From positions 25,123 through 89,122 of the forward strand of contig WRIW01000004.1 in assembly GCA_009782505.1 (NCBI GenBank): a DNA stretch of 64,000 bases, in the 5' to 3' direction. Numbering within the stretch: position 1 is the first letter of the stretch; each line of letters opens with the position of its first letter. Source of the stretch: Clostridiales bacterium. GTDB taxonomy: Bacteria; Bacillota; Peptococcia; DRI-13; UBA5745. This document shows, one piece after another, positions 1 through 64,000 of the stretch. The notes beneath the pieces were generated by a model. The model had not been told where the DNA came from and did no database searches. It was given only the letters and a program-made list of their open reading frames with translations. The position numbers were made by a program, and so were the translations under genes.

Positions 1-1944
1 GTAGACTCTGACCTTGCCGTCGGGCGTCAGCTCCATCGCCGCTTCCGCGAAATCATTAGGGCCGCCCATGGGATTGAAGTACATGCCGGCTACGCCCACG
101 CCGTATTTCACCTTGTCCGTGCTGTTTTCCTCCGCCCACTTCTTCCTCTCCCGGTAGTACGGGCGGGCGGCGTCCATCATCTTCTCATAAGGGTAGAAGT
201 GCAGGGGGCGCTGATATACGGTCATGTCGCCTTCCCGCAGGATATTTTTATAGCGAAACTCAAACGGGTCGATCCCCGCTTTATCCGCCAGCATGTCCAT
301 CAGGGTCTCCATGGAAGTGGTGACCTCCGGGAAGCCGAAGCCCCGGTACGCAACGCCCATGTTGTGGTTGGTGACGCCCACGCGGAAGAGGCCGCGAACA
401 TTAGGGATATGGTAAGGATTGCCGAAAGCGACCATTTTCCCTACCTGGGCGCCGCCTTCGGTGAAGGCCCCGGCGTCCAGGCCGACGTCATATTCCAGGG
501 CTGTGATGATCCCGTCTTCGTCGCAGGCAAGCCTGCCGTTGATATGGGCCGGCGTGCGCTTACCGGAGAAGTGCTGGTGTTCTTCGTAGCTCATGACCAG
601 GGAGACGGGCGCGTCCAGGGCCATGGCGCATATGCCCACGATGGACAGGGAGACCGCGTCCGTGGACCAGCCGAAGCTGCCGCCTACCGCGTTGTGGACG
701 ATGCGGATCTGCTCAGGCTCAAGGCCTATGCCCTTGCCCATGACGCCTTTATTCGCGTATATCGCCTGGGACTTGCAGTGGAACGTGTATACGCCGTCTT
801 CGTCGACATAGCATTGGATGATATCCCCTTCGATACTCAGATGGGGCTCCCTGGGGGAGCGGACGCTTGCCCGCACCGCGAAGGCCGAGTCTTCGATGAC
901 CTCGTCGGCTGGTTCTCCTTTTACCACGGGCTGATGTAAAAATACATTGGGCGCCGTCTGCCAAAGCTGCATGGCGTCGGGGGTCACGGCGTCGAGGAAT
1001 TCCAAGTACTCGGGAAGCTTTTCGTACTCCATCTTCACGCGCTTTGCCGCTTCCCGGGCATGGGCGCGGGTATCTGCCGCCACGACGGCGATGATATCCC
1101 CGTAGCGATGGATCGTATCTTCCGCCAAGAGGTACTTGCTGGGCGAGGTCACTTTGGCGCGCTTGTGCATGTTGAATTGGTTGATGCGGTTATTACCTTT
1201 GCAGTCTCTGTAAGTGATGACTTTCACCACGCCGGGCATCCTCTCGGCTTCGGAGACGTCGAGGCTCAGGATTTTCGCGTGATGGGCGACGCGGGGCTGG
1301 ACGACTGCCAGATGGAGGGTGCCGTCGGGCATCTTCAGACTCATATCCTCGCCGTAGTCCAGTGTGCCGCAGACCTTCGCCAGGGCTGTGGGTTTCGGCG
1401 TGCGGGCATTATAGTAGCCTTTTTTCTCGTCTACATGGAAAGCGATGTCCTCCATGGTTTTCTCCCCGCGCATGACTTCGGCGGCAGCCATCACGGCGTC
1501 TACGATGGGCTTGTACCCTGTGCAGCGGCAGGCGTTGCGGTGGCGTTGGAACCAGGCGCGTACTTCCTCCCGGGTGGGCTTAGGGTTTTCTCCCAGCAAT
1601 GCGTAAGCAGACACGATGAAGCCCGGGGAACAAATCCCGCATTGTACGCCGCCGTAGGTAATGAAAGCCTGCTGCAGGGGATGGAGGCGCATGGGGCTTC
1701 CGATCCCCTCGATGGTGATGATCTTCGTATAGTCTTCCATCCCCTTGACTTTGCGGGTGCAGCTGCGCACGACTTTGCCGTCCACGATCACCGAACAGGC
1801 GCCGCAGATACCGCTCCCACAGCCGATCTTCGTGCCGGTCAAACCGGCCCTGCGCAAGACGTCGGCAAGGGTATCGACTTCCGGATTACATACAAACATA
1901 CGGTCCGCCCCATTGATGTTGAACCAAATCCTCCTGAAATTCAT
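1..1944 (-). CDS. Molybdopterin-dependent aldehyde oxidoreductase (xanthine oxidase family, Mop-type), runs off the window edge
   Basis: Not in the ORF track because there is no stop in the window. Manual translation from ATG 1944 (GGAAGGGGAG-like RBS upstream) gives MNFRRIWFNINGAD...TGTKIGCGSGICGACSV...VQCGICSPGF...NACRCTGY (two [2Fe-2S] motifs), then the Moco domain. Plus-strand ORFs 199-939 and 1060-2007 are its shadows. Confidence 0.93.
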   Translation of the reverse strand, partial: MNFRRIWFNINGADRMFVCNPEVDTLADVLRRAGLTGTKIGCGSGICGACSVIVDGKVVRSCTRKVKGMEDYTKIITIEGIGSPMRLHPLQQAFITYGGVQCGICSPGFIVSAYALLGENPKPTREEVRAWFQRHRNACRCTGYKPIVDAVMAAAEVMRGEKTMEDIAFHVDEKKGYYNARTPKPTALAKVCGTLDYGEDMSLKMPDGTLHLAVVQPRVAHHAKILSLDVSEAERMPGVVKVITYRDCKGNNRINQFNMHKRAKVTSPSKYLLAEDTIHRYGDIIAVVAADTRAHAREAAKRVKMEYEKLPEYLEFLDAVTPDAMQLWQTAPNVFLHQPVVKGEPADEVIEDSAFAVRASVRSPREPHLSIEGDIIQCYVDEDGVYTFHCKSQAIYANKGVMGKGIGLEPEQIRIVHNAVGGSFGWSTDAVSLSIVGICAMALDAPVSLVMSYEEHQHFSGKRTPAHINGRLACDEDGIITALEYDVGLDAGAFTEGGAQVGKMVAFGNPYHIPNVRGLFRVGVTNHNMGVAYRGFGFPEVTTSMETLMDMLADKAGIDPFEFRYKNILREGDMTVYQRPLHFYPYEKMMDAARPYYRERKKWAEENSTDKVKYGVGVAGMYFNPMGGPNDFAEAAMELTPDGKVRVY

Positions 1945-1960
1945 ATCCTGCTCCCCTTCC

Positions 1961-2161
1961 TTATTTATCCTCCAGTTCCGTTTCCACTTGGGCGATGCGC
2001 CCCTTGACCAGTTCCGGCGATAGATATACCTGTCCGCATTTCGGGCAGCGCGGCACATCGGCGGTGAAGGTATGCTTCATATACGAAAACGTTGTCTTCG
2101 CTTCCTCCAGCCTGACCCCGCATATACCGCAGATCAAATCCTCGCTTTTTACTCCGCTCAT
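1961..2161 (-). CDS. Small double-CxxC redox/Zn-ribbon protein (DVU_1557-like)
   Basis: 66 aa with CGIC...CPKC and C-terminal ELEDK; co-oriented directly upstream of the aldehyde oxidoreductase. Confidence 0.82.
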   Translation of the reverse strand: MSGVKSEDLICGICGVRLEEAKTTFSYMKHTFTADVPRCPKCGQVYLSPELVKGRIAQVETELEDK

Positions 2162-2199
2162 GACAGTACTCCGTTACAATATTGATTTACATTAATATA

Positions 2200-3600
2200 T
2201 CACAAAACGGGGGCCTTTCCTATTCTTTCGACGCCGCGTTTCACCGTCCAGCCGGGAGGGCGGGCTTTGGCGGATTCAGCCGTTGCCGGAGGGCAGCCCG
2301 CAAGGCGAACGGTTATATCCGACTCCAGCCACGCGCCGCGGAGGACGCTTTCCCAGTCGGCAATGGTAGCTGGCGCAATCGATGTAGTATCAGCAATCGC
2401 AGCAGTCGGAGCAGCTGGCGCAATCGATGCAGTATCAGCAACCTCAGCAGTCTCAGCAATCGGAGCGGTCGATGCAGTCGCCGAAATCGAAGCTATCGCC
2501 GCTGCCGCAGCTTCGATAGTCACGGTCAATCTGCCCCCTGCCACTACCGCTCGGTAATCCAATATCTCATCCCGGTTCAGCAGAAGCTCATCCATCCGGT
2601 AAATATTGACGTCATGCTGTAATTCCCGTAAGCGCCCCAGCACCTTGTCGAGCCGGGGAAGCTCGCTGCCGCAGGCGCATCTGCCCCATATGAGCCGACC
2701 CAGATCGCCTGTGCGGTAGCGGATCAGCGGCATGGCCTCCCGGCGGAGGGTGGTGATCACGATCTCGCCCCAGCCGCCCTCCGGTTTGACCAAGCCCGTC
2801 GCTGCTGTCACCGTTTCTTCCGGCGTCGGATCGGCCCACTCCGGCTCCACGATTTCTATCAGCAGCTCGTCGCAGCGTATGTGCTGGCCGTCGTGGGCGG
2901 GGCACTCCACCGCGCAGCCATATCCCGTCTCCGTCAAGCCGTAATGGGCAAACACCTCGCAGCCCCAGATCCGGGATATGGTTTCCCGCGCCGCATCGGA
3001 TACATAATCCGCCGAAAGCAACACGTTTGCCGGACGGATATCCGGCGCCAGCAGAGCGAGTTTACGTATTTGCGAGGGGAGGCCGATTACCGTATGGTAT
3101 TCGCGCTGCCGCAAGGCCGCCGCTGCGTCGCCGAAATCGGAGATAAGCCCGTAGGCAACAGGAAAGGCGCCCAGCTCAACAAGCCCCTTAACCAAAAGCT
3201 GCCCGACGCCGTTTTCCGAATCCGTCGGCATAAAGACCATGACGCTGTCGGCGGCATTACACATATATCTCATGCCGACGGCAAAGAAGTCCACCGTCCG
3301 CTTCAGATCCCCTCCGGAGAAAAACAAACGCTTCGGCGCGCCGCCTGTGCCTGTGCTGTGGATGGTGACGATACGGTCAACCGTGCCGGCCCCGCCGCAT
3401 ACCATGTCGGCGCCGCGCCCGGCGATATCACGGGCTGTGGTGAATGGAAGCCTTTGCAGATCCGCCAGCGCCTTTAGCGGCAGATCGACGCCCGCGAGCT
3501 TTTCCCGGTAGAAGCGGCTGCGTTCCGCCGTGAAAATCAATTGGGCATTCAACATCGCCAATTGGTAATCGGCAAGACTCAAACCTTTTGGAATATCCAT
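2200..3600 (-). CDS. Phenylacetate-CoA-ligase-like AMP-dependent ligase (DVU_1553-like)
   Basis: STGTGGAPK P-loop, HYGLTETG and MPLIRYRTGD motifs; Ala/Thr-rich insertion near the C-terminus. Confidence 0.85.
   Translation of the reverse strand: MDIPKGLSLADYQLAMLNAQLIFTAERSRFYREKLAGVDLPLKALADLQRLPFTTARDIAGRGADMVCGGAGTVDRIVTIHSTGTGGAPKRLFFSGGDLKRTVDFFAVGMRYMCNAADSVMVFMPTDSENGVGQLLVKGLVELGAFPVAYGLISDFGDAAAALRQREYHTVIGLPSQIRKLALLAPDIRPANVLLSADYVSDAARETISRIWGCEVFAHYGLTETGYGCAVECPAHDGQHIRCDELLIEIVEPEWADPTPEETVTAATGLVKPEGGWGEIVITTLRREAMPLIRYRTGDLGRLIWGRCACGSELPRLDKVLGRLRELQHDVNIYRMDELLLNRDEILDYRAVVAGGRLTVTIEAAAAAIASISATASTAPIAETAEVADTASIAPAAPTAAIADTTSIAPATIADWESVLRGAWLESDITVRLAGCPPATAESAKARPPGWTVKRGVERIGKAPVL
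2368..2457. repeat. Intragenic 45-bp tandem repeat (2 copies, ~9-bp sub-period)
   Basis: agctggcgcaatcgatg(t/c)agtatcagcaa... starts at 2368 and 2413; encodes ADT(A/T)SIAPA repeats. Confidence 0.8.
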
Positions 3601-4220
3601 ATACCATATCCCGCTTTCACTTCCCGCAGCTGCTTCCGGGTTTCGTCATCCAAATAGGCGTCGGCGGTCCCGTCCATCAGCATTTGCGCGAACATGGACC
3701 GCAAATCCCGCGTATGGTCGATAAAGCGGCAAAGCAAAAAGCCGTGCCCAATAAAATAGCCTTCCAGCGACCGCAACGCGTATACGCGACGAAGCAGCGT
3801 TTGTCTAACGCGTAAGTCGTCTTCGCCATAAGTGAACAGATCGCTCAACAGCAAAAACCCCTGGCCCCGGAGTACCCGGGCAGCCTCCGCCGCGACGGCG
3901 GACGGATCCTCCGTCAATGAGAAAACACATTCCATGAGAATGGCGTGAAAGAAATCGTTGTCAAACGGCAAGGCATCCGCAGTTGATTTCACTACCATTG
4001 CCGATGGGCAATTGACTGTAGCACAAGCATACGACGTGTCATCCGGTTCGGCGCCATACAGCTCGTATGAGTTGTGCTCCGCCAGCCAACTCAGCGTAGC
4101 GCCCCGGCCGCAGCCGATATCCGCGAGGCGGGCGCCGAAACCAACCAGGGGCCTGAGTAATTCTTCTGTCGACCGTGGATGACAGGGATTCAGTTTAGCA
4201 AGCCTTTCACCGTAGGGCAT
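3579..4220 (-). CDS. Class I SAM-dependent methyltransferase (DVU_1556/TrsM-like)
   Basis: LADIGCGRG motif I, ADALPF, ILMECVFS; overlaps the ligase start; GAGGT RBS. Confidence 0.85.
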   Translation of the reverse strand: MPYGERLAKLNPCHPRSTEELLRPLVGFGARLADIGCGRGATLSWLAEHNSYELYGAEPDDTSYACATVNCPSAMVVKSTADALPFDNDFFHAILMECVFSLTEDPSAVAAEAARVLRGQGFLLLSDLFTYGEDDLRVRQTLLRRVYALRSLEGYFIGHGFLLCRFIDHTRDLRSMFAQMLMDGTADAYLDDETRKQLREVKAGYGIWIFQKV

Positions 4221-4251
4221 TTTGTATACCTCATTACTGCCGGACGCTGCA

Positions 4252-5664
4252 CTAGGGCTTCATCGCGGTAAGGTATCTGACGCAGAAAGGCTTCAGCTTT
4301 CCTTCGTGGTATACGCGAAGGCTGCAGCGGCGTAAGCGCTCGACGTCCAGGTTCATGGCGTCCTGAAACACCATGGCAGTGAGGGTGAACCCGTGCTTTC
4401 TGACGCCTCGGAGAAAGCCGTCGAAGCTTTCCAGGTCGTCGTCGCAGCAATCGCCGTCTCCATCACAGCAGCAGTCCTCGCCGACGCAATCGTCGTCGCA
4501 GCAGCATTCCTCAGTATTCTCGCCGTCGTTGCCGTTGATACCCGCTTCAGCACCGCCGTCGTTGCCGTTGCCGCCGCCAACGTCGCCGCCGTTTTCGCCG
4601 CCTTCCCGGGACCAGCGCCTTCCTATGTATTCACGATTTTGCGCCGCCGTGGTCACTGTCGGCACGGCGCCGTCGTCCGCGTGGGAAAGAGGGATCAGCC
4701 CACCACTGCTTACAAGAAAGCTGCCGTGGAAACCGCACAAAGGATGGTCGCAGCGGGATGGCAGTAGCCCCGCGTCCTCGACTTCGGCTTGCTCCCGTAT
4801 GGCGAGTATCAGCTCGTCCAGGGTATAGCGGTCGTATTCTGACGGCAATACCGGGTATCGGCCGAAGTAGCTAACCGGTTGGAAATGCACGCCCCGCACC
4901 GCCGGCGACAGGGAAGCCCCCAGGCGGATGATATCCCCGACCTGATCGTCATTGACGCCCCGGACTATGGTGGGCACCAAAGTCACTCCGATTCCGTACT
5001 TGTCGCACATATCAATGGCGTTCATCTTTGCGTCAAAGAGCGGCGCTCCCCGCAAAGCCTGGTAAACACGGTCGTTTGCGCCGTCAAACTGCATGAATAC
5101 AAAAGAAAGCCCCGCCTCCGCCAAAGCCCTTACATACTCTTCGTCCCGGGACAGGCGCAAGCCGTTGCTATTCAGCTGAATGTACTTACATCCAAGCCCG
5201 CGGCTGTAGGCGATAAGCTCTGGCAGATCGTCCCTCATCGTAGGCTCGCCGCCGGAGAACTGCAGCAAAGGCTTGTCGTCGGCGTCCAGGATATCTTCCA
5301 CCGCTCGCTTGAGGTCGGTTAGCTCAGGGTCGGGGCCGGCCTCGAAGTCCGCGAAGCAGTACGCGCAGCGGAGGTCGCATCGGCTCGTCACTTCCAATAA
5401 TACGCAGCATACGCCTTGCAGGTGCCCGCCGCAGACGCCGCAGGCATGCGGGCAGTCCGGGGCTTCATCGTCCGCAAGTACCGGAAGGTAACCCCGCCAT
5501 TTTTCCAAATCAACCTTGTCCCGCCATACCGGCACGGAAAAATCACCGTGCTCGGGGCAGGTCTTCTTCATATATACGCCAGCGCCATACCGCAGCACCT
5601 CCGCCTTCACCGGCTTCAGGCACACGGGGCACACAGAGCGCGTCCAACGCAGCAGATCGGCCAT
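4252..5664 (-). CDS. trsS: Radical SAM protein (TrsS-like, N-terminal CPVC...CPEHG Zn ribbon)
   Basis: CDLRCAYC motif, SGGEPT, QLNSNG, C-terminal FQDAMNLDVERLRRC...PFC; start moved to the ATG after GAGGA RBS; contains a Gly/Cys/Asp insertion. Family name is from recollection. Confidence 0.75.
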   Translation of the reverse strand: MADLLRWTRSVCPVCLKPVKAEVLRYGAGVYMKKTCPEHGDFSVPVWRDKVDLEKWRGYLPVLADDEAPDCPHACGVCGGHLQGVCCVLLEVTSRCDLRCAYCFADFEAGPDPELTDLKRAVEDILDADDKPLLQFSGGEPTMRDDLPELIAYSRGLGCKYIQLNSNGLRLSRDEEYVRALAEAGLSFVFMQFDGANDRVYQALRGAPLFDAKMNAIDMCDKYGIGVTLVPTIVRGVNDDQVGDIIRLGASLSPAVRGVHFQPVSYFGRYPVLPSEYDRYTLDELILAIREQAEVEDAGLLPSRCDHPLCGFHGSFLVSSGGLIPLSHADDGAVPTVTTAAQNREYIGRRWSREGGENGGDVGGGNGNDGGAEAGINGNDGENTEECCCDDDCVGEDCCCDGDGDCCDDDLESFDGFLRGVRKHGFTLTAMVFQDAMNLDVERLRRCSLRVYHEGKLKPFCVRYLTAMKP

Positions 5665-5684
5665 ATCATTCCTCGATTTTATCA

Positions 5685-5718
5685 AAGGGGACGGTGAGTA
5701 CAGCAGAACCGTCCCTTC
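5685..5718. repeat. REP-like palindrome (GGGGACGGT...AGAACCGTCCC)
   Basis: aaggggacggt-N12-accgtccctt inverted pair; the same AGAACCGTCCC motif recurs at ~63444. Confidence 0.55.
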
Positions 5719-5730
5719 TGTGCCCCTGTG

Positions 5731-5955
5731 TCACCCGCCTTCCAGCCAGGGAAACAACTGCACATAGTCGCCGTCGTGCACCCGGCTCTCGAAAGGCGCC
5801 CATTCCTTGTTGATCAACTGCATCCCTACGTCGTCAGCCTTGAGGCCGACATGCCCGATGAACTCTTCCAGACTCATCTCACAGCTGATTTCGACCCGGT
5901 CGCGCTTTTTGCCGGCCAGGTCGGCCAGCATCAGGTTGAATTCTACATCTACCAT
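5731..5955 (-). CDS. MoaD/ThiS sulfur-carrier protein
   Basis: 74 aa ubiquitin-like protein ending LEGG; downstream of an AOR. Confidence 0.88.
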   Translation of the reverse strand: MVDVEFNLMLADLAGKKRDRVEISCEMSLEEFIGHVGLKADDVGMQLINKEWAPFESRVHDGDYVQLFPWLEGG

Positions 5956-6009
5956 ATGGCAAATAACCTCCCCGCGCCGCTGAGCATCCGCTTCGCAATG
6001 ATCATCGAC

Positions 6010-6047
6010 AAAAAAATGGCTATCTCACCGGAAAGCGAGTATAGCCA
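6010..6047 (-). terminator. Putative intrinsic terminator after the first AOR
   Basis: Minus strand reads tggctatactc...gagatagcca followed by T7. Confidence 0.55.
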
Positions 6048-6105
6048 CTCTACTACATTTTATGATATTTCGCAACACCCGTTAGACAATGCCTTTCAGC
6101 GTCTG

Positions 6106-7818
6106 CTAGACAATGCCTTTCAGCACTTCTTCTTCGGTCAGGTCGAATACGTGGCCGGTGGGCGGCAAAGGTTCGCGGTACATATACTCGGGTAAGCGAT
6201 CCATGGCGGGGGATATGCCCGAGGCGATGTTGAACTCCCGCTCGATGCGGGTGGTCTCCGTCCCCTGTGCCCAGAATTCATCCACCGTCATCTGCTGGCC
6301 GGTGATGCCGAACACCAGTTGGGTGAACAGCTCCGGTTTCTTGAATAGATATGACCGGGCAAATATACAGAAGCCCAGGTTCTCCAACGCGGCCATCTGT
6401 ACCTGGGTGTTGCGGGACAGGTCGCCTTGCCCTTCGGTAGCGAGGGGCGGTACCTGGCCCCGGGAGCCGTAGCAGTTGCCCAGGGTATGGTCGCCGCCCA
6501 TGGGGTTCACCGCGAAGGTCACGCCGTTGCCCTTCAGCGCCCTGGGGTCGTACCCGGGGAAGGCCTGATTCTTCGACGTGGGGAGATCGTTGATCCCAAA
6601 TACTTCACCGGTGACTCTGGTGCCGTTTCCGATCACGCGCCCAAGAGGGGTGCCCGCGCGGATCTCATCCATGAGCTTCAGGAAGCCCGGGCCATCGCCA
6701 AACTTCACCAACCCCGCCTCCGCGGCCACGCCGAGGGCGGCGCCTGTCTCGATGGCGTCAAGCCCCAGGTCGTTGACCTGATGATTTAACCGGGCCAGAT
6801 CGTCGAAGTTGTCGATGCAGAGATTAGAGCCGAGAAGGGCAATGTTCTCATACTGTACGGTAGAGCATATCTTCTTGCCGTTTTCGTCGGGAAATATGGA
6901 ACTGCAGCGGATCATGCAGCCATTCATGCAGGCGACGCCTGTCTTGCCTTCTCCGCCCCGGGCCTGGATCAGCTCTACCATCTTCTCGCCGCAGATATTC
7001 TCCACCCCTTCAAAGGAGCCTCTGGTGAAGTTGCGGGTGGGCAGGAAGCCCAACTCGTCTACGATCTTGGTCATGCCCGTCGTGCCGTAGAGCTGATTGC
7101 TCTTCTGGATGGTGGGGTAAGCGTCCACCAGCATCTGCTGATATTCTTTCGAGGCTTCGGTATAAGCGGCTTTGTCAAAGTACTCTACGCGATCTTCCTT
7201 CGAAGGCACGATGACGACGGCTTTCACATGCTTGCTGCCCATCAGGGCGCCCAGCCCGCCCCTTGCCGCGAAGCGCATGGAGCTGTCCACCGACGCGCAG
7301 ACCACGCCGGCGCCGCGCATCATGTACTCGCCTGCCGGGCCGTTGCAGATGACGCCGGCCCTGTCGCCGAACTTCTCGCGCAAGCGGAGGATGGTATCCT
7401 GAGCGCCTACCAGGCGCAGATCGTCCATAACCTCAAGGCGGATACCTTCGCCGTCGATGACCAGTACGTAACTGCTCTGGTCGCCTTTCTCCGGCAAGCC
7501 CTCAAAGACGAGGGCGCGGATGCCGTGGCGGGCCAAATCGTTTGCGGCTGTGCCTCCGGAGCTTGCTTCCTTTATCCCGTTGGTGAGAGGGCTCTTGCCG
7601 CCTACGGACAATCTGCCCGAGGAGGAAGTCATGGTACCGCCCAGAAGCCCGGTGGCTATGATCAGTTTGTTGTGGATGCCTAATGGCTCGCAAGCCGGGT
7701 CTACCTCGTCTTTCATAAAACGCGCGATGAAACCGCGGGAGCCGTAGGGGGTGTACTTGCCCGCGTCCTCCTGTGTGATTTTTTTCGCGCCCATGTCGAT
7801 CCTGACGATTTTTGCCAT
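6106..7818 (-). CDS. Aldehyde:ferredoxin oxidoreductase (tungsten AOR family), copy 1
   Basis: KSPLTNGIKEASSGG, AARGGLGALMGSK, CMNGCMIRC, DLGLDAIETG, YDPR, GGDH. Confidence 0.92.
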   Translation of the reverse strand: MAKIVRIDMGAKKITQEDAGKYTPYGSRGFIARFMKDEVDPACEPLGIHNKLIIATGLLGGTMTSSSGRLSVGGKSPLTNGIKEASSGGTAANDLARHGIRALVFEGLPEKGDQSSYVLVIDGEGIRLEVMDDLRLVGAQDTILRLREKFGDRAGVICNGPAGEYMMRGAGVVCASVDSSMRFAARGGLGALMGSKHVKAVVIVPSKEDRVEYFDKAAYTEASKEYQQMLVDAYPTIQKSNQLYGTTGMTKIVDELGFLPTRNFTRGSFEGVENICGEKMVELIQARGGEGKTGVACMNGCMIRCSSIFPDENGKKICSTVQYENIALLGSNLCIDNFDDLARLNHQVNDLGLDAIETGAALGVAAEAGLVKFGDGPGFLKLMDEIRAGTPLGRVIGNGTRVTGEVFGINDLPTSKNQAFPGYDPRALKGNGVTFAVNPMGGDHTLGNCYGSRGQVPPLATEGQGDLSRNTQVQMAALENLGFCIFARSYLFKKPELFTQLVFGITGQQMTVDEFWAQGTETTRIEREFNIASGISPAMDRLPEYMYREPLPPTGHVFDLTEEEVLKGIV

Positions 7819-7928
7819 TTTCAGAGCCTCCCTAATCCTTTTTGATTTATTTTAGCACAGACTACTCAAAACGCAAGAATATATGATATAATTTCCCAAA
7901 TACTTAATTTCGAATTGGAGGGTTCAGC

Positions 7929-8297
7929 ATGACAAGGATATCGATTCACGAGTCGGAAGTGGAAGGGACACTAAAAACGGAACCTTGGGTCAGGTTATCC
8001 AAACTACTGATCAGCGAGCATGAATTCGGCGCCAAGCAGATTTCCATGGGTATAAATATTTCCCAGCCCGGCAGCGGCATTCCCATGCATAAGCATACGG
8101 ACAGCGAGGAAGCGCTGTACGTGGTCGAGGGCACCGGCAAGCTGACTTGCGGCAGCGAGACGGCGGAGCTGAAGCCCGGCACCGCGTTTTTCTCGCCCCT
8201 GGGCGTGGATCACATCGTCGAGAACACCGGCGACGTACCCCTTAAGATCGTCTGGGCCTACGCCCCTCCCCTGGAAGACCATCTGATCAAGAAGTAA
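7929..8297 (+). CDS. Cupin-2 domain protein
   Basis: HKH-x4-E...PLGVDHIVEN cupin metal motifs; GGAGG RBS; divergent from AOR1. Confidence 0.88.
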   Translation: MTRISIHESEVEGTLKTEPWVRLSKLLISEHEFGAKQISMGINISQPGSGIPMHKHTDSEEALYVVEGTGKLTCGSETAELKPGTAFFSPLGVDHIVENTGDVPLKIVWAYAPPLEDHLIKK

Positions 8298-8366
8298 TCA
8301 CAGGCCTGCTAGGCGCGGCGCGATACCGCTCTTTACGGTATCGCGGGCGGTATCGGTTTAGGAACG

Positions 8367-8406
8367 AAAATACGCCGGAGCGTGATCGTCAGCCCCGGCG
8401 TTTTTT
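8367..8406. terminator. Intrinsic terminator between convergent genes
   Basis: acgccgg...ccggcgt stem flanked by an A-run and T6. Confidence 0.55.
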
Positions 8407-8436
8407 GCTTTCTGCGGCGGATGCGGCCCTCCGCTG

Positions 8437-9477
8437 CTACAGCTTGGCCGCCCCGTACTGCTCGGCGGTCTTGTTGAGCAGCTCCACTACGGCGGCGTCC
8501 AGGGGGATGCCGTCCTTCTTCTTCTGCTCTGTGATGTTGTGCTCGATCTCCCCCGCCATGTAGATGGCGCCGCCCTTGGGCTTGAGGTTCTTGATGATAT
8601 CCACCACGGCGTCCACATTCGCGGCAAAGAGGCCGTAGTCGATGAAGTCCGCTATGTTGATGGCGATGAAGGCGTGGCCCGTGTCCGACGGGCCGCTCAT
8701 GTCCGTGATGTTCTTGACCGTGCCCGTGAGCCCGGTGTCCGTCATGACGCCGCAGATCAGGTCGACGATCAGGGACAGCGCCGAGCCTTTGACGCCGCCG
8801 ATGGGGACCAGGCTGCCTTTCAGCGCCTCGTTTGGATCCGATGTGGGATTGCCGCCTTCGTCAAGTCCCCAGTCCAGGGGTATTTGCTCATTCTTCAGGG
8901 CGGAGAGGCGGATCTTGCCCCTGGCTACGGTGGACATCGCCATATCCAGCACGATGGGGACTTTATCATGCGCCGGTACCGCTATGCTCAGGGGATTGGT
9001 GCCCAGCAGGGGCGTCGCCGTGCCGAATGGCGCGATGGCAGGCGAGGCGTTTGCCATCGTTATACCGATCATGCCGTCCTCCAGCGCCATCATGGAAAAC
9101 CAGCTAGCCGTGCCGAAGTGGTTGGAGTTGCGCACCGCTACCATGCCGATACCGAAGTCCTTCGCCAGCTCGATGGCTTTCTTCATCGCCTTGTGGCCGG
9201 CGAGTTGGCCTAAGCCGTTTTCCGCGTCAAGCAGGGCGGTGGCGCCCCTTTGCCTGATGTATTTCATCTCCGGCTGAAGATTCATGATCCCCGTGCCGAT
9301 GCGTTCCGTATACGTGGGTAAGCGCACGATCCCGTGGGAGCTCACATTCCTCAAGTCCGCGAATATCAATGAATCCGTGACGATTTCGGCGTTTTCCTCC
9401 GTCAAGCCCATTTTAACGAGCAGGCCCACCGAGAATTTGTTTAGCTGTTCTATGGAGTATTTCCGTTCTTCCGCCAT
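8437..9477 (-). CDS. Ldh_2-family (malate/L-lactate/ureidoglycolate-type) oxidoreductase
   Basis: SSHGIVRL, NSNHFG, GTNP, DMAMS and KGSAL motifs. Confidence 0.9.
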   Translation of the reverse strand: MAEERKYSIEQLNKFSVGLLVKMGLTEENAEIVTDSLIFADLRNVSSHGIVRLPTYTERIGTGIMNLQPEMKYIRQRGATALLDAENGLGQLAGHKAMKKAIELAKDFGIGMVAVRNSNHFGTASWFSMMALEDGMIGITMANASPAIAPFGTATPLLGTNPLSIAVPAHDKVPIVLDMAMSTVARGKIRLSALKNEQIPLDWGLDEGGNPTSDPNEALKGSLVPIGGVKGSALSLIVDLICGVMTDTGLTGTVKNITDMSGPSDTGHAFIAINIADFIDYGLFAANVDAVVDIIKNLKPKGGAIYMAGEIEHNITEQKKKDGIPLDAAVVELLNKTAEQYGAAKL

Positions 9478-9647
9478 TTTTTGCCCCTCCGCTTCTCATT
9501 TTATACCTAAAAGTAAATCATGAGTTATTCTAACACCGCGTATTTTTTTTGTAAAGAAACAGATGGTTCCGCGGATTCCCTCTTGCGTTTTGCCATTTGT
9601 AGAATTATGATGGAAGTCGATCGATCGCGACGCCGGGAGGGACTCAT

Positions 9648-10931
9648 ATGCTGGATGCGAGAAGAATTCGAACAGACGCCGGTATGGTTAAAAATAGCTT
9701 GCTGGACCGAAACGCCGATTCCGGGCTGGTAGACAAGTTCCTGGCCGCCGACGAGAAGCGGCGGAAGAACCTGGCTGTCAGCGAGGAGAAGAAGGGCCTG
9801 CGCAATAAAGCCAGCGCCAATGTCGCCCGGATGAAGAAGGCCGGCGAGGACGCCGCCGTCATCATGGAGCAGACCCGGGCTTTAGGGGACGAGATCAAGG
9901 TGCTGGACGACGAGCTTAGGGATATCGAAGAGGAGATACAGTTTATCCTTCTTCATATACCAAACGTCCCCCACGAGACTGTGCCCGTCGGTAAAGACGA
10001 GGGGGCCAACGAAGAGATACGCCGCTGGGGCGAGCCCCGGGAGCCCGGCTTCCTTGTGAAGCCCCACTGGGAAGCGGGCGAGGCTTTGGGCGTCCTGGAC
10101 TTTGAGCGGGCTTCCAAGGTCACCGGCGCCCGCTTCACTTTCTACCGCGGGCTTGGGGCAAGGCTGGAAAGGGCGCTTATTGCATTTATGTTGGACCTGC
10201 ATACGCTGAAGCATGGTTACGAGGAGCTCATCCCCCCCTTTATTGTCAATCAGCATAGTATGACCGGTACCGGCCAGCTTCCGAAGTTCGCGGAAGACAG
10301 CTACCGGTTGGAAGGTTCGGAGGGGTACTACCTCGTGCCTACCGCCGAGGTGCCCGTCACGAACTTCTACCGGGAGGAGATATTGGACGCCCAGCGGCTT
10401 CCGATCTATCACTGCGCGTATACGCCTTGCTTCCGTTCGGAGGCGGGCGCCGCCGGCAGGGACACCCGCGGCCTCATCCGCCAGCACCAGTTCAATAAGG
10501 TGGAGCTCGTCAAGTTTGCCCTGCCGGAGAATTCCTACGATGAGCTTGAGGCGCTCACTGCCAACGCGGAAGAGGTGCTAAAGCAGCTGGAGCTGCCATA
10601 CCGCGTCGTAACCTTGTCTACCGGCGACCTTGGGTTTTCCTCCGCCAAGACTTACGACCTGGAAGTCTGGCTGCCCAGCGCCGGTATGTACCGGGAGATA
10701 TCCTCCTGCTCCAACTTTGAGGATTATCAGGCGCGCAGGGCGAATATCCGCTTCCGCCGGGAGCCGAAGGCGAAGCCGGAGTTTGTCCATACGCTAAACG
10801 GCTCCGGGGTGGCCATCGGCCGCACGACCGCGGCTATACTGGAGAATTATCAGAACGCCGACGGGAGCGTGACCATCCCCGCGGCCCTCCGCCCGTATAT
10901 GGGCGGCATTGATACGATCCCGGCTATATAA
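9648..10931 (+). CDS. serS: Seryl-tRNA synthetase
   Basis: N-terminal coiled coil, TGQLPKF, PTAEVP, FRSEAG, EISSCSN, HTLNGSG. Confidence 0.98.
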
Positions 10932-10972
10932 ACCGTTGCCCGGCCGAGCATAAGCCCAGATGAGCGATAGAG

Positions 10973-11149
10973 TTATCCACAACTTGTTCACAAATTGTGG
11001 ATAACTTTCCCTTTCGGTAAAAGAATGATGAAATATTTGTAAAAAGCGTGTAAGATCGCACCCGCCATTTAGCGTATTTAATCGTAATGAGTATAATTCC
11101 TGATAAAAGGCGCCGGTTCACAAAACTTTTTCAACAACGATGTGAAAAG
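10973..11149. promoter_or_regulatory. DnaA-box cluster
   Basis: Perfect TTATCCACA (10973-10981) and TGTGGATAA (10996-11004); degenerate TTGTTCACA (10984), TTTTCAACA (11128) and TGTGAAAAG (11141); AT-rich spacer. Confidence 0.75.
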
Positions 11150-11180
11150 TTCTTAACAGTAGTGAGATACGACCCAGCTC

Positions 11181-11209
11181 TTGATTTACCGACGCAAAGC
11201 CTATATACT
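11181..11209 (+). promoter_or_regulatory. SigA-type promoter for tRNA-Ser
   Basis: TTGATT-17 bp-TATACT, 15 bp upstream of the tRNA. Confidence 0.6.
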
Positions 11210-11224
11210 ACCTGTAGCCACTAT

Positions 11225-11316
11225 GGAGGGATACCGAAGCGGTCATAACGGGGCGGACTTGAAATCCGTTAGGGGCCTCGTGTCCCACGTGGGTTCGAAT
11301 CCCACTCCCTCCGCCA
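11225..11316 (+). tRNA. tRNA-Ser (anticodon TGA)
   Basis: GGAGGGA.../...TCCCTCC-G-CCA acceptor stem; GCGGA-CTTGAAA-TCCGT anticodon arm; long variable arm; GGTTCGAATCC T-loop; encoded CCA. Confidence 0.97.
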
Positions 11317-11394
11317 TTTTGTGATAAATCCGAACTCGTCCGCTCACCAATAGTTCCGGTGGGCGACGGGTTTGGCTTTGTTCGTTTTGTAAAA

Positions 11395-11446
11395 TTGACA
11401 ATAATATTTTAGTGAAGTATAATTGACTAAATCATACTTCACTAAA
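11395..11446 (+). promoter_or_regulatory. Consensus SigA promoter with an overlapping 13-bp inverted-repeat operator
   Basis: TTGACA (11395)-17 bp-TATAAT (11418); TTTAGTGAAGTAT (11408-11420)-N13-ATACTTCACTAAA (11434-11446) is a perfect inverted repeat. Confidence 0.8.
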
Positions 11447-11467
11447 TAAAGTTCGGAGGATCGTTCC

Positions 11468-12859
11468 ATGTTCGTAGGCAGAACAAGAGAGCTTGATAAC
11501 CTAAACAAACGGTATGAAAGCGGTGAGTTTGAAGTCGCCATCATATATGGGCGCCGCCGTATCGGGAAAACCACTCTCATCAATGAGTTTATAAAGGATA
11601 AGGAAACCGTCTTCTACACAGGGATTGAAGGTAATGCGAAGGAGAATCTTGAAGGGTTAAGTAAAAGCATTTACTCCCTTTCCAATGACTTTGCCGATAC
11701 TTCGGGCAGCTTCCCGAACTTCCAAGAAGCCCTTGAAACCGTTTTCAATATTTCAGAAAAGCGAAGGATTGTATTCGTCATAGACGAATTCCCTTATCTT
11801 GCCGCAAGCTATAGGTCGATTTCATCTATCCTTCAGGTGCTGATTGATAAAAACAAGGCTACGTCTAATATGTTCCTGATTCTGTGCGGTTCCTCTTTAT
11901 CCTTTATGGAGGAACAGGTGCTTGGTTATGAAAGCCCGCTCTTTGGCCGGCGTACTTGCCAATTCAAAATACTCCCCTTTGAGTTCTTTGAGATAAATGA
12001 GTATTACAAGAAGTTTAGTTGGGTCGATTTAGCCACGGTTTACGGTATAACGGGGGGAATCCCGTTATATATGTCGCTCATGGACGAAGGTCTAAGCGTT
12101 GAGGAAAATATTAAAACCAACTTCCTGGAACCAAACGCCTACCTGTTTGAAGAACCGATGAACCTAATCAAGCAGGAATGCCGTGACCCCTCTCAATACA
12201 ATTCGATAATCAAAGCTATCGCCACCGGATCGTCCAAGATGTCGGAGATATGTTCCAAGACAGATATTGATACTTCCCTTGCCACAAGCTATCTGGGCAA
12301 ACTTATCTCCTTGGGGATTGTAAGGAAAGATAAGCCTTTCGGGTCTGGTAATTCCCGTAAAACCATATACGCACTTGAAGATTCCATGTTCCGCTTTTGG
12401 TATCGTTTCATACCGGACAACATAGCGGCGATCAACCGCGGCTTGTCCGATACCGTTTATCAGAAGATAGCCCCGCAGCTGGCTGCGTTCATGGGCGGGG
12501 TATTTGAGGAGATATGTAAACAGTATTTATGGGAGTTGAACCGCAGGGGCAAGGCGGCTATCCCCTTTACCGACTTAGGCCGCTGGTGGGGGAATGACGC
12601 CAAGAGAAGGCGGGAGGCTGAAATTGACGTCATGGGTATCGGAGATAATAATTCCGCTTTGTTTGGCGAATGTAAATGGACGAATGAAAAGGTTGGTACC
12701 GCCGCCCTTGATACACTTATCGAAAGAAGCAAGCTCTTCAGTTATGATAGTATGCATTATTACTTGTTTGCCAAGACAGGTTTCACGAAGGGATGCGGAG
12801 ATCTGGCAAGCGCCATTGGCAATGTCACACTGGTTAAGTTCGAGGACATGTTTCAATAA
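11468..12859 (+). CDS. Archaeal-type AAA ATPase with wHTH and C-terminal PD-(D/E)xK (DUF234-like) domain
   Basis: Walker A GRRRIGKT, Walker B VIDEFP, LILCGSS, GGIP, FRFWYRF, EIDVM...GECKW; visibly AT-richer than flanks. Confidence 0.9.
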   Translation: MFVGRTRELDNLNKRYESGEFEVAIIYGRRRIGKTTLINEFIKDKETVFYTGIEGNAKENLEGLSKSIYSLSNDFADTSGSFPNFQEALETVFNISEKRRIVFVIDEFPYLAASYRSISSILQVLIDKNKATSNMFLILCGSSLSFMEEQVLGYESPLFGRRTCQFKILPFEFFEINEYYKKFSWVDLATVYGITGGIPLYMSLMDEGLSVEENIKTNFLEPNAYLFEEPMNLIKQECRDPSQYNSIIKAIATGSSKMSEICSKTDIDTSLATSYLGKLISLGIVRKDKPFGSGNSRKTIYALEDSMFRFWYRFIPDNIAAINRGLSDTVYQKIAPQLAAFMGGVFEEICKQYLWELNRRGKAAIPFTDLGRWWGNDAKRRREAEIDVMGIGDNNSALFGECKWTNEKVGTAALDTLIERSKLFSYDSMHYYLFAKTGFTKGCGDLASAIGNVTLVKFEDMFQ

Positions 12860-12883
12860 ATAATTTCATTGCGCAACGTGGCG

Positions 12884-14287
12884 CTAGCCGTTTGTGGCGC
12901 CTGTGCTGCCGTGGAGCGATTCGATCCTTTGCAGGGCGTTTTTCTTCCACTTCCCCTTATTGAAGATGATCAGCAAGAATACCAGTCCGTAGAGCTGCGA
13001 TATGACGTGGGAAAAGTATACGACCTCGATCCTGCCAAACACTTGGTTAAGGGCGATGAGGACGGGGATACGCACGACCACAGCCGTCATCAACCCGTTG
13101 ATCATGATGGTGACCGTGTCCCCGGAACCCCGTATGGTGTCGCCGAGAGGCGAGGATATGGCGGTGATCAGATGCACCGGAACCAGGATATTGAGCATCA
13201 TGCTGCCGGCCGCGATGGTCGCTTCATTGTCCGTAAACATCCGGAGGAGCGGCGCCTTGAAAAAGAGCACGGTGGAGCCGAGTACCGTGGATATACATAG
13301 AATGAGCAAGATCACTTGCTTTGTGCCTTTATACACCCGATCCATTCTTCCCGCGCCTATATTCTGAGCCGTGAATGGAGCCACGGACATATTCAGCGCC
13401 GAGACAGGCATATTGAGGTACATGTCCACCGTATTGCCGATGGAGTTGCCCGCTATGCTGGCCGTGCCGTAGGCGGTGATGAAGCCCATGACGATCATCC
13501 CCGTAAGGGACATCGTCACTTGCTGGATACCCGTAGGCAGGCCGATTTTGAGGAATGCCTTAGCTTCGGTCGCGTAGAATGCCAGCTTCCTCACGTTGAT
13601 GCTTGTCCAGGGATTATTTTGCAGACGGACATAGAGCAAGGCCACGGAAAGAAATTGGCTGATGACAGTGGCGGCCGCCGCCCCCGCGATGCCCCACTTG
13701 AAGAAGATGACAAACACCCAACATAACACGGCGTTGACGACGGAAGTCACCGCCAGGACGAATAGTTGTATTTTCGACTCGCCCATGCCCCGCAGAAAAC
13801 CGGCCATCATATTGTACAGTAGCTGAAAGACGATGCCGGAGAAAATGATGCGCATGTATGTCAAGGCCATGGCGTATAGGTCGGCGGGGGCGTTTAGCCA
13901 GCGGAGGATCAGCGGGGATATAAGGATGCCCACCGTGGATAAGACTATGCCGGTCGCCACCGCCAGTATGGTAGCCGTATTCACGGTACGCATGCAGCTG
14001 GCCTGGTCTTTGGCGCCGTAGTGCTGCGCGACCAGTACGTTGCCACCGAGGGATATCCCCATGAAAAACGATGTGAGGACCCTGAGGAAGGGAGCGGAAA
14101 GCCCCACGGCAGCCAGCCCCACATGGCTGACCCCGCGCCCCACGATGATGCCGGAAACAGTATTGTATAGCTGCTGTAGTACGCTGCTGAGCATCAATGG
14201 ATAGGCAAACAGGAGGATCTTTTGCCATGGCGTCCCTGTTGAGAAGTCTATCCTTTTTCTTTCCTTAGTCGCCGGTTGAACGTTCAT
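12884..14287 (-). CDS. MATE family efflux transporter
   Basis: LQQLYNTV, VAQHYGAKD, LRGMGESK, AQNIGAG; about 12 hydrophobic segments. Confidence 0.92.
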   Translation of the reverse strand: MNVQPATKERKRIDFSTGTPWQKILLFAYPLMLSSVLQQLYNTVSGIIVGRGVSHVGLAAVGLSAPFLRVLTSFFMGISLGGNVLVAQHYGAKDQASCMRTVNTATILAVATGIVLSTVGILISPLILRWLNAPADLYAMALTYMRIIFSGIVFQLLYNMMAGFLRGMGESKIQLFVLAVTSVVNAVLCWVFVIFFKWGIAGAAAATVISQFLSVALLYVRLQNNPWTSINVRKLAFYATEAKAFLKIGLPTGIQQVTMSLTGMIVMGFITAYGTASIAGNSIGNTVDMYLNMPVSALNMSVAPFTAQNIGAGRMDRVYKGTKQVILLILCISTVLGSTVLFFKAPLLRMFTDNEATIAAGSMMLNILVPVHLITAISSPLGDTIRGSGDTVTIMINGLMTAVVVRIPVLIALNQVFGRIEVVYFSHVISQLYGLVFLLIIFNKGKWKKNALQRIESLHGSTGATNG

Positions 14288-14451
14288 TTCTCTCTCCCCG
14301 TCGGTTTTCTGGCTACTCTCTATTATATCGCCGCGCCGGATGCATTACAATTTAAGCAGCATAAATTTCCACTTGAAAATCAGGAAGAAAGAAATCATAA
14401 TAGTAGTATCGGAAAATAAAAAATAAAAATAGGAAGAAAAGAGGTTTACGC

Positions 14452-15687
14452 ATGGAAAGAGTTGTACTTACCAGTTTTGCCCGCACCCCGTTTTCCAGTC
14501 AGAACGGCCATGAATTCCAGGAACTCAGCTTACCCAGCCTGGCCTACACCCCCATGATGGCGGCGATGGAGCGCTCCCATCTGGGCAAACGCGATGTAGA
14601 CAGCATCATCGTAGGCGTGATGGATCAGCACGGCGAGGGGGGCAATATGTCCCGCTTACTCGCCCTGAAAGCCGGCCTCGATGTGGATACGGCCATCGGG
14701 TACACGCTGAACCGCATATGCGGTTCGGGCTTCACGACGGTCACCAACAGTATGATGGAGCTTTGGACCGGCCAGGGTAATGTGTGCGTCGCCGTGGGCG
14801 CGGAGATGAATAGCCACAAGCTCATTTCGCTGCCCTTGTCCTTCGCCTGGACCGGCATCCCCAGAGGGGGGATCACCCTGGGCGGCATGGTGGGGATAGA
14901 GAATGGCATCGCCCCCCCGTCCTATGGCGACACGAGCCCCATGGGCACCACGGAGAAAGCGGCGGAGCTGTACGGCGTGACCAGGGAGGATGCGGACCGT
15001 TTTGCTTACGACTCCCAGATGAAGGCGAAAGCCGCTCAGGAAAATGGAAGGCTCGCCGTGGAGATCGTGCCCATCGAGGTACCCCAGACAGGCAAGAAAG
15101 GCAAAGTCGAAATGGTCACCATCGACAAGGACTTGCATCTCAAGCCATACACACAGCTTGACGTGCTGGCGACCCTGCCCGCCGTCTACAAGAAGCCGGA
15201 CGGCGTCGTCACCGCCGGCAATGCTTCCGGCAGCGTAGACGGGGCTGCCGCGGTGGTTCTGATGACCGAGAGCGAAGCGAAGCGCCGTGAGCTTCCGCCC
15301 ATCGCTTATCTGAATGATTTCGCTTTCGTCGGCGTCGATCCTTCCCTCATGGGGACCGGGCCGGCTCCCGCCATCCAGAAGCTCCTGAAGAAGACCGGCC
15401 TTACCCTGGACGAGATCGACGTCATCGAGATCAACGAAGCCTTCGCGGCCCAAGTCCTCGCCGTCATGAAGATGCTTGGCCCGTATCTGGATTCCGACTT
15501 CTACAAGAAGCTGAACCCCAACGGCGGCGGCGTCTCCATCGGCCATCCGGAAGGCGGCACAGGCGTCCGTCTCACGATGACCGTAGCGGAGGAGCTCCGG
15601 CGCACGGGCAAGAGGCTGGGCATCTGCAGCGCCTGCATCGGCGGCGGCATGGGCGTAGCGATCCTGCTGGAGAACGCGCAGCTATAA
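14452..15687 (+). CDS. Thiolase (acetyl-CoA C-acyltransferase), divergent
   Basis: NRICGSG, TAGNAS, EINEAFA, GHP and CIGGGMG catalytic motifs. Confidence 0.92.
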   Translation: MERVVLTSFARTPFSSQNGHEFQELSLPSLAYTPMMAAMERSHLGKRDVDSIIVGVMDQHGEGGNMSRLLALKAGLDVDTAIGYTLNRICGSGFTTVTNSMMELWTGQGNVCVAVGAEMNSHKLISLPLSFAWTGIPRGGITLGGMVGIENGIAPPSYGDTSPMGTTEKAAELYGVTREDADRFAYDSQMKAKAAQENGRLAVEIVPIEVPQTGKKGKVEMVTIDKDLHLKPYTQLDVLATLPAVYKKPDGVVTAGNASGSVDGAAAVVLMTESEAKRRELPPIAYLNDFAFVGVDPSLMGTGPAPAIQKLLKKTGLTLDEIDVIEINEAFAAQVLAVMKMLGPYLDSDFYKKLNPNGGGVSIGHPEGGTGVRLTMTVAEELRRTGKRLGICSACIGGGMGVAILLENAQL

Positions 15688-15739
15688 AGGAGACGAATCC
15701 GGACTAAGCGTATAATCGAATCAACATCTTTTTCAACGA

Positions 15740-15776
15740 GCCTCCCCCGGCTTATCGTAGTCTGGGGAGGCGTTTT
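15740..15776 (+). terminator. Intrinsic terminator after thiolase
   Basis: gcctcccc...ggggaggc stem followed by gtttt. Confidence 0.55.
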
Positions 15777-15796
15777 GCTCATTTTTTCATCATCTG

Positions 15797-15824
15797 TTGA
15801 CATTTCGAAAAATATCTGTATAAT
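15797..15824 (+). promoter_or_regulatory. SigA promoter of the choline operon
   Basis: TTGACA-16 bp-TATAAT. Confidence 0.65.
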
Positions 15825-15889
15825 TTCACTATATAACGAAAATGATATTTCGTGAAACGCGACCGTCGCGAAACGGAGGTGCATTTACC

Positions 15890-17650
15890 ATCAATAAAAG
15901 GGACTGGATCGTCTTGGCGGTCATCGTTAACTTTGGCTACCTTAATCATAAAAGCATCATGAGCCGTACCGGCTACTCTCTGGGCCTGATCCACTCTTCA
16001 TTAAAGAAACTCATGGATGAAGGCTTTATAGACGACGAGTACCAGGTGACGGAAAAAGCCAGGCGATACATGGAAGAGACGAAACCGCGCCGGGCAGTGA
16101 TCCTGGCGGCGGGCATGGGCTTCCGGATGACGCCCATCAACCGGTACCCGAAAGGGCTCCTGCAGATCAACGAAGAGCCTCTCATCGAGCGCGTCATCAA
16201 GCAGCTGAAGGACGTCGGCGTCGGGGAGATCTATGCCGTGGTGGGCTATCAGATGGAGCGCCTTGAGTACCTCACCGACAAATACGGCATCAAGCTGATC
16301 TATAACTACGATTTCGCGAAAAAAGATAGCCTGCACTCGCTGCGGCTTGCCGCCGACAAGCTCTCTAACTGCTACATCATCCCGTGCAACATCTGGTTCG
16401 CGAACAATCCGTTTAATCAATACGAGTACTTCTCCTGGTACGCCATCGCCGAGCATACGGACGAGGACAGCTATGTCCGCCTGAACCGGAAGCTGGAGCT
16501 CATCCATACCGGGGACGAAGGGGCGGGCAACTCCATGATCGGGCTGTGTTACCTGAAAGAAGAGGACGCGGAGAAAGTCCGCGAACAAATCGTCCGTCTG
16601 GACCGGCAGCGGAGATATGCCCGGGAAACCTGGGAGCAGGCTTTATTCTTCGGCAATAAAATGATCACCTACGCCCGGACCATGCTGGGGCAGTCCGCTT
16701 ATGAGATCAATACCTACGAGCAGCTTCGCGACCTAGACAGCGAATCCCGCAATCTGCATTCCCGGCGAATCGAGCTTATCTGCGATGTGTTTCAGACCGG
16801 GCAGGACGCCATCACCGATATATCCGGCTTGATGAAGGGCATGACCAACGACCTGATGCGCTTCTCCGTGGATGGCGACCCGTACCTCCTGCGGGTGCCC
16901 GGCGAAGGCAGCAACGAGCTTACCGACCGGCGCCAGGAGGCGGAGGTCTACGCGGCGATCAAGGGGAAGGGCTTTTCCGATAATGTCATCTTTATCTCGC
17001 CGGAAAGGGGTTTTAAAATCACCGAGTTTTGGGAAGAAGCGCGGGTCTGCGATCCGTCGGATGATAAAGACGTCGCCGCGTGCATCCGCTTCCTGCGCAA
17101 CATCCACGGCATGAAGCTTGAGGTACCTCATACCTTCAACCTGGCGGAAAAGCTGGAGCTGTACGAGAGGCTCAGCGACGGGCACCTCTTCTTCTCCGAC
17201 TACAACGAGACGAGGAAAAAGATCGTGCGGCTCATCGCGCTGCTGGATACGCTGGCGAAGGACGCGCGCCTCTGCCATATCGACCCGGTATCGGATAACT
17301 TCCTCTTTGTGGGCGACGAGCTGTATCTCATCGACTGGGAGTATGCCGGGATGTGCGACCCCCATATCGACTTAGCGATGTTCTGTATATATGCCAACTA
17401 TGATAAGGCCGCCGTAGACCGTGTGGCGGATATTTACTATGAAGGCGCCTCCTCCGACCAGGATCGCCTCCTGATATACGCTTATGCCGCCGTCGCCGGG
17501 TTCCTGTGGGCCGTCTGGTGCGGTTATAAGGATAAAATGGGCGTCAACTTCAGCGAATACGCGATACGGCAGTACGGATACGCGAAGGAGTTCTACCGTC
17601 ACGCCATGGAGCTGATGGACAAGCTCGCCCCGGCTTTGTTAAGCGGATGA
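15890..17650 (+). CDS. wHTH-LicC (CTP:phosphocholine cytidylyltransferase)-LicA (choline kinase) fusion
   Basis: TGYSLGLIH HTH, ILAAGMGFRM...PKGLL NTP-transferase, KGMTN, CHID, LIDWEYAG kinase. Start taken as ATC 9 nt after GGAGGT (ORF track uses ATG 15842). Confidence 0.85.
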   Translation: MNKRDWIVLAVIVNFGYLNHKSIMSRTGYSLGLIHSSLKKLMDEGFIDDEYQVTEKARRYMEETKPRRAVILAAGMGFRMTPINRYPKGLLQINEEPLIERVIKQLKDVGVGEIYAVVGYQMERLEYLTDKYGIKLIYNYDFAKKDSLHSLRLAADKLSNCYIIPCNIWFANNPFNQYEYFSWYAIAEHTDEDSYVRLNRKLELIHTGDEGAGNSMIGLCYLKEEDAEKVREQIVRLDRQRRYARETWEQALFFGNKMITYARTMLGQSAYEINTYEQLRDLDSESRNLHSRRIELICDVFQTGQDAITDISGLMKGMTNDLMRFSVDGDPYLLRVPGEGSNELTDRRQEAEVYAAIKGKGFSDNVIFISPERGFKITEFWEEARVCDPSDDKDVAACIRFLRNIHGMKLEVPHTFNLAEKLELYERLSDGHLFFSDYNETRKKIVRLIALLDTLAKDARLCHIDPVSDNFLFVGDELYLIDWEYAGMCDPHIDLAMFCIYANYDKAAVDRVADIYYEGASSDQDRLLIYAYAAVAGFLWAVWCGYKDKMGVNFSEYAIRQYGYAKEFYRHAMELMDKLAPALLSG

Positions 17651-17760
17651 TCCCGCTAAGGCCGCAAAGCGTCCGGCGTAGGCTCGGCGCTTCCGGCGCT
17701 ATCGTTGCACCTCGTATAACGTGACTTGACGCGGCTATCTGAAGGAAGCAGGTATAGAAT

Positions 17761-19374
17761 ATGACAAATGACAAAAACCCCATCCATGGCGAAAAGACCG
17801 GCGGCGCTTCGCTGCTGAGCCGGCTGGATCTTCCCCTGATCATCGTCCCCCTGGTCATCGTCGTCGCCCTCTGCGCGGTATTTATCTTATCGCCTGAGCA
17901 GTCGACGAGCGTCACCGACCGGATACGGGACTTCTTGGGAAACGAGCTTGGCTTCTTCTACATCGTGCTCGGATTCGGCATCGTGCTGATCACTTTGTAT
18001 ATCGCTTTTTCCCGCTACGGCAGCATCCGCCTTGGGAACCTGGATAAACCTCAGTACTCGGACTGGAGGTGGGCGACGATGATATTTACCGGCGTGTTTG
18101 CCGCCGATATCATCTTCTACTCCCTCATCGAGTGGGCGCTGTATGCCGGCGAGCCGCGGATCGAGCAGTTGGGCGGGATACAGGACTGGGCTTCCACCTA
18201 CCCCTTATTCCACTGGGGGCCCATCCCCTGGGGGTTCTATGTGATGCTTGCCGTAGCCTTCGGCTTCATGCTTCATGCCCGGGGCAGAGATATACAGAAG
18301 TTCTCCGAAGCCTGCAGGCCTCTTTTGGGGGATAGGATCGATAAGGGCGCCGGCAAGGTGATCGATAATATCGCTATCTGCGCCCTCCTGGCCGGGACTG
18401 CGACGACCTTCTCCCTGGCTACCCCCCTTCTGGCGGCCGCTCTCAGCAGGCTCTTCGGCATACCACTGAGCCCCGTCCTTACCATCGGCGTCCTCGTCTG
18501 CATCGCCGCGGTGTATACGATATCGGTGCTGAGCGGCATCAAGGGCATCATTAAGTCGGCGGCTATCTGCACCGTACTGCTATTCTTCATGCTTGCCTAT
18601 GTACTCCTTATGGGCGGGGAAGCAAGGTACATCATCGAGACTGGGGTCACCAGCCTGGGGAACCTTGCCCAGAATTTCATCGTCCTGTCTACCTGGATGG
18701 ATCCCCTGCGGGAGTCCGGCGACGGGGTCAACGGCTTCGTCCAGTACTGGACGGTATTCTACTGGGCGTACTGGATGGCCTGGTGCGTAGCCACCCCCTT
18801 CTTCATCGGGATGATCAGCAAGGGGAGGACCATCAAGAATGTGATTTTCGGTACCTACGGTTATGGGATGGCAGGCACCTTCCTCGCCTTCATCATCTTC
18901 GGTAATTACGGCTTGTCGCAGCAGATGGCGGGCAAGGTGGACATCATCGGCATGGTAGCGGACGGGCGGGACATCAACCTGGGGATCATCCAGATATTTG
19001 AAACCCTGCCGCTGACGGAAATGCTGCTGGTGGTGCTCTTTGTGATGCTGGTCACGTTCTACTCCACCACATTCGACTCCCTTACCCTGGTGATATCCGC
19101 GTACTCCTATAAGCACCTGCATCCGGATCAGGAATCCGAACGACCGGTGCGCGCCTTCTGGGCCCTGATGTTTATCATCTTTCCCATCGGTTTGATTTTT
19201 GCGGAGAACTCCATCAATAGTTTGCAATCCGTATCCATCATCGCCGCTTTCCCCATCGGGCTGGTCTTCTGCCTGATCATCATCAGCTTCTTTAAAGACG
19301 CTAAGGCGTACCTGGGCGAGCAGGCGGCCGCGAAGCAAGCCGGTTTAAGCGGGCAAGCGGCGGACGGGGAATGA
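17761..19374 (+). CDS. BCCT family (choline/betaine/carnitine) transporter
   Basis: FHWGPIPWGFY, WTVFYWAYWMAW, ISKGRTI, TTFDS. Confidence 0.93.
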   Translation: MTNDKNPIHGEKTGGASLLSRLDLPLIIVPLVIVVALCAVFILSPEQSTSVTDRIRDFLGNELGFFYIVLGFGIVLITLYIAFSRYGSIRLGNLDKPQYSDWRWATMIFTGVFAADIIFYSLIEWALYAGEPRIEQLGGIQDWASTYPLFHWGPIPWGFYVMLAVAFGFMLHARGRDIQKFSEACRPLLGDRIDKGAGKVIDNIAICALLAGTATTFSLATPLLAAALSRLFGIPLSPVLTIGVLVCIAAVYTISVLSGIKGIIKSAAICTVLLFFMLAYVLLMGGEARYIIETGVTSLGNLAQNFIVLSTWMDPLRESGDGVNGFVQYWTVFYWAYWMAWCVATPFFIGMISKGRTIKNVIFGTYGYGMAGTFLAFIIFGNYGLSQQMAGKVDIIGMVADGRDINLGIIQIFETLPLTEMLLVVLFVMLVTFYSTTFDSLTLVISAYSYKHLHPDQESERPVRAFWALMFIIFPIGLIFAENSINSLQSVSIIAAFPIGLVFCLIIISFFKDAKAYLGEQAAAKQAGLSGQAADGE

Positions 19375-19439
19375 CGATGCGTATCGATCGGTAAATTATC
19401 ATAAACAATCGGGCGGAACTGTGATAAAATGCTCTTGTC

Positions 19440-20822
19440 ATGATTCAGAAGATACGAGGGCGGCTAATCTCCTATTTCGACAGCGATATCCTTTCCGGCA
19501 GCCAGGTATGGGGTATCTTTTTCCCGCTGCTTTGGGAGCAGCTTTTCTTTGCCGTGGTGCCGATCGTCGCCACCTGGATGATCGCGGGCGAAGGGGAAAC
19601 AGCGGTTTCCGCGGTTTCCATGGTCAATACATTTAACTTCATGTTTACGCAGGTGTGCATGTCTTTCGGCATGGGCGGGACGGTGATGGTAGCCCAGTAT
19701 ACGGGAGCGCAAAACCCCCGGCTGGCGGTGAAATCCTTACAGCAGGGCATGTCCGCGGCGACTGCTATTGGATTGGTCATTTCCCTTGTCCTGCTCCTTA
19801 CCGGGAAAACCATCGTCAGCTTTTTCCTGGCGGGGGCGCCCCGGGAGGTACTTGACCTTGCCTATATCTACTTCATTGGGATCAGCATGTCCCTCCCGTT
19901 TTTTTCCCTGTACCAGGGCTTTGCCGGAGGCATGCGCGGTTGGGGCCGCACAAAGACGGCGCTTTACCTGACATTGTTTGTCAACTGTACGGAAATCGGA
20001 TTATCGGCTTTGTTTGTCCTGATCCTGCGCCAGGGCGTGATCGGCATCGCCGCGGCGATCATTCTCTCCAGAGCCCTCGGCGGCGTCGTAGCCGTAGCCT
20101 ATATCGCACGACACAAAGGTGAAATGAATCTCGTAGTCAAGGATTTCTTCCAACCTATATGGCCTATACTCAGGGGCTTAATCCACGTGGCTGTGCCGGT
20201 AGCGCTGGAGCAGGTCTTTTTCCACAGCGGCAAGGCATTCACGCAGCGTTATATCGCCGGCTACGGTACCACACACATGGTTGCCAACGCGGTGGCTACA
20301 GTGGTGACAAACTTTGGCATCGCGTCAAACGGAGCGTTGTCCACGGCTACCCTCACCATCGTCGGGATGGCCATCGGCAGGGAGCGGATAGACCTGGCCA
20401 GGGAATACACGCGGAAATTCGTTCGGGGCGCGTCACTGTATAATGTAATCAATATCCTCCCCATGATCCCGTTTACTATGCTGATGGTTTATCTCTATCA
20501 TGTGACGCCGGAAGCAGCGAAGCTCACCTATCTGTCGGCGGGTGTCTTCTTTGGCTTCGCGCCCCTCTTCGTGGCGAGGAGCTCCATGTCCTCAAGCGCC
20601 CTCAGAGCCGGTGGCGACGCGGTGTACACTTCTACTGTCTCCCTATGCTCCATGTGGTCTGTACGGGTGCTGCTGGCGTATTTCCTTACCCGCGTCCTTG
20701 CCTGGGGCGTGGTGGGCGTCTTCGCCGCGATGGCTCTGGAGTGGGGCGTACGCGGCCTGTTGTTTACACTTCGCTTTAACGGGGACAAATGGTACCGTCA
20801 TAAGCTGATCGTTCGGGAGTAA
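19440..20822 (+). CDS. MATE family efflux transporter
   Basis: VSAVSMV, VAQYTGA, LRAGGDA; hydrophobic pattern. Confidence 0.88.
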   Translation: MIQKIRGRLISYFDSDILSGSQVWGIFFPLLWEQLFFAVVPIVATWMIAGEGETAVSAVSMVNTFNFMFTQVCMSFGMGGTVMVAQYTGAQNPRLAVKSLQQGMSAATAIGLVISLVLLLTGKTIVSFFLAGAPREVLDLAYIYFIGISMSLPFFSLYQGFAGGMRGWGRTKTALYLTLFVNCTEIGLSALFVLILRQGVIGIAAAIILSRALGGVVAVAYIARHKGEMNLVVKDFFQPIWPILRGLIHVAVPVALEQVFFHSGKAFTQRYIAGYGTTHMVANAVATVVTNFGIASNGALSTATLTIVGMAIGRERIDLAREYTRKFVRGASLYNVINILPMIPFTMLMVYLYHVTPEAAKLTYLSAGVFFGFAPLFVARSSMSSSALRAGGDAVYTSTVSLCSMWSVRVLLAYFLTRVLAWGVVGVFAAMALEWGVRGLLFTLRFNGDKWYRHKLIVRE

Positions 20823-20923
20823 CCGAGCTTTCATGAGATTCGGTCCGATATTCGCGATGGTTTGACATACCCGGCTTTACAGGAATAAGATGGCGGCGGA
20901 GTCAGAGAGATGGCGGGGGGATC

Positions 20924-21199
20924 ATGAGTTTTACCTTATACCAAAGCGGGATACTGCACGGCTTGCCCGATAGGCTGGTCATCGAGCGGGACGGCGTCAG
21001 CCTCGGGGATTTTTTTCTGGAGCTTGCCGAACTATACGGCGAGCAAGTCCTGGAGGAGGTCCTCGACGGTGATGGCAATGTCGCCGGGGAAGCGCTGGTC
21101 ATACTCAACGGCGGCGTCATCCACCCGCCTCAGGCTTTGGCGGCGAAAATCCCGCCGGGGAGCGAGCTGGTGATCTCCGCCCTCATCGCAGGCGGCTGA
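20924..21199 (+). CDS. MoaD/ThiS-like sulfur carrier
   Basis: 91 aa, VILNG, C-terminal IAGG; upstream of AOR2; TTGACA...TAAGAT promoter-like sequence upstream. Confidence 0.8.
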   Translation: MSFTLYQSGILHGLPDRLVIERDGVSLGDFFLELAELYGEQVLEEVLDGDGNVAGEALVILNGGVIHPPQALAAKIPPGSELVISALIAGG

Positions 21200-21281
21200 T
21201 TTATAGCCTTATGAAAACTACAGCTAAAGCCGCGCCGCTTTGGGCTATTGGTCTAGCTTTACGAAGAATGGAGTGTATACG

Positions 21282-23174
21282 ATGAACTTTGGCGGATACA
21301 TGGGAAAAATCCTTTTCGTCGACCTGACGGATAAGACCACCCGGGAACAGGAGCTCGACGAGTCGACCTATCGCCGCTATATCGGCGGATACGGTCTGGG
21401 GGCGAGGATACTGTACGAGTTTCTCAAGCCAGGGATCGACCCTCTCGGCCCCGACAACATGATCGGCTTTGTGCCGGGGACCTTCACGGGGACGAAAGCT
21501 CACGCCGCGGGGCGCTTTCATGTAGTCGCCAAGTCGCCCCTTACCGGAGGCTGGGGGGATTCCAGCTGCGGCGGCAACTTCGGCCCCAGGCTGAAGGGCG
21601 CCGGCTACGACGGGGTATTCTTCACCGGCAGGGCGGAGAAGCCGGTATATGTCTACCTGGACGACGGGCGCGTGGAGTTTCACGACGCGGCGGACTTGTG
21701 GGGGAAAGACTCCGCCGACACGGAGGCGAGCCTCAGGGAAAAGCACGGGGGCAAATCCCTCGGCGTGATGTGCATCGGCCAGGCGGGGGAAAATCTGCTG
21801 CGCATCGCCTGCATCATCAATGACTTCGGCCGCGCGGCGGGGCGTATGGGCCTCGGCGCCGTCATGGGCTCGAAGAATCTGAAAGCCTTCGTCGCGTCGG
21901 GAGCGGGACAGGCTCGAATCATGGATCAGGAGGTCTATCAGGAGCAGCTGGACTATATGGTCCACAACATCACGAAAGAACGCACGCCCATGGCAAACCG
22001 GCTGAGCGCGACGGGCACGGCTACGGTATATGTACAGAATATATCGATCCAGGACTGCCCCGTCCAGAACTGGCGCTCCATCGGAGCCGAGAAGTATTCC
22101 TTAGATCAGGCGACGAAGATCGCCGGCCCGGCGTACGCGCCTTATGTCAAGCGGCCCTATGCCTGCGCCCAGTGCGCGGTGGCTTGCGGCGCTATCGTCG
22201 AGTTCACGGACAGCGAGGGGCGGACGCGGGAATCCCACCGGCCGGAGTATGAGACGGTGGGCGCCTTTGGGAGCCTGTGCCTCATCGACGATATACAGGC
22301 GGTGATGGAAGCCAATGAAGCTTGCAACCGTTATGGTATGGATACCATATCCACCGGCGGCACCATCGCTTTCGCCATGGAATGCTTTGAAAAAGGGCAA
22401 ATCACCCGCGAAGACGCGTTAGGCGTCGATCTGAGCTGGGGGAACAAGGACGCACTGGTCCCCATCATCGAGCAGATGGCTTTCCGCAGGGGGATAGGCG
22501 CGGTGCTGGCCGACGGATCCAGGCGCGCGGCTGCCGCCCTGGGCCGCGGCGCAGAGGAGTTCGCCATACAGGCGGGCGGTATGGAGCTGCCTATGCACGA
22601 CGCCCGCTGCTGGCCGGGTTTCGGCTACAGTTACGCCCTGGACCCCACGCCGGGCATCCACTGCAAAGGGCCGGTGGGCTTCATCGAGCATGGCTGGACA
22701 GACCGTCAGTTTGAGGAAACCCACAGCATGAGGCATTTAGCCGAGGACAAGTACAACTATGAAGGCAAAGGCGAGCCCCTCAAGCTGCTGAGCCATTGGT
22801 ATCATTTCTTCAACGGGACCGGCCTGTGCATCTTGGGCAAGTATTGTTACTACCGCTACCCAACCCTGGAGCTTCTCCGGGCCGTCACCGGCTGGAAGGA
22901 CTTCGACATGGAGGAAGCCCTCGCCGTGGGAGAGAGGGTCAATACCTTGCGCCAGCAATTCAACGTCAATGAAGGCATTACCTACGACGACTTTAAGCTT
23001 CCGGGGCGCGCCGCGGGTCTCCCGCCCCTGCACGCGGGGCCCACCGCCGGCGTTACCGTGGATATCGACAAAGTCCGGGACGACTACTATAAAGCGATGG
23101 ATTGGGACGCTTCCGGCAGGCCGTCCCGCAGGGCTATCGAAAGGCTGGGGCTGCAAGAGCTGATCAAAGCGTAA
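21282..23174 (+). CDS. Aldehyde:ferredoxin oxidoreductase family, copy 2
   Basis: KSPLTGGWGDSSCGG, GRMGLGAVMGSKNLKA, CAQCAVAC, PEYET, GMDTIS. Confidence 0.92.
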   Translation: MNFGGYMGKILFVDLTDKTTREQELDESTYRRYIGGYGLGARILYEFLKPGIDPLGPDNMIGFVPGTFTGTKAHAAGRFHVVAKSPLTGGWGDSSCGGNFGPRLKGAGYDGVFFTGRAEKPVYVYLDDGRVEFHDAADLWGKDSADTEASLREKHGGKSLGVMCIGQAGENLLRIACIINDFGRAAGRMGLGAVMGSKNLKAFVASGAGQARIMDQEVYQEQLDYMVHNITKERTPMANRLSATGTATVYVQNISIQDCPVQNWRSIGAEKYSLDQATKIAGPAYAPYVKRPYACAQCAVACGAIVEFTDSEGRTRESHRPEYETVGAFGSLCLIDDIQAVMEANEACNRYGMDTISTGGTIAFAMECFEKGQITREDALGVDLSWGNKDALVPIIEQMAFRRGIGAVLADGSRRAAAALGRGAEEFAIQAGGMELPMHDARCWPGFGYSYALDPTPGIHCKGPVGFIEHGWTDRQFEETHSMRHLAEDKYNYEGKGEPLKLLSHWYHFFNGTGLCILGKYCYYRYPTLELLRAVTGWKDFDMEEALAVGERVNTLRQQFNVNEGITYDDFKLPGRAAGLPPLHAGPTAGVTVDIDKVRDDYYKAMDWDASGRPSRRAIERLGLQELIKA

Positions 23175-23203
23175 GCAAACAGTGTAAGCTAAAGAGAAAG
23201 CAC

Positions 23204-23457
23204 AAGCGAACAACAGGCGTAATATAAAGCCAGCGCCACTGCTTGTCTGACTCCCTGGACAATATCTGCAAATCATCACGTCAATCATAGAATAAAGCCT
23301 ATCGGCTACGACACGACATCCTGTCGTGCTCCGCCTAATCAGACATCGTGTCTGATTTACGGCTTACCTGGTTGATTGCCGTGTGATTTAAGACGATATC
23401 GTCCAAAGTCGTCAAACAAGCGGTGGCGCTGGTCTGCGTTACGCCTGTTGTTCGCTT
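23204..23457 (-). repeat. Long-hairpin structured element (MITE/ncRNA-like), copy A
   Basis: Arms aagcgaacaacaggcgtaa/ttacgcctgttgttcgctt and ccagcgccactgcttgtctgac/gtcaaacaagcggtggcgctgg; two-hairpin core 23295-23365 matches copy B in architecture. Confidence 0.75.
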
Positions 23458-24875
23458 CTGCGCTTCCTGTTTACCGCGATGATCCACGCCACCGTCACGG
23501 CTATGCCTATGAGGCATATGCCCGACGCGATGAGGAAAGTATTGCGCATCCCGTACATGAACGCCGCTTCCTGGCCGCCCCCCGGCTCATAGCCGGTCAC
23601 GTGGTAGCCCAGAACCTTGCTCATCCCCCCGTAAAGCACGGCTGTGGTAAAGGCGACGCCCAGGGTCATGCCAATATTTCGAATGCACATGCTGGCGGAT
23701 CCGCCTATCCCCAGCTTATCCGGCGGGACATTTGACATGATGTGCGTGTTGTTTGGCGCGTTAAACAAGGCGTTGCCGAAGCTGATGACGCAATAGTACA
23801 TGATCATCACGATGACGGGGGAATTCACGGTCAGCGTAGCCATGAGCATCAATCCCAGGAAGTTCAATATCTGGCCGGCGAGGGACAATGCGTCGCCCCT
23901 GATCTTGTCGGTGAGTATCCCGCTGACCGGCGTGACAAGCAGGACAATGACCGGCGATACGGTCATGTACAGGCCGGCGAGGCCTACCGGCGTGCCCAGC
24001 ACGCCTTGCATGTAGAAGGGGATGATGATGTTGCCGAAGCCCATGGTAAACATCTGGATAAAAGCCGTCAACACATTTACGGAGAAGATTGGGTTCTTGA
24101 ATAGGCCAAGATCCAGCAGGGGCATGGCTTTTTTCCTCTGCATAGCAAAAAACGCGCTGAAGGTCACCAGTGACAAAGCCAGCCCGGAGAGGATAGTAGC
24201 GCTGGTGTAGCCGGCGGCATACCCCCCCTGCATAGAGTAAAGCAGGGATACTATGGCTACAGCGTAGAGCAGCGCCCCCGGGTAGTCCATGGTCTCCCTG
24301 CGCTCGGGGGCCTTCTCCTTAGGGAAGCAGCGTAAACCCAGCAGCAGGGCCGCCAGGGTGACGGGGGCCTTAAGCAGGAACATATACTGCCAGGGCAGAT
24401 AAGCGATGATCAAGCCGCCCAGGGTAGGCCCGGCAAGCAGGCCGATAGATACGGCGCCCCCGTATATGCCCATGGCGCGCCCCCGTTCGCTCTGAGGGAA
24501 GACCATGGTGATCAGGCCCTGGCTGTTTGCCATGGTGCAGCTTGTCCCGATGGCCTGCACGATACGGGCGATGACCAGCATGGAGAGGGAATTCGCCAAG
24601 CCGCCAAATACCGAACTCAAGGTATAGACGGCGACGCCGACCAGATAAAACTTCGTCTTGCCGACGATGTCCCCAAGCCTGCCGAAGAAAAGTATCAGTG
24701 TGGAAGTTGTGATCGAGTACGCGCTGACGATCCAGATGACAGCGCCGGAGGTCACCCCCAGATTCTGGCTTATCGTGGGCAACGCGATATTTAGCATGCT
24801 GCCGTCCAAGCCGTCCATGACGATTTTCATCACGATGACCGTCAATACCAACCATTTTCTTTTGTCGTTATCCAC
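23439..24875 (-). CDS. MFS DHA2 (14-TM) drug/H+ antiporter
   Basis: LDGSMLNIALP, GRLGDIVGK, GPTLGG, MDYPG, PLLDLGLF. Confidence 0.92.
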   Translation of the reverse strand: MDNDKRKWLVLTVIVMKIVMDGLDGSMLNIALPTISQNLGVTSGAVIWIVSAYSITTSTLILFFGRLGDIVGKTKFYLVGVAVYTLSSVFGGLANSLSMLVIARIVQAIGTSCTMANSQGLITMVFPQSERGRAMGIYGGAVSIGLLAGPTLGGLIIAYLPWQYMFLLKAPVTLAALLLGLRCFPKEKAPERRETMDYPGALLYAVAIVSLLYSMQGGYAAGYTSATILSGLALSLVTFSAFFAMQRKKAMPLLDLGLFKNPIFSVNVLTAFIQMFTMGFGNIIIPFYMQGVLGTPVGLAGLYMTVSPVIVLLVTPVSGILTDKIRGDALSLAGQILNFLGLMLMATLTVNSPVIVMIMYYCVISFGNALFNAPNNTHIMSNVPPDKLGIGGSASMCIRNIGMTLGVAFTTAVLYGGMSKVLGYHVTGYEPGGGQEAAFMYGMRNTFLIASGICLIGIAVTVAWIIAVNRKRRSEQQA

Positions 24876-24929
24876 TATTTCGTCCTTTTGATTTATTTGC
24901 GCCTTTTCCCGGGCGTCGCGGGCGCGGGT

Positions 24930-25325
24930 TTACAGATCGACCGCCGTTGGCTCCTTGCCGCCCTCGGTGACCATGCAGGTCGCGTTCTTCAGATAGAACA
25001 TGGCGACTTCGCCGGGCTTGTCCTTATATATCTCGCCAATCCGCGGATTGTTTTCAAACAGATATTTCTTTACCTCTTCGCTTTCGTCCGGTACCGCTTC
25101 GCCTACGATCCTGATCCAGTCCATGTTCTGCTTAATGGCCGCGAGGGAAACTTTCGGATTGCTTATCATCTGCTTGTACACATTCTTCGACCTTCCCATG
25201 CTGAAGTAGAACCGGCCGTTATACTCCATGTTTGAGCCGAAAGGCCGGAGCTGGGGCTGACCGTCGTCCGACGTGGCGATGAAATACACGCCCGCCTCTT
25301 TCAGAAAATCTACGCCTTTACCCAT
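24930..25325 (-). CDS. Pyridoxamine 5'-phosphate oxidase-like (NimC/NimA-like) FMN-binding protein
   Basis: YFIATSDDGQPQLRPF...KNVYKQMISNPKV...WIRI; GGAGG RBS before MGKG. Confidence 0.85.
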   Translation of the reverse strand: MGKGVDFLKEAGVYFIATSDDGQPQLRPFGSNMEYNGRFYFSMGRSKNVYKQMISNPKVSLAAIKQNMDWIRIVGEAVPDESEEVKKYLFENNPRIGEIYKDKPGEVAMFYLKNATCMVTEGGKEPTAVDL

Positions 25326-25467
25326 AATGCGCGCCTCCTTAATTTTTTTATCAACGCTATGTATTATACTTCTTTTTCTTGCCCGGCACAATTAATATGC
25401 TATACTTATAATATAGAACGTCGCGCCCGGCGCGGTACGTGCAATACATAAATCATGGGAGGACGAA

Positions 25468-26592
25468 TTGACGATGAACGCGAAACCCGCGGTTAAGCCG
25501 CAATACCCCAATTTTTCTTCAGGCCCCTGCGCGAAGATCCCCGGCTTCGATCTGGCGGATTTGGAATCGGCTCCCCTGGGAAGATCCCACAGAAGCGCCC
25601 TTGGCAAAGGGAAACTGGCGGAATCCATCGAAAGGACCAAAGCGTTGCTGGAGATACCGGAAGACTATCTTGTGGGAATCGTTCCGGCTTCAGATACCGG
25701 CGCCATTGAGATGGCTATGTGGAATCTGCTGGGCGAGAGAGGGGTCGACGTCGTCTGGTTTGAGTCCTTCGGGAAGTTTTGGGCCAACGATATCGTCGAC
25801 CAGCTGCGTTTAAAGGATGTGAATGTCCTGTCCGCCGGATACGGCGAGCTGCCCGATCTGTCGATGATCGATTTTGACCGCGACGTAGTCTTTACCTGGA
25901 ACGGCACCACCAGCGGCGTAAAAGTACCGAACGGGGACTTTATCCCGGCGGACAGGCGGGGGCTGACCATCTGCGACGCTACCTCCGCCGTCTTTGCTAT
26001 GGAGATCGACTGGAGCAAGCTGGACGTCGCCACATTTTCCTGGCAGAAGGTACTGGGCGGTGAAGCGGCCCACGGCATGCTCGTGCTGTCGCCCAGAGCT
26101 GTGGAACGCGTTAACGCCTACACGCCCCCCTGGCCGATTCCCAGGATATTTCAGCTGAAAAGCAAAGGTAAATTCGCCCTGGAGCTCTTTGAAGGCTCCA
26201 CCATCAACACACCCTCCATGTTATGTAACGAGGACTACCTGAACGCTCTGGACTGGGCGGAATCCGTCGGCGGGTTGAAGAAGCTTCGGCAGATCAGCGC
26301 CGATAATTTAAAAGCCTTCGAAAGGTTCGTCGGCGGGCGCGAATGGATACGTTTTCTGGCCTCTGATCCGCGGACCGTATCGAATACAAGCGTTTGCCTG
26401 GCTCTCGATTTACCCGAGGAAAAGATCAAGAAGATCGTCAGCCTGCTGGAAGAAGAAGGAGCGGCTTATGACGTCGCCCCTTACCGCGACGCTCCGCCGG
26501 GGCTGCGCTTCTGGTGCGGCTCCACCGTACAGACAAAGGATGTGGAAATCGCGCTGGAGTGGCTGGACTGGGCCTACCACGAGGTGAAGTAA
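25468..26592 (+). CDS. serC: Phosphoserine aminotransferase (Methanosarcina-type)
   Basis: [52 protein letters not shown]. Confidence 0.93.
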
Positions 26593-26604
26593 GACCGAAA
26601 TGCT

Positions 26605-26833
26605 TGCCCAAGCAAGGTAGCCTGTGTCTGGCAAGACGACATTGCGTCGAAGCAATCAAGACACGAGATAAGCGTTTAGACGAAGCCATAAATAAATCAG
26701 GACGATTTATTAGGCGAGGTCGTCACGATGACGACTCGAAGCCGGTATGGCTGAGTATATCACGGCGACAAGGTGTTTCTTAGTATAATATAGCAGTCGT
26801 CGGTCAGACACAGGCTGCCTTGGGTCATGGGCA
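26605..26833 (+). repeat. Long-hairpin structured element (MITE/ncRNA-like), copy B
   Basis: Arms caaggtagcctgtgtctggc/gtcagacacaggctgccttg (mismatches are G.U on +); core 26683-26752. Confidence 0.75.
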
Positions 26834-26854
26834 TAGCTTAGTTAGGAGTGTTCA

Positions 26855-27607
26855 ATGTTCATTAAATTTATCTGCTGCGACGTCTTTGCCCGTATTGCCT
26901 GCGAGCTCGTTTCCCGATCCCCCCATATCGTAGACCTGGAGTTTATCCCCATGCTGGCCCACCAGGAGCCGAAAAAGCTAAACCGCCTGATCCAGGAGAA
27001 GATCGACCAAAGCCTGAACGATTCCGGGCGTAAGTACGACGCGGTCATCCTGGGCTTCGGCTTGTGCGGCAATTCCGTCGTCGGCCTCTCCTGCGCCGTG
27101 CCCCTGGTCATCCCCCGGGCCCATGACTGCTGCACCATCCATATGGGCAGCAAGGAGGGCTTCATCGCCTCCTTCGGAAATCAGCTGAGCGCCCGCTGGT
27201 GCTCCACCGGGTACTACGAGCGGGCCCATGTGCCGAATAGCGGCTACTTCGGCCCAGATCAGCTGGAAAACTATAAGACTTCAGTGGAATACATGAAACT
27301 CGTGGATCAGTACGGCGAGGAAGACGCGGATTTCATATGGGAAACCATGCACCCGAAAATCGAAACCAACGAAGCCTACTACATCAGGATCGAGGGATAC
27401 GAGCACTCGGGCGCCTATGAAGGCTTTCAGTCGAAGATCGCAGAGGCGGGCAAAGAGCTCATCACCGTCCGCGGGGATACGGCCATGCTGAAGGCGCTGG
27501 TCGATGGCGAATGGGACGAGGCCGTTTTCCTCACCGTCCCCCCCGGGAAGAAGATCGAAGGCGTATATGATATGGACCAGGTCGTCAAGTATGCCGACGG
27601 GGAATGA
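26855..27607 (+). CDS. DUF1638 domain protein
   Basis: ICCDVFAR...H...YDAVILGFGLCGN...PRAHDCC motif. Confidence 0.85.
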   Translation: MFIKFICCDVFARIACELVSRSPHIVDLEFIPMLAHQEPKKLNRLIQEKIDQSLNDSGRKYDAVILGFGLCGNSVVGLSCAVPLVIPRAHDCCTIHMGSKEGFIASFGNQLSARWCSTGYYERAHVPNSGYFGPDQLENYKTSVEYMKLVDQYGEEDADFIWETMHPKIETNEAYYIRIEGYEHSGAYEGFQSKIAEAGKELITVRGDTAMLKALVDGEWDEAVFLTVPPGKKIEGVYDMDQVVKYADGE

Positions 27608-27616
27608 ATAAGCGTT

Positions 27617-29314
27617 ATGTTTAGAAAAAGCTTTAAAATGAGGATCATCATCCCCACGGTCACGATATTTGTCGTGCTGGTGGTCGCTTTGAATCTTTTT
27701 TTGTCCTTCCGGTTCTCGGCGCTTAGCGGCTTCCTCATCAACGAAAAACTGATTTCAAACACAAACAGCCTGAAGAACTATCTCGGCGACTGCGAGGCGA
27801 ATTCCAGGGCGGCGGCCCTATCCATGGCTTCAAACGCCCGGGCGGTGGAGGCCATCAAAGAGCGGGACAGGAGAGAGATCCTGCGGATATTCACGCCCAC
27901 CCATGATTTGTACCAGATCAGCTTCTACACCATCTGCGACGCTGATGGCTTCGTACTGGCCAGGACCTACTCCCCCGATCAGTTTGGCGACAATGTCCTG
28001 TCCCAGCACAGCTTCCGCGAAGCGTTGGCAGGCAATACGATCACCAACTTTGAAGAGGCTGCCATGGTCAAGGTTTCCCTCCGTACCGGGACGCCCGTAT
28101 ACGACGCGGACGGCGCGCTTGTCGGAGCGATTCTGGCCGGGGTGCGATTTGACCTGGACAGCGAGGTGGAGAGGCTCAAGGAGATATTTCATTCCGAGAT
28201 CACCGTTTTTCTGGGCAGCACGAGGGTCGCCACGACGATCACGAAAAATGGCCAGAGCATAGTCGGTACCGAGCTGGATTCGCGCATAGGGGAGGTCGTC
28301 ATTCAAAACCGCCGGGAGTACTCCGGCGACGCGGATATCCTCGGGGAAAAGTATAAAACGTTTTATATGCCCCTGCTCAACGCCGGCGGGGACGCTTTCG
28401 CCACGTTTTTTCTGGGCATCCCGGAGGCGGAGGTCATCAGCGCCGTCAACAGTACCATGTACGCGGGCCTGGCGCTGGGCTTCGGCGGGCTGCTGATATC
28501 TATACTTCTTTTGTATAAGTTCATTTCGTCCATCAGCAAGCCGATCACCCGGCTCTCCGGCGACATGGAGAGCATAGCCAACGGCGCCCTGGACGTGGAT
28601 ATCCAGGTCAAGGGCGAGGACGAGGTAGGCCTGCTGGGCGCCTCGCTGCAAAGGGTAGCCGATATCTTATATAAGCTCATCGACGATATCAACATGATGA
28701 TAAGCGAGCAGCGCCAGGGCAATACGGACTATAGCCTTGACGCCAGTGAGTTTCTTGGCGACTATAAAGTGCTTGCGGAAAACATACTGGAGCTGGCGGC
28801 CCTGGGCAACCTGGATCAACTGACGGGCATACCAAACAGGCGGAGCTTTGACAATCGGCTGGAGATGGAATGGGGCAGGGCCATCCGGGATCACACGCCT
28901 ATCAGCATCCTGATGATAGATGTGGATAAGTTTAAGAATTATAATGACGCCTTCGGGCATCAGCAGGGGGATGTGGCGTTGAAGACCGTAGCCAGGGTAC
29001 TGAGGCAGTCCGGCAAGCGCTCCATCGACTTCGCGGCGCGCTGGGGGGGCGAGGAATTCGTCGTCCTGCTTCCGGGCACGGACGCCCAGGGCGCGGTCAC
29101 CGTGGCGGAGAATATCCGCGAAGAAGTGGGGGGCACAGAGATCCCCTGCGCCGACGAGGCAGGGGCAAAGGTGACCATCAGCGTGGGGGTCAACACCCAG
29201 ACGCCTACGTCAAACAGCTTGATGAGCGGTTTTATCTCCGGCGCCGACGCCGCCCTTTATCAGGCAAAGGGTACGGGCCGCAACCGGGTTTGCCTCCACG
29301 ACGGAAGGCTGTAG
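27617..29314 (+). CDS. Membrane diguanylate cyclase (Cache-HAMP-GGDEF)
   Basis: Two TM segments, HAMP (DEVGLL), DQLTGIPNRR, DVDKFK, RSID I-site, ARWGGEEF. Confidence 0.92.
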   Translation: MFRKSFKMRIIIPTVTIFVVLVVALNLFLSFRFSALSGFLINEKLISNTNSLKNYLGDCEANSRAAALSMASNARAVEAIKERDRREILRIFTPTHDLYQISFYTICDADGFVLARTYSPDQFGDNVLSQHSFREALAGNTITNFEEAAMVKVSLRTGTPVYDADGALVGAILAGVRFDLDSEVERLKEIFHSEITVFLGSTRVATTITKNGQSIVGTELDSRIGEVVIQNRREYSGDADILGEKYKTFYMPLLNAGGDAFATFFLGIPEAEVISAVNSTMYAGLALGFGGLLISILLLYKFISSISKPITRLSGDMESIANGALDVDIQVKGEDEVGLLGASLQRVADILYKLIDDINMMISEQRQGNTDYSLDASEFLGDYKVLAENILELAALGNLDQLTGIPNRRSFDNRLEMEWGRAIRDHTPISILMIDVDKFKNYNDAFGHQQGDVALKTVARVLRQSGKRSIDFAARWGGEEFVVLLPGTDAQGAVTVAENIREEVGGTEIPCADEAGAKVTISVGVNTQTPTSNSLMSGFISGADAALYQAKGTGRNRVCLHDGRL

Positions 29315-29354
29315 CGGAGAGACGCCGTAGCGAAGGAATGCCGCTGGTGTTATT

Positions 29355-30317
29355 TCAAGTCAGCTGATCATCCGCGATACCATTCTGCCGCCACTTCGCG
29401 AATAGGTTCACCAGGCCTTCTTCCAGAGAGGTCTGGGTGAAGCTGATATCGACGACGCCTTCCATATCCGCAAGCTCCCGGAGCAGCTTGCGCGTATCCT
29501 GATAGTCGATTTCCCTCCGGGAGCCGTCGCTGAAGCTGACCAGCGCCCGCTTCGTGTTGCCTAGTTCGCCGCGCAGGGAAGCGAAATCTCCGTCAAAGGT
29601 TATTCGCCCGCCGGAGATGAGCAGTATGCGCCTCGCCATCTCCTCCAGATCGTCCATATCGTGGCTGGTGACGATTATCGTCGTGCCGTCGCGTTTGTTG
29701 AGCTCCTTAAGAAATCCGATCATCTGCCGCTTTGCCATGACGTCCAGGCCCAGGGTGGGCTCGTCCAGAAGGATGAGCATGGGGCTGTGAAGCAGCAGCA
29801 TGGCCAGGTCGGCCCGCATCCGCTGGCCCAGGCTGAGCTCCCGGGCGAAGGTTTTCAGCAGGTCGCCGATATCCAGCAGTTCCGTCACTACATCGAGATT
29901 TCGCTTATACATGTCGTCGGGGATGTCCCAGACGACTTTTTTCCATTCGAAGCTTTGGATGACGGGATGATCCCACCAAAGCTCGGTGCGGTTGCCGAAC
30001 AATACCCCCAGATACTTCATGAGGGCGTGGCGCTGCTTTTGGGGCGACATGGACAAGACGGATATTTCCCCGGAGGAAGGCAGAAGCATGCCTGACAATA
30101 CTTTCATCGTCGTGCTTTTTCCCGCGCCGTTTGGCCCGGCATAGGCGACAAATTCGCCTTTACCGACTTGAAAGGATAGATCGTCCAGGGCGGTGATGAC
30201 GCGCTTCTCGGGCTTCAGCAGGTTTCGCAGAAGGCCCCGGCCCGTATTGTCCCGCTGCCACTGGGTGAAGACTTTCGTGACGCCGCTTACGCTAACGGCG
30301 GAATCCGTATGGGACAT
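29355..30317 (-). CDS. ABC transporter ATP-binding protein
   Basis: GPNGAGKST, LSLGQRMR, LLDEPT, TSHD; start uncertain (30317 or 30341). Confidence 0.9.
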   Translation of the reverse strand: MSHTDSAVSVSGVTKVFTQWQRDNTGRGLLRNLLKPEKRVITALDDLSFQVGKGEFVAYAGPNGAGKSTTMKVLSGMLLPSSGEISVLSMSPQKQRHALMKYLGVLFGNRTELWWDHPVIQSFEWKKVVWDIPDDMYKRNLDVVTELLDIGDLLKTFARELSLGQRMRADLAMLLLHSPMLILLDEPTLGLDVMAKRQMIGFLKELNKRDGTTIIVTSHDMDDLEEMARRILLISGGRITFDGDFASLRGELGNTKRALVSFSDGSRREIDYQDTRKLLRELADMEGVVDISFTQTSLEEGLVNLFAKWRQNGIADDQLT

Positions 30318-31137
30318 ATCTGTTTGCGCCTTTCCGGACATAGTAGTTCAATCCTCTTTTGAATACATACCCCGCGATGAGGGTGATGAAGAGCGCGAAA
30401 AGCATAGGATAGTAGGGGCTGAGGTTCAGCGGCGGCTTACCCAGCAGGCAGAGGGAGGGGAACCAGGCGACGAGCCCTTCCGGCAGGATCGTCAGCAGCG
30501 GTATCTGGATGAAAGCCGGCATGCCGGATAAAGGGAAGGTGCTGATCAGCCAGGCGTCTTCGATGGCCGTATTGGAGATTTCCTCCATCGCCACAGGGGC
30601 GTAAAACGCCATGCTTGAGACGAGATACGAACGCGCCACGATGATGGTCATGGTCGTCAGCAGATACGCGATCAGGGCAACGACCCATAGAAATGATATC
30701 CGCAAGCGGAGCCTGCTTACCGCAATAGCCATCAGCGCGACGCCGACGAGCATTTTCCCGCTGGTGAAAGGCGAGAATCCGTTGGTGGCTAACTGGACGC
30801 CCAGAGGCAAAGGTTGGATGAATAAATGCTCAAGCTGGCCCCGGCCGATGATCCTGCTGATATGGATATTGTTTCCCGTGCCAAATGTGGTGAAAATCCC
30901 CGAAACCAGCGTGGAGTACGCCATCATAAACAGCACTTCATCCGCGCTCATACCGCCGATACCGTTGAACCGCGCGGCGATGAGAAATATCCCCGCTACC
31001 GTACCCAGATTGCTGATGATATCGCCGAGGACGCCGATCATAGCGAACTTCGTATCCCTGAGCAGCCAAACCAAATCCATTTTCGCTGAGATAGCCAGCA
31101 GCCTGAGTACGCGCCTTAACGTGATTTTATCCGCCAT
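30292..31137 (-). CDS. ABC-2 type permease (DUF990-like)
   Basis: About 6 TM segments, IGRGQLEHLFIQP motif; operon context. Confidence 0.82.
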   Translation of the reverse strand: MADKITLRRVLRLLAISAKMDLVWLLRDTKFAMIGVLGDIISNLGTVAGIFLIAARFNGIGGMSADEVLFMMAYSTLVSGIFTTFGTGNNIHISRIIGRGQLEHLFIQPLPLGVQLATNGFSPFTSGKMLVGVALMAIAVSRLRLRISFLWVVALIAYLLTTMTIIVARSYLVSSMAFYAPVAMEEISNTAIEDAWLISTFPLSGMPAFIQIPLLTILPEGLVAWFPSLCLLGKPPLNLSPYYPMLFALFITLIAGYVFKRGLNYYVRKGANRYVPYGFRR

Positions 31138-31897
31138 AACTCACCATGCCTTCCTGGGATTTTCTCCAGATGAGCAGCGCGGCAGGCCACAGGATCAGGT
31201 TCCATAAAATTTGCAGCGCGATGGTTTCCCCGGCGTCAGCGGCGCCGACGAAGATGGACAGGGGCGACCCGCCAAGGCAGGCGAAAGGCTGGTATTTCAT
31301 CACATCCGCGAGGCCGAAAGGCAGCAGCCTTATGGGGATGATGGTGCCGGAAAACACCATCGCTATCGCCACGCGCGTGCGGTCTACCAGCCAGTTCATA
31401 TTCCGCAGCTTGATGGACAGGCAGGCAAAGAGGAAGTCTACGGCAAAGCCCAGGGTGACGCATAGAAGCAGGCTGACGATAAATAAAGGCGACACAGGGA
31501 TCAGCCGGACGCCGAATAAGGGCGCCATCAGGGCCATGGGCAGCGAAAACATCAGCAGCATGGGCGCCCAGCGGCCCGCGGTCTGGGCGGCGAGTTGTCC
31601 GAATACGGACAATGGGCGGCCGTACAGCTTGAGGAGGACGCCGTCGGAGAGCCATCCCGTAGCGGTTGTCTTGATCACCAGCATATCGGCCAGAAGTGCG
31701 CTGACATAGGTATAAGTCAGCATCTGCTCAAGGCTCATGCCCACGTCCGCCCCGGAGGACATCACCACCCGCCACAGGTAAACCAGGGGGATGAGGGTAA
31801 AGACTTTGATCAGTATATCGGGAAACAGATAGGCAACGCCGCCGTTTGTCCGCTCAAGGGCGGCCATCCGGGCGGTTTTCATATATTTGTACAACAT
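31127..31897 (-). CDS. ABC-2 type permease (DUF990-like)
   Basis: YTY...DG...RP, FSGTIIPIRLLP, QPF, SYGG end; ATG overlaps the GNAT stop (TAATG). Confidence 0.82.
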   Translation of the reverse strand: MLYKYMKTARMAALERTNGGVAYLFPDILIKVFTLIPLVYLWRVVMSSGADVGMSLEQMLTYTYVSALLADMLVIKTTATGWLSDGVLLKLYGRPLSVFGQLAAQTAGRWAPMLLMFSLPMALMAPLFGVRLIPVSPLFIVSLLLCVTLGFAVDFLFACLSIKLRNMNWLVDRTRVAIAMVFSGTIIPIRLLPFGLADVMKYQPFACLGGSPLSIFVGAADAGETIALQILWNLILWPAALLIWRKSQEGMVSYGG

Positions 31898-32967
31898 TAT
31901 GGAATCACCGGGCCTGGCGAATCCACGACAGGTGCGAGGTCGCTCAAGTCCCACACAAAAATATTCGAGAAGCGGCGGCCCTCTTTGTACAGATCGTGCC
32001 ACTCCGGCAAACGGGCGACGCGAAGCAACCGCGCGCCGAGTTTTTCGCAAACCCGCATCGAAGCGGTATTCGTTTGATTGTTGGTGATATATAACTTAAC
32101 CATACCGTGGGCTTTCGCCACAGGCGCGACTAGACGGCAAGCGCGTCCGGCATAACCGTTGCCCCGGTGTTTTTCGTCGACATTGTACCCGATTTGCCCG
32201 CCATAGTATAAGCTATCCGGGTAACCGATCCTTAAATCGATATCGCCGATCGTTTCGCTTCCCTTACATATAATAAATTTATATCCCGGAACCCACTTCT
32301 TCGTATCGTCCCCCGGCGTTTTATTTGTGTTTACCAGATGGATCACGCCGTCGGTCAGTTCGGGTACGTCGATAAAACCGTCGAAGACTACTGGCAGGGA
32401 ACGGTAATCGGTGATCTCCTTTTTCGTTTCCCACTCGTCGGCTAGTATGGCGTACGAATACTCGTCGCCGTACTCTTTATCGGATGGCGCGCGGCGGCGG
32501 CTTTCGATAAACGTCCCCTCCCGCCTCATGCCGATATTCTCCATTACCCGGTAGGAGCCGTAGTTCTCAGTAGAGCAGTGTGCCAGGACACGGTGAAGGC
32601 CCAGATCTTGAAAGCCAAATTCCAGCAGCGCGTTTCCCATCTCCGTACCGAGGCCCTGCTTCCAATAGTCCCGGTGCAGTATCCAGCCGACTTCCCCTTC
32701 GTCGCCTTCCGCCGCCACGGTGATATTGCACGAGCCAACGAGCCTGTCGGTTTTTTTTAGTACGGCGGCAAACACATAAAACGTACAGGGCTTCTCCTCC
32801 GCGTCGATTATCGCCAGACTGATGAAATCCCGCGTTTCCTTCTCCGAATTCGGCCCCCATATCATATAGGTCACATTTTCCGGGTCGCTGGCATAGCTAT
32901 GAACCGCGGCAAAATCGTCTTTCTTGAATTTTCGCAGGATCAGCCGTTCCGTCTCAAGGGTCTTCAT
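31897..32967 (-). CDS. Tandem GNAT acetyltransferase (RimJ/RimL + GNAT)
   Basis: LETERLILR, YWKQGLGTE, NYGSYRVMENIG; second domain HRGNGYA, NTASMRVCEKLG. Confidence 0.88.
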   Translation of the reverse strand: MKTLETERLILRKFKKDDFAAVHSYASDPENVTYMIWGPNSEKETRDFISLAIIDAEEKPCTFYVFAAVLKKTDRLVGSCNITVAAEGDEGEVGWILHRDYWKQGLGTEMGNALLEFGFQDLGLHRVLAHCSTENYGSYRVMENIGMRREGTFIESRRRAPSDKEYGDEYSYAILADEWETKKEITDYRSLPVVFDGFIDVPELTDGVIHLVNTNKTPGDDTKKWVPGYKFIICKGSETIGDIDLRIGYPDSLYYGGQIGYNVDEKHRGNGYAGRACRLVAPVAKAHGMVKLYITNNQTNTASMRVCEKLGARLLRVARLPEWHDLYKEGRRFSNIFVWDLSDLAPVVDSPGPVIP

Positions 32968-33103
32968 CGTTTTGTCTCCTCCCCGTCATTGCCTATACGA
33001 TACTATCATCGTCGCGGTAAAACAAGTGCTTTCTACAGAATTATCCCGCGCCGCTTATATGATGCGAGAAAATATGGTAGAATCCAACTAGGAGGCGATA
33101 CTG

Positions 33104-33679
33104 ATGAAGAAAGACCTTGGAGCAAAAACGATACTATTTCCCACGCCGGTATTAGTCGTAGCGACTTATGACGGTCAGGGCAAGGCAAATGCCATGACCG
33201 CCGCCTGGGGAGGGATCTGCTGTTCGGATCCGCCCTGCGTGACGGTTTCCGTGCGCAAAGCGAGGCATACATACGATAGCCTCATGGAAAGAAAGGCGTA
33301 TACAGTCAACATACCCGGTAAAGGACACGCGTGGGAAGCCGATTACCTCGGCGTCGCGTCGGGCAAAGACGAAGACAAATTCGCGGCAGCCGGGTTGACG
33401 GCGGTGAAGAGCGGCTTTGTAGACGCCCCATACATCGAGGAGTTTCCTTTGATCCTGGAGTGCAAAGTCGTCCACATCGCCGACCTGGGCGCCCATACGC
33501 AATTTGTAGGCGAGATCATGAACGTGAAGGCGGACGCGGCGATGATGGAAAACGACCGGCTGCCACTGATCGAACAGATCATGCCCCTTATATTCGCGCC
33601 AAGCAGCGGCAACTACTACACGATAGGCGAAGAGATCGGCAAAGCCTTTTCCGCCGGCAAGGAGAAGAAACTTACTTAA
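33104..33679 (+). CDS. Flavin reductase family protein (flavoredoxin-like)
   Basis: PTPVLVVAT, NAMTAAWGG, APYIEEFPLILECK, HTQFVGEI. Confidence 0.92.
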   Translation: MKKDLGAKTILFPTPVLVVATYDGQGKANAMTAAWGGICCSDPPCVTVSVRKARHTYDSLMERKAYTVNIPGKGHAWEADYLGVASGKDEDKFAAAGLTAVKSGFVDAPYIEEFPLILECKVVHIADLGAHTQFVGEIMNVKADAAMMENDRLPLIEQIMPLIFAPSSGNYYTIGEEIGKAFSAGKEKKLT

Positions 33680-33685
33680 AAATGA

Positions 33686-33790
33686 GTTACTGCTCGAGGT
33701 GCTGGGGACAGGGCTATACCTGCTCAGCGACTGCTTTTTGCAATGTCGCTGAGCAGGTATAGCCCTGTCCCCAGCACCCCGAGCAGTAAC
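33686..33790. repeat. Near-perfect 46-bp inverted repeat (REPIN/MITE-like)
   Basis: 33686-33731 vs 33745-33790, one mismatch, 13-nt loop; contains GGGGACAGGG/CCCTGTCCCC. Confidence 0.9.
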
Positions 33791-33794
33791 AACA

Positions 33795-33808
33795 ATGACA
33801 TTTGTCAC
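33795..33808. promoter_or_regulatory. TGACA-N2-TGTCA palindrome, candidate NarL/LuxR response-regulator box
   Basis: ATGACATTTGTCAC lies upstream of the ABC + two-component operon. Confidence 0.55.
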
Positions 33809-33935
33809 GTATACTTATGCCCCGCGGCACTTCACGGCGCCGTGGGGTTTTGCTATATTGGCGGCAGAACATAGACGGCTTGGCAAACAGCGGAATCCGC
33901 GCAAAGCCGGAAAACTACACAGGAGGGCATACAAC

Positions 33936-34877
33936 ATGATCGCATCCATGACAAACATCGTAAAGCGCTACCGGGCTCATACGGCTCTGGATCATTTGGA
34001 CTTAGCTATCCGCGAAGGGGAAACTCTGGGGCTGCTGGGCCCCAACGGCGCCGGTAAGACCACCGCCATCCGGGTGCTGACAGGCCTCACCGGCGTCGAC
34101 GCCGGAGAGGTGCGGCTCTTCGACAGCGATACGCCCGTGACCGCCTCCGCCGTGAAAAGGCGCATCGGCCTGGTGCCCCAAGATCTGGCTCTCTACGAGA
34201 CTCTCTCGGCCCGGGACAATTTATCCTACTTCGGGCGGCTCTACGGCGTCACCGGCGCGGCGCTGAAAGCCCGGGTGGGCGAAGTGCTGGACGTGCTGGG
34301 GCTCTCCGACGTGGCCGGCAAATCCCCGAAGAAATACTCAGGCGGCATGAAGCGCCGGCTCAATATCGGCTGCGCCATCATCCATAAGCCGGAGCTGCTC
34401 ATCCTGGACGAGCCTACCGTAGGCATCGACCCTCAGTCCCGTAACCATATCCTTGATTTTGTGGAGGAGATGAACCGGCAGGGCACTACGGTACTGTATA
34501 CCTCCCACTACATGGAAGAGGTCGAGCGGGTCTGCTCCCGGGTACTCATCATGGATACCGGGCGCGTCATCGCCGAAGGCAGCGTAGAAGAACTGACCCG
34601 TACGTCGCTCTTCGAGGAGACGGTCACTTTGGAAGTGCGGGATCCGGCGCCGGCTTTGGCGGAAGGGATCGGCAAGGTGCAGGGCGTGCTGCGCTGCGAG
34701 GTTGAGGGGCGCTTGCTGACGGTGACCAGTACGGCAGGTTCGCAAAATCTGGCTCGCATCCTGGAAAACGCCTCTCCTTATACGATACTGGGGGCCTCCG
34801 CGAAACGCCCTACCCTGGAGGACGCCTTCCTTGCCCTCACCGGGAAAAAACTCAGAGACGGGAGTGAAAACGAATGA
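33936..34877 (+). CDS. ABC exporter ATP-binding protein (LnrL/YfiL-like)
   Basis: GPNGAGKTT, YSGGMKRRLN, DEPTVGIDPQSRN; start at ATG after AGGAGG. Confidence 0.92.
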   Translation: MIASMTNIVKRYRAHTALDHLDLAIREGETLGLLGPNGAGKTTAIRVLTGLTGVDAGEVRLFDSDTPVTASAVKRRIGLVPQDLALYETLSARDNLSYFGRLYGVTGAALKARVGEVLDVLGLSDVAGKSPKKYSGGMKRRLNIGCAIIHKPELLILDEPTVGIDPQSRNHILDFVEEMNRQGTTVLYTSHYMEEVERVCSRVLIMDTGRVIAEGSVEELTRTSLFEETVTLEVRDPAPALAEGIGKVQGVLRCEVEGRLLTVTSTAGSQNLARILENASPYTILGASAKRPTLEDAFLALTGKKLRDGSENE

Positions 34878-35962
34878 CCGCCTTTATCGCTACATTCTGG
34901 ATGGGGTTTAAATTCCTGTGGAGAAACCCGGTGAACATCGCCATTCTGGTTTGTTTTCCCATCATCATCATCCTGATACTGGGAAATGCCCTTGCCGCGT
35001 ATATCTCTCCCGATACAGACCTGGCCCCAGCCCCCATAGCTGTCGCCTCCGATCCGGACGGCACGTTGGGAATGTTCCTCCAAACGGAAGATATATCCCG
35101 TTTCCTGGATATTACTTTCACAAACCGGGAAGGCGCCGAACAAATGGCGGCGGATGAAACCGTCATCGCGGCGATTTTCGAAGACCGGGGCGATATCTCG
35201 ATCGTCCGCCCCGGCGTCGGCGGGCTGCATACGCAACTGGTTTTATCCATTATCGATTCCTATAAACAAATCGGCTCGGCGGCAACGATAGCCGCGATGA
35301 GCGGTAAAGACATATACGCCTTACTGGATATGGAAGTCAACGTCCGGGACGTCCCCTTAGGCACGAGGATACCGGAAGCGATGGATTATTACGCGGTGAC
35401 CATGCTCGTGATGATTTTGCTGTATACAGGGATGAACGGAATGGATTTGTTCAGCAAGGGTTTGCTGAGCGATATGGGCAACCGCAACCGTTTGTCGCCG
35501 ATTTCCAAACCGGCGCTGATCGGCGGCTTGCTCGCCGCGTCCACCGTCACGAGCTATCTGCAGGGCATGGCCACATTCATCTTTACCGGCGCGGTATACG
35601 GCGTCTACTGGGGGGAGCGCATTCCGCTGGTATTACTGACCCTCTTTGCTTTCGTGCTGTTTTCTCAATCCCTGTGTGTATTTCTGGTTATGGCTTTACG
35701 CAATCAAGGCGTGGTATCCGCGATCGCTCAGGTGTTCTTCTGGACGTCTACCTTCGTGTCGAACGGATACATGAAAATCGACTTCGGCGCGATGGATAAA
35801 GTCTTTCAATACGCGCCAAACGCCATGGCGCATACCATAATCTTCGGCGCTATCTTCGGTGGCAACGAGATGAAAATGACGGTTTTCCTTATCGCTCTTT
35901 TCGGTATCAGCGCGGTTCTGTTTGTCCTGGCGTTCCTGTGCGGAAGGAGGAGATTGGCATGA
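34874..35962 (+). CDS. ABC-2 permease
   Basis: N-terminal TM, extracellular loop, DYYAVTMLVM, 5 further TM segments. Confidence 0.88.
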   Translation: MTAFIATFWMGFKFLWRNPVNIAILVCFPIIIILILGNALAAYISPDTDLAPAPIAVASDPDGTLGMFLQTEDISRFLDITFTNREGAEQMAADETVIAAIFEDRGDISIVRPGVGGLHTQLVLSIIDSYKQIGSAATIAAMSGKDIYALLDMEVNVRDVPLGTRIPEAMDYYAVTMLVMILLYTGMNGMDLFSKGLLSDMGNRNRLSPISKPALIGGLLAASTVTSYLQGMATFIFTGAVYGVYWGERIPLVLLTLFAFVLFSQSLCVFLVMALRNQGVVSAIAQVFFWTSTFVSNGYMKIDFGAMDKVFQYAPNAMAHTIIFGAIFGGNEMKMTVFLIALFGISAVLFVLAFLCGRRRLA

Positions 35963-37053
35963 CAATATTTCACACAACATTGAAACGAATCATCAAGCAG
36001 CCGGCCAACTGGGTTTTTGTCCTGATTTTCCCGGTCGTCTTCACCATATTGATCTCGTTCACGATAACAGGCGATTCCGTGGCAAATGACGACGTCACCG
36101 CGGGCATGCGTTTCGGCGTTGTCGACAGGGACGACAGCGTGCTGTCCAGAACCCTTGTGGAGCAGCTTGAAAAACGATATACTATACAAGGGCTTAAGGA
36201 GGAAGACGTCTCCGCGGCTCTCACTGACTCGGAGATCCCCTGGGCGCTGATCATCCGGGAAGGATATGAGCGGGATATACTGGCCGGACGTTCGCCGGCG
36301 CTTGAAGGCTATTCCCTGACCGTATCCGACGTATCAGCCCTGGGTAATGTATCCGCGCAAAACATCACCCGCGCCTTGTTGCTGCTGGGGACGAACGACC
36401 CCCTGGCGCTGGCTGCCTGGGAGGAAGCCTCGCTTGTGGATGTGACGGCGCTGCCCGCGGACAACTGGGAGACAGCGGCGCAATGGTTCGGGTTCTACGG
36501 ATTCGTCTCGGTGTTTACGGCGTATTTCGTCATCAAGACCTTGATTGACGACAAGCGGGGTGGTATGCCGGCGCGTCTGGGCGTCCTGCCTCAGTCTACG
36601 AGAAGTATTCTGACACAAGGCGTATTGGCGGCTTTTCTTATGACTGAGATCTCCGTTATACTGCTTTTGCTCGTTTTGCAGGCATTGATGGGGACTGTGG
36701 CTAATCCCGCTCATCTTATGCTTCTTCTGAGCCTATACAACCTTTTCGCGGTTGGTATGGTGCTGGCTATCGTGTCTTTCCTGAAGGATCTGGGAGCGGT
36801 ATCGGTGGCAATGTCTATGCTGACTACAGTATTCGCCATGCTGGGCGGTTTGTTTTGGCCATTAGACTTGGTGCCGGAATTCATGCGGCGGCTGGCCTGG
36901 TTCTCGCCGGGCTACTGGCTGGCCAGGGGCCTCGCGAATATCCGTGAGATCACTTTCGAAGGCTTTGTTATGCCTATCCTTTTCCTCGCCGTTTTTACCG
37001 CTGTGGTTCTGCTGATCAGCGGGTTCGGAAAGATACAACAGATGGAAGACTGA
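35959..37053 (+). CDS. ABC-2 permease
   Basis: GVVDRDDS, MLGGLFWP...PGYW; ATGA overlap with the previous gene. Confidence 0.88.
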   Translation: MTIFHTTLKRIIKQPANWVFVLIFPVVFTILISFTITGDSVANDDVTAGMRFGVVDRDDSVLSRTLVEQLEKRYTIQGLKEEDVSAALTDSEIPWALIIREGYERDILAGRSPALEGYSLTVSDVSALGNVSAQNITRALLLLGTNDPLALAAWEEASLVDVTALPADNWETAAQWFGFYGFVSVFTAYFVIKTLIDDKRGGMPARLGVLPQSTRSILTQGVLAAFLMTEISVILLLLVLQALMGTVANPAHLMLLLSLYNLFAVGMVLAIVSFLKDLGAVSVAMSMLTTVFAMLGGLFWPLDLVPEFMRRLAWFSPGYWLARGLANIREITFEGFVMPILFLAVFTAVVLLISGFGKIQQMED

Positions 37054-37076
37054 AGAGCGCGTCCTGTCGAGGTTGC

Positions 37077-38057
37077 ATGATGAAGCGTTACGCCGTATAC
37101 GCCCGTATGGGCGCGGGGATCGTATTGATCGTATGTTGGGGGCTGGTAGACAGCCCCCTTTCCGGCGTCGTATACATTCTCGCCCTTGCCGCGCTCTCCG
37201 CTGTCCGGTATCGCTTCGCCCCTTACCGGTGGCTGGGCGCCGTAGAAGCCGCTATCTGCCTGGGTTACGCCTTCCTGTGGCAACCCGCGCTGCTGGGCTT
37301 GTGGCTGCCGGTCTTCGGCCTGCTGGAAGACAGATGGGAGGCCTTGGAGAGCGAATTGCTGCAAAAGGGCTTCGAGGATAGAAGCGAGCGCCTGAAGCTG
37401 GAAGCCTCCCGGGAAGCTTCCGCCCGGGAGATGCGAAATGCCGCGCGGCTTGCCGAGATGACGGAGCGATCGCGCATTGCCCAGGACATACACGACCATG
37501 CGGGCCATGAGCTCTCCGGCGCGTCTATCGCGCTGCAGACGGCGATCCGGCTGTATGAGAAAGGCGACCCCCGGGCAGGCGAGCTGCTTACGCAGAGCGC
37601 GGCGAGGCTGGAGGCGGCGTCGGAGCACTTGCGGGAGGCGGTACACAACCTGAAGCCGGCGCGGGTGGCGGGGGTCGAGACGCTGGTGGAGCTGTGCGAG
37701 GCTTTCGCTTTCTGCCCGGTACAGTTTTCCGCGGCGGGCGACCTCGCGGGCAGCCCGTATTGGGAGCTGCTTACCGCAAACTTGAAGGAAGCCCTGACCA
37801 ACGTATCCCGCCACTCCAACGCGACGAGGGTCACGGTCAGGCTGGACGGCAACGCCGACTACATCCGTATGCGGGTCGCCGACAACGGAAGTTTTGCGGG
37901 AGCAGGCTCCACGGGGGCAGGCTCCACGGGGACTGGCGCGCTGGGGCTGGGCTTATCCGGCATACGGGAGCGCGTCAGAGCTGTCGGCGGGACGCTTACC
38001 GTCGGCATAGACAATGGCTTCACGGTGGTGACGGTACTGCCGAAAATAAACGAATAG
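37077..38057 (+). CDS. Sensor histidine kinase (HisKA_3)
   Basis: ERSRIAQDIHDHAGH, EALTNVSRHS, DNG, GLSGIRER; short GAGST repeat in the ATP lid. Confidence 0.92.
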   Translation: MMKRYAVYARMGAGIVLIVCWGLVDSPLSGVVYILALAALSAVRYRFAPYRWLGAVEAAICLGYAFLWQPALLGLWLPVFGLLEDRWEALESELLQKGFEDRSERLKLEASREASAREMRNAARLAEMTERSRIAQDIHDHAGHELSGASIALQTAIRLYEKGDPRAGELLTQSAARLEAASEHLREAVHNLKPARVAGVETLVELCEAFAFCPVQFSAAGDLAGSPYWELLTANLKEALTNVSRHSNATRVTVRLDGNADYIRMRVADNGSFAGAGSTGAGSTGTGALGLGLSGIRERVRAVGGTLTVGIDNGFTVVTVLPKINE

Positions 38058-38115
38058 CGCCGTAGCCAGAAGCAGATCCACAACTAAGTGACGCTATGTG
38101 ACGCTGGAGGAGCAT

Positions 38116-38724
38116 ATGAATTTATTGGTAGTTGACGACGACGGCCTGATCCGGGACAGCCTGAAGCTGCTGCTTGAGATGGAGGATGGCTGGACGGTTC
38201 GCACAGCCCCGGACGGGGAAGCCGCGTTCCGGGCGTGCGCGGAAGCTCAGCCGGATATCATCCTCATGGACGTCCGCATGCCCGTTTGCGACGGTGTGGA
38301 GGCGACCCGCCGCATCAAGGAAGCATATCCGTTGGTAAAGATCGTTATGCTCACGACCTTTACCGACGACGGATATATCGCTTCAGCTATCGGCGCCGGC
38401 GCGGAAGGCTACCTGCTCAAAAGTACTCCCGCCGACGGCATCGTCGAGCGCATCCGCGCCGTGGAAAAAGGCGCGATGGTGTTCGACAAAGGCGTGGGAT
38501 TATCCGCGAAAAAAACCGCGCCCCTGTCCTTCGGCGAGCTGACGGAGCGCGAAAATGAAGTGCTGTCTTTGGTTGCGGCAGGCCTGTCCAACAATGAGAT
38601 AGCGGCGAAGCTCTTCCTTTCCCAGGGTACGATCCGCAATACGGTGTCGGCCATACTGGACAAGCTGGAACTGCGGGACAGGACGCAGCTGGCTGTGTAC
38701 TACTGGAAAGCCGCCCAGGACTAA
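38116..38724 (+). CDS. NarL/LuxR response regulator
   Basis: VVDDD, LMDVRMP, LTTF, LTERENEV...GLSNNEIA...RDRTQLA. Confidence 0.94.
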   Translation: MNLLVVDDDGLIRDSLKLLLEMEDGWTVRTAPDGEAAFRACAEAQPDIILMDVRMPVCDGVEATRRIKEAYPLVKIVMLTTFTDDGYIASAIGAGAEGYLLKSTPADGIVERIRAVEKGAMVFDKGVGLSAKKTAPLSFGELTERENEVLSLVAAGLSNNEIAAKLFLSQGTIRNTVSAILDKLELRDRTQLAVYYWKAAQD

Positions 38725-38856
38725 CGCTCCATGTTTCGTCACATAACGTCAATCTCCGCGCTTAGCGTCGCCGCTCTTGATTATTCGCTGGCTTATTGAT
38801 ACAATCATGCTTAACGAATCCAAAATACCCGAATACAGGCAAGGGGGCCAATATTA

Positions 38857-39957
38857 ATGAAAATACTATTATTCGGCGGTTTCCTCGGTTCAGGCAAAAC
38901 CACCATTATCCGCGCCTTTATCGACGCCATCCAGTCCGGCGACCATGGTACCATCGCCATCATCGAAAATGAGATCGGCGAAGTGGGCATCGACGACGTC
39001 CTGCTGCGCGACAGCAGCGTAGAGGTCAAGCCGATATTCGGCGGCTGTGTCTGCTGCGAGATCACAGGCAGCCTGATCGGCGCGGTGGACGAGATCTCGA
39101 AGATGATCGATCCCGAGTGGCTGATCATCGAGCTCACCGGCGCGGCAGAGCTTTCTAACGTAAAGGAACTGCTGGAAGGCTTCACGAGAGTCGTCTCTAA
39201 GGTGGCGGCAATCTCTGTGGTGGATGGCAGCCGATGGGCGAAATTCTCGAAAATCGGGCAGTTTTTCTTCGAGCAGATCATGAGCGGCGATATCGCTATC
39301 CTGAACAAAGCCGACCTCTGCCCCGATCCGAAAGAGATCGAGAGAAATATCAAGGAGCTTACCGGCCTGCCCGAGGTCGTCCACATGTCCGCGGACAAAG
39401 ACAGAGTCGCCGACTGCGCGGAGATACTGGAAGCCTTTTACCATCTCAAGGGCGACGACCATGACCACGACCATGACCACGACCATGATGAGCATGACCA
39501 TGAGCATGAGCATGAACACGACGACGACCATGAGCATGATGACGACGATCACGATCACGACGGCGAGCACGAGCACGACCATGAGCATGAGCGCATCATC
39601 GGCGCCTATGCGCGAAACTATACCGTGCTGAAGGAAAAAGCCGCGGATAAGGCAACCCTGGTAGAGGAGCTTACTAAGCTTTTCGTGGAAATCGGCGAAT
39701 TGCTCAAGCAAGACGACATCATCTACGGCCATGTGAAGGGCTTGCTGCTGGAATCTGAGAACAGTTATGTACGTTTCTCCCTTACCCGCCCCGGCTTCCC
39801 TGAGATATTGACGTCCGGCGGTTGGATCACCGCGGCCGGCGCCGATCCCATCGCGTTTACGCTGAATGTGAACGATATCAACCACTCCGAGGATGAGATA
39901 GCGGCTATGGTCGGCCCTTGCCTGGCGCGGTACGAAATCCTTTTTAACAAGGAATAA
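38857..39957 (+). CDS. CobW/HypB/UreG (COG0523-like) metallochaperone GTPase with His/Asp/Glu tract
   Basis: GGFLGSGKTT, ENEIGEVGID, GCVCC, NKAD; ~45-aa (D/E)H run. Confidence 0.88.
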   Translation: MKILLFGGFLGSGKTTIIRAFIDAIQSGDHGTIAIIENEIGEVGIDDVLLRDSSVEVKPIFGGCVCCEITGSLIGAVDEISKMIDPEWLIIELTGAAELSNVKELLEGFTRVVSKVAAISVVDGSRWAKFSKIGQFFFEQIMSGDIAILNKADLCPDPKEIERNIKELTGLPEVVHMSADKDRVADCAEILEAFYHLKGDDHDHDHDHDHDEHDHEHEHEHDDDHEHDDDDHDHDGEHEHDHEHERIIGAYARNYTVLKEKAADKATLVEELTKLFVEIGELLKQDDIIYGHVKGLLLESENSYVRFSLTRPGFPEILTSGGWITAAGADPIAFTLNVNDINHSEDEIAAMVGPCLARYEILFNKE

Positions 39958-39972
39958 AGGAGATAAAGCAAT

Positions 39973-40839
39973 ATGACGATCGGCGACACTTATTCAACCG
40001 GCTCGCCTGAATATTTCCTACCGATACCCGACCTGGGCATGGCTCTTGAGCGTATCGGCCTTGATCCGGGCGGCGACTACTCCCCCAACCTGGAAAATCT
40101 CCGAAAAATCATGCTGGCCCATATGATGACGGTGCCTTATGAAACGCTGGACTGCTGTGACTATAAGCGCCATGTGGACTTCGCCCCTGAGCACCTCTTC
40201 GAGAAGTTTGTATTGAACCGGCGGGGGGGTTACTGCTATGAGATCAACGGCTTCTTCATGTCCATCATCGAAGCCCTGGGTTACGACTGCTACGCTTTAG
40301 CGGGGCGTCTGCTCTTCGGGCAGCCGGTTTACAACCTGATGGGCCATCGCACGACCATCGTCACCATCGGCGACAGGCGGTATCTCTGCGACGTAGGGTA
40401 TGGCGCGGGCTGCGCCGAGGGGCCCGTGGACATAGATGAGCCGGGCATACAGGACGTCCTGGGCTACCGGTTTTCCATCCGACACCATGAGGGGGCGCAG
40501 TTTGGCGACATCACCCTGGTCAAGCACGCCGACGACGGCACGGAGTCGGATTTCTATAGCGCTTATCTGAAGCCGCACACGCTGCTGGAGTTTATCGCCA
40601 CGAATGAGCTTACGCAGAAAAGCGACCGCCGGGTCTGCCGCCTGCGCACGGAGACCGGCAGCATGGCTGTGGACGGGACGATTTTCCGGCGCAAGGTGAA
40701 CGGCGAGGTTTTTGAGACGGAGATCACTAGCTATCCCCAGCTATATAAGATACTCACCGAAGAGTTCCATATGATCGTTCCGCGCTACTCCTTCAGCAAG
40801 ACCTGGCCCCGGGAGCTCGCCTGGGGCGACCGGCTGTAA
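39973..40839 (+). CDS. Arylamine N-acetyltransferase family
   Basis: PYETLD, RRGGYCYEING (Cys), GH (His), CDVGYG (Asp) catalytic triad. Confidence 0.88.
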   Translation: MTIGDTYSTGSPEYFLPIPDLGMALERIGLDPGGDYSPNLENLRKIMLAHMMTVPYETLDCCDYKRHVDFAPEHLFEKFVLNRRGGYCYEINGFFMSIIEALGYDCYALAGRLLFGQPVYNLMGHRTTIVTIGDRRYLCDVGYGAGCAEGPVDIDEPGIQDVLGYRFSIRHHEGAQFGDITLVKHADDGTESDFYSAYLKPHTLLEFIATNELTQKSDRRVCRLRTETGSMAVDGTIFRRKVNGEVFETEITSYPQLYKILTEEFHMIVPRYSFSKTWPRELAWGDRL

Positions 40840-40890
40840 GGCCGGAAAGCGGTTTTCTTGCATACATATGAGAATTGGCACATAATGATA

Positions 40891-40921
40891 AAAACGGAGC
40901 AGTTGTCGCTGCTCCGCCTTT
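40891..40921. terminator. Terminator between convergent genes
   Basis: cggagcag-N6-ctgctccg stem with flanking A/T runs. Confidence 0.5.
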
Positions 40922-40948
40922 ATATTATCTGCCTTTGTTATCCCTGTG

Positions 40949-41698
40949 TCACACGCCCGCCGGATTCTGCTCGCGTAATACGCGCAGCTCGTCTTCGGTG
41001 GGCTCGGGGGTCACCGGGAGATTGTCCCGGATGATGACGTCAAAGCCGGTGTTCTCTTTCAACTGCTCGATGGTGACGCCGGGATGGAGGGATACGACCT
41101 CAAGCTCGCCGGACTCCGCGCCCGTCTCCATCACGCACAGGTTGGTGAATACGGTGACGCCTTCCGTCCTGGGTAGTCCCGCCTCTTCTCTTGACTTCTT
41201 CCCTTTGTAGCAGCCCACCGACGTCACCCAGTCCACATGTTCGACGAATTTGCGCTTCTCATGGCGCATGATGACGAACACATGCTTGCTGAAGGTGGCG
41301 ATATCCGCGGCGCCGCCGCTTCCGGTCAGATGCTTGACGCCGTTGGCGTCCTTTACCAGGGACGAATTCAAGTTGGCGTAGCGATCCAGCTGGAGGCTGC
41401 CGAGAAAGCCGATATCGCAGACGCCCTTCTGCAGGATCTCGCCCAGGGTACCCATTAAGCCGGTGAATGAGTCATTCCCGTACCACAGCCGGGGATCGGC
41501 TATACCGACGCCCGAGTCGATGGGCTGGGGATTGACCACCCCTACCTCGTAAAACATGGTCAGATCCGGGGCGTGGGTGGCTTTTGCGAGGAAAGAAGCG
41601 ATCTGGGGCAAACCTAGCCCCACGGCTACGATCATGCCGTTTTGCAGCCTTCGCGCGGCGGTGACCGCCATTAGTTCATTCGTCGAATACTCTGCCAT
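40949..41698 (-). CDS. CoA-transferase beta subunit (glutaconate CoA-transferase-like)
   Basis: VGLGLP, FYEVG, QLDRYANLNS, GSGGAAD, VSLHPGVT. Confidence 0.88.
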   Translation of the reverse strand: MAEYSTNELMAVTAARRLQNGMIVAVGLGLPQIASFLAKATHAPDLTMFYEVGVVNPQPIDSGVGIADPRLWYGNDSFTGLMGTLGEILQKGVCDIGFLGSLQLDRYANLNSSLVKDANGVKHLTGSGGAADIATFSKHVFVIMRHEKRKFVEHVDWVTSVGCYKGKKSREEAGLPRTEGVTVFTNLCVMETGAESGELEVVSLHPGVTIEQLKENTGFDVIIRDNLPVTPEPTEDELRVLREQNPAGV

Positions 41699-42621
41699 TA
41701 CTGATGACCGCCTCCTCCCTTTACATACCCGTAAGCCGGATCCGCCCGGAGGGCGTTCATCCTTGCCAGGCCGCCCCATTTCTCCAGGAGCTCGTTGTGG
41801 TCCTTCGTGCCGAGTATGTATTCGTTCAGATACTCGTCGAAGGTCTCCTGCTTCTGGTTGACCTTGGCGTAGTGGGTCAGGGCTTCGGCGTCGTAGTCGT
41901 ACTCCTTGTATACCGCCGCCGGAAACGCCCCATAAGGGACGATGGCCACGGCGTAAGTGTAGACGCCGGGGATGGTGACTTTGTCCTGATTGTTTTTCAC
42001 ATACTGGTTGGAAACCAGCCTGTCCGCGGTGACGATAAGCTTTTTGCCGGCCTTGGCTGTCTCCAGATCCCAGACAGGGCCCTCGATGAGCACGTTGCCC
42101 AGTTCGTCCGCGGCTTGGGCGTGGATGCAGACATACTCCGGCTGGAGCTTCTTCAGGAATACGTACCGTTCCCCGTCGAAGGGCGACTCGCCGATGTATA
42201 CGCTGTCTTCCTTATCGGCAAGTAGCTTCTCCAGCATATCCGTCCCCAACAAAGTCTTCGTGGGGATGAAGGGGACGCCCATCGTGCCCGCCGTCATACG
42301 GAGAGCCATGGAGAGGTTGCTGAACTCCTTGATGTTGTACCTGCCCTGCTCGATGGCTTCGTTTACCCGGCTCAGCCTTCCGAAGTGATCCAGCGAACCG
42401 CCGCCGTACGCGTAGGACTTCACGCAACCCGCGCCCACCAGGAGATCCGACTCCATGTTGCCGGATACGCTGGTCAGCTCGATCTCCTTTTTCCCCTGGC
42501 GGATGAGTTCCGCGGCGAAGGCCATGCAGCAGCGGTTGATGATGAAGCCGCCCAGCCCGATCTCCGCGCCCCGGTCAGGTATCTCCCGGACGATATCGGA
42601 AAGCTCCCTGATCTTATTCAA
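41698..42621 (-). CDS. CoA-transferase alpha subunit
   Basis: IGLGGF, ELIRQG, GVPFIP, GTD, HAQAADELGN, PYGAFP. Confidence 0.88.
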   Translation of the reverse strand: MNKIRELSDIVREIPDRGAEIGLGGFIINRCCMAFAAELIRQGKKEIELTSVSGNMESDLLVGAGCVKSYAYGGGSLDHFGRLSRVNEAIEQGRYNIKEFSNLSMALRMTAGTMGVPFIPTKTLLGTDMLEKLLADKEDSVYIGESPFDGERYVFLKKLQPEYVCIHAQAADELGNVLIEGPVWDLETAKAGKKLIVTADRLVSNQYVKNNQDKVTIPGVYTYAVAIVPYGAFPAAVYKEYDYDAEALTHYAKVNQKQETFDEYLNEYILGTKDHNELLEKWGGLARMNALRADPAYGYVKGGGGHQ

Positions 42622-42627
42622 CGGCGA

Positions 42628-43101
42628 TCACCCCTCAAACTTCTCTAATACTTCCGCCGTCCCCATCTTGCCCATGCCGACGATGCAGACGTTGCCGTCC
42701 CTCTGGATGGGGAGCAGCTCGGGGCCGAGGCCGCTGACGATCTCTTCCGCGCGCATGATCACATTGGCGATGGGGCAGCTCAGGGGCTGCTGATCGATGA
42801 CGACGTTGACGAAAGTCGCCTGCTTGTCCATGAACTTGTCCCGCACCTGGATAAAAGCGCAGTCTTTGACCTTCATGTCGATGGTGAACTCGTTCTCCGA
42901 AAGCTCGATATCCGAGCAGAACCCTTCCTTCTTGAGGTACTCAACGATCTCTTTCTTATCGGAAGGGTTTTTCAGATTCTTGCCGATAAAGTCCGCGCCG
43001 ACCATGGTCAGGCGGTAGCGGGCGCCTTTTCCGCGTTCGTTCCAGAATTCCTTCTGTATCTCAAAAAGCAGGGAATCTTTAAAATCGCCCAATACGCTCA
43101 T
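42628..43101 (-). CDS. Hypothetical protein, V4R/MetOD1-like Cys pattern
   Basis: In operon with a GAGGAGG RBS; C...DCAF...SCP...C spacing resembles small-ligand V4R folds (inference). Confidence 0.65.
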   Translation of the reverse strand: MSVLGDFKDSLLFEIQKEFWNERGKGARYRLTMVGADFIGKNLKNPSDKKEIVEYLKKEGFCSDIELSENEFTIDMKVKDCAFIQVRDKFMDKQATFVNVVIDQQPLSCPIANVIMRAEEIVSGLGPELLPIQRDGNVCIVGMGKMGTAEVLEKFEG

Positions 43102-43103
43102 GA

Positions 43104-43811
43104 TTATTCCTCCTCTTTATAGTATGCGTCGCCGTATTTTTCGGAATAAACGATGTCCGACAGCTTATTGCGCGGCCTGGCATTGGGGTAGCGCCCCGCC
43201 GGCTCGCCGATGGAGATGATGCTGATGGTCTTATAGTCCTCGGGGATGCCAAAGTATTCGTTCAGCTTGATCTCGTCGCGGATATCGATGCAGGGGGCGA
43301 CAAGCCAGCAGGCGCCAAGGCCCGCGGCGGTCACGGCAAGCAGGATATGCTCGATGGCTGCCGACGTGTCGAAGGGCAGATCCCAGACTTCCTTTCTGCC
43401 GGTGATGATGACGATGACGTCGGACTGGGATACAAAGGCCGATACCTCGCCGGATGTAAGCTTCGCGAAAGCTCTCCTTCTCTTCTCCTCGTCCTGAAGG
43501 GTCTCGAAACGCTTCTGCATTTGTTTGCTTAAGAACTCGCCGGTGAAGCGGCGGCCGCTGCCTCTCTTGGAAATCATGGAGAGGAATTCTTTATTCTTCT
43601 CATCCCTTACTACGATAAATTTCCACGGCTGCGCGTTTTCGCCGGAAGGGGCCCAGCGGGCGCTTTCGAGAATCATCTCCAGATCCTCTTCAGACACCTT
43701 GGTCGGCGTATATGCCCTTACGCTTCGGCGCAAATCGACGACTTCCATAAATGCATCTTTTGCAGCTTCTTTATTCAAGTCTGCGAATGCGGCTCCTGGT
43801 CTTGGCTCCAT
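43104..43811 (-). CDS. Nitroreductase family flavoprotein
   Basis: RRSVRAY, WAPSGENAQPW, GLGACW; start after AGGAGG. Confidence 0.92.
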   Translation of the reverse strand: MEPRPGAAFADLNKEAAKDAFMEVVDLRRSVRAYTPTKVSEEDLEMILESARWAPSGENAQPWKFIVVRDEKNKEFLSMISKRGSGRRFTGEFLSKQMQKRFETLQDEEKRRRAFAKLTSGEVSAFVSQSDVIVIITGRKEVWDLPFDTSAAIEHILLAVTAAGLGACWLVAPCIDIRDEIKLNEYFGIPEDYKTISIISIGEPAGRYPNARPRNKLSDIVYSEKYGDAYYKEEE

Positions 43812-43933
43812 GTAACAATCCTCCTTAATCATGATCGATTTCAACTACACATTCCGCGTTCGGAACGCGTTTTCATTATATAGTACGCGAAAAAAAAAGT
43901 AAATCAGTTTTTTGTCCCGCCGCTTAAATGGGC

Positions 43934-43993
43934 TTGAGTTTTTGAAATGTATAGTGTACAATGAGTTAGTCTAACGATAAATCGTAATGATTA
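43934..43993 (+). promoter_or_regulatory. SigA promoter plus candidate operators for the O-demethylase operon
   Basis: TTGAGT-17 bp-TACAAT; GTTAGTCTAAC palindrome; TAAATCGTAATGATTA Zur-like site. Confidence 0.5.
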
Positions 43994-44017
43994 GCAACAA
44001 TTATTGGAGGGAACGGA

Positions 44018-45055
44018 ATGACAATTACGGAGAAAGAAAACCTGCTGCGTCTGGTCAGCGGGCAGGAACCCGCTTGGGTGCCGCGTAAGGGCATGATACC
44101 CTATGCCGACGTGGATCCCGAGCACCACAGCCCACCCAGCAAGGGAGCGTTTCCCGCGCTATTTCCACCTAAGCCCACTGACAACGGCGGTCGCGTCGAC
44201 ATGTTTGGCGTGGAGTATGAAGCCACCGACAGTACCGGCGGCCTCGCGCTCCCTATGCCGAACAAGTTCATCCTGGACGATATCACGAAGTGGCGGGACG
44301 TCATCAAGGTGCCCAGTCTCGAAGGGATCGACTGGGAAGCCGTGGCCAAGAAAGCCGTCGAGCACATCGACCGGCGCGACACCTGCGTGGACATGGGGAC
44401 CCATGTGGGTTATTTCCAGCACCTGATGAACTTTATGGGCTTTACCGAAGGCCTTTGCGCCCTGCAGGAGGAGCCGGAGGAAGTCATGGCGCTCTACGAC
44501 TATCTGGCTGATTTCTATGATACGATCGCTTTGAATCTTATCGACTACATCAAGCCCGATTTCTTCGGTATCACGGATGATACAGCCACCGCGCGCAGTC
44601 CGTTCATCTCCGTAGAGATGTATAAGGATATCGTCAAGCCATACCATGCCCGCTTAGGCAAGATCGCCCAGGATCGCGGCATCCCCGTAGAGATGCACAA
44701 TTGCGGCCGCTGCGAGGACGTCATCGACGACTGGATCGAGTTCGGCGTGAAGATATGGAACCCTGCTCAGATCATGAACGATCTGGTGGGCATCAAGAAG
44801 AAGTATGGCAATAGTTTGATCCTCACCGGCTGCTGGGATTCCCAGGGACCTCCCGGATGGCCCGGCACTGAGGAAGAAGTAGTCCGCCAGGCTGTGCGCG
44901 ACTGCATCGACACTTACGCCCCGGGCGGCGGCTTCTGCTTCTGGGCGTCCCTGTACGGCTCGAAGGAAAATGAAGCGCAAGCCAGGAAGCATGCTTTCTG
45001 GATCACCGACGAGTACAATAAGTACGGACGAACCTTCTATCAGAAGCAAGGTTGA
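44018..45055 (+). CDS. UroD/MtaA-family substrate:corrinoid methyltransferase (veratrol O-demethylase MT1-like), paralog 1
   Basis: TEKEN, LDDITKWRDV, MHNCG Zn motif, APGGGF; directly upstream of MT2 and corrinoid protein genes. Confidence 0.85.
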   Translation: MTITEKENLLRLVSGQEPAWVPRKGMIPYADVDPEHHSPPSKGAFPALFPPKPTDNGGRVDMFGVEYEATDSTGGLALPMPNKFILDDITKWRDVIKVPSLEGIDWEAVAKKAVEHIDRRDTCVDMGTHVGYFQHLMNFMGFTEGLCALQEEPEEVMALYDYLADFYDTIALNLIDYIKPDFFGITDDTATARSPFISVEMYKDIVKPYHARLGKIAQDRGIPVEMHNCGRCEDVIDDWIEFGVKIWNPAQIMNDLVGIKKKYGNSLILTGCWDSQGPPGWPGTEEEVVRQAVRDCIDTYAPGGGFCFWASLYGSKENEAQARKHAFWITDEYNKYGRTFYQKQG

Positions 45056-45098
45056 CCTGCCACCTCTACTTTATATCGAAAGGAAAGTTAAGCGCATT

Positions 45099-45917
45099 AT
45101 GATTATCATCGGAGAAAAGCTCAACGGTTCAATCCCAGGCATGGCGAAAGCGATCGAGGCGAAAGACGAAGCCAGGATCAAAGAGCTTGCCCGGATGCAG
45201 ACGGCGGCGGGCGCGGACTATCTTGACGTCTGCGCTTCGGTACAGGTGGATCAGGAAGTCGATACATTGAAGTGGATCCTGGACTTAGTTCAGGGCGCCA
45301 GCGACCTGCCCATCTGCCTGGATAGCCCCAGCGCGGAAACTCTTGTAAAAGCCTTGCCTTTTTGCCAAAGAACAGGTATAGTTAATTCAGTCTCAGGCGA
45401 AGGCAACAAAATCGACCTTATCTTCCCCGCCATCGCCAATACGGAATGGGGCTGCGTGGCTCTTTTATGCGACGACAGAGGTATACCCAAGTCAGTAGAG
45501 CAGCGGATGGAGATTTTCGAGGCTATCATGAAGAGGGCCAAGGAGTTCAACATCGCCCCCAGCCGCCTTTACATCGACCCTCTGGTCATCACCCTTTCCA
45601 CCGACGAGACCGCCCTCACCGTATTTGCCGAGTGTACCCGGCAGATCAAGGCGTTGTACCCCGAGATCCATATCACCAGCGGGCTTTCCAATATATCCTT
45701 CGGTTTGCCCGCCCGCAAGCTGATCAACATGGCATTTATGGTTCTGGCGGTGGGCGCGGGTATGGACAGCGCCATCGTCGATCCCACCAACCGTGATATG
45801 CTTGGGTTGATATACGCCACCGAAGCTCTGATGGAGAGAGACGAGTACTGCCTCGAATTCATCGGCGCGTATAAAGAAGGCCGCATAGGGCCCCCCCTTG
45901 AATCCCGTAAGAAGTAA
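45099..45917 (+). CDS. Methyl-corrinoid:THF methyltransferase (AcsE/MT2, pterin-binding)
   Basis: MIIIGEKLNG, GADYLDV, LDS, NSVS, IDPLV, GLSNISFGLP. Confidence 0.92.
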   Translation: MIIIGEKLNGSIPGMAKAIEAKDEARIKELARMQTAAGADYLDVCASVQVDQEVDTLKWILDLVQGASDLPICLDSPSAETLVKALPFCQRTGIVNSVSGEGNKIDLIFPAIANTEWGCVALLCDDRGIPKSVEQRMEIFEAIMKRAKEFNIAPSRLYIDPLVITLSTDETALTVFAECTRQIKALYPEIHITSGLSNISFGLPARKLINMAFMVLAVGAGMDSAIVDPTNRDMLGLIYATEALMERDEYCLEFIGAYKEGRIGPPLESRKK

Positions 45918-45953
45918 AAAAAATATAGTAAAGAAATTTAGGAGGTAGTATTC

Positions 45954-46586
45954 ATGTCAAAAATCCAAGAAATCGCTGCTGTTGTTGAAGCCGGGAAATC
46001 CAAAGAGATCGAAGCCCTCGTAAAGGCCGCTCTCGACGAAGGCGTCGCCCCGCTCGAGATCCTCAACGTCGGTATGATCGGCGCCATGGACGTAGTCGGC
46101 GCGAAATTCCAGAAGGAAGAAATCTTTATCCCGGAAATGCTCGTCGCCGCCCGCTGCATGAAAAAAGGCGTAGATGTGCTGAAGCCTCACCTGGGCGAGA
46201 CCGGCGGAGCCATGATCGGCAAAGCCGTCATCGGCACCGTCGCGGGCGACCTGCATGACATCGGCAAAAACCTCGTCTCCATGATGATCGAGAGCGCCGG
46301 CTTTGAAGTCAACGACCTTGGCGTGGACGTTCCCGCCGAGAAGTTCGTGGAAGCCGCCGAAGCCGACGAAGGGATCAACCTCGTCGCCGTGTCCGCTCTG
46401 CTGACCACCACCATGCCCGCCATGAAAGCGACTGTAGCCGCGCTCAATGCTTCGAAAGCCCGCGGCCGCTTCAAAGTCCTCGTGGGCGGCGCCCCCATCA
46501 CCGAAGGTTTCTGCAAAGAGATCGGCGCGGACGCCTATTCTCCCGACGCCGGCGCGGCAGCCCAGAAAGCCAAGTCCCTCGTCTAA
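45954..46586 (+). CDS. Corrinoid (B12-binding) protein
   Basis: GDLHDIGKNLV, DLGVDV, SALLTTTM, GGAP. Confidence 0.95.
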   Translation: MSKIQEIAAVVEAGKSKEIEALVKAALDEGVAPLEILNVGMIGAMDVVGAKFQKEEIFIPEMLVAARCMKKGVDVLKPHLGETGGAMIGKAVIGTVAGDLHDIGKNLVSMMIESAGFEVNDLGVDVPAEKFVEAAEADEGINLVAVSALLTTTMPAMKATVAALNASKARGRFKVLVGGAPITEGFCKEIGADAYSPDAGAAAQKAKSLV

Positions 46587-46631
46587 GGATGAGAATCCGG
46601 GCTTTCCGAAGGTGAACCAATCCTGGTAATT

Positions 46632-46667
46632 AAAAAGCAGTCTGCCATGTCGGCAGGCTGCTTTTTT
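46632..46667. terminator. Bidirectional intrinsic terminator
   Basis: aaaaagcagtctgcc-N5-ggcaggctgctttttt. Confidence 0.8.
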
Positions 46668-46781
46668 GGGCGCCTGTTTCGGAGCGGTCAGCACGGGCGA
46701 GGCAATACTATAGCGATGGATTGAACAGCTTTGCCTGCCAGATAAGGAATCGCAGACATGGCGAATTCGTGGGTGCGACTA

Positions 46782-48104
46782 TCAGCTGTCCAGTTTATCC
46801 AGGCCCAAACTTTGCATCCAGGTATCCAGCTGATCCAGGAAGCGCTTCTCATCCAGGTCTGTGCGGTCGCCGGGTTGGCTGCCTTCATAGTGCATGACGC
46901 TCAGTCCCGCTTCCTTGAGGTACATGGCCTGCTCCTTACGGGTAAGCGTGCAGCCCACTCCATGGCGCCAGATCGCCAGGAGCGCTCCGTTTGCCTTGCA
47001 TATCTTCGCGAACTCCACGATGGCGTCCCGGCGGATATACTCGTCCATTTTAAATGAATTCAGCCCCCTGGCTTCGGTGCCGGTGGTATAGCGCACCGCG
47101 TCTTCCCTGGTCTCGATGGGCGTGCCTTGCGGATAGCGGAATTCGTCCCGGGTACCTATGCTCCCGTCGGGCTGTATCTCCATGACGCCCGCCGTGATAT
47201 GGGAGTATTGGGAACCAAGGCACACCGCGCCATACTTCTCCATATAGCGGTAATACTTCATGAAATGCCAGGAGGGGGGATGAGCCTCGATCCAGCGGAA
47301 GCGCTCGTTGCCCACGGCGGCGATATGATTGTCCGCCCTCCACTGTACCTCGTCACGAACCATTTTCCAGAAAGCGACGGTAGCGTCGGGATCGATCTTT
47401 GTCAGCCCGCCTATGGTGTAGACGGAGTAAAGATCCTTGACCGAGAGCGGAGCGGGCACCGTAGTCGTCATGATGCGGGATACTTCCGTGCCATAGTCCT
47501 TGACCTGCTTGTCCGCGCCCATGAGTTCCACGTACTTCTCATCGTCAAACTTCTGGCCGAGGATGCGCTCGATGTCATTCAGGACGCGCAAATCGCAGTA
47601 TACCCTGTGCTCCAGCATAGGTTTGTTGCGGGCTTCGTCGAAAGGCCCGAAGTAAATCAGATTATCGCTGTTCCACTGGGGCATGTTTTCGAAATCCCTG
47701 GCTTGCTGGCCACGCTTAAGATGCTGGTCGCATACGCAGGGCATAGGCACGACCATCTTGCGCCTGGGCCACGGCGTACCGTCTTCGATGTACCCCAGGA
47801 ACTGGCCGCCCCAGCAGTTGCCCTGGTAGCCGCATATCTCCCGCCCCCAACCCCTGATCTCGCTGGCTAATCGCGCTTTACGGGCGTAGGGCTCGTTCTT
47901 ATTCTGCATCATTGCCCCCACGGGATTGTCTTCGATCAAGGTGACCGCGCGAAAGGCGTCCGCCCAGTTCACATTCGGCCCTGTATTGCCCTGGGCCACC
48001 ACATTTTCTACGCTTTCGATGGATTTCTGCCAGCCTGCCCTCAGCTCTTTGGCCTTATCCCAGAACTCAAGGGGCCTGGTCTCCCAGATCTGTCCGTTTG
48101 CCAT
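46782..48104 (-). CDS. 2-hydroxyacyl-CoA dehydratase family protein, BzdO-like (benzoyl-CoA reductase subunit)
   Basis: WDKAKELR N-terminus, EICGY, CVCDQH, NERFR...PPSW, GCT, YEGSQ..D; start after GGAGG. Confidence 0.8.
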   Translation of the reverse strand: MANGQIWETRPLEFWDKAKELRAGWQKSIESVENVVAQGNTGPNVNWADAFRAVTLIEDNPVGAMMQNKNEPYARKARLASEIRGWGREICGYQGNCWGGQFLGYIEDGTPWPRRKMVVPMPCVCDQHLKRGQQARDFENMPQWNSDNLIYFGPFDEARNKPMLEHRVYCDLRVLNDIERILGQKFDDEKYVELMGADKQVKDYGTEVSRIMTTTVPAPLSVKDLYSVYTIGGLTKIDPDATVAFWKMVRDEVQWRADNHIAAVGNERFRWIEAHPPSWHFMKYYRYMEKYGAVCLGSQYSHITAGVMEIQPDGSIGTRDEFRYPQGTPIETREDAVRYTTGTEARGLNSFKMDEYIRRDAIVEFAKICKANGALLAIWRHGVGCTLTRKEQAMYLKEAGLSVMHYEGSQPGDRTDLDEKRFLDQLDTWMQSLGLDKLDS

Positions 48105-48152
48105 ATTATGCCATCCTCCTATGCTTTGGATTGTGTTGCTTAATCCATTCGA

Positions 48153-48174
48153 TAATGATAGAATGTTATCATTA
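48153..48174. promoter_or_regulatory. TAATGATA-N6-TATCATTA operator (Fur-like) in the divergent promoter region
   Basis: Perfect 8-6-8 inverted repeat; overlapping GATAATGATA matches half of the Fur consensus. Confidence 0.55.
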
Positions 48175-48226
48175 ATTATATAGAAACCTTTTTGTTTTTT
48201 CAAGATAAGCGAGGGAGCGGATAAAA

Positions 48227-50107
48227 ATGATCGCAGGCGGATATACGGGAAGGATTCTCCGCGCCAATCTGACGACGAAAACCTTTGCCGAAGAAACGCT
48301 GGATGAAAGATTAGCCAGGGAGTACATCGGCGGCGCCGGCTTTGGTATTTACTACCTTTATCATGAAGTACCCGCGAAAGCAGACCCGCTCGGACCGGAA
48401 AATAAACTCATTTTCGCTTCCGGTCCCTTATGCGGGACCGACGCCCCCTGCGCCAGCCGCATGTCCGTGACTGGCAAGTCCCCCCTCACCGGCGCTGTGG
48501 GTATGGCTATGACCGGCGGGCATTTCCCCGCGGAGCTCAAGTTCGCCGGCTACGACGCGATGATCATCGAAGGGGTGGCGGATGAGCCGACTTACCTTCT
48601 TATCAAAAACGGCAAGGTGTTGTTCCGCAACGCCCGGCATCTCTGGGGGATGAGCAGCTTCGACTGCCAACATTTCATCAAGAATGAATTGAAAGACGAA
48701 GGTCTACGCATCGCCTGCATCGGGCCCGCCGGGGAAAACCTCAGCCGCCTGGCCGCCATCATCAACGAACGCCATGCCGCCGGGCGAAAAGGGCTCGGCG
48801 CGGTCATGGGGTCGAAGAATCTGAAAGCCATAGCCGTCCGGGGCGATGACCCGGTACCCATCGCGGATAAGGAAGCCTTCACGAAAGCCAAGACGCGTAT
48901 GCTGAAGGCGATGAAGGAGAGCCCCGTGCTCTACCCTGCTTTCGCCAAGCTGGGGACGCCTATGGTAGTGGAGGCCTCATGGGGCTTGGGCACGCTTCCC
49001 GCGAAAAACTGGACCGCTACCGGGGAGTGGAGCCCCAATGGCAGGATAGATGTGGAGAGCAACGATAAGCACCGGGTGACGAACGAGTACTGCTACCAGT
49101 GCCCGGTTGGCTGCAGCCAGCTTAAGATGGTGCGCGGCGGCAAGCACAAAGGCGCCGTATCCGTACCGGAGTTTGAGTCCATGTACTGCTTTGGCAGTCA
49201 TACCGGCGTGGAGTCGCTGGATCCTATCATCTTGGCCGACCGTATATGCGACGAGTTGGGTATCGACTCCATATCCGCCGGCGTCACCGTCGGCTTCGCC
49301 ATGGAGCTCTTTGAGAGAGGTATCATTACCGCGAAAGATACCGACGGCCTAGAGCTGAAGTTCGGCAATGGGGACGCCATGGTGGAGATGATCAGGAAGA
49401 TGGCGATGAAGGAAGGCTTCGGCGCCCTGTTTGCCGATGGGGTCAGGGCTGCCGCCGAGAGGATAGGAGGAGACGCCGGGCTGTACGCCCAGCACGTGAA
49501 GGGGCTTGAGATGCCGGGCTATGACGTCCGGGGCCTGAAAGCCCACGGCCTTTCCCTGGCCACGGCATATACCGGCGCCGACCACAACCGGGGTTATGCC
49601 TTCCAAGAGGTATTTGGTATCCCGGAGCCGTATCCGGTAGACAGGTTCGCCATCGAAGGAAAAGGCAAGCTCACCAGATGGAACCAGGACGCCCGCTGCG
49701 TGACCTGCGACTGCGCCCCCATGTGCGCTTTCCTGATGGATATGGCGGTTCCGGGCATAGCGCTGGAAAACACCGCGGATCTGGTCAACGGCGTCTCCGG
49801 TCTGGGCCTGACTCCCCGTGAGGTGGAGTTGGCGGGGGAAAGGGTCAACAACCTTGCCAAAGCATTCAACACCAGGGAGGGCTTCACCAGGGCCGACGAC
49901 ATACTGCCGGCCCGGCTGATGACCGAGCCGATCAAAGAAGGGGCCTCGAAAGGGCAGTACATACCGCAAGAAGACCTGGACTCCATGCTGGACGAGTACT
50001 ACGAAGACCGGGGCTGGACGAAGGACGGCAGGCTTACGAAGGGGAAGCTGGAAGAACTCAACCTTCGGGTCGTCGCCGAGGAGCTGGCGCGGGCGGGCCT
50101 GATTTGA
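48227..50107 (+). CDS. Aldehyde:ferredoxin oxidoreductase, copy 3
   Basis: KSPLTGA, GRKGLGAVMGSKNLKA, CYQCPVGC, GIDSIS, YDVR, GADH. Confidence 0.94.
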   Translation: MIAGGYTGRILRANLTTKTFAEETLDERLAREYIGGAGFGIYYLYHEVPAKADPLGPENKLIFASGPLCGTDAPCASRMSVTGKSPLTGAVGMAMTGGHFPAELKFAGYDAMIIEGVADEPTYLLIKNGKVLFRNARHLWGMSSFDCQHFIKNELKDEGLRIACIGPAGENLSRLAAIINERHAAGRKGLGAVMGSKNLKAIAVRGDDPVPIADKEAFTKAKTRMLKAMKESPVLYPAFAKLGTPMVVEASWGLGTLPAKNWTATGEWSPNGRIDVESNDKHRVTNEYCYQCPVGCSQLKMVRGGKHKGAVSVPEFESMYCFGSHTGVESLDPIILADRICDELGIDSISAGVTVGFAMELFERGIITAKDTDGLELKFGNGDAMVEMIRKMAMKEGFGALFADGVRAAAERIGGDAGLYAQHVKGLEMPGYDVRGLKAHGLSLATAYTGADHNRGYAFQEVFGIPEPYPVDRFAIEGKGKLTRWNQDARCVTCDCAPMCAFLMDMAVPGIALENTADLVNGVSGLGLTPREVELAGERVNNLAKAFNTREGFTRADDILPARLMTEPIKEGASKGQYIPQEDLDSMLDEYYEDRGWTKDGRLTKGKLEELNLRVVAEELARAGLI

Positions 50108-50394
50108 GGCTCCATGTCCGGTCGGTGCTGGACGTCGCTCATGTATTGGGCGGTAAGGAGCATATCCTGGATATGGACGAGGGCGCGGCGGTAGGCGGGT
50201 TGATCAGCCTGCTCCTGGCGCGGTATGGCGATCCTTTAGAAGCGCTCCTGCTCCAAAGCCGCGACCCTATGGAGCTTCTGCCTCATGTGAAGGTCTACGT
50301 AAACGGCAGAGGCGTAGATTTTATAGACGGCTTGTATACCGCCTTGCGAGACGGCGACGACGTCTTGCTCATGCCGCAGATCGGCGGAGGCTAA
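50104..50394 (+). CDS. MoaD/ThiS sulfur carrier
   Basis: VYVNGR...LRDGD...IGGG; overlaps the AOR3 stop. Confidence 0.88.
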   Translation: MRLHVRSVLDVAHVLGGKEHILDMDEGAAVGGLISLLLARYGDPLEALLLQSRDPMELLPHVKVYVNGRGVDFIDGLYTALRDGDDVLLMPQIGGG

Positions 50395-50471
50395 GAAGAC
50401 GGCGCGAAGGCTGCCATAGTATTCCATACGCCGGAGGCGTATATTATAATTATTCGAAGGAGGCTTATTCA

Positions 50472-50864
50472 ATGCAAGAAGTATGCGATTTCCTGAAAAA
50501 ATGCGGCACTTATTATCTCGCCACGGTAGAAGGCGACCAGGCCAGGGTCCGTCCTTTCGGTACGGCGCACATCTTCGACGGCAAGCTTTACATCCAGACA
50601 GGTAAGGCGAAAGATGTGTCAAAGCAGATGGCGGCGAAACCCAAGATCGAGATCTGCGCCTGCGACGGGCCCAATTGGCTCCGCGTGGCGGCGACGGCGG
50701 TAAACGACGACCGGATCGAAGCGAAGCAAAGCATGCTGGATGCGTATCCCCAGCTGGCGGCTATGTACAAAGCCGACGACGCCAACACCCAGGTGCTGTA
50801 TCTGAAAGACGCTACGGCGACTTTTTCATCTTTCGGCGGAGACCCGAAAGTCGTTAAGTTCTAG
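50472..50864 (+). CDS. Pyridoxamine 5'-phosphate oxidase-like (NimC/NimA-like) protein
   Basis: YYLATVEGDQARVRPFG...KDVSKQ...WLRV. Confidence 0.88.
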   Translation: MQEVCDFLKKCGTYYLATVEGDQARVRPFGTAHIFDGKLYIQTGKAKDVSKQMAAKPKIEICACDGPNWLRVAATAVNDDRIEAKQSMLDAYPQLAAMYKADDANTQVLYLKDATATFSSFGGDPKVVKF

Positions 50865-50872
50865 GGGGTATC

Positions 50873-51907
50873 ATGACGATAACCGAAAAAGAAAACCTGA
50901 TGCGGGTGATGCGGGGGCTGGAGCCTGCCTGGGTGCCGCGCAAAGGCGGCGGGCCTTTCGGCGACATTGATCCCGAGGAGCACGCTCCGGCCAGCATGCA
51001 GGCCATGCCTGAGATATTCCCTCGTCAGCTTAACGCCGCCGGCAGACGTGTGGATATATTTGGCGTAGAATACGAACCCACCGACAGTACCGGCGGGATG
51101 GAGCTCCCGTTGCCCAACCGTTTTATCCTGGATGATATCACAAAATGGCGGGACGTCATCAAGGTTCCCAGCCTGGAGGGCAAAGACTGGGAAGCCATCG
51201 GCCGCAAAGCCGTCGCCCACATCGACCGGCATGAGACCGCCGTATCCATGGGCACCCATGTGGGTTATTTCCAGACGCTTATGAACTTTATGGGGTTCAA
51301 CGAAGGTCTCTGCGCCATGCAGGAAGAGCCCGAAGAAGTACTGGCCCTCTACGACTATCTGGGCACGTATTATGAAACCATCGCGTTGAACCTCATCGAC
51401 TACATCAAGCCGGATACCTTCGGCATCACGGACGACACCGCTGCCGCCCGCAACCCTTTCATCTCCCGGGAGATGTATCAGCGCCTGGTCATGCCTTACC
51501 ATGCCCGTCTCGCGAAAATCGCCACTGACCGGGACGTCGTCGTGGAGATGCACAACTGTGGCCGCTGCGAAGACAACATCGAAGACTGGCGGGGATTCGG
51601 CGTCACGGCGTGGAACCCGGCGCAGACGACGAATGATCTGGCGGGGATCAAGAAGAAATACGGCAACTCGCTGGTTATGTCCGGTTGCTGGGATTCCCAG
51701 GGGCCTCCCGGATGGCCCGGTACCCCGGAAGAGGTCGTCCGCCAGGCTGTGCGGGACTGCATCGACGAGTTCGCCCCAGGCGGCGGATTCTGCTTCTGGC
51801 CTTATGTCATCGGCTCTCTTGACGACGAGCAAGCCAGAAATCATCAGCTCTGGCTGGTGGATGAGTACAACAAATACGGCAGGACGTTCTATCAGAAACA
51901 AGGTTGA
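50873..51907 (+). CDS. UroD-family corrinoid methyltransferase MT1, paralog 2
   Basis: Highly similar to 44018-45055; MHNCG. Confidence 0.85.
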   Translation: MTITEKENLMRVMRGLEPAWVPRKGGGPFGDIDPEEHAPASMQAMPEIFPRQLNAAGRRVDIFGVEYEPTDSTGGMELPLPNRFILDDITKWRDVIKVPSLEGKDWEAIGRKAVAHIDRHETAVSMGTHVGYFQTLMNFMGFNEGLCAMQEEPEEVLALYDYLGTYYETIALNLIDYIKPDTFGITDDTAAARNPFISREMYQRLVMPYHARLAKIATDRDVVVEMHNCGRCEDNIEDWRGFGVTAWNPAQTTNDLAGIKKKYGNSLVMSGCWDSQGPPGWPGTPEEVVRQAVRDCIDEFAPGGGFCFWPYVIGSLDDEQARNHQLWLVDEYNKYGRTFYQKQG

Positions 51908-51977
51908 TCGGCTTCATCCGATGCGTTATGTAAACGAATGGCGTTATCGCTGTTTGATAAAGGAGGAGAATTAATTT

Positions 51978-53021
51978 ATGGCAAAGATGACAGAAAAAGA
52001 AAACCTGATGCGCGTCATCAACGGGCAGGAGCCGGGTTGGGTACCCCGGAAAGGCATAGTGCCTTATGCCGACGAGGTCGACCATGAGCACCACACACCC
52101 TGCTGCCTAAACGCGATGGCGGAAGTCCATCCGCCCAGGCGGACTGCCGCCGGAGGCCGTATCGATATCTACGGCGTGGAGTACGAAGCCACAGACAGTA
52201 CCGATGGTCTGTCGCTGCCCGTCCCCAACCGGTTCATCCTGGATGACATCACCAAGTGGCGGGACGTCATCAAGACGCCAAGCCTTGAAGGCGTCGACTG
52301 GGAAGGGATAGCCAAGAAAGCCGTCGAAAAGATCAACCGGGAAGAAAGCGCGCTCCAGTTCGGTCTCAGCGGCGGATATTTCCAGACCTTGACGAACTTC
52401 ATGGGCTTTACCGAGGGTCTCATCGCCCTACAGGAGGAGCCCGAAGAATGTATGGCGTTATTTGAATATCTTACCGAGTACAACGAAAAAGTCGCGTTAA
52501 ACCTCATCGACCTGATCAAACCGGATATATGCGGCATGGGGGACGACAACGCCACTGCCCGCAGCCCCTTTATCTCCCTTGAAATGTACCGGCGGATGAT
52601 GAAGCCTTTCCAGGCGCGTATGGGGAAGATCGCGAAAGACCGGGGCATCCCTATCGACATGCACGACTGCGGCCGCTGCGAAGACTTCATCGACGACTGG
52701 ATCGACTTCGGCGTGAGGATATGGAACCCGGCGCAGATATCCAACGACCTGGTCGGCGTCAAGAAGAAATACGGCAACAAAATGATCCTTACCGGCTGCT
52801 GGGATTCCCAGGGCGCCCCCGGATGGCCGGGTACGCCGGAAGAAGTAGTCCGCCAGGCTGTGCGGGACTGTATCGACACTTACGCCCCGGGCGGCGGGTT
52901 CTGCTTCTGGGCCTCATTCTATGGCGCGAAGGACGATTTGGAAAGAGCGAAGAAGCATGCTTTCTGGATCACCGACGAGTACAACAAGTACGGCAGGACT
53001 TTCTACCAGAGGCAGGGCTGA
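51978..53021 (+). CDS. UroD-family corrinoid methyltransferase MT1, paralog 3
   Basis: Highly similar to paralogs 1 and 2; MHDCG. Confidence 0.85.
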   Translation: MAKMTEKENLMRVINGQEPGWVPRKGIVPYADEVDHEHHTPCCLNAMAEVHPPRRTAAGGRIDIYGVEYEATDSTDGLSLPVPNRFILDDITKWRDVIKTPSLEGVDWEGIAKKAVEKINREESALQFGLSGGYFQTLTNFMGFTEGLIALQEEPEECMALFEYLTEYNEKVALNLIDLIKPDICGMGDDNATARSPFISLEMYRRMMKPFQARMGKIAKDRGIPIDMHDCGRCEDFIDDWIDFGVRIWNPAQISNDLVGVKKKYGNKMILTGCWDSQGAPGWPGTPEEVVRQAVRDCIDTYAPGGGFCFWASFYGAKDDLERAKKHAFWITDEYNKYGRTFYQRQG

Positions 53022-53221
53022 TACGAGGCGGGCTGCGCTAAAGCCTTTCGCTGCGCACTGAGCTAAACCGTCGGCGTTGGGCCGACAGCATAATGCGCTG
53101 ACTGCAAAACGAAGACCGTCCGGCTCGCTTCGATGAAGAGGGCCGGGCGGTCAAGTGCATTGTGCTGGACGCTACACCAGTAATGCCTGATACTCTGTAA
53201 AATAATCCATGGGATTGAAAG

Positions 53222-54376
53222 GTGATTGGCATGGAAACACGAACATATCGCGGTAAGGATATTTCATTGCTTGGCTTCGGTCTCATGCGCTTGCCAAGGC
53301 TTCCGGGTAAAACCTTTGACATCGACGAGGAAGAGGCGTCCAGGATGGTGGATCGCGCCATCGCAAAGGGCGTCAACTACTTCGATACCGCTTATACCTA
53401 TGGTGGGAGCGAGACCTTCGCCGGTCTGGCTCTTGCGAAGCATCCCCGTGAAAGCTATAATCTGGCCACAAAATGCCCGCCGTGGATGGTAAAAGACGCC
53501 GGAGACTTTGAGCGGATATTCCGGGAGCAGACCGAACGATGCAAGACGGACTACTTTGATTTCTATCTCGTCCACAATCTGGCGAAAGAAGCTACCCGGG
53601 CCGCGGGGAATGAGGAATACTTCGTCAACTTCGGGAAGATCGGTATGTATGACATGCTGAGGCGGAAGAAGGAGGAGGGCAAGATCCGCCATATCGGTTT
53701 TTCGTTTCACGGGACTTTGTCTCTGCTGGAGCGGCTTATCGATCGCTACGAATGGGATTTCGCCCAGATCCAGCTGAACTATATCGACTGGCAGGCATAC
53801 GACGCCGGCCGCCAGTACGAACTGCTGACAGAACACAGTATACCAGTAGTACTGATGGAGCCCTTACGCGGCGGCGCCCTGGCTACCTTGAATGAGGAAT
53901 CCGCCGGATTACTCAAGAGGGCTCAGCCGGAGGCCAGCCTGGCCAGCTGGGGCATCCGTTATGCCGCTTCCCTGCCCAATGTGATCACTGTCCTCAGCGG
54001 GATGAGCACCATGGGGCAGCTGGAGGACAACGTCGCCACTATGGATAGCTTCAAACCGGTGTCCGACGCGGAAAAGGCGCTGCTTGAGCAGGCGGCCGAG
54101 ATCTATAGCCGCTCCGGCTTCGTCCCCTGTACCGGCTGCCGTTACTGCTTGCCTTGTCCGGAAGGCGTGGATATCCCGAGGATTTTTTCGATCTACAATC
54201 ACTACCGTATGGTGAGGTACCGCATTCCTTTCGACAACGGCTACAGTACGCTGGAGGAGAAGGAGAAAGCGTCAAACTGCGCGCGATGCGGGGCGTGCTC
54301 TGATAGATGCCCTCAGCATATCGACATACCCGGATATATGCGGGAAATCGACGAATTCGCTCAGGGCAAGGAATAA
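53222..54376 (+). CDS. Aldo/keto reductase with C-terminal 2x[4Fe-4S] domain
   Basis: LGFGLMRLP, YFDTAY, IGFSFH, MEPLRGG, CTGCRYCLPCP, CARCGACSDRCP. Confidence 0.92.
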   Translation: MIGMETRTYRGKDISLLGFGLMRLPRLPGKTFDIDEEEASRMVDRAIAKGVNYFDTAYTYGGSETFAGLALAKHPRESYNLATKCPPWMVKDAGDFERIFREQTERCKTDYFDFYLVHNLAKEATRAAGNEEYFVNFGKIGMYDMLRRKKEEGKIRHIGFSFHGTLSLLERLIDRYEWDFAQIQLNYIDWQAYDAGRQYELLTEHSIPVVLMEPLRGGALATLNEESAGLLKRAQPEASLASWGIRYAASLPNVITVLSGMSTMGQLEDNVATMDSFKPVSDAEKALLEQAAEIYSRSGFVPCTGCRYCLPCPEGVDIPRIFSIYNHYRMVRYRIPFDNGYSTLEEKEKASNCARCGACSDRCPQHIDIPGYMREIDEFAQGKE

Positions 54377-54379
54377 CGC

Positions 54380-55417
54380 TTATCCGTTCATCCGCAGCAT
54401 GACCTTGAGCTTTTTCCCGTCCTTGTTGTCTTCCAAAGCGCGGAAGGCTTCGGCGCCGTCCTTCAGCGCATAACGATCCGTGATCAATGCGGACACGTCT
54501 ATCTCGCCTTTCGCCATCATCTTAAGGCACGCCTCGAACTCTTCCAGCTTGTAGATATGGCTGCCGCGGATCGTAAGCTCCGTCACGACCACCTTCTGCA
54601 TGTCGATTTCGATGATTTTCTGGGCGTTGCCTACCCATACGGCTATGCCGCCGGGCCGGAGGGCGTCCAGGGAGGACTGGGCTGTGGCGGTAAAGCCCAC
54701 GGCTTCGATGGCCAGGGAGCACATCTTGCCTCCCGTGATTTTTTTTATCGCGGCGGTGAAATCTTCCTTCAGCGGATTGATCACAGCGTCCGCGCCCAGC
54801 TTTTTTGCCAGATCCAGCCGAAAATCGAAGGTATCGCTGACGATGATGTTTTTCGCCTTCCTGCGCTTGAGCATGAGTAGCACCATGAGGCCGATGGTAC
54901 CGCCGCCGATGACCGCGGTGTAGCCGGCGTTCCGCAGCTCTTCGTCTGTGATCTTGGAAACCGCGTCCAGGGCTACAGCCAGAGGCTCTACCATCGCCGC
55001 CGTCTCATGGGAAAGGGAGGGACCGAAGGGCAGGATGTATTTCTCCGGGGCTGTGACATACTCAGCCATGCACCCGTCAAAGGTAAGGATGCCGAGAAAT
55101 GTCCCGTCGGCGCAGTTGTTCGTCAGCCCTTCACGGCACTGGTCGCACTTACCGCAGTAGTAGTTTGGAAATACCGCCACATTCGTCCCTGCCGCGTATC
55201 TCCCACCAGCCGGCGCTTTGACGACGGTACCCGCGGCTTCGTGGCCCATGACCATAGGGGCGATGCGCCGGTTCGTCTTACCCAGATAGCCCTCGTAATC
55301 CGACCCGCAGATACCGCAGGCTTCGATTTTGATCAGGTATTCATTTTCCCCCGGTATGGGCTCCGGTATTTCCCTTAATTCCAAGGTTTTATCGCCCAGA
55401 TAGTATAGAGCTTTCAT
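54380..55417 (-). CDS. Zn-dependent (MDR) polyol/sugar-acid dehydrogenase
   Basis: CGICGSD, GHE, C..C..C......C, GGGTIG. Confidence 0.9.
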   Translation of the reverse strand: MKALYYLGDKTLELREIPEPIPGENEYLIKIEACGICGSDYEGYLGKTNRRIAPMVMGHEAAGTVVKAPAGGRYAAGTNVAVFPNYYCGKCDQCREGLTNNCADGTFLGILTFDGCMAEYVTAPEKYILPFGPSLSHETAAMVEPLAVALDAVSKITDEELRNAGYTAVIGGGTIGLMVLLMLKRRKAKNIIVSDTFDFRLDLAKKLGADAVINPLKEDFTAAIKKITGGKMCSLAIEAVGFTATAQSSLDALRPGGIAVWVGNAQKIIEIDMQKVVVTELTIRGSHIYKLEEFEACLKMMAKGEIDVSALITDRYALKDGAEAFRALEDNKDGKKLKVMLRMNG

Positions 55418-55438
55418 CGTAAATCCTCCATCCGTTCA

Positions 55439-56320
55439 TTATAGTTTCAGCGTTTGCCGCAATTCGTCCCGCATACGCAGCGCTTCGGCGCGGGCGGCTT
55501 CCTGCCAGGGAAGGCCGCTCTTCTGCCATGCGCAGCTGATGGCCCGGGATGAATTGACGATGGCGCGGGCGCCGCCGGGGCCAAAGCCGGGCGCCACATC
55601 ATCCGCGCCGCCGCCCTGGGCGCCGTAGCCCGGGATCAGGAAAAAGGTCTGCGGCAGCGCGCGGCGAAGCTCCTCCAGCTGCTCAGGGTAAGTGGCGCCT
55701 ACGACGAGCCCCACATACTCCGGCCCCCATGCCGCGGCTAACTCCGCTACGCGCCGGTAGAGGGGAGCGCCTTCTACATCACGGTCCTGAAGCTCCCCCG
55801 CCGAGGCGTTTGACGTCTTAGCCAGTACGAAGACAGCGCGGCTATACTTCCTGCAGCGTTCGACGAAGGGCAGTACGCCCTCCGAGCCCAGATACGGGTT
55901 GACGGTCATGCAGTCGGCTGGGAAAGGGCGGTGGGCCGAACCGCCCACGATGGTCTCCCCAAGAAAGGCGTCGGCGTAGGCCTTCGCTGTAGAGCCGATA
56001 TCCCCCCGCTTGGCGTCGGCGATGACGTATAAGCCTTTTGATGCCGCGTAGACCATCGTCTCGCGCAGGGCTGCCAGCCCCGGCAATCCGAAGGCTTCAT
56101 AGCAGGCAAGCTGCGGCTTGACTGCCGGCACCACGTCGGCAAGGGCGTCGATGAGCCCTTTATTAAACGCCAGGATCGCCCCGGCGGCGGACTCCAGGGA
56201 GCCGTCCCGCCCCACCTGCCCCCGCAGGTCCGGTGGCAGGTGATCTAAGCGCGGGTCAAGCCCCGCTACAGTTGGGTTCTTCTTTTGGGCGATCAATCCG
56301 CCCAGGCGTTTGAAAGACAT
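55439..56320 (-). CDS. pyrF: Orotidine-5'-phosphate decarboxylase
   Basis: GLDP, KPQ, DAKRGDIGST, VGAT, PGYGAQG, NSSR. Confidence 0.96.
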   Translation of the reverse strand: MSFKRLGGLIAQKKNPTVAGLDPRLDHLPPDLRGQVGRDGSLESAAGAILAFNKGLIDALADVVPAVKPQLACYEAFGLPGLAALRETMVYAASKGLYVIADAKRGDIGSTAKAYADAFLGETIVGGSAHRPFPADCMTVNPYLGSEGVLPFVERCRKYSRAVFVLAKTSNASAGELQDRDVEGAPLYRRVAELAAAWGPEYVGLVVGATYPEQLEELRRALPQTFFLIPGYGAQGGGADDVAPGFGPGGARAIVNSSRAISCAWQKSGLPWQEAARAEALRMRDELRQTLKL

Positions 56321-56484
56321 GAGTCAGCCTCCTTATGTTCGGCTGCCATAAGTTTATCATATACAAGTGGAAATTGGGGAAAAAGTTGTGTATACTGAAA
56401 AGCATAGCGATTAAGTGGTTGCTGATTAGTGATAACCTCTTTGCCGGGGCTCCCTGAACAGCAGCGTTTATTCAGGAGCGAAAT

Positions 56485-57285
56485 ATGCGCATCGGATGCT
56501 GTACCAATATGCACGCCGCCGACGGCGGGACGGGCGCCAAACACATCGGGCTGCTGGCGGAGCTCGGATATGATTATGTAGAGCTGCCCCTGGCGGAGCT
56601 TATGGCGCTGGATGATACGGATCTATCGCGGGTCCGGGAGACGCTGGTCGGCGCCGGTATTCCCTGCGAAGCTTGCAATAACTTCTTCCCCCGCCACATG
56701 CGGCTCACAGGGCCGGAAGTAGACTACGGCGTCATCTTCGCCTATGTGAAGCAGGCTGTGGCTAAGGCAAGCCGGCTGGGGGCGAAAATCATCGTTTTCG
56801 GGAGCGGCCCGGCGAAAATGTCCCCTCCCGGCTTTAACCTATCCGAGGCCCGGGATCAGCTCGTTTACCTCCTTTCGGAGATATCCCCTATCTTTTGTGA
56901 AGCCGGCGTCACCCTGGCCATCGAGCCTCTGCGACGGGAGGAGTGCAACCTGATCAACACATTCAGTGAGGGCTGCGCCCTGGCGGACGCGGTGGGCGCG
57001 GAGAATGTGAGAGTGTTGGTGGATTACTACCATCACAGCTGGGAGCGCGAGGATATCAGGCATCTGGCTATCATGGGGAGGGGCAGGCTGGCCCATGTGC
57101 ATTTCGCCCGCGCCGGGGAGCGGACATTTCCGGCGGATTTGAGTGAAGACAGCGCTTACCCGGCTTTCATCAAAGCCTTGGAGCTGGCGGGTTATGACGC
57201 CAGAGTCAGCATAGAAGCATACTCGAAGTCCCTGGCGGAGGACGCCGCGGCGGGCTTAAGATTTATGCGGGCTAATTTTCGGTAA
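56485..57285 (+). CDS. Sugar phosphate isomerase/epimerase (xylose-isomerase-like TIM barrel)
   Basis: GYDYVEL, VFGSG, IEPL, DYYH, HVH, SIE metal motifs. Confidence 0.88.
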   Translation: MRIGCCTNMHAADGGTGAKHIGLLAELGYDYVELPLAELMALDDTDLSRVRETLVGAGIPCEACNNFFPRHMRLTGPEVDYGVIFAYVKQAVAKASRLGAKIIVFGSGPAKMSPPGFNLSEARDQLVYLLSEISPIFCEAGVTLAIEPLRREECNLINTFSEGCALADAVGAENVRVLVDYYHHSWEREDIRHLAIMGRGRLAHVHFARAGERTFPADLSEDSAYPAFIKALELAGYDARVSIEAYSKSLAEDAAAGLRFMRANFR

Positions 57286-57301
57286 AGGAAGTGATTCGTC
57301 A

Positions 57302-58192
57302 ATGAAAATCGGATTTATCGGCCTGGGCGTCATGGGAAAACCCATGTGCAGAAACCTGATCAAGGCAGGATATAGCTTGATCGTATACAACCGATCCCAA
57401 GCCGCTGTGGAAGAACTGGCCGCGGAAGGCGCTGAAAAAGCGCATAGCGCGGCGGATTTGGCTTCACACTGCGACGTGGTGATCACTATGCTCCCTGACT
57501 CGCCGGACGTGAAAGCAGTCATATTGGGCGGGGCGGGCGTGTTGGAAGGAGCTAAACCCGGAACGCTCATCATCGACATGAGTTCCATCGCCCCCGCCGC
57601 TTCCCGGGAGGTCGCCATCGCCTGCAAAGCGAAAGGCGTCCGAATGCTGGACGCGCCTGTCTCCGGCGGGGAGCCGAAAGCCATAGACGGCACACTGACC
57701 ATCATGGTCGGCGGGGACAAGGCGGATTTCGACGCGGCGAAAGAGGCCATCCTACTCAAGATGGGCGGCAGCGCCGTATACTGCGGGGAGATCGGCGCGG
57801 GCAACACCACGAAGCTGGCGAATCAGATCATCGTCGCCGCGAACATCGCCGCCTGCGCCGAAGCCTTCACCCTGGCGAAGAAGGCAGGCGTGGCGCCGGA
57901 GACTGTGCTGGACGCCATCAAAGGCGGCCTTGCCGGTTCCGCCGTCATGGAAGCGAAGGTCCCCATGATGATCGCCGGGAGCTATGACCCGGGCTTCCGG
58001 ATCAATCTCCACATCAAGGATTTGGCAAACGCCGTGGACACCGCTCACGCCTTCGGCGCCCCGCTGCAGGTCGCCCCCCTTGTGATGGAGATGCTGCAGT
58101 GGCTCAACGCCAATAGCTGCGGGGCTTTGGACCATAGCGCGATTTATAGATTTTACGAGTTTCTCGCCGGCGGCGTACTGGGGGAGGCGTAG
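57302..58192 (+). CDS. garR: 2-hydroxy-3-oxopropionate (tartronate semialdehyde) reductase
   Basis: IGFIGLGVMGKPM, MLPDSP, DAPVSGGEPKAIDG, KLANQ, FRINLHIKDL. Confidence 0.85.
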   Translation: MKIGFIGLGVMGKPMCRNLIKAGYSLIVYNRSQAAVEELAAEGAEKAHSAADLASHCDVVITMLPDSPDVKAVILGGAGVLEGAKPGTLIIDMSSIAPAASREVAIACKAKGVRMLDAPVSGGEPKAIDGTLTIMVGGDKADFDAAKEAILLKMGGSAVYCGEIGAGNTTKLANQIIVAANIAACAEAFTLAKKAGVAPETVLDAIKGGLAGSAVMEAKVPMMIAGSYDPGFRINLHIKDLANAVDTAHAFGAPLQVAPLVMEMLQWLNANSCGALDHSAIYRFYEFLAGGVLGEA

Positions 58193-58193
58193 G

Positions 58194-59438
58194 ATGAAGG
58201 ATATACAATTATATAAGGCGAAGCTTATCTTCGAAAGGCAAAAGCTGGACAATATAACGGGGGCCGTACTCCGGGAGCTTGAGTCTTCGGCGGTCGTCAT
58301 CCCGGAAGGCGGCGAGATCGCCATCGCCACAGGCAGCCGGGGCATAGCGAATATCGCGGTCATCGTGAGAGCCGTGTGTGATTTCGTCAAGTCTAAGGGC
58401 GGCAGGCCCTTTATCGTACCGGCTATGGGCAGCCACGGCGGCGCCACCGCGGCCGGGCAGGCGGCCATACTCGCCGGATACGGGATCACCGAAGAAAGCA
58501 TGGGGGCGCCGGTACACTCCGGTATGGAGGTCGTGGAGCTGGACAACTCAGGCCTGCAAAACCGCGTCTACATGGACAAACACGCCTGGCAGTCCGACGG
58601 CGTCATCCTAGTGAATAGGGTCAAGCCCCACACGGACTTCTCCGGGGAGATCGAAAGCGGCCTGGTCAAGATGAGCGTGATCGGCCTTGGCAAGCATAAA
58701 CTGGCTCTGGAGATACACAGCTTTACCGCCTGGGGGCTGGCGAACTTGTTGATCCCCACCGCTCAGCGGATATTGGAGCAAAACAAGATACTGCTAGGCC
58801 TGGCCGTAGTGGAGAACGCCTACGACGAGACAGCGCTGGTACGCGCTTTACCGCCGGAAAACCTCATCGAGGAAGAAAAGAAGCTGCTGAAGACGGCCCG
58901 GGCCTGGATGCCCGCGTTGCCCGCCGAAGAAATCGACGTCCTGATGGTGGACTATATCGGAAAAAATATCTCCGGCTGCGGGATGGACACCAACATCATC
59001 GGGCGCATGATGATCGACGAGCTGGAAGATAAGCCCAAACCGAAAATCAAGCATATCATCATCGACGATCTCACCGAGGCCTCCCATGGTAATGCCTGTG
59101 GCTTCGGGCTGGCGGACTTCATGACGAAAAAGCTCTATGGCAAGATCGACTTTCAGGCTACCTATGAAAACATCCTCACCTCTACATTTATCCTAAGGGG
59201 AAAGCTCCCCATGATCGCGGATCATGCCCGGCAGGCTATGGACTGGAGCTTCCGCGCCCGGGGCAGGCTTGATCCGGAGAAGGCCCGCGTCATCCGCATC
59301 GAAAACACCCTCCATCTGGGCGAGGTGCTTCTATCTAAGGCTTTAGCGGATGAGCTTGGCGGCGACGGCAGGATACAAATCGAGGATACGCCCCGCGCCT
59401 TATTCAATGAGGACGGCAGCCTGGCGCCCTGGGGCTGA
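58194..59438 (+). CDS. LarA-N/DUF362-like (lactate racemase domain) protein
   Basis: ATGSRGIANI, PAMGSHGGATA, NRVKPHTDF, ESGLVKM, GKNISGCGMDTNIIGR, SHGNA. Confidence 0.8.
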   Translation: MKDIQLYKAKLIFERQKLDNITGAVLRELESSAVVIPEGGEIAIATGSRGIANIAVIVRAVCDFVKSKGGRPFIVPAMGSHGGATAAGQAAILAGYGITEESMGAPVHSGMEVVELDNSGLQNRVYMDKHAWQSDGVILVNRVKPHTDFSGEIESGLVKMSVIGLGKHKLALEIHSFTAWGLANLLIPTAQRILEQNKILLGLAVVENAYDETALVRALPPENLIEEEKKLLKTARAWMPALPAEEIDVLMVDYIGKNISGCGMDTNIIGRMMIDELEDKPKPKIKHIIIDDLTEASHGNACGFGLADFMTKKLYGKIDFQATYENILTSTFILRGKLPMIADHARQAMDWSFRARGRLDPEKARVIRIENTLHLGEVLLSKALADELGGDGRIQIEDTPRALFNEDGSLAPWG

Positions 59439-59526
59439 GACGCGGCCTACCGCGAGACCGGGTATGGGGCGGCGCCCCGCCGGGCGTCGCGTGAGCAGAC
59501 CCGTATTACGATCAAGGAGGATTTTC

Positions 59527-60297
59527 ATGAGCATCTTAGACAGCTTCTCCCTGGCGGGAAAAAGCGCCCTGGTCACGGGCGCGTCCAACGACGCGGGCTT
59601 GTGCTACGGAATGGCAATCGCTTTACGGGAAGCGGGAGCGAGGGTGGCTATCGCGGACATCTCGCCGGAGGTGCATAAGCTGGCAGATTCCCTGGGCGGC
59701 GCGTCGGCGGGATACTACTCCATCCAATGCGACCTCTGCGACGAGGGCTCCCTGGCGGGCGCCTTCGCGAATGCTCAGGATATATTTGGCGGAGGGCTGG
59801 ATATATTGCTAAACGGAGCGGGACTGCAGTACCGCAACGAAGCCCTGACCTATCCGGCGGACAAGTGGCGGCAGATCATCGACGTGAATCTCAATGCCAT
59901 GTTTTTTGCCAGCCAGGCGGCGGCAAAGATAATGATCCCGCAAGGCAAAGGCAAAATCATCAACGTCGCCTCCCTTTGCTCCTTTTTTGGAAGCAAAAAC
60001 ATTCCCGCCTACGCGGCGAGCAAAGGCGGCGTGATGCAGCTGACCAAAGCCCTCTCCAACGAGTGGTGCGCCCAGGGGATCAACGTCAACGCCATCGCCC
60101 CCGGGTACATGAAGACAAAACTCACGGAAAACCTCGTCGATACCGAGCTGGGCAGGACGCATACCGGCCGTATCCCCGCGGGCAGATGGGGGGAAAGCAA
60201 GGACCTGATGGGCGTCGTCGTCTTTCTGGCAAGCGGGGCTTCCGACTATATCAGCGGCGCCATCATACCGGTGGACGGCGGTTATCTTGGATTTTAA
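59527..60297 (+). CDS. SDR, gluconate 5-dehydrogenase/KduD-like
   Basis: FSLAGKSALVTG, YAASK, NEW, NAIAPGY, RIPAGRWG, VDGG; start after AGGAGG. Confidence 0.88.
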   Translation: MSILDSFSLAGKSALVTGASNDAGLCYGMAIALREAGARVAIADISPEVHKLADSLGGASAGYYSIQCDLCDEGSLAGAFANAQDIFGGGLDILLNGAGLQYRNEALTYPADKWRQIIDVNLNAMFFASQAAAKIMIPQGKGKIINVASLCSFFGSKNIPAYAASKGGVMQLTKALSNEWCAQGINVNAIAPGYMKTKLTENLVDTELGRTHTGRIPAGRWGESKDLMGVVVFLASGASDYISGAIIPVDGGYLGF

Positions 60298-60311
60298 GGA
60301 GGGACATCATC

Positions 60312-61190
60312 ATGCAAGGGGTTGATACCAAAGGCGGAGCCGGCGTAGAAGCCATGCGGAGGCTCAGCGCCGACATCCGGATCGAAACCATACGCGCCCT
60401 GGCTGAGGCGGGCTTCGGCCACATCGGCGGGTCGGCGTCCATAGCGGATGTATTGGGCGTCCTATACGGCGGCGTCATGCGGATAGACCCGGCGAATCCC
60501 GGATGGGCGGAGCGGGACTGGCTGGTCCTGTCCAAAGGGCATTGCGGACCGGCGCTCTACGCCGCGCTGGCTCTCAAAGGCTTCTTTCCCATGGACTGGC
60601 TCAAGACGGTGAATAAGGGCGGCACGCGCCTGCCCAGCCACGCCGACAGGAGGAAGACCCCCGGCGTGGATATGTCCACCGGTTCCCTGGGGCAGGGGAT
60701 ATCGGCGGCGGTAGGCATAGCCCTAGGGAATAAGACGAAAGGCTTCGATAACTATACTTACTGCATAGTCGGCGACGGGGAGCTCAACGAAGGCCAGATA
60801 TGGGAAGCTGCCCAATCTGCTAATACATTCGGGCTGGATCGCTTCATCCTTTTTGTGGACTGGAACAAGAAGCAGCTGGACGGGGAGCTGGACTATGTCA
60901 GCCCGCCCCTGGATATCCGCGGGAAATTCGAATCCTTCGGTTTCCAATCCCAAACGGTAAAAGGTTATGACGCCGAAGCGATCTATACCGCGATATGCAG
61001 GGCGAAGGAGGAGACAGGCAAACCTTCGGTGATCATCCTGGATACGCTTAAGGGGCTCGGCGTGAGCTTTGCCGAGCGGGAATCGTTCAATCATTATATG
61101 ACGATAGACGAGGGTATGGCGAAAGAAGGGATCGAAGAGATCGAGCGGCGCTACGCCGCCGGTACTTATCCGGGAGGTGACTTGCTATGA
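60312..61190 (+). CDS. Transketolase, N-terminal (TPP-binding) subunit
   Basis: GHIGG, LSKGH, STGSLGQG, GDGELNEGQIWE; start after AGGAGG. Confidence 0.92.
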   Translation: MQGVDTKGGAGVEAMRRLSADIRIETIRALAEAGFGHIGGSASIADVLGVLYGGVMRIDPANPGWAERDWLVLSKGHCGPALYAALALKGFFPMDWLKTVNKGGTRLPSHADRRKTPGVDMSTGSLGQGISAAVGIALGNKTKGFDNYTYCIVGDGELNEGQIWEAAQSANTFGLDRFILFVDWNKKQLDGELDYVSPPLDIRGKFESFGFQSQTVKGYDAEAIYTAICRAKEETGKPSVIILDTLKGLGVSFAERESFNHYMTIDEGMAKEGIEEIERRYAAGTYPGGDLL

Positions 61191-62164
61191 GCGGTATAAC
61201 AAAAACTCTGGACAGCCATCCCATGAGTAAAGACGAAATGCGCACCGCCTATGTCAACGCGTTGATCCGGGCCGCCCGGGAGGACGACAAGGTCGTATCC
61301 GTCAACTGCGACCTGAGCAGTTCCACAGGTACCGTACCCTTTGCCAATGAGTTCCCCGGCCGCTCCTTCAATGTGGGTATTGCCGAAGCCAACGGCTGCG
61401 GCGTGGCGGCGGGCCTATCCGCCGTGGGGTTTATCCCTTTCTACCATTCTTTCGCCGTGTTTTCCTCTCGCAGGATATGCGACCAGGTCTTTCAGTCCTG
61501 TGCCTACGCCGGCTTGAATGTGAAGATCATGGGCTGCGACGCCGGGGTCAGCGCCACGTACAACGGCGGGACCCACATGTCCTTCGAAGACGTGGGGGTG
61601 CTGCGCTCCATCCCGGAGATCACCATCGTGGAGCCGTCGGATACGGTCATGATGGGCGCCCTCGTCCCCCTCATTAAGGAAATCTACGGCGTGGTGTATA
61701 TGCGTTCCCCCAGAAAGCAGATACCGGACGTCTATCCTGCCGGCGCGTCCTTTGCCCTCGGGAAAGCGGCCTTGCTCCGGGAAGGCGCCGACGTAGCCCT
61801 GATCGCGTCGGGTATGACGGTGGTCAACGCCCTGGCCGCCGCCGATATGCTGGCAGCCGACGGGATCGGCGCCAGGGTAGTGGATATGTTTACCATAAAG
61901 CCCATCGACAGGGCCTGCGTCGTGGAGTGCGCCGAGTGTACGGGTGCCATCGTCACGGCGGAGAATCACAATATCATCGGCGGCTTGGGTTCCGCAGTGG
62001 CGGAAGTGTTGGCTGAAGAACGCCCGACGCCTATGAGCCGGGTGGGTATACGGGACAGCTTCGGCGAAGTCGGCACGCAGGATTACCTCATGGAGAAGTT
62101 CGGGCTTACGCCGGAAGAGATTTACCGTAAAGCAAAAGAAGTGATCAAGCGCAAAAAGGCGTAG
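61187..62164 (+). CDS. Transketolase, C-terminal subunit
   Basis: VGIAEAN, NGGTHM, TIKPID, ENHNIIGGLGSAV. Confidence 0.92.
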   Translation: MSGITKTLDSHPMSKDEMRTAYVNALIRAAREDDKVVSVNCDLSSSTGTVPFANEFPGRSFNVGIAEANGCGVAAGLSAVGFIPFYHSFAVFSSRRICDQVFQSCAYAGLNVKIMGCDAGVSATYNGGTHMSFEDVGVLRSIPEITIVEPSDTVMMGALVPLIKEIYGVVYMRSPRKQIPDVYPAGASFALGKAALLREGADVALIASGMTVVNALAAADMLAADGIGARVVDMFTIKPIDRACVVECAECTGAIVTAENHNIIGGLGSAVAEVLAEERPTPMSRVGIRDSFGEVGTQDYLMEKFGLTPEEIYRKAKEVIKRKKA

Positions 62165-62202
62165 GCTGGATATACGCGTCAATCAATAAGGAGGCATGTT
62201 AT

Positions 62203-63438
62203 ATGAAAGGCAACTGCATCATCGCCCAGTCCGGCGGGCCCACATCGGCTATCAACGCGTCCCTCTGCGGGGCTTTTCTGGAAATGTCGGTCAACGGGGA
62301 TATCGGGAAGATCTACGGGGGGATAAACGGCATACAAGGCATCCTTGAGGAAAAGCTGCTGGATCTCCGCCCCATACTGAACTCGGACAATCAGATCAAG
62401 CTGCTGAGGCAGACCCCCGCGGCTTCGCTGGGTTCCTGCCGCTTCAAGCTGAAGTCTCCTGAGGAGCGCCCGGAGGAGTACGCGAAGATTTTCCAGATAT
62501 TCGAGAAATACGATATCCGGTATTTTATTTACATCGGCGGCAACGATTCCATGGATACAGTGTACAGGCTCGGCGAGTACGCGAAGGTCCAAAACCGGGA
62601 AATGATCTTCATGGGCGTGCCGAAAACCATCGACAACGACCTTGTGGGCACGGACCACACCCCGGGGTTCGGGAGCTGCGCGAAGTATGTGGCGACCACG
62701 GTGCAGGAAGTCGCCCAGGACAATATGGTGTACGACATGGACTGCGCCGTGATCATCGAGGTGATGGGCCGGGACGCCGGATGGATATCTCTGGCGGCTT
62801 CACTGGCGCGAGACAAGGAAAACCAGGCTCAATGCGACCTGATCTACTCGCCGGAGACCCCCTTCAGCACAGAAAGATTCATGCGCGACCTGGCGGCTGT
62901 ACGCGCGCAGAAGAAGCAGGCCCTGGTCATCGTATCGGAAGGCATCCGGGACGATCAGGGGAAATACCTCTCCGACACGGGCATCACCGACTCCTTCGGG
63001 CATCAGCTATTGGGCGGGGCCGGCTCAGTACTCGCCGACCTTGTACGGAGGGAGCTTGGCATCAAAGTACGCTCTATCGAACTAAGCCTGCTGCAGAGAT
63101 GCGCCGCCCACTACACCTCCGCCACCGACCTGCGGGAGAGCGAGGAGCTGGGCAGGTTCGCCGCGAAGGGCGCCCTGGGCGGGCTCACGGGTAAGATGGC
63201 CGCCATCCGGCGCCTTTCGGACGATCCGTATCAGACAGAGTATGTATATGCCGACGTATCCGAGGTCGCCAACGCGGTAAAGACCGTGCCGGCGGAATAC
63301 TTCAACGCCGCCAGGAACCATGCTTCCTATAGAGGGCTGCAGTATCTGGTGCCCCTCATCACCGGCTCAAACGAGATCCTGCTGGAACACGGGCTGCCCA
63401 TCTATCTGAACCTGGCTTCGATGTACACACACCGCTAG
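62203..63438 (+). CDS. 6-phosphofructokinase, likely PPi-dependent
   Basis: AQSGGPT, GGNDS, PKTIDNDL, EVMGR. Confidence 0.9.
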   Translation: MKGNCIIAQSGGPTSAINASLCGAFLEMSVNGDIGKIYGGINGIQGILEEKLLDLRPILNSDNQIKLLRQTPAASLGSCRFKLKSPEERPEEYAKIFQIFEKYDIRYFIYIGGNDSMDTVYRLGEYAKVQNREMIFMGVPKTIDNDLVGTDHTPGFGSCAKYVATTVQEVAQDNMVYDMDCAVIIEVMGRDAGWISLAASLARDKENQAQCDLIYSPETPFSTERFMRDLAAVRAQKKQALVIVSEGIRDDQGKYLSDTGITDSFGHQLLGGAGSVLADLVRRELGIKVRSIELSLLQRCAAHYTSATDLRESEELGRFAAKGALGGLTGKMAAIRRLSDDPYQTEYVYADVSEVANAVKTVPAEYFNAARNHASYRGLQYLVPLITGSNEILLEHGLPIYLNLASMYTHR

Positions 63439-63443
63439 AGATA

Positions 63444-63460
63444 AGAACCGTCCCCTTTGT
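63444..63460. repeat. REP-like motif AGAACCGTCCCC
   Basis: Same motif as at ~5705, here between convergent genes. Confidence 0.45.
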
Positions 63461-63468
63461 GTTCCTTT

Positions 63469-63999
63469 TCAGTCGAAATTCAGATAAGCCGCTTTGTGGA
63501 TGGCGGGTATCTCCTGGAGCAGGGCAAGGACAGAATCATCCACCACATTATCCACCGTGAGGATCATCAGGGATACCCCGCCCTGCTCCCGGCGGCCGAG
63601 CTGCATACCGGCGATGTTGACGTCATGGTCGCCCAGCACCATGCCCACCTGCCCCACGACCTTTGGCTGGTCCTTATGGGGCGCCAGCACCAGATGGCCC
63701 TCCGGGCGTATATCCAGAGGATAATCATCGATCTCCACGATGTGGAGGTCGTTGTTTTGAAATACCGTTCCCGCGAACTGATGGCTCCAGTTCCCGCCTT
63801 TGATGGTCACCAGCATCTTATTCGTATAGTCCCCCGCTTCGTCGCTTTGGGCGAAGGATACGTTGATCCCCCTCTCCTTGGCGATCACCGGCGCGTTCAC
63901 ATAGTTGACCGCGTCGTCGAGCATGGGCCGCAGCAAGCCTTTTAAGTAAGAGTTGACTAAAGGCTGCAGATCTAGATTCTTGAAATCCCCCACAAACCG
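63469..63999 (-). CDS. serA: D-3-phosphoglycerate dehydrogenase, C-terminal ASB + ACT domains (5' part outside window)
   Basis: VNYVNAPVIAKERGI, DQPKVVGQVG, VNIAGMQLGR. Confidence 0.9.
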   Translation of the reverse strand, partial: RFVGDFKNLDLQPLVNSYLKGLLRPMLDDAVNYVNAPVIAKERGINVSFAQSDEAGDYTNKMLVTIKGGNWSHQFAGTVFQNNDLHIVEIDDYPLDIRPEGHLVLAPHKDQPKVVGQVGMVLGDHDVNIAGMQLGRREQGGVSLMILTVDNVVDDSVLALLQEIPAIHKAAYLNFD

Positions 64000-64000
64000 G

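Follow-up and report, generated by a model that had tools for sequence, protein, structure and literature searches.

What is the structured element that occurs twice in this window (the whole stretch of 64,000 nucleotides that was analysed), each time at the 3′ end of a gene, and how did it come to lie there? The initial annotation described two copies, here called A and B, and assigned them to no named family. The features that bear on this question are the following.

21240..23174, plus strand: aldehyde ferredoxin oxidoreductase gene, convergent with the MFS gene (Pfam AFOR_N and AFOR_C)
23200..23461, minus strand: copy A, entire rod-like hairpin, 262 nt (fold and sequence)
23254..23407, minus strand: match of copy A to Rfam RF01731 TwoAYGGAY (44.1 bits, gathering score 43, model positions 1-168)
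23283..23378, minus strand: copy A core, three-way junction with two hairpins (our own model R1, 88 bits)
23311..23329, minus strand: copy A hairpin 2, loop AGGAU, with GGA (sequence and fold)
23337..23357, minus strand: copy A hairpin 1, loop ACGAU, without GGA (sequence and fold)
23439..24875, minus strand: MFS transporter gene, upstream of copy A and co-oriented with it (Pfam MFS_1, E 2.4e-54)
25468..26592, plus strand: phosphoserine transaminase gene of the serC_2 type, upstream of copy B (NCBIfam NF002841, 609 bits; TIGR01365, 588 bits)
26602..26837, plus strand: copy B, entire rod-like hairpin, 236 nt (fold, sequence and open reading frames)
26669..26764, plus strand: copy B core (our own model R1, 69.4 bits)
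26691..26711, plus strand: copy B hairpin 1, loop AGGAC, with GGA (sequence and fold)
26719..26735, plus strand: copy B hairpin 2, loop ACGAU, without GGA (sequence and fold)
26855..27607, plus strand: DUF1638 gene, directly downstream of copy B and co-oriented with it (Pfam PF07796)

Two stable rods behind co-oriented genes

The core letters quoted in the initial annotation are present in both copies, on the minus strand from 23365 to 23296 for A (the end had been given as 23295) and on the plus strand at 26683-26752 for B. Folding showed that A and B are rods of ~240-260 nt, each with two short hairpins at the tip. Both copies were far more stable than shuffled controls: the minimum free energy of A was −150.9 kcal/mol against −77.3 ± 5.3 in 200 shuffles (z −13.99), and that of B was −105 kcal/mol against −69.1 ± 4.8 (z −7.52). 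The arms of each rod are complementary but copy-specific, no terminal word is common to A and B, and their outer arms could not be aligned to other copies. The arm words TGTYTGRC/GTCAGACA are present in A and B as described, but they do not hold as a feature of the family, being common only to the nearest relatives of each copy (e.g., C10:19587 for B).

Pfam and NCBIfam assignments bear out that each copy lies behind a co-oriented gene, A after the MFS_1 gene and B after serC_2. The 5′ arm of A covers the end of the MFS gene at 23439-23461 (the final seven codons plus the stop), and the 3′ end of A is 26 nt from the stop of the aldehyde ferredoxin oxidoreductase gene. Copy B starts 10 nt past the serC stop, and 6 nt separate its end from the AGGAG that precedes the following gene. 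Because both copies directly follow a co-oriented gene, they are expected to be transcribed with it; a simple consensus scan detected no promoter-like site upstream of A or B on the right strand.

The element is the TwoAYGGAY motif

TwoAYGGAY is a widespread RNA motif. A covariance model search of the genome assembly (1.98 Mb, 83% complete) with RF01731 gave 34 matches at E ≤ 10, 21 of which pass the gathering score, copy A among them. The initial annotation had stated that a hit to an existing Rfam family would mean that the element is not novel, and this is the case: the element is the already catalogued TwoAYGGAY motif, and its structure is real. The motif is listed in the catalogue of Weinberg et al. 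2010 (PMC2864571).

Copy B gave no RF01731 match even at E ≤ 10. We also searched with R1, a covariance model built from the genome's own copies as had been suggested earlier, and found 48 strong copies in the genome (E ≤ 1.9e-12), including A and B. B and 13 other copies thus escape the Rfam model at E ≤ 10 (34 matches against 48 with R1). Copy B is a more diverged TwoAYGGAY member missed by Rfam, and it is tied to the family only via the genome's own copies (the R1 score above; nhmmer E 3.4e-29). A weak R1 match at window positions 9605-9701 was rejected as noise (fold z 0.03), and low Rfam matches to K_chan_RES, IRES_Bip, CC0196 and antisense Bacillaceae-1 were far under their cut-offs.

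The likeness to TwoAYGGAY includes two adjacent hairpins on one long basal stem, C-G-closed loops of the A-Y-G-G-A-Y kind, occurrence in Clostridia, and many copies per genome. The basal stem is also elongated here, as a recent preprint (bioRxiv 10.64898/2026.09.22.753630) describes for Bacillota copies. Both A and B have two sequential hairpins rising from one basal stem with covariation, but neither has AYGGAY in both terminal loops (ACGAU and AGGAU in A, AGGAC and ACGAU in B); they have no 6-nt AYGGAY loop at all, and all four loops are 5-nt variants. AUGGAY or ACGGAY loops are carried by other copies in the genome.

Covariation and loop sequences

That the stems differ in sequence and yet pair was noticed from A and B, and it extends to the larger family. 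Both-sided changes were found in 14 of the 17 predicted pairs among 12 cores and in 20 of 23 pairs among 67 cores, 62 of them distinct, drawn from this genome and eight relatives. In the 67-core alignment, which was fitted to the model and therefore favours the structure, 89.2% of the cells were paired against 63.5% in 500 shuffles, none of which reached 89.2%. When the partners were slid by 1-3 columns, pairing dropped to 28-39%.

The loops follow a narrow rule. Among the 42 genome copies in alignment A3, 35 combine a GGA with a CGA loop and seven carry GGA in both loops. Two CGA loops never occur together, so that every copy (42/42) retains GGA in one loop or in both. The loop without GGA, usually a 5-nt ACGAY, distinguishes this genome from the described motif; in the eight relatives, 24 of 25 copies have GGA in both loops.

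A young subfamily with target duplications

The mode of spread is most visible in the largest subfamily, sf1, which comprises 28 full-length copies, each ~256 bp long and bounded by GTTACAG...CTGTAAC (termini GTTACAGTTCAGG...CCTGAACTGTAAC). The 8-bp flanks of these copies, which are not independent of one another, match at no fewer than 6 of the 8 positions in 10/28 copies, at 7 or more in eight and at all 8 in four, against a null of 756 non-cognate flank pairs in which 0.66% reach at least 6/8 and none reaches 7/8. Since the duplicated octamers vary from copy to copy, they belong to the target and not to the element. The shared ends together with the 8-bp duplications mean that sf1 was inserted as DNA, at a cut staggered by 8 bp and through an enzyme acting in trans. 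An insert of ~50 nt in the hairpin 2 loop is common to four sf1 copies that lie at four different places.

No convincing target duplication was found at A, B or the other 14 non-sf1 copies. The hairpin limits in this comparison were set automatically and are incorrect for some copies, B among them; around the hairpin base, 8-mers agreed at no more than 4/8 positions for A and 5/8 for B. A and B appear to be older than sf1, and we infer their mobility from the family. They would have arrived as sf1 did, their ends and duplications having since become unrecognisable. Our preferred reading, to which we give a probability of roughly 0.7, is that A and B are old, diverged copies of gene-less fold-back MITE-like DNA elements tipped by the TwoAYGGAY motif. 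Of the possibilities first put forward for this dispersed structured element, the non-autonomous MITE type agrees best with the 48 copies, the sf1 duplications and the covarying stems.

Correia, ERIC, RUP and bcr1 are bacterial MITEs, gene-less elements of 100-300 bp with terminal inverted repeats and a fixed-length target duplication, and their many intergenic copies are co-transcribed with neighbours and form long RNA hairpins. The present elements resemble them in being gene-less, intergenic, numerous and fold-back, with inverted ends and a fixed 8-bp duplication in sf1. They differ in that no parent insertion sequence was found here and in that conservation across genomes and phyla concerns the interior and not the ends, the opposite of what an ordinary MITE shows. 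Nowhere did two sf1 ends lie 1-3 kb apart in the correct orientation around a gene-sized stretch. A linked transposase or HUH nuclease, which had been proposed as something to look for, was likewise not found in the assembled contigs (83% complete), where ISAs1, IS6, PF01609 (IS4/IS5), IS66, ISL3, IS256, IS1595, rve and Y1_Tnp gave no match and neither did the reverse transcriptase RVT_1. ISAs1 transposase is also absent from the four copy-rich relatives searched. Repeats often remain unassembled in such assemblies. We also considered whether arm-only derivatives lacking the core show the tip to be dispensable, and rejected this: there are 19 partial loci, each with a different deletion, and none is amplified.

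Distribution among relatives

In keeping with mobility, RF01731 is patchy among the relatives, being present in 21 of 41 genomes with 0-31 matches each, and three genomes of the same genus (3.7-3.8 Mb) have one match each. The core is kept between genomes while the ends of the element differ. Searching 40 relatives by DNA with both loci gave only gene pieces of 66-76% identity on other contigs and without synteny. The serC relatives were no more than 72% identical in genome_contigs and 71% in metagenome_contigs, and these searches yielded no orthologous filled or empty site for comparison.

Strand bias and placement

Taking the strand on which the motif is called as the named strand, we found it to fold more stably than its complement in 42/44 copies, by 15.6 kcal/mol on average. 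When only the arms of the 16 non-sf1 copies are counted, G.U pairs outnumber A.C by 80 to 47 (binomial p 0.004); per copy, G.U exceeds A.C in ten and the reverse occurs in none. Because of this strand bias of G.U pairs and because no copy lacks a GGA loop, selection seems to act on the RNA or on one DNA strand and not only on duplex DNA. The G.U bias could also stem from transcription-linked C-to-T mutation, since most copies are co-oriented with genes. By crude ORF calls, the copies lie mostly just past co-oriented genes: of 44 copies, those between tandem genes are 16 in sense and five in antisense orientation, 16 lie between convergent genes and six between divergent ones.

Alternative explanations

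A different view would make the copies regulatory RNAs or 3′-UTR-derived small RNAs that chiefly sequester CsrA, a CsrB/RsmZ-like sponge whose copy number would be set by selection for dosage, with mobility as a by-product. Known CsrA sponges bear many sites. The genome does encode CsrA (G000:C7:10665-10835), the GGA loop is kept in all copies examined, and one strand is favoured for folding. The loops are of the CAGGAUG kind seen in CsrB, CsrC and RsmX/Y/Z, and the resemblance of the AGGA loops to CsrA sites that was noted at first is upheld: the words CAGGAUG/CAGGACG, like CAUGGAYG/CACGGAYG elsewhere in the family, fit the match between TwoAYGGAY and CsrA sites proposed in 2014/15 (PMC4333381). 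However, where a sponge would offer several GGA loops, A and B have one each, as do 35/42 copies of the genome, whose other loop is ACGAY. The copies are also dispersed mobile repeats inside transcription units, no promoter of their own was seen before A or B in the simple consensus scan, and the target duplications indicate that insertion and not gene duplication made the copies. A CsrA match was present in 17 of the 21 genomes with RF01731 and in 12 of the 20 without the motif; none was found in two relatives that have 12 and 7 copies and are 94% and 92% complete. We regard the sponge as unlikely.

Two further routes of spread, and one more unusual reading, concern the machinery. REP/REPIN-type palindromic repeats are moved as single-stranded DNA by a RAYT (HUH Y1) transposase, and the long palindrome, the many intergenic copies just after genes and the biased folding strand expected of a single-strand intermediate would all suit this route. 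To our knowledge, HUH Y1 transposition (IS200/IS605, RAYT) makes no target duplications, whereas 8-bp duplications are present here in the young subfamily; the Y1 HUH (RAYT) model PF01797 gave no match in the contigs of this 83% complete genome, and the elements are about ten times the length of a REP and carry a branched tip. Although TwoAYGGAY adjoins REP arrays in Pseudomonas, according to the preprint (bioRxiv 10.64898/2026.09.22.753630), the REPIN variant of the initial interpretation is very unlikely. Spread through an RNA copy of the structured transcript is harder still to credit, even if a core kept across genomes with varying termini, strand-biased G.U pairs and the lack of a DNA transposase match would agree with it, for RVT_1 was not found in the assembled contigs, an A-rich or other 3′ tail is absent, and the fixed 8-bp duplication with precise symmetric ends fits DNA transposition, whether cut-and-paste or copy-paste, better than target-primed reverse transcription. 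It is also conceivable, if quite doubtful, that the mobilising machinery lies outside the common transposase families and recognises the branched TwoAYGGAY tip, not the ends, on one folded strand. If true, this would explain why the tip is kept across phyla while termini vary by genome, why the tip persists in every amplified lineage together with one GGA loop or more, why one strand is favoured for folding, and how a genome with 48 copies has none of the nine transposase families and no reverse transcriptase.

Possible action and meaning of the repeats

Under the reading of A and B as old MITE-like copies, A would be transcribed as a 3′ UTR and B as an intercistronic spacer. The RNA is predicted to fold into a rod of ~100 bp exposing two 5-6-nt loops, one with GGA. 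REP/BIME hairpins, which are likewise palindromic extragenic repeats at gene ends, have a role as 3′ mRNA stabilisers, and by this analogy the most likely effect of the rod would be to shield the upstream message from 3′ exonucleases. The GGA loop may be a candidate site for CsrA or another loop-binding protein.

Both the CsrA-site idea (PMC4333381) and a "mobile-element-like expansion" of TwoAYGGAY, the latter in 2026 (bioRxiv 10.64898/2026.09.22.753630), were in print beforehand. What is added here is modest: clean 8-bp duplications and fixed ends in a Bacillota lineage, which put DNA transposition, and not merely such an expansion, behind the copy number. The local loop variant with one GGA and one ACGAY weakens the two-site CsrA picture for this organism, and the strand bias leaves room for an RNA or single-strand role. 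For annotation, rods of this kind behind genes are to be called TwoAYGGAY repeats and not gene-specific 3′ regulatory RNAs.

The MFS gene at copy A

The overlap of copy A with the MFS gene gives a side view of the locus. We considered whether the outer stem of A is an inverted copy of the 3′ end of the MFS gene, and the evidence points both ways. The ordinary length of the 262-nt element for its family fits a C-terminal tail of the transporter supplied by the element. Six MFS homologues or paralogues all have basic C-terminal tails of 8-13 residues like that of the MFS gene at copy A, and these similar tails fit a native origin.

Copies A and B belong to the TwoAYGGAY family

The quoted core letters of both structured elements were found in the window, that of copy A ending at 23296, and each core forms the branched tip of a long hairpin, or rod.

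23365-23296, minus strand: core of copy A, letters read in the window
23200-23461, minus strand: whole imperfect hairpin of copy A, 262 nt, from the fold
26683-26752, plus strand: core of copy B, letters read in the window
26602-26837, plus strand: whole imperfect hairpin of copy B, from the fold

When the whole window was scanned against Rfam at gathering thresholds, there were two matches, copy A and an 89-nt tRNA gene (11225-11313). Copy A matched RF01731 (TwoAYGGAY) with 44.1 bits, above the cut-off of 43; the element, which the initial annotation had assigned to no named family, is thus an instance of a catalogued one. For copy B no RF01731 match was reported even at E <= 10. The window's genome (1.98 Mb in 73 contigs, 83% complete) gave 34 RF01731 matches at E <= 10, 21 of them passing the cut-off. 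Our own covariance model R1, built from a core alignment (A2) of 12 cores, eight from this genome and four from relatives, gave 51 matches at E <= 0.01. The 48 at E <= 1.9e-12 include copy A (88 bits) and copy B (69.4 bits), which indicates that copy B is a diverged TwoAYGGAY member missed by the public model, and that the element is dispersed, as had been proposed, with a copy roughly every 41 kb. Of the three weak R1 matches, one (window 9605-9701) folded no better than shuffles and was rejected. In a set of 41 genomes from the same class, 21 contained RF01731, and counts ranged from 0 to 31 per genome; a single match was seen in each of three same-genus genomes of 3.7-3.8 Mb.

Both copies folded far below shuffles. 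Copy A reached -150.9 kcal/mol against -77.3 +/- 5.3 for 200 dinucleotide shuffles (z -13.99), and copy B -105 against -69.1 +/- 4.8 (z -7.52). The covariation seen by eye in the two stems also held in larger samples: RNAalifold predicted 17 pairs in the 12-core alignment, 14 of which kept pairing through two-sided changes, and the same was true of 20 of the 23 pairs of the three-helix core structure in 67 cores (62 distinct; the window's genome and eight relatives). Standard pairs occupied 89.2% of cells in the latter alignment against 63.5% in shuffles (0/500 shuffles reached 89.2%) and fell to 28-39% when partners were slid by 1-3 columns, figures that show consistency and not probability, because the copies are related to one another and their alignment had been fitted to the model.

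Gene setting of the two copies

As first noted, each copy lies in sense orientation behind a gene. Copy A lies behind a same-strand MFS transporter gene, whose final 7 codons and stop codon fall within the 5' arm of the copy, and an aldehyde ferredoxin oxidoreductase gene ends facing it. Short basic tails similar to this MFS C-terminus end six MFS homologues and paralogues; the element may have supplied the tail, or the stem may have extended into the gene. The space between the genes for a serC_2-type phosphoserine transaminase and a DUF1638 protein is taken up by copy B, which starts 10 nt past the transaminase stop codon and ends 6 nt before the next AGGAG. The nearest relatives of the transaminase (window 25468-26592), at most 72% identical, come from Proteobacteria and from Bacillota assemblies (Syntrophomonadaceae-type, Mahellales and others), and no near-identical copy occurs in two public collections (genome and metagenome contigs).

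The sf1 subfamily was inserted as DNA

Subfamily sf1 comprises 28 full-length copies of ~256 bp in the window's genome, about 90% alike from end to end, with ends GTTACAGTTCAGG...CCTGAACTGTAAC defined from the profile; the copy-A type (sf2) has six copies and the copy-B type about ten. We compared the 8 bases outside each sf1 end. The flanks agreed at >=6/8 positions in 10 of the 28 copies, at >=7/8 in 8 and at 8/8 in 4, whereas of 756 mismatched pairs, each joining the left flank of one copy to the right flank of a different one, 0.66% reached 6 and none reached 7. The octamers vary between copies, and several of the misses are the same repeat shifted by 2-3 bases. These repeats are what DNA insertion at a staggered cut of 8 bp leaves behind, and with the fixed ends they bear out the MITE-like kind in the earlier reading. 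That reading was right in kind (structured, dispersed, with CsrA-like loops); its error was to call the element unnamed.

In four further sf1 copies (C2:81337-81486, C40:13901-14049, C23:10696-10844 and C1:52266-52414 of the window's genome, G000) a shared insert of ~50 nt replaces the loop of hairpin 2, one of the two short hairpins of the tip; a lineage with this loop destroyed has therefore spread to at least four places. At 19 partly deleted sf1 loci (e.g., C3:97252-97314, C2:37991-38064, C28:7540-7656) the complementary outer arms are kept and the tip is wholly or partly lost; every deletion is different and none was amplified.

A flank repeat was also looked for at copies A and B and was not found, the best agreement being 4/8 for A and 5/8 for B. 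The nearest relative of copy A lies on another contig, and its 88% identity to copy A is confined to the inner 178 nt. Beyond the inner part, likeness between copies is lost within some 20 nt, and the arms of each copy are still complementary; rods of other genomes likewise have complementary arms and different end sequences. The tip is thus the conserved part and the ends are the variable part, the reverse of an ordinary MITE, and this is the sole real oddity of the element.

How did the copies move? No gene in the window's genome is enclosed by a pair of sf1 ends. The initial annotation had proposed looking for a linked transposase or HUH nuclease; ISAs1, IS6, PF01609 (IS4/IS5 type), IS66, ISL3, IS256, IS1595, rve and Y1_Tnp were all missing from the assembled contigs (1.98 Mb), as was an RVT_1 reverse transcriptase. 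Insertion sequences are often missing from incomplete assemblies, and these gaps are absence of evidence only. The REPIN variant of the initial annotation is disfavoured because the contigs lack a Y1 transposase and target duplications are present; spread through RNA is disfavoured because a reverse transcriptase is missing and the duplication has a fixed length of 8 bp. We favour a fold-back element moved as DNA by a trans-acting enzyme, as seen for sf1 and probable for copies A and B.

That none of these nine transposase families and no RVT_1 was found in a genome with two abundant repeat families may only reflect the assembly. The second of the two repeat families is a dispersed palindromic repeat with half-site AGAACCGTCCCCWCTGTG (33 half-sites genome-wide). 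Its 13 inverted pairs, 42-52 nt apart, frequently lie directly after genes, and places include C23:7576-7645 (locus L038, just past an MFS paralogue) and about 5705 and 63444 in the window. Solo halves adjoin sf1 copies at two loci, C15:15284 and C43:8542; the sf1 target duplication there overlaps the half-site.

Strand bias and loops

For 42 of 44 copies, the strand named by the models gave the more stable fold of the two, by 15.6 kcal/mol on average; it has 309 G.U pairs and its complement 141. In the arms alone of the 16 non-sf1 copies, which differ in arm sequence, 80 mismatches were G.U on the named strand against 47 on the other (binomial p 0.004); 10 copies had this excess and none the opposite. 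By crude ORF calls, 16 copies between tandem genes were co-oriented and 5 opposed; convergent gene pairs flanked another 16 and divergent pairs 6. Such numbers agree with selection acting on a transcript or a single DNA strand; strand asymmetry of the same sign could also come from a mutation bias linked to transcription.

Thirty-five of 42 copies in the window's genome, like copies A and B, have one GGA loop, paired in the 35 with one ACGAY loop; both loops are GGA in the other 7, and GGA is wholly absent in none. In eight relatives, both loops are GGA in 24 of 25 copies. The CsrA-like reading of the AGGA-type loops in A and B agrees with a proposal printed in a passage of PMC4333381 that TwoAYGGAY loops are CsrA sites. 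CsrA is encoded in the window's genome; of the 41 genomes, 29 encode it, with a match in 17/21 that have RF01731 against 12/20 without; it was not found in two genomes with 12 and 7 RF01731 copies (94% and 92% complete). From their position, copies A and B would be co-transcribed with the upstream gene, and the stable RNA rod may then shield the upstream message and present its GGA loop, a putative site, to CsrA or a similar protein.

Passages of bioRxiv 10.64898/2026.09.22.753630 describe Bacillota copies with an elongated basal stem and read copy-number variation as mobile-element-like expansion; those passages, the one of PMC4333381 and the table entry for the motif in PMC2864571 describe no target duplications. 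Additions to the known family are the sf1 target duplications and fixed ends in a Bacillota lineage, the variant with a single GGA loop, and the strand bias. In a near-complete relative (G022), the unit is repeated head to tail: 3.1 units of 309 nt at 99% identity (locus L064, 344-1292) and 2.1 units of 219 nt at 100% (locus L063, 331-788).
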